Assembly (NCBI GenBank): GCA_000826855.1
Contig: JTLS01000081.1
Coordinates: 1-33,836 of the forward strand
Source of the DNA: Basidioascus undulatus
Taxonomy: Eukaryota
Direction of reading: 5' to 3'
Length of the DNA stretch: 33,836 nt
Part shown: positions 1 through 33,836 of the stretch, one piece after another
Layout: every line of letters begins with the position of its first letter
Numbering within the stretch: position 1 is the stretch's first letter
Translations under genes and position numbers: made by a program
Notes under the pieces: generated by a model
Databases searched by the model: none
Told to the model about the DNA's origin: nothing
What the model saw: only the letters and a program-made list of their open reading frames with translations

Positions 1-1018
1 AAGGGGCAGGAAGTAGGGTGATGATGATCAAGTTCGACGCGAGTTGAGGAGGTTAGAGTGAGAAAAATTGCACAGTACGGGGGAGGGGAGCGATGAAGGA
101 TGATGGATGAGTTCTTCCTTTTCTTTATCATCTTTATTGTGGATGGTTTTTATTCTTTTACGCCGTCCGTTCCCGCTACCTCACCCGTCTTTATTCTCCT
201 TCCTCTTCTCCTTCCCAGCACCACCCTTCTCTCCTTCGCAATTCATACAGTACCATAGACCTTCACACCCTTTCTTCCTTGCGATACCTATTTGTTATTC
301 CCTTTGATGAGGAAGACCATGATTTTTTTTTCCTTATTCGCCGCGCACTGGACTCGCTCGCTGCATACTCACTGTATTTCCTAGCTCTAGCCGCGCTGGG
401 TAGCTGTAGATTCACGCTACTCTGAACACGCACATGTGTTGGTTTGTCTGAATGTGGTTGGGTTGTGGGTGGGATTGGATATTCGTGCGCGTTGAGAGTG
501 CATGGTCAGTGAGGGTGGCACGTTTGAAGGGCGACGACACCCAGAAGCCCGGGCTCGGTCATGTCTGCTCCGGCTCTATCGGTTTGAAAGCTCAATGCTT
601 CGTGAAAACTTGTCCCGTATTTGGTAGAGCTGCTTTCACACTCATACTTGCCGCTGTTTGGGGAAGGAAAACGGTGGTGCCTCGCATCCTCCAGAGTGAC
701 ACGTCCGTGCATGCCAGCGCTTGCCATGAAGCAGAACAGAGCGGGACAAAGCCGTCATGGTGCGAGGGAAGTCGTGTCCTCGACAGAAGCAGATGCACAC
801 AATCTTCCATCGTTCGCTACAATAAAGGTTCGGAAAGGTCTGGCTATGCAAACAAACTCCCAACAAACGGCTATCCGGTCAAGTGCAGTATACCGGGATG
901 CACCAGTGCCAAAAAGACAAGCAAAGAGACGCCCGCCACCTTTCTGCCCCTTCCTCACGCACCAGCTCGCTCTATCTTGCAAAAGTTTGGCAGAGAAGCC
1001 AGGCAGGCAAAATAAACG

Positions 1019-1118
1019 CGACCAGAGCAGGATTTGAACCTACGCGGGCATAGCCCAACAGATGATCATTGCAGAAACGCGTTCGAGTCTGTCGCCTTAA
1101 CCACTCGGCCATCTGGTC
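1019..1118 (-). tRNA. tRNA-Ser(CGA) with 18-nt intron (1064-1081)
   Basis: Minus strand reads GACCAGA TG GCCGAGTGGTTAAGGC G ACAGA CT CGA A [intron] A TCTGT T GGGC-TAT-GCCC GC GTAGG TTCAAAT CCTGC TCTGGTC G. This gives a full cloverleaf with long variable arm, G73 discriminator, intron at 37/38, A and B boxes, and TTTATTTT downstream. Confidence 0.95.
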
Positions 1119-2468
1119 TTACGTAAGCTATTCCGCATCATGAACATCCAATTCCGGCAACAAAGAATGAAGAGAAGATGCTGTATAATAACGAGGCGAT
1201 GAGATGGGCGGAGTTTGAGATGAAGGAGTGGAAAGGTGAGGAGTGAGCCCCCAACAGCCGCTTGGGAAGCCTGATCCGTCTATGCTATGATGGAGTCCTA
1301 TTTCTTGTGGATCTCCTGAAGAATGAGTTCATCCCGAAAGACTTCAAGTAACCAAGCAAGTCTCGAATTCGCGGTAGCTTCAAGCGCGCGATGGGAATAG
1401 GACTTGGGGGGTGTAACCAGTGCAAAGGCAGATCTTGCCCCAGCCTGGTCAGCCGAGTACTCTCCTTCGTCCGAGCATCCAATTCTCGGTCCGATTTGTG
1501 AAGTAGGTGAGTCCGAGTTTGTGCTGGGACATTCTGCGCAGGCACGTCGTATCTGGTGCATGCAGGCGAGTGCGGAGGATCCCCAGCAAGTACGGCGAAC
1601 CGCACAGTCCGTAACAGGCCGCGCAGCCAAACCGTGCATGCAAGCATTGTTATTTGGATGATTTTTCAGCAATTTGACCTTCTCATTTCCCGGCGCTCTC
1701 GTTTGAAATTTTCTGGCAGCCGGCACGCGAAATGTTGATTTACAGCTGGTAGCAGCTGCCCGTAGGATGTGCGTGAATAAAGATAATTGTCATATGCATC
1801 CTTTTCCATAGTGAATATGGAAACGGGAGGGTTTTCTGTTTGTGTAAAGTCAAGGTAGTTTTGTTTCATGGTCCCAGTCCATGAATGGATAACATGTGGT
1901 GGGAAGTAGGAGCGGTGCTTTGCATCGTGTCGCACTCGATTGGGACGGCCGCTGGCAGCCACCGCCTGTATTTACTGATAGAAGGAGCATGTAATTCTCT
2001 TAAATTTAGGGCCGTATTGTTTAACAATAAACTAATATGGAAGTCTTTGTCGGAAAGTGCGACGTGGAGGCGGACAGGATGGAACCATTTTCAGGACGAT
2101 GCTTGCCGCTTCTCTCTCTCCTGAGGTGGATACTGGAGCCCAGGCAGCGTAAGAATATTTAAAGAGTGTTTTTTTTTTTAGAAAAGAACAGTCGCAACAC
2201 GTAACACCCAAAGTATTTGGGAATTTCGCACTCTCGCTTGGATTCGGGAAACATCGATGGGGCAGGCTGATCACTCTGTGGTCGGGAGGGAAATGTTCAC
2301 CACCCACTGCCTGGAGACTATGAATGACCAATACAATGGAAGGCTTACAAGTAAAAGCATTTGCAGCGCCCAGAACACGTGAGGGATGTCATTTAACTGC
2401 CACCTCTGCCTGCCGGTTCTCAAGAGGTCTTCTCAATCTTCGCTGCGCCTTTGAGGCACAAAAGGATC

Positions 2469-2572
2469 CGACCAGAGCAGGATTTGAACCTACGCGGGCA
2501 GAGCCCAACAGATAATCAAGATAGAAAGATACACATTCTAGTCTGTCGCCTTAACCACTCGGCCATCTGGTC
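2469..2572 (-). tRNA. tRNA-Ser(AGA) with 22-nt intron (2514-2535)
   Basis: Same body as the 1019-1118 gene. Anticodon loop CT-AGA-A, variable loop TCT, G73, and TTTT 6 nt downstream. Confidence 0.96.
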
Positions 2573-3289
2573 TTACATCAGTGTTCCGTACAGGTATATC
2601 CCGCCATCCAAATCAACGAGAGCACAATGACAAAAAGAATAAGCGTACCAGATGTGCCGTGCTAACAAGGAGGAGGACGGCAAGCGAGGTAAGCGTCTGG
2701 AAGGCGCTGAGCTGCGTGTGTGTGATGGCTGGCAAAGAGAGTATGATTGACGACTGGCAGTGTTGAATGAGCGCTGAGCAGCAGCAACGATACCTAGAGT
2801 GAAATCGTGCATCATGTGAGAAGCACCACTTTGATATTTGCCTCTTCGCCTTGAGTCAGATTGGTGCGGTAGTGGCGCTTTGTTTCCACCTGAGCGCGGT
2901 GGAACGCTGTAGAAATCATCTTCGTATGGACCCTGCCACAAAGAATTGTGTTGAAGTTCTTGAACTGTGCAGAACCTGATAAATTTTAAGGTTTGAGATG
3001 TGCATGTGGGGGTCTGACGGGTTCCAATGTCGTTGCACAGCTTCAGGCTTTACCGCGCTGACCAAAGGTTGGCAGCAGCGCTGCCTTGGCCAGTATGCTG
3101 CACGCTGAAGGTGAGCCGAGAGCATAAAACAGTCTCATGTGCCAAACCAGTTTTCAAAACATTGGTTAGAGAAGAACGCTAAAGCAGGCTGATTCATTGC
3201 AGACTGGGAAAGCGCAACAGGGAGATGACATGGCTCCAACGAACTCCGACAAAGCAACATTTCGCTCCCTTCTCACGACCGGTACTTCA

Positions 3290-4785
3290 TAAACCGCTCC
3301 CGCCAGACTCTCGACCTCTCTCAGCCTCTAGCATCCTCGGTCCCTCTCCCGCTTCCACCACCCACACCCATCCTCGGGTGGAAATGCCGAGTCGTAATAT
3401 TAAGCGTCACCATTGATTCGACGGGCCCAAGCCATGACCTGGAGTGTGGGGCATGCCTCAAAGTAGGCGGCGGCCTGCTCTGCAGTAGGCAGCTCCGTGA
3501 CACGCAGCGAAATGCGAAGGGAAGAGAAGCTTGAAAAGAAGGACGGTTGATCTAAGGGTCATCAAAATGGTTCAGACCATGAGCCCATATTGAGAATTTA
3601 GGTGGAGAGTGCGCCACTTACCACTTACCACTAGCATTCGCCTCGGGCCATTCCAGTTGTATGATATGAGGAGACTCTCCAGCGCCTTACACATCGTCCG
3701 AGCAGCTGGAGTAGCTTTTCGTTCTCCTTGACTTTGATCCACGGCCAGTCCTCGAGGGTGAGGCCCCGCAAGACCTTTGCTTGGTCGAGACCCATGGTAC
3801 GTTCGAGCCCACCCTGCGCTCCCTCCAGATGAAGAGCAACTGTTTGAACACTGCCGCAGGAGACCCGAGCGTGAAGCACCCGCGCGGCAGCTCGGCAGCC
3901 GTCGTGGAAGTGGATGAGATTGGCGAGAGCGCCTACCTTTGGTGGAGGGTCGTCGAAGGGGTCATTTGACGAAAGAATAAGCGAGGAAAGTGCAGACGCC
4001 GCCTTGAACAGCTGCGTATGTAGACCAGGTAGGCGGGCGCCACGAAACTCAGCCTCACATGTCGAGCACGCGCAGAGTTGGAAGCGAGTGAACAGCAAGG
4101 CTGGGAGGTAGAAAGTGCTTAAAGTGGTTCCGATTGATGTTGTAGAACTTTAGAGACTTCAAAGTGTCCGCCGAAGCCTGAAGAACAGAGCGGACAAAGG
4201 CCCTGTGGGAAATAGAAGCGGTGAGGTCAGCACCACAGACGTGTGATTGTGGACTGCAAAAAGCGTCACCTTATAATGGGATGCTGCGAGAAGATGTTCC
4301 CGTATGTTGTATACTGCCCCCAACGTTGATAAGGGCGACGACAACTCAGTGCGAATCTGGTGAACGCCGCGCATCCGGATCCAAGGACCCGATCTCCTGC
4401 CGGAGCTGGCACAGTAGAGCCTTGAACGAGGTTCGCAGAAGACCACCCGCACGTCCCAGAATGATCCACAGTTTTACAAGCCGGCCCTGCGAGCGTCAGG
4501 TCTAGTTCGCGAAGCGCTGGGAGCCCACAAGCGGCATCAAGCAGAGCGAGCGTGTCCTTGACTGAGGACAGTCGTGTCGGTGTCGGTTGCGAATGCGAGC
4601 GATCGAAGCAGGACCGAGGTGGTCGCAGGGATGGAGGTCGAGTGAGTCCTAAGCAAGTCCAGGTGCTCGCAGACTCGGCGGTTGACAAGGCTGAAGGATA
4701 CCAGCGAAGTGAGCGAGAGATGGGAAGCGCAGCGCAGCAGCTCCGAGGCGAGTAGAGTAAGGCGGTCAAGCTGAAAGTCCGACAA
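3290..4785 (-). pseudogene. Probable F-box/LRR(RNI)-like gene relic
   Basis: F-box-like segment LASELLRCASHLSLTSLVSFSLVNRRV is followed by LRR-like pieces (LPALRELDL, DTLKSLKF, LPTLRVLD then donor GTGAGG, FEACPTLQVMAW) in shifting frames. No in-frame ATG was found, there is a frame change without an intron near 4560-4600, and a premature TAA near 3400. Boundaries are approximate. Confidence 0.5.
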
Positions 4786-6725
4786 TGTGGTCTGAGGAGA
4801 AGGGAAGTCGGTACGGGAGAGAAAGGCAGAGCGGGTGCGTTTGGATGGAGCTTGGAGAAGAAGGTGGGCAATCGGACGTTAGAGCAAGGAGTGCGAGTAC
4901 GTCGGGAATCCAAGAATCCTGTTGTTGTTCCTTTCACGTTGGACGCGTCAGAACGCGCGTAACACGCATGACCGCCCCATCAGCAACTCAGTGCTCCTCG
5001 TTGGTACTTGTATCATCGCAAGAGTCTTCCGAAATCTGCAACTCTTTTGAAATCGAAAGGAGTTGAATAGTTGCGTCAGGGCTCCTCGCACCTCTCGCAG
5101 TTCTGCTCTACTGCCCTTCCAAGCCGCACTTGCTGTCGGTGGTGGTGGTACTTTAGCAAATGTCCTTGCGCAATTCCCAGAAGAACCTCAATGTGAATCA
5201 AAGAAGGATTCTGTGCATATTGGTATAATCACCACCAGACTCTGATTTACAGGTTTCACGGTCAGCGGAAGTGGGCGGTGAGCGGAAAGCTCTAGCTGGC
5301 AGCCAGTCGCATGTGAATTGACCCTCAACTTTTTAGTCTGGTTCCATCTTCACAGGTCTAATTTTAGGGCATTGTTTGATTTGCTTTATCCTTCTCTATC
5401 TGGTACTTGAGTGTACGGTGAAGACAGTGCAGTTGCTCGTCTGCAGACCTCCACAGCCCAAACTCAACAATGCCCGCGCTTCTGAGGGACTGCAGTAAAG
5501 AATTCCTTCCAGATTGCATGTGAACGTTTTGGAGACAGCACCTGCACCTCTGTTACACATGTTCGCGCAGACCGCTGCACACCAGATGAAGAGGCGCATG
5601 CGGATATGTGGATTCCGCACAACTGCTGCTGCGACGTTTGGAGGTTCCTGGGACTTGAAACCCCACTAAGAAGGGCTACTATGTACCATGTCATCAAAAG
5701 TACAGCGAAAGACAGCGAGGTCAGGAGTCACCAATGCAGCTTGCCGGAGGAGGTAGCCTGTAACCTCCCGAAAGGACCGAGGACATCAATCCAGCTTAAG
5801 TTGTTCCCAATTTGAATTTCCTGGGATAGCACTTTATGCCCCAAAAACGTTGGCTTCCTTCGATGTAGAAAGTGCTCGCACGTTGTTAGAGAAAGAGGGC
5901 ATTGACGCCTGATGCGGAGAGTCTGCGGCAGGACACGAAGGCCTCAGATTTGTACCTTGACCAGTCCAATCGAAGAGCAGGGGTTTAGGGTCGAAAATGG
6001 AAAATATTCTTCGCGGGCATCAGTCGTTTTAAGACGGTGCGGATCGGTGGGCCGCAGTCAATTGCGCGTTGGGACCACGACCAGGGAGCACTGTGTTCAT
6101 CCTTGGCACTGACCTCTGCACTGTACCGACGCAAATAACTTGCAGTTATCCCAAATTGTCTGCAATATAACAACCTACAGTCTACCTTTTAGTAGCAGAA
6201 AGTGTGAGTTTGAGTCTCGCCGTTCCTGGTTGTGCTGACTGCGTCCGAGTCGACGATGTCCTGGTTATGCGGCCGGACCGTTGAGCTGCAGGCAAACGCG
6301 GTACTCCGAAAGACCAGAGGATAAAAATAGTCCGGACGGACTGAGCGAACACAGGTATCTGGCTGTGCAGCTCGCATAGCCATGTTGGGCGTAACAGGCT
6401 GCCAGCTAGTGACATCTGACTGTACATACGGTAGCGTGCAGCCAGGCAGGCTGTTGCCATCATGCCATAACTGCGCAGCTCACAAGGTCAGCCATGCAGT
6501 CATACCTGCAGTTACACACTAATCTACGTGCAAAGGGTAAGGCTGCTTCCTGCAGCCCGCTGGTCACTGCTCCTGGCCGATTTTCGGAGCACAGAAGAGG
6601 CACAACCCTTTCAGGGTCACTTCAGACTGGAACGGTATGCAAAAGAGAATGCCAAATGTGTGCGGAACAGTGTTTGCCGCGGGGCACCAGCCGGCAATGA
6701 AAATAAAATTAATGTTTATAAAATG

Positions 6726-6816
6726 CGACCAGAGCAGGATTTGAACCTACGCGGGCAAAGCCCAACAGATGTTAGAACATTCTAGTCTGTCGCCTTAACC
6801 ACTCGGCCATCTGGTC
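6726..6816 (-). tRNA. tRNA-Ser(AGA) with 9-nt intron (6771-6779)
   Basis: Same body. Anticodon AGA, intron TGTTCTAAC, variable loop TTT, G73, then CATTTT terminator. Confidence 0.95.
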
Positions 6817-7414
6817 ACTTCCTGAAGATGTGTTCCAACTCAATACCAAGACGTATGCATTTCCCTGATTGAGTCTCTGCGACTTCCGACAGGTCATAGG
6901 ACTACTGGGAGCTTCCCGAAAATTGTAAAACGAATCCCGAGTAAACAAATAAACAATAAAGACGAGTATCAGTGAGCACCAGGCCGGGCGCTGTGCCTGC
7001 TCGATAATGGTCAGGTTTGCACACCGCGACCGCAGCCTCCAGGAGTTTTACTGGCCCTGCCTTCTCCGATGAACTGCCCGGAAAGATGGTGGAGGATGAA
7101 AGCGACAGGGTACATCACTTCGTATGTAACGGAAGGCAGCCACTCGGCAGCCCCACTTTCACCAAACGAGCATCGGCGGCAAGACTCCGGCAGCACGCCG
7201 GACTGGCCTGTTCATGTCTTTTTACGACTTCGGTACTGCTTACCTGTGAGCGAGTTGCAGCTCTGCTGAATTCGTCAAATCTGCTGCAGTGGGTTGGGTA
7301 AAAAACGGTCGAAATGAAAGTCGTCGAGCCCTGGGGGTGAATGCAAGTCCAGCTCCCCCATACAGTATCATTCTGCACAGATCGCCAACCAGCGGTTTTA
7401 TCGACCAAGTGCGC

Positions 7415-8165
7415 CTATGCCCTGCATCTCTTTACGTGTATCTTCTGCAGTCTGAAAAGTCTCCGTGAGACGACTTCGCGGCGCCCGCGCCTCATCCACC
7501 CCGCACTCCCTCCCTGCTGGGCCCCCACACTCCGTCTCCGCGGAGTCGGGAGCGATCGGAGTCGCTGTTGCGCAAGATGTTCTGGACGTTCCTGTTTGGA
7601 AATGCTTTCGTTCCATGGAATCTTTTCGAGGAAGCGGGTCATGAGGATGTGCGATTGGCTGAGGATGCGATAGCCACGGTGTGCAGTTGGAAGATGCGTT
7701 GTTGAGGCTTAGAGGGTCTGCGGTGCTCGAGCACGTTCAAGATGACGGCTTTTCCTCCGCCCGTTCCTTGACTTGAAGAATCGCTTGCACGTGCAACTGG
7801 TGCGACTTGGGATCGCAAACTGCTCTCATGCTGCAACGCTGGCAGGCTGCTTGCAATATGCTGCGGGTGTCTGGCATGTCAGCACTAGCGATCCAACGTG
7901 TGCAGTCAAGTCCAACCAGCTGAGGACGATTACATGTCCTCTGCAGCAGCCAGGCCAGCAACGCGTGCTCATCGATAGGCCCGCCTGCTTCGTTGGGAGT
8001 GCGAGAAAGTCGGAGGCACAGGCGCTCGCAAGCGCTGGTGGGGTCGTTTGATCGGGCGAGAGATCCGAGAAGGTCGTCGGGCGCTTGCGGCCGGCTTGGC
8101 TGTGTTGGGGAAGGAAGGCTAGAAATGCTTGTATTAGATCCTAGTGCGCTCTGTATACTCTTCAT
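7415..8165 (-). pseudogene. Possible MYND-type zinc-finger gene relic, divergent from pyruvate carboxylase
   Basis: The ATG at 8165 has a CACAACA-ATG context similar to actin. Removing a GTAATC..GCTGAC..CAG intron gives QRTSYC. Neighbouring frames give RC..GC, AACQR, PKSH and CKRF, which is MYND-like spacing but needs several frameshifts. Confidence 0.3.
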
Positions 8166-8437
8166 TGTTGTGAGGGTAGATTCTATCGATGGAGGAGATT
8201 GGAAGGCGGTGAAACCGCGTCAGGAAGGCGCCCGCAGCCAGGGAGCTCCAACTTTCTCACGCGGCTGCTGCTATCTCTGGAGGCTAGAGGGAGGTCGACC
8301 TGGTATCTCACCTGCTCCACGCATTGCGCCGGTCTTGCTTTCTCCCTCATCTTATCCTACCCGCCTCCGCGCATATACGCTCCCCCCCCTCCCCAACGAC
8401 CACACTCCCCCACCCACGCTCTGCCTCTAACTGCAAA

Positions 8438-9130
8438 GTGAGTCCGTGCTTAGCGAGCGCAACGGGAGCGGGGGAGTCAGTCGCTAGAAAGGTCCGGGGG
8501 ATCAGCGAGAGACTGGGATGCTGGCTGTGCTCAGCGACCCCCCTTTCGCAAGGGTTGTACGAGGCCGTGCAGCCTGCTTGGGAGCGGCAATCAGCTGGAG
8601 GGAGGACGCAGCTGTGGTTGTGCGTGGATGGTTCTGAGGATGCCTACGGGGGTGCCGATGGCCGTCCTCGGCGACGGCGAGCGACATACCTTTCATATGA
8701 CCTGCTCGACTAGACCTAGACTCTGATATCCCCTTCAAAATCCTCTACGCACGAGACGATGCGCTTCATTTCCTGTACTCCCCATTGACATGCACGCCGT
8801 TTTCTTCAGCGCAGGCGCTGTCCAGCACTCCAATCACCTACGTGCGTTTTGTCTGCTCCTTACATCCCGCCGTCTTGCGCCGTCCTGATACTGACATTCT
8901 GCTCTATTCTCTCATCCTCCTCATACACCTCCTCTTCGCCGACGCCCAACGACGTGTGTTGAAATCCGGGACTGCCCGCGCACGACTCACCGGACTGCCG
9001 TTGCTTCCGGCCGCGCGTCTGTGCGCTATTGCGTTTGCTTCTCGGGTTGTTTCACCGGCTCCGTCCGGACCGGACCCTCGCATATTACCTCTGTCCTGCC
9101 CCTGCCTCCGCGATTCTCTTCAATTTACAG
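8438..9130 (+). promoter_or_regulatory. Putative 5'-UTR introns of pyruvate carboxylase (8438-8809 and 8842-9130) flanking a ~32-nt non-coding mini-exon
   Basis: GTGAGT donor at 8438 follows a C/T-rich leader. TTGAC branch-like site and TTTTCTTCAG acceptor at 8809. GTGCGT donor at 8842, CTGATACTGAC at 8885-8895, TTTACAG acceptor at 9130. No ATG in the predicted leader exons. Confidence 0.55.
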
Positions 9131-9204
9131 TTAACGACCTTATCCTCTCGCAAACCCTCCCCATCTCCTCCTCGGTATCCTCTCTCCCCCCCACCACCAC
9201 CACG

Positions 9205-12200
9205 ATGGCGTCCCCGCACCCGCCTTCGACGCCCAGCACCGCGCCCAACACCCCCGGCCCGCAGACGGTGCACCAAATCCGCGCAAAGTCGGCGGGCCAT
9301 GGCGGGCCCCTCAAGAAGATGTGCGTCCTTTTTTCTCCCATCTCAAGATATTTGCTGGGGTTCATACTGAACGTATGGACTGGGATGGACGGACGACAGC
9401 TTGGTCGCGAACCGAGGCGAGATTGCGATCCGCGTCTTCCGCACCGCGCACGAGCTCGCGATGCAGACCGTCGCGCTCTACTCGTACGAGGACCGGCTCT
9501 CCGCGCACCGGTACAAGGCCGACGAGGCGTACCAGGTCGGCACGGGCCTCACGCCCGTCGCGGCGTACCTCGCGCAGGACGACATCATCCGCATCGCGCT
9601 CGAGCACGGCGTGGACATGATCCATCCCGGCTATGGATTCCTGTCCGAGAACTTCGGGTTTGCGCGTAAGTGCGAGGAGGCGGGGATCGCGTTCGTCGGG
9701 CCGTCGCCGGAGGCGATCGAGGGGCTTGGTGACAAGGTGCGTGCGCTTTCGGTTCTTTGGGCGGTAGTGCGAAGGCGGGTCGAGCGCGTGAGACTGAATG
9801 GGCTGCTGCTTGGGAGAACAGGTCAAGGCCCGCACGCTCGCGATGAAGGTCAACGTGCCCGTCGTGCCCGGCACGCCTGGCCCCGTCGAGTCGTACACCC
9901 ATGCGGATGCGTTCGTCAAGGAGCACGGCTACCCTGTGATCATCAAGGCAGCGATGGGCGGCGGCGGGCGCGGCATGCGTGTCGTGCGGAACCAGGCCGA
10001 CTTCAAAGACTCGTTCGAGCGCGCCGTGTCCGAGGCCACGTCGGCGTTCGGCGACGGCACGGTCTTCATCGAGCGCTTCCTCGATCATCCGCGCCACATC
10101 GAGGTCCAGCTTCTCGCCGACTCGCACGGCAACGTCGTACACCTCTTTGAGCGCGACTGCTCCGTCCAGCGCAGGCACCAGAAGGTCGTCGAGGTCGCGC
10201 CTGCCCCCAACTTGAGCGAGGAGATCCGCAACGCCATCCTCGCCGACGCGATTAAGCTCGCGCAGGCGATCGGGTACAGGAGCGCCGGTACCGCGGAGTG
10301 TGAGTTCACATGCTGAGTGCAAGCGGCCGGGAGACGGCTGAGCTGCGAGAGCTCACGCTTGCTGCTGGTTGCTGCTGGGAATCGATTTGCAGTCCTTGTC
10401 GACCAGATGGGCAGGCACTACTTTATCGAAATCAACCCCCGTATCCAGGTCGAGCACACCATCACCGGTTCGTCGCGCTTCCCCTTGGCCCCCCACAAAC
10501 CACCTTGCTGATTCCCGCCCTCCCATCTCTCTTACACTTTAGAGGAGATCACCGGCATCGACATCGTCGCCGCGCAGATCCAGATCGCGTCCGGCGCGTC
10601 GCTCCCGCAGCTCGGCCTCACCCAGGACGCCATCTCCAAGCGCGGCTTTGCGATCCAGTGCCGTGTCACGACCGAGGACGCCGCGGCCAACTTCCAGCCG
10701 GACACGGGCAAGATCGAGGTCTACCGCTCTGCTGGTGGTAACGGCATCCGACTCGACGCCAGCTCTGGTTTCGCCGGCGCGCAGATCACGGTGCGTCCCT
10801 CTTGTCACAGGGGCTTGAGCGATAGAGAGGCAGGCAGCTGATGCGATCGGGATGCTGGGATTGCAGCCGCACTACGACAGCTTGCTCGTCAAGGTCTCCG
10901 CTCGTGGCTCGACGTACGAGGTCGCGCGCCGCAAGATGCTTCGTGCGCTCGTCGAGTTCCGCATTCGTGGTGTCAAGACCAACATGTGCGTCCTTGACCG
11001 CCTGTCCGACTAGCGCAAGCTCAGCTGACACTGTCATGACCTGCAGCCCTTTCATGTTCCGCCTCCTCACCCACGACGTCTTCGTCTCTGGCAACACCTG
11101 GACGACCGTGCGTACTTCTCAGCCCCTCATTCACGCGTCCGCTCAGCCGCAGACAAACTTCTCCTGACAGTTCATCGACGACTCGCCCGAGCTCTTCAAG
11201 CTCGTCACATCGCAGAACCGCGCGCAGAAGCTGCTTGCCTATCTCGGCGATGTCGCCGTCAACGGCTCCTCGATCAAGGGCCAGGTCGGTGACCCGGGCC
11301 TGAAGACGGAAATCGCGATCCCGACGCTGGAGGACCGCAACGACCCGTCCAAGCCGCTCGACACGTCCGAGCCCTGCACGTCTGGCTGGCGCAACATCAT
11401 CCTCGAGAAGGGCCCCGCGGGCTTCGCCAAGGCCGTGCGCGACTACCCCGGCTGCCTCATCATGGACACCACCTGGCGCGACGCCCACCAGAGCTTGCTC
11501 GCCACCCGCCTCCGCACGATCGACATGGCCAACATCGCAAAGGAGACGAGCCACGCACTTGCCAACGCGTACTCGCTCGAGTGCTGGGGCGGCGCGACGT
11601 TCGACGTCGCTATGCGCTTCCTGTATGAGGACCCGTGGGACCGTCTGGTGCGTTTCTCTTGGAATACGAAGTGAGAACTGGCAGGTTACTGATGCTTGGA
11701 TGAGTCCAACAGCGCAAGCTCCGCAAGCTCGTGCCCAACATCCCCTTCCAGGCGCTCGTTCGTGGCGCCAACGCCGTCGGCTACACGAGCTACCCCGACA
11801 ACGCCATCTACGAGTGCGTTTCCTTCTATCGGTCGCCCCTCGTCCACGCTCAATTGCTGATCCATTCGCGCCGGCAGCTTTTCCAAGAAGGCCGTCGAGG
11901 CCGGGCTCGACATCTTCCGTGTCTTCGACTCGCTCAACTACGTCGAGAACATGAAGCTCGGCATCGACGCGGCTAAGAAGGCGGGCGGTGTCGTCGAGGC
12001 GACCGTGTGCTACTCCGGCGACGTCGCCAGCCCCAAGGAGACCAAGTACACGCTCGACTACTACCTCAACTTTGTCCAGGAGCTCGTCGACTGCGGCATC
12101 CATGTCCTCGGCATCAAGGACATGGCGGGTCTGCTCAAGCCACACGCGGCGACGCTGTAAGTCTGCGAGCCAATTCTGAGCGGTTTAAAACGGGGATGGA

Positions 12201-14489
12201 GAGCCTGACGTGGATGCGGCGAACAGCCTCATCGGCGCTATCCGCAAGAAGTTCCCGGACCTGCCGATCCACGTCCACTCGCACGACACTGCCGGTATCT
12301 CGGCCGCGAGCATGATCGCTTGCGCCCAGGCTGGCGCGGACGTCGTCGACGTTGCCATTGACAGTGCCTCCTCTTCCTGTGCTCTGCAGCTATAGAGGAC
12401 ATTGAATGACCAACCCCCGCTCCCGAACCCAGGCATGTCTGGCCTCACCTCGCAGCCCTCTATGGGCGCTGTCGTCACTGCACTCGAGCAGACCCACCTC
12501 GGCACGGTCCGTCCCTCTCCCTCCGCTCACCTTGCTCGTCTAAGAACGGTACTGATGGAAGATTGTGAACAGGGTATCCGCCACAAGGACATCCAGGCCC
12601 TGAACCTCTACTGGTCGCAGGTCCGGATGCTCTACTCGTGCTTCGAGGCCAACGTCCGCGCATCCGACTCGGGCGTGTTCGACCACGAGATGCCTGGTGG
12701 CCAGTACACGTGCGTAGTCGAGATCTGTAGAAATGCCGAGCCATGAAACAGTTGCTGATGGCGCGAGGACGGAAACAGCAACCTCATGTTCCAGGCGCAG
12801 CAGCTCGGTCTCGGCACCCAGTGGATCGAGATCAAACAGAAGTACATCGAGGCGAACCGGCTTGTGCGTTCCTAATTTCGCACAATTTCCACCCCCTCGC
12901 GAGACGTGATGCTGATGCTGTGGTTGCGCGCTCTTTTTCAGTGCGGGAACATCGTCAAGGTCACGCCGTCGTCCAAGGTCGTTGGTGACTTTGCGGTACG
13001 CCTTTGTTCTGCCTTAACTACCGAGCGATGATCGCTTATGTTCCGAGATGTGTGGACAGCAATTCATGGTCTCCAACAAGCTCTCCGAGCAGGACGTCCT
13101 CGACCGGGCGGACAAGCTCGACTTCCCCTCGTCCGTCGTGGAGTTCTTCCAGGGTGCGTGCGCTCTGTCGCCGCCTTTTAACCTCCCGCTTTTTCACGCG
13201 CTAACCCACTACTTTCGCCTTTGTTAACAGGCTACCTCGGCCAGCCCGTCGGAGGCTTCCCCGAGCCGCTGCGGTCCAAGATCATCCGCGACCGGCCGCG
13301 CGTCGACGGCCGGCCCGGCGCCGGCATGGCGCCCCTTGACCTGCACAAGATCAAGAAGGACCTGACCAAGAAGTACGGCAAGACAATCACCCACTTCGAC
13401 GTCGCAAGCTACGCCATGTACCCCAAGGTCTTCGAGGAGGTGGGTGCCGCTACTTTGTCTGTCGGAGCGTAAAGAAAACAAGGAGCTGACAAGATTGCGG
13501 GAATGTTGGATCACAGTTCCAAGAGTTCGTTGAGAAGGTACGCGGCTGGCTTTGCTATCCGTGTTCGAAGGACTTAGTCTGGCCTGACCCGTTTCGCGCG
13601 CGCAGTACGGTGACCTCAGCGTCGTCCCTACTCGTGTCTTCCTCGCCCGCCCAGAGATCAACGAGGAGATTGCCATCGAGATCGAGCAGTGAGTCGACTC
13701 ACCAGCAGCTCTTGACTAGTGCGCAAGGTCGCTGAGGTGCTAAACTTACGCTGCTTCGCGTCACAGGGGCAAGACGCTGCTTATCAAGCTTCTCGCCGTC
13801 GGTCCCCTCGACCAGGAGAAAGGTGTCCGTGACGTCTTCTTCGAGGTGCGTCTCCCTTGTTTGCAGGTCCTCTGGCGCCAAGGCATTCCGCTGACGATGC
13901 GGCTCTCCGCAGCTTAACGGCGAGGTCCGTGCTGTGCAGATCGACGACCGGTCCGCGGCGACGGGAAAGTGTTTGCGGCTGTTGGAACACCGGACTGCAA
14001 GCTGATCGAGGTACATAACTCCTCAGAGCACGTTACCCGCGAGAAGGCCAAGCGCGACGAGCCGGGTCACGTTGGTTCTCCGATGTCGTACGTCCGCCTC
14101 GCACCGATGCAGGAGTACATTGGCTATTTGATGCTGACAATCGCTCTTCTCCTGGCAGGGGTGTTGTCGTCGAGGTGCGCTGCAAAGAGGGCAGCGACGT
14201 CAAGCAGGGCGACCCGCTTGTTGTCCTCTCGGCGATGAAGGTTCGTCTGCCCAAAGCGGTCGCAAATCTCTGATAGTCCCACTCACTCAACACTCCTCCG
14301 ATCAGATGGAGTCTGTTGTCAGCGCCCCGGTATCGGGCAAGTTGAAGCGGGTTCTCGGTACGCTCGATTCCAATCTTTCTGCAAGCGTGTCGTATGAAAC
14401 TGACTGACGTGTTTCGTTATCGTCCCACAGTCGAGCAGAGCGACTCTCTCGCGCAGGGCGACCTCATCTGCGAGATCGCACACGCGTGA
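9205..14489 (+). CDS. PYC1: Pyruvate carboxylase (25 coding exons)
   Basis: Spliced translation gives [100 protein letters not shown] and biotinyl AMK|M. Exons: 9205-9320, 9400-9736, 9822-10299, 10393-10467, 10543-10790, 10867-10985, 11047-11107, 11171-11647, 11713-11813, 11878-12156, 12227-12363, 12433-12506, 12573-12709, 12779-12863, 12942-12995, 13060-13153, 13231-13439, 13517-13537, 13606-13688, 13767-13845, 13913-13964, 14027-14087, 14159-14240, 14306-14357, 14431-14489. Intron 21 has a GA donor. Confidence 0.98.
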
Positions 14490-14756
14490 GACAGATAATC
14501 CGCGCAGGATCGTGGGCGGACGATTCCATAGACGCTGGGCGAGGCAGCTGGCGGGATCTCAGCAGTTCATACTCAGCTTCCCCCTCTTTTCTCTCTTCAT
14601 ATTGTTTCTTGCTGCATCCTTTTTGGCGATTATTGTTCCTAGGCCTTCCTATTCTGACGCAAAGTGACATGACAATTGATGTAACTATCTGAAGTGCACA
14701 GGGGATGAGTGTGCGTGAGTGGTGTCCGCAAAGACAGGCTGCTGCGAACATTCCCG

Positions 14757-14795
14757 AAGTTGCTCTTGCAAGTTGTTTCTTGCAAGTTGTTCTTG
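14757..14795. repeat. Short imperfect tandem repeat, 3 x ~13 nt
   Basis: AAGTTGCTCTTGC / AAGTTGTTTCTTGC / AAGTTGTTCTTG, read directly from the sequence. Confidence 0.8.
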
Positions 14796-15231
14796 TTTTT
14801 AGCCATCACTCATGCAGCATGATGTTCATTGAAATGTAGGCTATGTTTCAAATCGGGGCAACCAAAAGCGCAAAGGAGAGTTGAAGGGGAGCTGCCGGCC
14901 CTCGGTTGCAAGTTTGCAAGTGCGGTGAGGCTTTGCGGATAAAAACCGACGGGCTGGTCAAGCTTTCTCGGCTCGCTATTCTAGAAAAGTGCGTCATCAC
15001 GAGCAGAAGGGAAGTTCATGTTCGCGGATCGCAAGCTTCACGTGCTTACTTGAAAGGCTGGGTGTACTACCGCTTTTCGCCTTCTCAGTCGTCTTCTTCC
15101 TTGCCGAAGCTCTTCGGGTCCTTGACCTCTGAGGTAGACATTCCAAAAGGAGGAGAGAAATCATGGCACTCCCCGCTGACGCCAAAAGCTCGTTCACCTT
15201 ATCCTAGGAGCATCAGCACGTGCGCGGCGAC

Positions 15232-16992
15232 ATGCACGCATCCCGTTCACACCAGGAGGATGGCCCAGTACAACCCGTCGATGCCCCTGAGACTTCGTCC
15301 TTTGGCCGCGCAGCCAACACCGTCGACGCCGTGATCAGTTTCCTCGCAGTGCTTGGCTCGCTCTGCATGATCGTGCCGTACATCCTCACGCCCAAGCTGC
15401 GGAAGCTACGGCATAGACTCATATTGGGACTCGCAATCTCTGATCTCCTACTGAGGTGAGATATAAAGTGTTCTTGGGCTTGTGGGGACAGGGTCGGGCT
15501 ATGGGCTTCTGGGTGTGAGCTACGTTCTCAGTATATCATGTACACACGCAGTTTTTGCTGATCGATCTGACAAAGCACAGTCCGCTTGACACCTCAACCG
15601 TTAAGAGAATCGCTCTGATATTATATTCTGTCAAATATCTTTCCGACAGCCTTGCCGTGCTCTGTCCCACGCTGTACTGCCTCACCCGCTCGGATGGACC
15701 CGTCCGGCTGGCCAATTCGGCTGCGTGTCCAGCGCAGGGCTTTATCCTCTCGGCGTCGGTGACGACCTGGCATCTATGGGCTCCGGCGATAGCCCTTGCC
15801 ACATACGCCCTCATTAGGGCCCCGCGCAGTAATTGGACGCTTCTGTTGGAGCAGTACTGGGCAGTCATGGCCACTGCGATCTGGCTGGTCGCGATTGGGG
15901 TAAGCGTGGCTGGGTACTTCATCGCAGGCTATGTGGTAGGCCGGCATTCTTCTGCATAGTGGAAGCCCACCGTGAGCTCACCGGTGGTGCGGAACAGTAT
16001 ATAGGGGCTTTCTGCTACTATCCGAACAACACGTTTTCCAACGTCTACATGTTCGTTCCTCGTGCAGTCGCTCTCGTCCTCATCGTCATCCTCTACACTC
16101 GCCTCTACTTTTTCCTCCGTCGCAAGCGCGACCCGGTTCTTGCCTTTGGGACTGCGTCGGACGAGCAGAATGGAACAGGCGAGACGAGCGGCAACAGCGG
16201 GGCAGCTTGGGAAAGGTTAGGGTTGCCGGAGTTCCCTTCCGCGTCGGAAGGACCACAGGCTACAGAGGGCGGTCACTCCCCCTGCTCGCACCCTGATGCG
16301 TTCCCACCGCGAGGCACGTCCCGAGATCATGGCAGCGCGGGCCCGGCCAAAAGAAGCATGAGCGTCCAGACGCATCGCCGCGGGAGCGCGAGTTCAAGAG
16401 TCACTGATGAGCGAGAGGACGAGCTGGGCGGCTATATGCACCGTGTGGTCGGAAAACTGATGCTTCTTTACCCTTTTGCGGTGAGTTTTCATTGGCAATT
16501 TCGCCAATTTTCCACCCAACACGAGTTGACGTGCCTGCGAGTCACGCCCTTTCGAGCGATCAAGTACCTCTGCCTCTTCTCGGTTTCGCTCGTAAAAGTC
16601 ATCTATGATTTCGCAGCACCGTCCGAGTGGGTCTTATTTTCGCTGCTTTCCCGATCCGCAATTGTTTCTGATCTTGTTCGTCTGAAACCGATGATAGGCC
16701 GGCCGCACTGCATGCCGTAGGACGCTGGCTGATGTGCTCTTCAGGGGTAGTTGACGCGGTTATTTACACGTTTGTGGAGTGGAAAGTTCGAACGTAAGTC
16801 TCTTGCAGACGTCTTCAAATTCTACTTTACTGCTTTTCTATAGCAAATATTGCTCAACGGGCCTCACGTTTGCTTCATAGACTCGTGATTGCCAAAGCCC
16901 GAGCGCGGCAGTCGTGTCCCGAGAATGCCCAAGTAGCGACGTTTGTCGGTGGCGGGCTTAGGTTCAGGACGGATAGGGAAACCCGCCGTTAA
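15232..16992 (+). CDS. 7-TM G-protein-coupled receptor, Git3/Gpr1 or cAMP-receptor-like
   Basis: Hydrophobic helices with family-typical motifs: KLRHRLILGLAISDLLLS, CPAQGF, YIGAFCYY, LYTRLYFFLRR, a long third intracellular loop, KLMLLYPFAY and SSGVVDAVIY. Introns begin at 15456, ~15937, 16481, ~16627 and ~16794. The start codon and last acceptor are uncertain. Confidence 0.8.
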
Positions 16993-17266
16993 GATGCAAA
17001 GATTGTGTCCGGCCCGAAGACAATAAATAGCTCACAGCACACCCTGCCCCTGCGCCATTGAGCGTTGTCAAGTTGACTGCGTCACGACAACCAAAGCTTC
17101 GAATTACTTTTACGGCCGCACGCCTGCCTCGTAGAGCGTCGGACACAAATTGCGCTGGCTGAATGACAGATCTGGTCGAGCGCTCGCTGCTGCTTCTGAC
17201 AAGTGAAAGACAAAATAAGACAAACCGGAAGGAAAACAGCCTTGAAGCAAGAACGTGCTGGACAGC

Positions 17267-18944
17267 TCATTTTAATGGACAATTTGCTAATTTTTCCGTG
17301 TTGAGCACAACCTCGTCCCACCGCTCGATGCAAACATCCAGTATGCGTCGTTCGTCAACCGAGATCATCAGCGCCATCCGCAAGTCCGTCTCGCGGGCAG
17401 CCTGCCGAGGAACCACGTTAGCCAAGGCCCGCACCTGTCCGTGAACCAGTAGACGCACCTCGATCAAGTCCCACATGTCCGTTCTCTCGGGCTGACGGTA
17501 TTCCGAGCGTCGCTCACGCAAGAGGCACAGGACGCCGAGGGCGTGCATGCGTGCGCGCAACGCTTCGCCCAAGGTTGGCGCAGGATCTCCTCCGACTAGC
17601 GCTTCTTGCACGTCCAGTATCGCCTGCCAGATGGATGCGTCCAATCCCGCGCGGCCGGCAGCGCGTGTCCAGAGCCCTTGCGATATTCTCCCGTCCGCGT
17701 CAACCCAAGCGCCTCGACCCTCACACAAGAGTTCGCCGCTCCGCCCATGCAGCTGATGTGCGTCGGGCACCTCGCCCGAAGGACCGACGGAGACCTTGTC
17801 CGCCGAATTGGCTTCTAAGATGAAGCCGTAATCGAGCGCGAGTCGCGCGTTCGGGATATCCTCGCCGTAGGAGTTGAAGGCTTCGTCGCCCGGCTGGAGC
17901 TGCTCGTAGCAGACGATGTCGACCGTATCCGGCGGGAGCATGGAAGAAGACGCATCGGAGGTGGGAGATGAGGAGGGGGAGTCGTGAGGACATGAAGAGA
18001 GAGAGCCGCATTGGGGACAAACGTAGTCGTCCGACTGTGATGTTTAACATGCAATACGTAAAGCGCACTGCGTATGCGGAAGTGTTGAAGAGATGAACGG
18101 ACCTCAAAGTGCACATTGTTTTCCTCGACGTGGTTGTATCTGGCAGACGAAAGGTGAGCAGCAAACTTTTCATCGTTGGGGAGAGACCTCACAGATCAGC
18201 GAGGGGCACCATGGCCGCTCCGTGATAGTTGTCGATGCTAAACGCCCGACTGGACACGAGCGAATAAGCCCGTTCGAACTCGCAGAGTTCAGGCGGTGGC
18301 AGCTCTGGCGCAACAGACTGGAGGATCGGCTGCGCCACGCGGTAGTAAAACTCGACGACAGCGGCCTGTCCGTGACCTGGTCAGTTGCAATATTCCGTTC
18401 AAGGATCCTCAGTGAGGGGATGAGATCTTACGCGACTTGACCGTCCGCCAACCTCGCTATTTTCCCTCTCGAGCAGTCCGCGCTGGACCTCTGTGCCCTG
18501 GGCCCACTCTTGCGCATTGCCCCTCCAGAAGACCGCCAGCGGGATTTGCCCGCACGGTAGCGATCGAATGTACCCGCTCCAGCGGCTGGCTTTTCCGAGA
18601 CGCATCTCATGTAAGAGCGCGACAGCGAGCAGAAGAATGGGTGGATGGAGCCCTCTAAGCGGGACGAGACGATCCGAGATAGATGTGGTGCGGATCGAGA
18701 GCGTGCTGGGTTTCGGAAGATGGGAGACTACAGCTTCTCGGGTCAGTCGGATGCTACGACCTGATGAACAGAGCACCAACGCACTGATCTCGTAGCGTGA
18801 TATGCTGGACGTGGCGAAAATGCCCCAGCCCTCGTACTCGGATGACCATCGGATCTCGAGGCGCGGATCGAGCCAGACGTCGTTGCGGGCGAACCAGTCC
18901 AGTAGGTCTGCAAGCCGCACCTCCAGAGAGCGGTAACAATCCAT
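17267..18944 (-). CDS. SET-domain protein-lysine N-methyltransferase (Rkm3/Rkm4/SETD6-like)
   Basis: Spliced motifs: LLDWFARNDVWLDPRLEI, GWGIFA, LLHEMRLGKASRWSGYIRSLP, AYSLVSSRAFSIDNYHGAAMVPLADLYNH, VHFESDDYVCPQCGS, GDEAFNSYGEDIPNARLALDYGF. Introns are GT-AG (for example 18728-18784). Confidence 0.88.
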
Positions 18945-19557
18945 CGTGTACAGATGAATGGCTATTAGCAAGGGCGCATGAGCCGTCAGCGCGGGGTAGA
19001 TGGCAGAAGGGAAAGGAGCTTCGGTTATGTGAGCGACCTACCGTGAGCCGAGAAATTGTCAGCTTGGCTGCGAAGCGTTGATCGAGCTGATCGAAGAATG
19101 ATCGATAATAAGCGCTTGCAATTCGTTGAGTGAGTGGTTCGAGACGAGATGCGAAACTAGAAACCCGGTCGTCCCGGCGTGAGCTGAGCGGAATGACGGG
19201 CGCAGGCAAGAGCGAACATGTTCGCCCTCACGCACTCGCCTCATATGTCCACACGGTATCGCAAGTTGGCTGGCAGACGCAGGCACAATTTAAGTATGAG
19301 GGCGTCCATATAAGATACTCTTCCGGGTAATGATACAGAGTGGATAAAATCGAAGTGAAGGCGCACGGCACGGCAAGGAGCGACGGGATAAGGAGAGGAG
19401 AAATGTTGCGAGGATGCGAGGGCTATTGTGATGCAAGAGGAGGAGTAGGTAGAGTGGCCAGCTTAGGCCGAAGGTCACCAATAAGATAAGTAGGAACGAA
19501 TGAAATGAAGAAAATGCGAAGAGGGACAATAAACAAGAAACAAGTGGGAAGCGAATA

Positions 19558-22500
19558 TCAAACGACTTCATAACCTTGGGCATTCAGACCCCATTGCGAC
19601 TCGATGGAAGGCATGCGATGAGGAACGCGCGGCCGGACCGGAGCTGGTGTGACCGCATCGAGTCTGGCAAGTGTCAAAATCAGCAGTAGCCAGGAGGAAT
19701 GGAGTGGATGAGGATCTAAGGCTTACTCCCACTCGCGCCGAAGCCGATTATATACGGCTTTGAAGGCACTGAGCGCGCCCTTCTCCATAACGAGGACGAC
19801 GCTCGTCGCGAAGAGGCTGCCGATCTGCGGCGAGAGGCCCGGCGAACGCGGGCTGCTGCTTGCGCCGTGCAGGTGGATCTCGACGCGGAAGCGAACGGCC
19901 TTCTGAGTCGTAACCATGCCGGTAGGGTCTGGCGATGGTGATGGTGAGCCAAGCTGCTTTGATGTCACCGATACTGAGAAGAGAAACTGCGGACCCCGGA
20001 TCTCGTCCAGTTTACACCGCACCACGCCGAGCCCGTCCTCATCCTGCATGACGGTCGCGACGCCGAAGCTCTCGAGCAGCCGCTGCGCCTCGATGCGGGT
20101 CACGAGGTGGTTCTCCGTTGACAGGAGACTGTAGCTGGCGGGCTTGAACGAGAACATGTTAGAAAACCAGCTACGCTTCGGGCTGGGGCCGGCGCCCGTA
20201 GGGGTTGTCGGAGAGGGAGTGGGCGGCGAGCGGTCGGCGGAGGCGAAGTAGACGGCGGGCCGAGCGGCTGAGAGGTCGATCTCGGCAGCTGAACGTCGAA
20301 GGGTGATCAATAAGAAATCGAGAGGGATAAGAAACAGCGAGGAACGTACGTCGCTTCTTCTTAGACAACTTGCCGGGCAGCGGGATGTTGGCGAGCTTGG
20401 GCGACACCGACGGTACTTGTACAGGCTGGGCAACACGGCCTCCCAACGTGCGCGTCTGAGGTTGAGGGAGGGGGACCTCGTACTTGTCCAGCAGCGCGAC
20501 GATGGGCGACGTGGGCGGCGGACGGGACGCGGCGCCGTTCTCCTTGTCCGAACCACCGGAGGCGGTGCGGGGGACTGGCTGCGCGCTCCAACGCGGAGAC
20601 GTCGAGGGCGCGCCAGGGCTGAGCGCCGCGGGAGTCGGCCCGCGAGTCGTCGGGAACGCGCTGGTGGTCGGACTGCGTCGCGCCGACCGAGTGCGTGCGG
20701 CGGTGACAGCGACGGCGGCAGCGGCGGCGGCAGCGGCGGCGGCGGCAGGCGAAATGTCGTGCGAAGCGGTAGAGTCAAAGCCGAAGCCGAGGCCAACGTC
20801 GGTCGGTCCCGCAGAGAGGGCTGGGGAGGCGGCAGGGCTGGCACCGTCGAGCCAGGGCGAGCTAGCGCTGTCGCTTATATCGTCCTCCGCGTCCTCGAAC
20901 CGGCTGCGGTCGCCGCCTTCGCTCGCGAGAACGGGAGTTGGTGGAGGCGGGTTCACGGCTCCGGGCGGCATCCTGAACATCGCGCCGGGCGACAAGGAGA
21001 GCGGCTCGATCGGCGGTGCGACTGGGCAGACCTGCATCGCGCTGAGCTGCTCGGCGATGTCTTGGAAGAACTGCTGCAGCGCGTGATCCTCGACCTGGGG
21101 GACGGCGATGGAGGTCCTGCCACTGCTCGACTCGCCGCTGCTGGCGAACGACATCGGCGACGTCGGTCGGGGCGACGGAGGAGCTCTGCTTGAGGTCGAC
21201 GCGCTCGATGCAGCGGAGACATGGCTCGTCGAACGGTCCCGCTCCGGCGTCGCCGTCTGGAGCATGATCGCGGGGACGGCGAGGTTCGGCGAAAGAGGAG
21301 CGGGCGTGGCGACGCCGGCGGTCACGAGTCGGGGCGAAGGGGGGACACCGGGATGCTGGTTAGCTTTGCGTGGCGTCAGCGCGTCGGGCCGGATCGGGAG
21401 CTCGCGATGGGCGGGGATCGGTAGGGGTGGGAGGGCCGACTGCGGCGGCGGCTTGGGTGGGGAGACGAGAGAGGGAGGGAGGATCGCGCGCTTGTCGGGG
21501 CGTGGATGGCGCTTCTTCGGCTCGACGGGCTCGTCCATGTTGTAGTTCTCGAGGTGCTTGTTGCGATAACGAAGAAGGAGGAGGTAGATGGCCTTCTCGA
21601 ACGTCGGCCTGCGTTGCGAAAAGTACCGTGAGCGGTCCTGCGCAAGTGGGCTCATGGTTCGGATGGATACGCACTCGTCAACCAGCAGACGCTGAAGGAT
21701 CTTCTCCTCGGGCTCGCCGTGCCACAGCGTCTTGAGGTTGCTGAGGATGTCCGTGTCGACTTCTTCGCGCGTGCGGACGGGCCGCTCGACGTTGCCCATC
21801 TCGAGCCGGCTAGTCGGCGTGCCCGGCAGGCGCGGCGGCAGCCGAGTGAAGAAAGGGTGGACGAGGATCTCGGGCATCTGAGGGAATGGTGAGCATGTCA
21901 GCTTGGTCTCGTGACGCAGGCGGCGTTCAGCTTACGGTGATGCGCATGGCAGGATCGCGTTGCAGCATGCGATGTACGAGATCGCGAGCGTCGCCCGTGA
22001 TGTCCGCGGGCATCTCAAATCGGCCGACCTTGACCTTGTTGAGAAGCGTGCGAATGCTGCGAAGTGGAAGGGGAACCGTTAATGTCACGGTCACGCATTG
22101 GACGACCATGTCGACCGAGACGTACTTCTCGTCGTCGAAAGGCAGACGGCCCGTCAGAAGCGCGAAGAGGATGATGCCGCACGACCAGATGTCGGAGGTG
22201 GAGCCGTGGTAAGCCTTGCCCTGAAGTCCCGCTCTTCGTCAGCATGGGCATTGCAAAAAGCATAGGAATTCCACGCGTACCGAGACGATCTCCGGGCTCG
22301 CGTAATGAGGGCTCCCGCAACTAGTCTCGAGCATGCGGTCGCCGGGCTCGAGCGCGGCCATGCCGAAGTCCGCGACCTTGATGTTGAACTCGCGGTCGAG
22401 GAGCAGGTTCTCCGGCTTGAGATCGCGATGGCAGATGTTGTATGAGTGGCAGTAAGAGACGGCGAAGATGATCTGCTGGAAGTAGTGCAGCGCCTCGTCG

Positions 22501-23152
22501 GGCGGGAGACGTCCGCGCTTGACCAGGTACTCGAAGAGCTCGCCGCCCTCGACGTACTCCATGATGAGGTAGCTGTGGTGGTAGGCGTAAGAACACGAGC
22601 TTTCGAAACCGAGAAAGTAAGGGACGAACAGGTCCTGCGAAGTTTCCCAAACGTCGTAGAGGCTGAGGACGTTTGGGTGGTCGATCTGTTTCAGGGGATT
22701 CCAGGGGACGGCGTCAACAAGGGACCGAGCGGAATACAGCTTCGGAAGCGGATACTGACAAGCTTCATGATAACAATCTCGCGCTCAATCGCTTGGAGCA
22801 TCTTGTCGTTGCTGGGCCCGTTGAGCGAGAGACGCGACGACAGCAGCCGCTTCGGCAAGATCTTGATCGCCGCGAACTGGCCCGTCACAGAGTGCTTCGC
22901 GATCTTGACCCGTCCTGTTCCAATGAAACGCGTCAGCCTGCCACTTTCCATCTCCGTGTGAAGAAGTATCATGTCGTCCAACTCACCACTGCTCCCCTTC
23001 CCAATCGTCCGCCCTATGCGCCACGGCCCTATGGCCTTGGGGTCCTCCTTCACCTTCGGAGGTACTGCGTTGCGGAGGGGAGGGCGGTGTCGAGATTGAG
23101 AGGGACCGGCATGAGCGTGAACGGGCGGCCGAGCGTATGCCGCAGCGGACAT
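19558..23152 (-). CDS. Nim1-family Ser/Thr kinase (Gin4/Hsl1/Cdr2-like) with C-terminal KA1 domain, 11 exons
   Basis: [92 protein letters not shown], a Pro/Ser-rich linker, then KRSWFSNMF and [18 protein letters not shown] (KA1). Ends WELDAVTP..GYEVV after an intron starting near 19725. Confidence 0.93.
20714..20746 (-). repeat. (GCC/GCT)11 poly-alanine tract in the kinase linker
   Basis: Eleven consecutive Ala codons. Confidence 0.9.
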
Positions 23153-23184
23153 GCTGAGGGCGTGTGGAGGAGGATCGCTTGAAG

Positions 23185-23558
23185 ACGCGTGTTTACTGAA
23201 GGACGCGGTGGTCGCCCGGGCAAGCGGTACTCGCAGGGGAGTACAGCTGTGCTAACTGAAACGAAGAAGACGCCGGGTTCGAACGTATCGGCGTCGAGAT
23301 GCGTAAGATGCTGAGACAAAAGAGAGTAGCAGTAGGGGGCGTCGAGTAGCCTGCGGGAATGAGCGTGAGGGGAGCGGTGAGTTTGTCGATGGTGAAGGTG
23401 GGCGGTGAGGACGAAGGGCGCAATGCAGGGAAAGCCAGGGCGAAGGGCGTGTTGTGCAGTTGGGCAAAGGGACGAGGGTGAGACAGACGGTCAATAGACG
23501 AGGCACACCTTACGCGTCGAGACGAAAACACAAGAAGCGTCGCGATTACTCCACGCGA
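23185..23558. promoter_or_regulatory. Possible MCB-like (ACGCGT) elements upstream of the kinase
   Basis: ACGCGT at 23185-23190 and 23512-23517, and ACGCGA near 23553. Yeast HSL1 and GIN4 are G1/S regulated, but this 6-mer is common in GC-rich DNA. Confidence 0.3.
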
Positions 23559-25685
23559 CTGACACAGCCAAGGTTCAATGCTCCTCCACAGTCATATTAA
23601 ACGATCGGCCTCGTTAGTAGTGGACCATTAGTAGCGAGTAGGCGAAATGGAACCGATCGTGAGGTGAGCGTGCTTCACGTGGAGAGATGAGGAATGTGAG
23701 CAGGCGCGAAGCATGGCATTTTGTAGCCCGGTCTGGCCCGACTTGGCCTCTGCCTCTCTTTCTTATTTTCATCATCACACACACACCGTCTTTCAAGTTC
23801 AGGTTCAGGTGAAGATCAAGATCCATAGGCGAATGTTGAAGATTCAAAGTCTGAGGAATGGGCTTCGTGAGAAAGTGCTACGCGACAGTCTGTCACGTAT
23901 GGCAGAGGAAGTTCACGCCTCGCGGGCATGCAGCATCATTGTTCAAATTTTGGCGAGTGGCTGGCATTAATGTGTAGTGTGTGTAGTGTCCACGCCTGAG
24001 CCTTCGATGGCAAGGCAATAGTGGCCTCCCTCGCCAGCCCGCGAATGGCTGCGATGGTGTGCGAGCCACTTCGAACGATTGCGCCTGCCTTTGACTCCAT
24101 TCTCTGTGAGTGGCTTTTCATAGAGTGCACTGTAGAGGATGCACTATAGGATACGGTAATGGTACCATATCGTGTACTGCAGAATGAAAAAGTCTGGATA
24201 TCCTGCTGTACCACGGCACCTCACACAAAGTTGACATCGTGTCCCATAAAATGCTTCATGGTTCAGTCATCAGTACATGTTAAGCCTAGAACGTGCAACT
24301 AGCCTGCCTGTGCCGTGCTATCGTTGGACACCTTTGTCAGCACCGGGGCAGCACAGCGCATCGTTAACAGAAATGCAGCGTAGACGGCGACCGCTTGTTT
24401 GCTTCTTTGTGCGGACCTCCATGCTTGTCCACTCCAGGGAAAGCTACCAGAGACGTCACCCGGCTCGCTGCAGCATGAACGGCGAGGCGTTCTATGGAAA
24501 ACGTTGCAGACACGACGGACTGTCCGCACAAGTATACATGGAGCTTAAGTGACATATTAACCTAAACCATGCCGAAGTTGTACCCAAGAGCCTGCAAGAC
24601 TGTGCTCCACTCTGTCACCTTGTCGCAGCACATGGCGTGCGCCGTGTTTTCCTTGCAGCTTCTTCACCAACTTCCACCACCAACACAGTCTACTGATGTA
24701 TCCAGATTTCTTCTTGAAACGGCCAAGGAAACCTCATGGGTGCGGCCCTCAATACTCCTCCGAAAGCAGCCCTGCACCCACCCCAATGGGACCGCACGCA
24801 AAGCCATCGCCCCCATACCCAATACTCCCGAAAAGGAGCCCACTCTCAAGAGTCCTTCCTGGTGAAATCTCATGAACCCAGCCAATTTCCGTTCAAGGCT
24901 CGTGAAAGCCCATGGCAGCCAGCGCTCGCTGCACTCGAATCCTACCAGGCAGCGTTCGTAGGTCTGCTGTGTCTCCAAGGTGGAGCCGACCAGGCATGCA
25001 ACTCGCTAAAGTTGCCTCAACAATTGTATTGAGACGCTCCCTAATGAAGCTGATAGAAGATTGATTCCACCGCCGTCGTGGCAGCTTGGGACGATTCACC
25101 CGGCCGTCCGACCCTATGGCGTAGGGTCTTCCTCTATCCTTCAGTGGACTTGATGGCGCATCCGGCGATCAATTCCCTGCAGCACATAAAGAAAGGCAAA
25201 TGACAACCCTTTGCAGTTGTCAATCAATAGAGAAGGAGCAGAGCAAAGCGGACGATCGAATGTTGACCGAAGGCGTCTAGCAGTTTACTTCACTTGTGTA
25301 CTTCACTCCCACTTATCAGCGACCAACTTGCCAACTTAACATGCACCCATCGATGGTTTTGATCAGCCTGTCTTAACAGTGCCTTGCCCATGAGCGACCT
25401 GTCCTTGCCCTATCCACTGACAAAGACCTTTCGATAAACTCATGACCAACACACGCACAAGCACCACAGGCGAGCGCCAGAGGGAAGGAATATGCGACGT
25501 CGGTTTGATTTTATATGGTATTCACAGAAGGGCAACTCGAAAATACGGAAAGGACAGAGAGAAAGAAATCATGACCGTTGCGCGACGTGACGTTCTCTCC
25601 TTAACTACTCTGGCACTGCCAGGCGGCACGCCGCCGGACCCTCGGCGGCGCCCGCCCCTCCGCCCACGACACCTCAGCCGAGCGC

Positions 25686-27664
<1,979 letters not shown>

Positions 27665-29502
27665 TGTTGTTGATTAAAGCTTTAGGAGTATAAACGGGAA
27701 AAAGGGTGTAGGAAACGAAGTGGCGGCTGGCCGGAGTGGGAGTAAATGCGAGTGGGGTGCGCGGTGGAGGAGGACAAGAGGCGAGGGCGCTCTCGCCGTT
27801 GTGCTGGCAGCACTGCTTGTGCCCGCGCCGCACGAGCCTCGCCTGAGACCCGCGGACCTCTCCGCCTTCGCGCTGGGTCCCCGCCTTCCCCCGGCGATCT
27901 CGCACTTTCCCTTTCTCCTATCTTTTCTCTCGTTTACCAAACACCACTGCACCGAAAAATGTTCATTAAATCACCTTAATTTGCTCACCAGAAGAAACAT
28001 CAGCACTTGTGGTTACCAGCGACCTGGCTATCTCTCAGCGTCCGCCCGCCTTTGTCCAGACGCCTCCTGCGATCAGGACGCTTGATCAAGCACACTGGCA
28101 CACATCAGCTTACTGGCACACCGCACTTTCGCCCCTCGCATACTGTTTTATGCGTCTCGTCCACCAACATTGTAAACCAGCTGGGTCCGCCCAGTGCGTC
28201 CAGGCAGCTGCGCCCGCAGATCTGAATGGTCATCGAATATAACACCGCCTCTTTGCTGCGCGGGATGCATTCTCTCAACCTCATCCCACTCGTTTGCTGC
28301 TGCCTGACCAACCTCAGCACTCTATAAAGTCTGAACAACCCAATGTGGCCTGATGATGGCCGCAGTTCGCCCAGGTTGAGTGCCCATGCTCTTCACCGGC
28401 CATTTGAACGGTCCCGTGAGCCCACTCACGCGCGCATACTGGCCGCGACAAGCTAACTTTACAAAGCATCGCATGTCACGCAGTGCTTTTTATAAGACTT
28501 CAATTGCTAGTGAGGCTTGCTATCCTGAGGGAAGACGCGTTACATCGCAAGCCGGCAGTCTACCTGGCGTTTGTAGCTTCCTGCATACAGCATCTCTGTC
28601 ACCGCATGCCCCTGACATGGAGAAGGCAAAGTGGAAGTCCTTCTGCAGTTCTCCCAAAATATGCCAAAACTGGCTCGACGCCCGGTAGAGCGGCGCGTCT
28701 TGTCCAGCTTCAGGTGCTCGTCTTCAGCGCCGTGTTTTGTGCATGGCGCCCACAAACCCTCAGTCGTGAGAGGAAATAAATCTTGAATAAACTCAATGAG
28801 ATAAATTACCAATCACATAGAATGACAGATTAAACTGCAAGTTTCCACTCGACCTAGCATCTTCGAGCAATCGCGAAGTGCCGACAATGTTCTTCGTTCA
28901 GCGTACGCTGAGCATGTTCACAGATGCTCATGCATTGGGTTCGTTCCGAAATAAGCCAGTTAGACACCATGAGTTTCTGAGTCCAGTGGGTTGCCCAAGC
29001 AGAGAGAAGCCAACCACTAATAGTCACTGCCAGCAACCCCCTTTGCAGTGCCACGTCTAGGTAACTTTCACGTAACGCCTGCGTTCCCACTCATTGTGCA
29101 GTCAAACGACGTGCGTCCGGCTTCACGACCTCAATGTTTTCGTTAGGGCCATGCTAACATCCCGACCAAGAAGACGGCCATGTTGTGATTTCTGCGAGGG
29201 CGTGGTGTTGCCCCCAACAGACGCAGTCCTGCATGAGCTACTGACTGGACTGAGCGCGGGAACCGCGCAAATTCAGGAAGAACACATGCTCCTCAATTAG
29301 TCTACTCAAACCACAGATTCTACGAACACGCAAGTGGAAAGGTCGCCTACATCAGCAGCACACAGAGCACGCCCGTCTCGGGATCATCGTGTATAACGTG
29401 TCTTGTGTATGATTCATTTCGCTTGTCGTGTCGTTACTCATTCAAGGATTCAACAACAGAAATCACAAATCGGAAGCATATGGCGCGGATACGCTACAAA
29501 AC

Positions 29503-31046
29503 TTAAGCCTTCCCACTATTGAGCGCCTTGCTGAGGTCGATTCCGAGCAAACCTTTGATAATTTTGAGACCCCCAAACCCTTCGGGAGGCCATCGACGAG
29601 GCCTGAGAGCCTGAGGAAGCCGAGCTGTAATAGTAGCAATGGTGGAAGGTTCAGGTGAAGAGCGGAGGGATAGGTGCTGGTGGAGGACGCGTACGAGTGA
29701 GCCGACGAGGTTGAGAATGCCGGTGAGCAGAAGGCCCACCCCCGAGCTGCAATTATGAGAGAGTAAGGTAGTTGTCCCTCGACAAAGAAAAAGCACGTGC
29801 CGTACAATCTGCACGATCGGGTTACTAAGTCCTTCGAGCAGTGGGAAGAGATCCTTCTTGGCCTTCGGCATGCCTTCGGTCTTGCTCTTCGCGTTCTCGA
29901 TCGTCTTGATGATGGTCTCAACGAGCTAGAACAGACCGACGCCAATACATCAGAGAAAGGTGAACGCTTTCCGATGCGAAACAAAGAAAACGATACCCGC
30001 GCCAAACCCTCTGCGAGGCGATGTTCCACCGGCGTAGCCTCGCGGTTCTTGTCCGCCTGCTTGGCCTTCCGAGCGATGCTGCCTTTCTGCATCGACACAA
30101 CGCGAGTAAATTCAATGTTCGGAAAGCAACGCTGGACAAAGATTACCCAGGGGATCCGCGCCTTTGATCATACCATGCGTTTCCTTGAGGATCGCCTGCG
30201 CTTGCTCGATGAGCGGCTTGACTTTGTCGACAAGGGCTTTCTGGAACTGCTCGTCCTTCTTTTCCTCTTCGAGTTTCTCGCTCGCACGGTTGATGGCCTG
30301 AGCGGAGGGCAGAGAAAGAAGTAGGACGCGCGGAATTCTAGCGGTGCAATGAGGGAAACGGAACTGTACGTCGTTGATCATGTCGCAAATCCTACAGAGG
30401 TTGAGACGATCTGCATGTCAGAACGGTAGACGGGCGGACGGAAGAACACAAGCAACTTACGGCTTGACGCGCTCCCAGTCCGAATAAACAAGCGAGCGGC
30501 GAGCGCGGTAGCCTTCTCGTCCTCCGCAGCCTTCGCCTTGTCGGCGTCCTCCCTTCCCTTGAGCAGCGCGTTGACCTTCTTCTTCGCGTCCTCGATCACC
30601 GCGGGAACGTCGACTTGAGCTGCAGGGTCCGCACTCAACGTCAGCGCACCGAAGAGAATCAGGAAGCACAAGAAGTGGCAGAACAGTACTGTACCTTGTT
30701 GAGGCTTTCGTCGAGATGGTACTCCTCGGGCGACGCCTTGTGCCGCCTTCACGTTGCTCGCCGCGGCGCGTGAGAGATTGCTCTGGCGGTCGACGTGCCG
30801 GACCTCGCCGAGCGCGCCCTCGTGCGCAGCCGACGCCTGCGAGATGAGCGGGCGGACGCGAGAGGCGAACCCCTGAGGGTCGAGCTTCTCTTTCTCGATG
30901 TTGTTCGCCTCCTTGATGGCCTGGTCGGAGAGCGCGGTACCTTGGTCAGCTCACCGTTCACGGTTGAACGAACACGCGAGGAATAACGTACTCCTTCAGC
31001 ATCCTGACGATAGGCTTGAGATGTTCGAGCGACCTATCGGCGACGT
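29503..31046 (-). pseudogene. Unprocessed pseudogene of a fungal helical protein (DUF6987/LEA-domain-protein-like) with an internal duplication
   Basis: Motifs LVDKVKPLIEQAQAILKETHGMIKGADP, REATPVEHRLAEGL, IENAKSKTEGMPKAKKDLFPLL, GVGLLLTGILNLVG, plus an upstream repeat VRPLISQAS..HKASPEEYHL. Frameshifts occur near 30743, 30616, 30495, 29745 and 29563. One donor reads CTGGGT instead of GTGGGT (30145-30150). The family name is from recall and was not searched. Confidence 0.75.
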
Positions 31047-31189
31047 CTGGAACCAAGCCAGAGTCGCCCTGTTATTACTTCCCCTATTTTCCGGGTACCT
31101 TGTGTGTGCCGACTCTGGATCGATCTCTGAACACGATGGCGACCGACTTGGCATCGCATCAGTGAGTGCTCCCATGCTCCCATCGCGCT

Positions 31190-32170
31190 ATGCAGCCGTC
31201 CCTTCTGACTTCTGGATCTCCCCAAAGCCTAGACATCTTCTTCAGCCGAGTCCATTTTTCCACCGTGCTCAACGCCGCAGCTCTCTACCGCACCGTCGGC
31301 CCTTCGCTAAACGACCCGAGCCAACCCCACCCAGCGCTCTTCTTTGTTCTCGTGTGCAGCCCGCTTGAGTCCCGACCTCGCATTGACATTGCGAGAGACT
31401 TTCGTTCGCGGGTACGAGAAGGCGTCTATCGCTGTTGATCAGCGCTGCAAGCAGCCTCTTCAGCGTAAAAGATCGCATTATAAATCCGCGACGTCCAGAC
31501 GCTCCGTGATCCTGGTCTCTACACGCGCCATCCGCCCTCTTGCGACCACTACGCCCTGCGTCTCAAGGCTGTCGTCCTCGTCAGCCACGCTGTAGTGTCA
31601 ACAACTTCTTCGAAGCGGAGAGCGGGGATGAAGAGCGCGCGCTCAAGTTGCGCGTTCGCGAGAGCGCCGCATTCACCGACCACGTAGCGCTGCTCGAGCG
31701 TTTCGTTTCAGAGCGAGCCTTCCGGAGTGGGTGGGCCGCCCATTCGAGGGGGACTTGGGAGCGAACGGGTTCAGGGACTCGGAGCGGGCCACGGTTCTTT
31801 TGATTCTCTACTAATGAGTGCTCCCTTCTTGATATGACAACTGCAGGCACTCGAATTCACAAATTGCCATATCGCGCCGCCTTTTGAACTGCAGCGCCTA
31901 AATCGCACTGCATGAACCGTACTGAGACCCACGTCTCTTCCGCTGATACTTGAAGGTCTGTGATGGAGAGCGTGGTCGATATGGTCGTGCAGATGGCTAG
32001 CCCCTGGTTCCTGGGGCAACTGCACGTTACCGCATGGTGCGCCTACACTCGGCTTGCTCCACCTGTTTCCAGGCGCCCGGCTGAACCATTGTTCTCAGTA
32101 TTGTCTGGATTTGCGCAGGCCTGGTGGCCTTACGAGAGCGCAAGCCGCCGTGGGTCTCGGGGAGATTGAG
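31190..32170 (+). pseudogene. Possible decayed F-box-like gene
   Basis: ATG at 31190 is followed by LLDLPK / LDIFF / ALYRTV fragments in different frames, a typical basidiomycete F-box N-terminal pattern. An intron-like stretch GTGGGT..CTAAT..CAG lies near 31727-31846. Stops and frameshifts occur throughout. Confidence 0.25.
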
Positions 32171-33836
32171 GAGGCGAAGAGGCTGCACGCGAACGTCCTG
32201 CTCTTGGTCGTCCGGTCGTGAGTTCAATCCTCAGTAGTTCTATGCTGGGACGTGGTTTACTAACTCAAATTCGTGCGGCAGTCTTTCAGGCCCAGATGTT
32301 GCAAACAGCATTGGCGGAGGCGATGCATTGAATCTGTGCTGCGTACGACTGCATGCGCCTTGGAAAGACCTGTCGCCCTTGGAATGTTAGCTTAAGCTCC
32401 TAGCGTGAACTGCTAATGTATAGCACGAAACCGTACAGATGTCGCTTGGTCCTCTCGCGTTGCCAGCGTCGTCGATGTGTCTATTGTCTTGCGGTGATCG
32501 CTCGCCTACCTTTATTCTCCAGGACATCAGCCTCTCAACTGAGGTTCATAATGGTAAATAACACATGTATTTACTAGTTATAAAAAATACTGGGCAAACA
32601 TTTGGGTCGGAAGCTCGTCTCCAAAATCCGAAAGTCTCTCGAGTGGTAATCGTGCAGGCTGTTCGCCTTTCGTTTAACACAGTCTCCGAGGGGTATGAAC
32701 GCTAATATATATGAACCATTCAAGACTGAAAGAATCTTCAACTACAATCTGACGCTCTACATAATGTCATTAGAAAGGTATTGACGGTGCAGGCTCCGCC
32801 TGCGATTCGACGGCGGGGGCCGGAAGAACATGCTGCTTTGGCGACTTCACTACACAACACTTCCATGGACTGAATTAAGTTGAACCCGGATGTAGTATCA
32901 TCAATTAGTGACGTCTAATGGCTTGGAAGTATAGGTGGGACAGGCTTTCCGGCCCTTCTAACAACCGCTAAGCCAACGACACTGGCCATCACTCACAATG
33001 ACTGGAAATAGAGGGGTTCAGAAAGATGAAGTTTGAATGTACAATACCTCCTGAGGAGATACAAGGCGCAGAGCCATGGCCTTTACGTATCTTGTTGCCC
33101 GTCGTCTTCAATTCCTGTCGACTTTATTGGAATGAGTTAGGCCGTTAAGTTAGATTCAACATAATACAGTTTCGTTATCAAGCTGGTGAGTAAAGAGAGT
33201 CAAGTTTCAAGGGCAGACAGTAGGTCTTGCGCAAAAGAGCACAGCTCAGAGCCGACGGAGATGTGCGTATGCATGTGAAATGGTATGCACGGCTGACTCA
33301 AATTGCAGGGGTTTCTCTGCAAGAACATCCCCCGTTTGGAGCTTAAGAAGAAGCGGGTCGCAATTGGAAGCAACTGAGACTTGAGATCGGTCGCTGGGCG
33401 CTCTGGCTGTGCACTGTGTTCGGAGACAAGATGCTGAGGCACTTTGTCGTCCTGAAAAGTTCTAATCTTACCTCACCTTCATTCTCATTAAGGTTTAAAA
33501 ATCAAAAGTAACAGCTTTTCTGGAAGAAACTCTTTATGGAGGTGAATGTGAGGAGGCGACGACCTCAGGGCACCTCCTCATCTGGCGGAAGTCTGCAGGA
33601 CTCCATTTGGCTTTGGAATCTGCCTTGGTAAAATATTTGAGAGCAAACATTTCACTTTCATTCCGACTTTACCTGAAAACAAAAGGGGCTGATTAGGTCA
33701 CTCAACAACCTGATCTATGCTTATGCAGCTGTAGTAACTCTCTGGGCGTTTTGTTTATTGAAGATTATAGTGGGATATGTCGGTTCCTCGCTTCGCCGTC
33801 GATGCAAGCTGAGTGAACCGTGCAGGGGAGTGACTT

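Follow-up and report, generated by a model that had tools for sequence, protein, structure and literature searches.

Upstream of a pyruvate carboxylase gene of Basidioascus undulatus lies a plus-strand run of 303 nucleotides (nt) that holds no AG dinucleotide, and we lean towards the view that positions 8842-9130 form a 289-nt intron of the 5' untranslated region (5' UTR), which would branch at A8894 and be joined to the first AG that follows. All positions refer to the window, the 33,836-nt stretch of contig JTLS01000081.1 that was analyzed as a whole. The AG-free zone (8826-9128) is real as a feature of the sequence, and the motifs around it, their spacing, the gene and its start codon can likewise be read directly from the DNA. 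The leader and the gene are laid out as follows.

8301-8437, plus strand: pyrimidine-rich stretch (64-74% pyrimidine, no ATG) that ends at a GTGAGT donor; putative transcription-start region and first leader exon
8438-8809, plus strand: candidate first leader intron of 372 nt, with a GTGAGT donor and a TTGAC branch 21 nt before a CAG acceptor
8810-8841, plus strand: candidate non-coding leader exon of 32 nt, between acceptor 8809 and donor 8842
8826-9128, plus strand: AG-free zone of 303 nt, without ATG as well
8842-8847, plus strand: GTGCGT, putative 5' splice site of the candidate 289-nt leader intron 8842-9130
8885-8895, plus strand: double branch motif, with CTGAT at 8885 and CTGAC at 8891, the latter within TACTGAC; putative branch A8894
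8896-8945, plus strand: pyrimidine tract directly 3' of the branch motif (C or T at 40 of the 51 bases in 8895-8945)
8946-9075, plus strand: G+C-rich middle of the zone, with a predicted stem (8964-8981/9031-9047) and hairpin (9055-9073)
9124-9130, plus strand: TTTACAG, candidate 3' splice site and first AG downstream of the branch
9131-9204, plus strand: putative last leader exon, pyrimidine-rich, without AG and ATG; 74 nt to ATG 9205
9205-13960, plus strand: pyruvate carboxylase coding region with 20 introns traced by hand; the gene continues past 13960

The traced coding region comprises 1104 codons without a stop, and its product is 78.6% identical over 982 amino acids to an open reading frame (ORF) of metagenome contig L002. 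One of its exons is 79-87% identical to most of the matches listed; the named ones are mainly basidiomycete pyruvate carboxylases, and no close relative stands out. Counted from ATG 9205, the distance from Met to ANRGE is 41 residues, and it is 40-53 residues in 78 long homologues (10th-90th percentile; maximum 73). Since the start distance of ATG 9205 fits those of the homologues, 9205 is taken as the normal start, and the zone lies upstream of the coding sequence. ATG is absent throughout 8793-9204. Retention of 8842-9130 would add no upstream ATG to the mRNA and thus offers no obvious route to translational control.

The exon-intron structure listed above for the leader (8301-9204) is what the sequence suggests. 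The candidate first intron at 8438-8809 has an ordinary layout, and its best proximal branch score of 4.5 (see below for the score) falls within the range of the coding introns. It is purine-rich and contains seven ATGs with short frames of 9-39 codons; if this candidate intron were retained, or an internal start site were used, the mRNA would carry upstream ORFs. Separately, a stop-free frame of 322 codons (8701-9669, plus strand) spans the whole zone in phase with ATG 9205 and with no ATG before it. This frame is probably a by-product of the C/T richness and the missing TAG.

The splice motifs of the candidate intron were compared with those of the 20 coding introns of the same gene, which are 61-93 nt long. 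GTGCGT is the donor in 11 of the 20 and is the commonest there. A CTRAY lies 17-31 nt from the AG in 13 of these introns, and all but one have a CTNA within 37 nt (19/20). A8894, in contrast, follows the donor by 52 nt, and the final G of the acceptor is 236 nt further on. No CTRAY nearer to 9130 than the A8894 motif was found in the zone; the nearest CTNA (CTCAC) is 141 nt upstream of 9130 and the nearest YTNAY (TTCAC) 76 nt. TACTAAC is the consensus used for pairing with U2, and TACTGAC differs from it by one wobble. By a U2-pairing score devised for the present analysis on the basis of this consensus (maximum 6), A8894 scores 5.75 and exceeds all 20 coding introns, whose best proximal sites score 3.75-5.5, while the best A located 10-45 nt upstream of 9130 has a sequence score of 2.0, under all 20. 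The first-pass annotation had placed a GTGCGT donor at 8842, a double branch consensus at 8885-8895 and TTTACAG at 9130, with the branch about 235 nt from the AG, no CTRAY close by and other introns branching within a few tens of nt of theirs. All of these particulars were recovered in our analysis. Distant branching is partly supported by the combination of this donor, a near-perfect branch motif, a pyrimidine tract, a good first AG and the lack of a usable proximal branch.

The AG-free zone is bounded by AGs at 8824-8825 and 9129-9130 with none between them on the plus strand, as had been noted earlier, although A, G and GA are all present (GA occurs 11 times in 8826-9128). It is the longest AG-free run on either strand of the window and about twice as long as the runner-up, a 156-nt run in the leader of a putative kinase gene (minus strand, 23352-23510) for which roughly 150 nt had been given; a run of 143 nt on the plus strand is the next. 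From the bases of the zone 7.9 AGs are expected, and the probability of finding none is 7e-5 by shuffling and 7.9e-5 by exact calculation. The corresponding probability for 8895-9128, from branch to acceptor, is 7e-4. The missing AG in the G+C-rich middle (8946-9075) is not accounted for by pyrimidine richness: 3.8 AGs are expected in 8946-9060, with a probability of 0.008 for none.

When judged against the genome, the AG-free length exceeds chance only modestly. The genome was sampled as 80 stretches, 756,325 bases on both strands or 2.4% of the genome, which are the first 10 kb of contigs and not a random choice. This sample contains 62 AG-free runs of at least 150 nt, 14 of at least 200, 3 of at least 250 and 0 of at least 300, the longest being 293 nt, whereas block shuffles of the sample (25-100 nt) gave 55-66, 10-12, 1.7-2.5 and 0.4 runs at the same cut-offs. 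By composition, about 0.02 runs of 300 nt or more are expected per window, that is, in ~2% of windows of this size. One sampled AG-free run has a smaller P than the zone 8826-9128, and likewise 3 GA-free runs are found at P≤1e-4. In addition, a small GTPase gene (L173, minus strand; G000:C1134) has a 341-nt AG-free run (1974-2314) just 3' of its stop codon, which is of similar composition (P=1.6e-4) and contains no CTRAY. Since shuffles of local composition match the AG-free tail of the genome, length alone is weak evidence. The earlier proviso, that AG-free runs of this length might be ordinary in this genome, is therefore partly borne out: such a length is rare, but similar runs occur without splice signals.

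As the case was chosen in a scan of very large size, the joint layout is suggestive and does not amount to proof; it is stronger evidence for an intron than the AG-free length. We defined the layout as one of four strong donors, an RCTRAY 25-84 nt later, at least 200 nt to the first AG, a YAG at that point and no later CTRA. We found 25 full layouts with strong donors when the 756-kb sample was block-shuffled 3591 times, which is 0.007 per 1.5 Mb of strand. The chance of it per window is about 3e-4 with strong donors and 1.3e-3 with a broad donor set (104 in 3591 shuffles), the latter having been widened after matches had been viewed. Scaled to the whole genome, the chance expectation is 0.3 layouts for strong donors and 1.2 for the broad set. 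The earlier claim of a distant-branch intron thus stands as the best available reading by virtue of the joint layout; its appeal to the AG-free length alone does not, as composition can produce such a length.

We propose that 8842-9130 would be the last 5'-UTR intron of this basidiomycete pyruvate carboxylase gene, whose front end is spaced as in this genome's ordinary introns of 70 nt. U1 would take GTGCGT at 8842 and U2 would take TACTGAC, such that step 1 branches at A8894; step 2 would then find its acceptor as the first AG downstream, at 9130. AG may have been excluded from the intervening 234 nt, since any AG there would be used in place of the one at 9130. Splicing would yield a short leader free of ATG, with the junction 74 nt upstream of ATG 9205, and would leave the protein unchanged. 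Step 2 may be slower than usual, and some retained or discarded intermediates could result as a side effect. That transcription begins upstream of 8842, that the donor, branch and acceptor are used, that the acceptor is reached by scanning and that AG is selected against are all suggested by the arrangement of the sequence.

Distant branching with AG exclusion is already known, and this leader is probably a further case. The comparisons made here draw on excerpts of the cited papers. Human distant-branch introns with AG exclusion zones include those of PTB exon 11 (UACUGAC at -351) and GABBR1 exon 23 (-275), and where distant branch points have been verified, the AG-free zone has at its 5' end the branch followed by a pyrimidine tract (Gooding et al. 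2006, PMC1431707). The candidate intron resembles this type in having a branch heptamer, the same as that of PTB, and a pyrimidine tract at the 5' end, in having the first AG as acceptor and in its putative distance of -236; it differs in that it belongs to a fungus, would lie in a 5' UTR, is 289 nt long and has only 52 nt from donor to putative branch. By the estimate in the same paper, only one-fifth to one-half of the zones of at least 100 nt mark a distant branch (PMC1431707).

Among fungi, distal branching has been described for 104 introns of Cryptococcus neoformans, mostly longer than 150 nt, where distances above 50 nt are possibly too long for step 2 (Burke et al., 10.1101/224170). 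The candidate is like the early branching described in that excerpt in C. neoformans as well as S. pombe in that the intron exceeds 150 nt and the putative branch is far from the acceptor, and C. neoformans is also a basidiomycete. Unlike in distal branching of C. neoformans, no good proximal branch is present here and the interval is wholly AG-free, which suggests that the distal branch is the main one. The budding-yeast genes COF1 and UBC13 also have distant-branch introns, in which a stem-loop hides silent AGs (Gahura et al. 2011, PMC3239191). The long distance from branch to acceptor in a fungus is shared with these, but in our case there is no internal AG to hide. The stem and hairpin predicted in the G+C-rich middle have pair probabilities of 0.82-0.91, yet the folding z relative to shuffles is 0.54, 0.18 and 0.16; the predicted folding would cut the distance from branch to acceptor to about 61 nt, but the folding itself is at chance level. 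As there is no AG to hide and the folding is not above shuffles, the candidate appears closer to the metazoan scanning type than to the budding-yeast stem type.

Similar layouts were found elsewhere in this genome. The best internal test case for distant branching is found in a Ras-family gene: intron L180:1336-1506 (G000:C2723) is 171 nt long and lies within the coding sequence, and its flanking exons are in one frame across the junction. Its sole CTNA stands 120 nt away from the acceptor, the interval holds no AG, and its best proximal score is 2.0. In three leaders (L113, L161 and L173) a YAG close to the start codon is preceded by a CTGAC at a distance of 133-168 nt. In L113 (G000:C2320), which we take from its N-terminal sequence to be an RPL12-like gene, two successive candidate distant-branch introns (2170-2382 and 2392-2778, with distances of 166 and 136 nt) lie around a 9-nt exon, and the first of them has a double branch motif like that at 8885-8895. 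The candidate at L161:6584-6768 (G000:C2772) has a GTGCGC donor, CTGAT and CTGAC 30-45 nt later and then 133 nt without AG, and it ends in tandem TAG and CAG acceptors just 5' of the ATG of an EF2-like gene (PF00009 match). The leader of L173 (779-973, minus strand), presumably a Cdc42/Rac-like gene as judged by its N-terminal sequence, has a CTGAC 168 nt before a CAG located 7 nt from the ATG. All three look-alike leaders could be promoters. At L183:156-269 (G000:C1492), an apparent 114-nt coding intron of a small GTPase gene is without CTNA and has a best proximal score of 3.75; a repeated CCGAC near its acceptor may serve as the branch. An apparent intron without any CTNA implies that weak branch sites can work in this genome.

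A class of distant-branch introns in this genome is small at best, and no signal of it is seen in bulk. Cases at distances of at least 100 nt number 11 in the sample and 6.3 ± 2.5 in shuffles; with a broad donor the numbers are 4 and 1.1 ± 1.1, and with a strong donor 0 and 0.23 expected. CTRAY is not enriched in the first 50 nt of the 382 AG-free runs of at least 100 nt (48 observed, 61 ± 8 expected). Among 350 pairs of a strong donor and RCTRAY the next AG is more than 100 nt away in 2, compared with 1 for each of three decoy motifs. RCTGAC followed by 22 pyrimidines has 9 matches genome-wide and the decoy has 8; the AG is at 31-35 nt in seven of these 9 matches, at 57 nt in one and at 152 nt in one. 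When 42 stretches of at least 100 nt from donor to first YAG were sorted, 26 had a proximal CTNA, 2 had only a distal CTRAY (50 and 120 nt) and 14 had neither; many of these 14 are probably not introns. For the GTPase family, 31 of 45 loci were inspected, about one per gene.

The main alternative, which we regard as unlikely, is that there is no intron and that the zone is a pyrimidine-rich promoter or 5' UTR, with transcription starting inside it or at 9080-9200 and with the motifs and the lack of AG arising by chance. Composition does account for the AG-free tail of the genome, leaders and 3' UTRs often contain long AG-free runs with no branch motif, and the absence of ATG from 8793-9204 is what a 5' UTR would have. 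Alternative start sites are also widespread in Cryptococcus according to an excerpt of one study (10.1101/2023.07.18.549460). A chance origin must nevertheless produce the joint layout, at only about 3e-4 to 1e-3 per window, and the upstream pyrimidine block ending in GTGAGT, together with the ordinary-looking intron 8438-8809, suggests transcription from about 8300-8400; an internal start site could moreover coexist with the intron. It is also conceivable, though rather unlikely, that the intron is real and branches at a weaker and nearer site (TTCAC at -76 or CTCAC at -141, or else an A within 45 nt that does not fit the consensus), with A8894 minor or unused. The seven coding introns of 20 that lack CTRAY and the L183 intron that lacks CTNA are consistent with this, as is the excerpted description of C. 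neoformans distal branches as extra events in long introns (10.1101/224170). However, no proximal site scores above 2.0, whereas none of the 20 coding introns falls below 3.75 (L183 also has 3.75), and a nearer branch would leave the AG-free 5' half of the zone unexplained. Another possibility is that a short intron of the ordinary kind, about 65-75 nt long from 8842, has lost its AG, or that it ends at a non-AG acceptor near 8909-8916, with splicing failing or falling through to 9130. The 52-nt spacing from donor to branch is that of a short intron, and the place where such an intron should have its acceptor, 15-22 nt past the branch, holds CTCTAT and CTCAT; the next 220 nt are also without AG, which a lost acceptor does not explain (the improbable AG-free stretch 8895-9128 noted above), and we hold this explanation to be very unlikely.

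The first-pass annotation had offered regulated leader splicing or cleavage-based attenuation as the role of the intron. We found no evidence of regulation, and nothing here supports a regulation of carbon metabolism. An Sm-like pattern in its general form, with 1 mismatch allowed, matched twice in the sequence of this locus (L001), both times on the minus strand, and not before donor 8842. For attenuation, step 1 would take place at 8842/A8894 and most of the product would then be discarded and decay as for BDF2, lowering pyruvate carboxylase mRNA, with AG exclusion serving to block step 2, a role that it would suit as well. In S. pombe TER1, release is triggered by two features, a near-perfect U2 match and a long distance (PMC4299874), and a long distance from branch to acceptor is implicated in BDF2 decay (PMC3792478). 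In yeasts such a distance slows step 2. Like TER1 and BDF2 (PMC4299874, PMC3792478), the candidate combines a strong branch site with an acceptor that is far away from it, but it has no Sm-like site before the donor, TACTGAC is an imperfect complement of U2, and the acceptor is good; the useful product here would be the coding RNA further downstream. The candidate's donor is canonical and is used more often than any other in the gene. In cleavage of the TER1 type, an Sm/LSm site immediately upstream of the donor shields the 5' exon that is set free; as the plus strand of L001 has no Sm-like site, a stable 5' product is not to be expected, and the Ras-family coding intron must finish splicing, which implies that 120 nt can be crossed if that gene is functional. 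The attenuation claim is thus unsupported, and we consider it distinctly improbable. Finally, we give almost no credence to a coding intron, in which ATG 8790 and the 8841/9131 splice would add 42 in-frame residues to the N-terminus of pyruvate carboxylase. The frame is indeed open across the junction to ATG 9205, but Met-to-ANRGE would become 83 residues compared with the maximum of 73 in the 78 homologues, ATG 8790 sits within the candidate first intron, and a search with the region gave no homologue, which is weak evidence. A twin intron with a split acceptor was rejected upon inspection because the TT that follows 9130 cannot complete an AG.

If branching at A8894 and splicing to 9130 are true, a basidiomycete with short introns crosses 236 nt at step 2. 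This would be nearly 5x the 50 nt that has been suggested to be potentially prohibitive in Cryptococcus, and no stem of the budding-yeast type would be needed. The intron 8842-9130 is small and non-coding and would make a simple reporter for AG scanning in fungi. Distant-branch introns are also relevant to gene prediction, where the branch is assumed to lie close to the AG. More speculatively, and with little expectation that it holds, there may be a so far little-described basidiomycete class of long first or leader introns with the front end of a normal short intron (a donor, then a branch ~50 nt away) and, after it, an AG-free stretch of hundreds of bases crossed productively at step 2; in pyruvate carboxylase a slow step 2 could then act as a tunable checkpoint between spliced mRNA and discard according to carbon source. 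Among the papers listed in literature searches, judged mostly on titles and the openings of abstracts, none dealt with this leader or with an AG-free class of basidiomycete introns.

The leader was also compared with other sequences. Among 80 metagenome loci with 61-86% protein identity, the upstream DNA of 16 was inspected and none resembles this leader, and none of the best 40 rows of a blastn search aligned to it, the relatives being too distant. Only the locus itself matched in a search for a second genomic copy, and the repeats are short two-copy matches only. A structured RNA or snoRNA was rejected: the 8 Rfam matches with E values up to 10 were without exception far under their gathering scores, and the folding z values are those given above. 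Elsewhere in the window, a 92-nt tRNA-Ser(AGA) gene, which may contain a short intron, is located at 6725-6816 on the minus strand. Judging by their translations, we take 26164-27663 (minus strand) to be an actin gene and about 19700-23130 (minus strand) to be a protein kinase gene resembling the Gin4/Hsl1 group. The 156-nt AG-free run in the leader of this kinase gene begins near GTGTGC and TTGAC motifs.

What the first reader, a model, noticed from the sequence alone, without database searches (positions are those of the whole stretch)
13965..14026. Non-canonical GA-AG intron gating the biotin-carrier domain of pyruvate carboxylase
Seen: exon 21 reads ..GAC CGG TCC GCG GCG ACG G|GAAAGT..GCTGAT..CCTCAG|AG CAC GTT ACC. 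Removing 62 nt yields [16 protein letters not shown], which matches the usual fungal PC linker. The nearby GT donors fail: 13951, 13969 and 13981 are the wrong phase, 13971 creates TAG, and 13934 deletes conserved residues. Retention hits TGA at 14003-14005, ahead of the BCCP domain with AMKM. Positions +3..+6 are the perfect U1 match AAGT, while only 1 of the 23 GT donors in this gene is GTAAGT (11 are GTGCGT). That pattern is what compensation for a weak +2 position predicts. Established: GA-AG introns are real but very rare. Inference: this could be a rate-limiting splice switch that gives either full enzyme or an NMD target / biotin-domain-less protein.
Basis: partly seen in the sequence, partly recalled or inferred. 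Interest (0 to 1): 0.8.

Follow-up and report, generated by a model that had tools for sequence, protein, structure and literature searches.

The report
Real GA-AG intron in pyruvate carboxylase
One of the 24 introns of a fungal pyruvate carboxylase gene starts with GA instead of the near-universal GT and is still removed exactly in the messenger RNA; this is a rare but known kind of intron, and nothing shows that it acts as a switch.

Summary
Window 9205-14489 (+) is a 25-exon, 1189-aa basidiomycete-type pyruvate carboxylase gene. Intron 21 (13965-14026, 62 nt) has donor CGG|GAAAGT, a CTGAT branch motif at -25 and a CAG acceptor. No GT/GC-AG intron joins the conserved flanks in frame.

Contigs of two DNA runs from two studies match the window over 10 kb with no difference, so A at 13966 is not an assembly slip.

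A third run holds a 3915-nt spliced mRNA contig. Its length, piece coordinates and per-bin cover fit only removal of exactly these 62 nt. The joint row itself was cut from the table, so this is arithmetic, not a printed joint.

The donor matches CAG|GTAAGT at 7 of 9 positions, the best of the gene's 24 donors. That fits compensation for the weak +2 base.

None of 71 fungal relatives that cover the site has an intron there.

The "splice switch" reading has no support. No retained-intron contig lies on those bins, the RNA fold is unremarkable (z +0.99), and there is no conservation.

GA-AG introns are known, including 35 (0.038%) in a curated basidiomycete annotation. Verdict: new member of a known kind, modest interest.

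The parts
9205..14489 (+). Pyruvate carboxylase coding region: 25 exons, 24 introns, 1189 aa
   Evidence: Homolog-guided junction search. About 80% identity over the full length to basidiomycete pyruvate carboxylases. The exon sum equals the transcript contig.
13913..13964 (+). Exon 21 (52 nt), [17 protein letters not shown] plus the first base of the next codon
13965..14026 (+). Intron 21, 62 nt, GA-AG, phase 1
   Evidence: Sequence. No canonical in-frame alternative keeps the conserved residues. Removed in the mRNA contig by length, piece and depth arithmetic.
13965..13970 (+). Donor GAAAGT, preceded by CGG
   Evidence: Matches CAG|GTAAGT at 7 of 9 positions, the best of 24 donors. A at 13966 is identical in the DNA contigs of X1 and X2.
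14002..14006 (+). CTGAT, likely branch site, 25 nt before the 3' end
   Evidence: 15 of the gene's 24 introns carry a CTRAY-type motif (CTGAY in 14) between -21 and -36. Function as a branch site is inferred.
14003..14005 (+). TGA met in frame if the intron is retained
   Evidence: frame 1
14012..14026 (+). 3' end of the intron, TACATAACTCCTCAG
14027..14087 (+). Exon 22 (61 nt), (E)[20 protein letters not shown], linker before the biotinyl domain
14232..14240 (+). A-M-K of the AMKM biotin attachment motif (end of exon 23); the final M is at 14306-14308
   Evidence: That this motif is the biotin attachment site is recalled knowledge.
8438..8809 (+). 5'UTR intron 1 (372 nt, GTGAGT..CAG)
   Evidence: Joint in the X3 contig; sequence
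8842..9130 (+). 5'UTR intron 2 (289 nt, GTGCGT..CAG), after a 32-nt exon at 8810-8841
   Evidence: Joint in the X3 contig; sequence

Best explanation
Intron 21 of this pyruvate carboxylase gene is a genuine major-spliceosome (U2-type) intron. Its 5' end is GA in the genome, not GT. It is removed exactly at 13965-14026 and gives the full-length, biotin-domain-bearing enzyme as the main transcript.

Inferred mechanism: recognition by U1, and later U6, tolerates the A at +2 because every other donor position from -1 to +6 fits the consensus (G|G-AAGU). The branch motif, pyrimidine stretch and CAG acceptor are ordinary for this gene.

The intron is lineage-specific. The GA is most simply a fixed T-to-A change in an originally strong GTAAGT donor, or the state in which the intron arose.
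For: Shown:
1; contigs of runs X1 (2014, study P1, word depth 16.6) and X2 (2025, study P2, depth 52.5) each cover window 7000-17000 in one piece, with 0 other letters and 0 indels.
2. X3 record 4 is a 3915-nt contig at depth 116.5. 15 GT..AG skips are printed, every one at an intron of my model or of the 5'UTR. X3 is therefore RNA-derived, although labelled 'DNA?'.
3; the model with the 62-nt cut predicts a contig of 3915 nt, and 3915 was observed.
4., my arithmetic: the record holds 431 nt between window 13437 and 14430, and the model gives 431.
5; bin depths of 48.5 (13680-14013) and 64.9 (14014-14347) are reproduced only by this cut, left-aligned as 13964-14025. Retention predicts 65.9/69.1. 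GT13934-AG14028 predicts 38.0/63.8. GC13958-AG14028 predicts 46.4/63.8. GT13971 predicts 50.9/64.5. GT13969 predicts 50.2/64.5.
6; 0 GT/GC-AG candidates join cores 13916-13960 and 14029-14085.
7; in the alignment of 84 full-length homologs plus the model, the 24 homolog rows printed show no gap at the junction.
8; length 62 nt (gene range 61-93) and CTGAT at -25.
9; donor match of 7 of 9, the top of 24.

From papers (passages read):
- GA-AG introns number 35 of about 92,100 (0.038%) in the curated Ganoderma lingzhi annotation (PMC11590231).
- A GA donor is functional in Trema SYMRK (PMC10668435).
- GA donors are usable in human reporters (PMC6280755).
Against: - The row for this very joint was not printed (15 of 30 joints shown), so the exact joint rests on arithmetic. 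It also assumes that introns 17-20 and 22-24 are as modelled.
- X1 and X2 are both flagged as possible sources of the window. Zero differences suggest one strain, so the support for the A is not fully independent.
- Contigs cannot show rare isoforms or a heterozygous base.
- The U1/U6 pairing argument uses the recalled general consensus. The organism's own snRNAs were not seen.
- Splicing efficiency was not measured.
Confidence: 0.88

Rival explanations
1. The GA donor makes intron 21 a rate-limiting or regulated step. A sizeable and condition-dependent share of transcripts would keep the intron, or use the GT at +5 (13969). These would meet a premature stop and be degraded, or give an enzyme without its biotin carrier.
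For: - Retention does meet TGA at 14003-14005, and the GT at 13969 gives a frameshift.
- In human reporters GA ranks low (GC > TT > AT > GA > GG > CT), and non-canonical sites depend on enhancers (PMC6280755, passages).
- Recalled and not read: GA sites were called 'dead-end' in the title of Brackenridge 2003.
Against: - The depth of the two bins around the intron equals the spliced contig alone, so no retained or alternative contig was laid there.
- Intron 21 does not differ in this from the other introns.
- The fold of 13935-14056 has z = +0.99; 168 of 200 shuffles fold at least as well.
- No relative has the intron (0 of 71), so there is no conservation signal.
- Only one RNA-derived run was seen, as contigs and under one condition, so this is weak evidence either way.
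Confidence: 0.07
2. Base-call or assembly error: the true donor is GTAAGT.
For: One substitution would make a perfect consensus donor.
Against: Logan contigs are built from the reads of each run. Those of X1 (depth 16.6) and X2 (depth 52.5), from two studies, both agree with the window at every one of 10,001 positions.
Confidence: 0.02
3. A second allele or paralogue with a GT donor and identical exons supplies the spliced mRNA, while the GA copy is a null allele.
For: Contigs drop minor variants, and many basidiomycetes are dikaryotic (general knowledge).
Against: - There are no other letters in 10 kb in either DNA run or in the mRNA contig.
- A heterozygous genome would be expected to show further differences or broken contigs. 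Here single contigs span the whole stretch.
Confidence: 0.03
4. A canonical but protein-shortening splice is the real one: GT 13934 to AG 14028 (minus 11 aa), or GC 13958 to AG 14028 (minus 3 aa).
For: Both are in frame and open.
Against: - They predict bin depths of 38.0/63.8 and 46.4/63.8, against the observed 48.5/64.9. They also predict contig lengths of 3882 and 3906 (my arithmetic: 33 and 9 nt shorter), against 3915.
- They delete residues kept without a gap in the 24 homolog rows printed from the 84-homolog alignment.
- The GC donors GCGACG and GCGGCG are poor.
Confidence: 0.01

Closest known systems
GA-AG introns in curated fungal annotations (Ganoderma lingzhi 'golden' annotation, PMC11590231; passages and Table 1 read)
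   Same: A basidiomycete with a GA donor and AG acceptor. These are rare: 35 of about 92,100 introns, 0.038%.
   Different: That paper gives a census and does not mention this gene. Here a single case is worked out in a housekeeping enzyme, with the position shown to be unoccupied in 71 relatives.
Trema orientalis SYMRK intron 12 GA-AG (PMC10668435; abstract and passages read)
   Same: A single-base change gives a GA donor in an otherwise normal intron, and the gene stays fully functional.
   Different: The Trema site derives from a GC donor in a conserved intron. Here the ancestral state is unknown and the intron is not shared with the relatives sampled.
Human FGFR GA 5' splice site (Brackenridge et al. 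2003, EMBO J 22:1620; seen only as cited and summarised in PMC7072748 and PMC6280755, since PMC152907 is not held)
   Same: Efficient use of a GA donor by the major spliceosome.
   Different: [quoted passage not shown] Here the nearest upstream GT is 13951, 14 nt away.
[quoted passage not shown]
   Same: GA-AG introns supported by RNA data.
   Different: Those genomes use GA in a few percent or more of introns, possibly with a variant U1. Here 1 of 26 known introns is GA, and the genome-wide rate is unknown.

Membership tests
U2-type non-canonical GA-AG intron | The genomic sequence has GA at +1/+2 of the removed segment | tested here: met
   Window. The contigs of X1 and X2 are identical to the window.
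U2-type non-canonical GA-AG intron | The segment is absent from mature mRNA at exactly these borders | tested here: met
   X3 contig length is 3915, equal to the model. There are 431 nt between the flanking pieces. Bins 48.5/64.9 fit only this cut. The joint row itself was not printed.
U2-type non-canonical GA-AG intron | AG at the 3' end with a pyrimidine-rich stretch, and a CTRAY-type branch motif upstream | tested here: met
   CTCCTCAG and CTGAT at -25, as in the gene's other introns. Use as a branch point was not tested.
U2-type non-canonical GA-AG intron | Not a U12-type intron | tested here: met
   The donor GAAAGT and the 62-nt sequence lack the U12 donor (ATCC-type) and the TCCTTAAC-type branch box. 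Both motifs are recalled, not from a call.
FGFR-type GA site helped by an adjacent upstream GT | A canonical GT donor six nucleotides upstream | tested here: not met
   There is no GT between 13952 and 13964; the nearest is 13951.
Genome with elevated GA-AG usage (E. affinis / O. dioica type) | GA donors in a percent or more of introns, possibly with a variant U1 snRNA | not testable with these tools
   No genome is held. GAAAGT occurs 13 and 10 times on the two strands, within the range of the other hexamers counted. No snRNA gene lies in the window.
Pyruvate carboxylase | Biotin carboxylase, carboxyltransferase (HMGL-like plus PYC_OADA) and biotinyl domains in one chain, with an AMKM motif | tested here: met
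   About 80% identity end to end to proteins named pyruvate carboxylase. Pfam domains of homolog P0009. AMKM in the model. The model itself was not sent to Pfam, because it is a joined sequence.

The most novel reading that the evidence does not exclude
The GA donor is kept by selection as a throttle. Splicing of intron 21 would be slow or condition-dependent (for example with biotin or carbon supply), so that part of the pre-mRNA is diverted to a stop-containing form ahead of the biotin carrier domain. A variant of this reading is that this fungus uses GA donors far more often than other fungi, with an adapted U1 snRNA.
Probability: 0.06. Interest if true: 0.55.

Novelty: new member of a known kind. 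Interest (0 to 1): 0.3.

Why it matters
The main value is practical. Gene finders that allow only GT/GC-AG would call this essential anaplerotic enzyme truncated, frameshifted or 3-14 residues short, so the case is a useful check for annotation of this genome. It also adds a transcript-backed GA-AG intron in a fungal housekeeping gene. Its donor is otherwise the best consensus match in the gene, which fits the idea that a weak +2 base is tolerated when the rest of the site pairs well. It opens no long-standing question.

Tried and rejected
I then worked by coordinates and with fetched proteins.
- No whole genome is held, so there was no genome-wide scan for GA donors, U1 genes or a second gene copy.
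- The look-up of sequencing runs: no RNA holder is listed as such. X3, labelled 'DNA?', turned out to be spliced.
- Read laying: I laid 10 kb, and the joint table was cut at 15 of 30 rows, so the row for intron 21 was lost. I recovered the answer by arithmetic.
- Orthologous intron in relatives: the metagenome scan gave 80 fungal loci, none with an intron at this position. The ancestral donor therefore could not be read. No close relative was found; the best full-length identity is about 81%.
- RNA structure around the intron: z = +0.99, so nothing there.
- Similarity of the intron to other parts of the window: only chance 9-11-mers, so no sign of a repeated 'introner'.
- Earlier notes of the scan: nothing for this genome and nothing relevant by words.
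- Brackenridge 2003 (PMC152907) is not held.
- Searches failed on term format and were reworded.
- The other genes of the window were not modelled, so their introns were not checked for GA donors.

Full report
**What is there**

Window 9205-14489 on the + strand encodes a pyruvate carboxylase. I fetched fungal homologs with the translation of the largest exon. The best matches to that exon were 84-87% identical. No identical protein was listed, so this genome's own annotation is not in that collection.

I used the homologs to guide a junction-by-junction search. The model has 25 exons, 24 introns and 1189 residues with no internal stop. It is about 80-81% identical end to end to pyruvate carboxylases of diverse basidiomycetes.

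- 11 GTGCGT
- 3 GTACGC
- 2 GTGAGT
- 2 GTTCGT
- one each of GTAAGT, GTGCCT, GTCCGT, GTGGGT and GTACGT
- the odd one, CGG|GAAAGT, at 13965

**The observation**

The segment 13965-14026 is 62 nt. It begins GAAAGT and ends CTCCTCAG. Its removal joins ...SAAT to EHVTREKA. Reading through meets TGA at 14003-14005.

Between the conserved cores 13916-13960 and 14029-14085, no GT-AG or GC-AG intron of 40 nt or more keeps the frame open (0 candidates).

With relaxed cores, every canonical option of 40 nt or more deletes conserved residues:
- GT 13934, 13929 and 13925
- the weak GC donors 13931, 13955 and 13958

The other nearby donors also fail with the acceptor at 14026:
- GT 13951, 13969 and 13981 shift the frame.
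- GT 13971 creates TAG.

GC 13997 with AG 14028 is in frame but only 32 nt long, and it adds residues.

I aligned 84 full-length homologs (those over 1100 aa of the 120 fetched) with the model. The 24 homolog rows printed show no gap at the junction; the only length difference lies a few residues downstream, inside exon 22.

The cut 13964-14025 would give the same mRNA, because 13964 and 14026 are both G. GA..AG is the reading that keeps an AG acceptor.

In other respects the intron is ordinary for this gene:
- Its length of 62 nt falls in the gene's range of 61-93.
- CTGAT lies at -25; 15 of the 24 introns carry such a motif between -21 and -36.
- The acceptor is CAG.

**Is the A real?**

One search for sequencing runs gave three holders. 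X1 dates from 2014 (study P1). X2 and X3 date from 2025 (one sample, study P2).

I laid them on window 7000-17000. X1 (word depth 16.6) and X2 (52.5) each cover the whole 10 kb in one contig, with no other letter and no indel. Both are flagged as possible sources of the window and probably represent one strain. They are not fully independent, but they are separate read sets, so a consensus slip is unlikely.

**Is it spliced there?**

X3 is labelled 'DNA?', but its record 4 is a 3915-nt contig at depth 116.5 that skips GT..AG segments. The 15 joints printed are the two 5'UTR introns and coding introns 1-13. This is a transcript.

I therefore tested the model by arithmetic.

1. With my 24 introns and the two UTR introns, the predicted contig length is 3915. 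The observed length is 3915.
2. Between the printed pieces ending at window 13437 (record 3215) and starting at 14430 (record 3647), the record has 431 nt. The model gives 431.
3. Depth per bin is contig depth times the covered fraction. The model reproduces 22 of the 24 bins compared (the last six of the 30, from 15016 on, were left out) to within 0.4.
4. The two bins around the intron are matched exactly (48.5 and 64.9), and only by the 62-nt cut in its left-aligned form.

The alternatives predict different depths for those two bins:

| Splice | Bin 13680-14013 | Bin 14014-14347 |
|---|---|---|
| Observed | 48.5 | 64.9 |
| Intron retained | 65.9 | 69.1 |
| GT 13934 - AG 14028 | 38.0 | 63.8 |
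| GC 13958 - AG 14028 | 46.4 | 63.8 |
| GT 13971 | 50.9 | 64.5 |
| GT 13969 | 50.2 | 64.5 |

Because the sums equal the one contig, no other X3 contig (retained or alternative) lies on these bins. Contigs can miss rare forms, so this is presence of the spliced form, not proof that others are absent.

**How it probably works**

Scored against the recalled consensus CAG|GTAAGT, the GA donor matches 7 of 9 positions. That is the highest of the 24 donors; the typical GTGCGT sites match 4-6. Only one other donor has AAGT at +3 to +6. GTAAGT is also rare in the whole window: 3 and 4 occurrences on the two strands, against 22 and 14 for GTGCGT.

This fits two non-exclusive histories. In one, a strong GTAAGT donor suffered a T-to-A change and still works. 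In the other, selection favoured strong pairing elsewhere to offset the +2 mismatch. Which snRNA contacts carry the load is inference; the organism's snRNAs were not available.

The site is not of the FGFR kind as summarised in PMC7072748, since there is no GT six bases upstream. It has no U12-type motifs (motifs recalled).

**Relatives**

A metagenome scan with exon 17 gave 80 fungal loci.
- 71 of the 80 cover the junction.
- None has an intron there. Two were flagged by my break-point count (L023, L041) and two had odd alignments (L024, L042). On inspection, all four read straight through the junction.
- 26 show a break 12-13 codons upstream (residues 134-135 of the query). In the loci inspected this is an intron at NGEV|RAV.

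The intron is therefore specific to this lineage among those sampled, and its ancestral donor cannot be read.

**The 'gating' idea**

The junction lies in the linker. It maps to residues 1116/1117 of homolog P0009, between PYC_OADA (880-1080) and Biotin_lipoyl (1131-1196). Retention would indeed cut off the carrier domain.

Nothing suggests that this happens to a meaningful degree:
- Only the spliced contig was laid on those bins.
- The fold of 13935-14056 is no more stable than shuffles (z +0.99).
- There is no conservation.

I put this reading at about 6-7%.

**What is known**

These are passages read with 'find', not whole papers.
- GA-AG is a recognised rare class. It accounts for 35 introns (0.038%) in the manually corrected Ganoderma lingzhi annotation (PMC11590231).
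- It makes up about 0.01% or less of introns in five plant genomes, and a functional GA donor is known in Trema SYMRK (PMC10668435).
- In human reporter assays donor usage ranks GC > TT > AT > GA > GG > CT (PMC6280755).
- Brackenridge et al. 2003 on the FGFR GA site was seen only as cited; it is not held.

I found no paper on this gene, but I ran only two successful searches, both on GA-AG in general. I make no claim that it is unpublished.

**Verdict**

- The 'non-canonical GA-AG intron' reading is supported, including by transcript evidence.
- The 'splice switch' reading is unsupported.

It is a new member of a known, rare kind. Its main value is for correct annotation, and the interest is modest.

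Noticed in passing
window 8408-9204: The transcript contig shows two long 5'UTR introns (8438-8809, 372 nt; 8842-9130, 289 nt) around a 32-nt exon (8810-8841). They are much longer than the 61-93-nt coding introns. The 136 nt of 5'UTR in the contig hold no ATG.
   Followed up: partly
window 13517-13537: Exon 18 is a 21-nt micro-exon (FQEFVEK) between introns of 77 and 68 nt. It is present in the mRNA contig according to the length arithmetic.
   Followed up: partly
window 13346-13679 and 9338-9671: X3 depth exceeds what the single mRNA contig explains, by 28.6 and 5.9. Loose ends of other contigs lie at 13354, 9405 and 9444. These may be other carboxylase transcripts, another organism or an assembly branch. 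Unexplained.
   Followed up: no
L002, L023, L041 and other loci: 26 of the 80 fungal relatives show a break 12-13 codons upstream of this gene's intron 21 (residues 134-135 of the query); in the loci inspected it is an intron at NGEV|RAV. This gene instead has introns at FFE|LNG and SAAT|EHV. Its introns 19, 21 and 22 are shared by 2 of 80, 0 of 71 and 4 of 71 loci by a rough break-point count.
   Followed up: partly
window 1019-1118, 2469-2572, 6726-6816 (- strand): Three tRNA matches of 91-104 nt, long enough to hold introns (Rfam). ARAGORN calls only the third, tRNA-Ser (AGA).
   Followed up: no
window 21930-22784 (-), 26535-27462 (-), 29506-30950 (-): Pieces of a protein kinase gene, an actin-family gene and a DUF6987 gene (Pfam on open segments). 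These genes were not modelled, so their introns were not checked for non-canonical ends.
   Followed up: no
window 20001-22000: A G+C-rich stretch (0.66-0.68 against 0.50-0.60 elsewhere) with strong positive GC skew.
   Followed up: no
run X3: The run is labelled 'DNA?' but holds spliced contigs, so it is RNA-derived. The label is a guess that fails here.
   Followed up: yes
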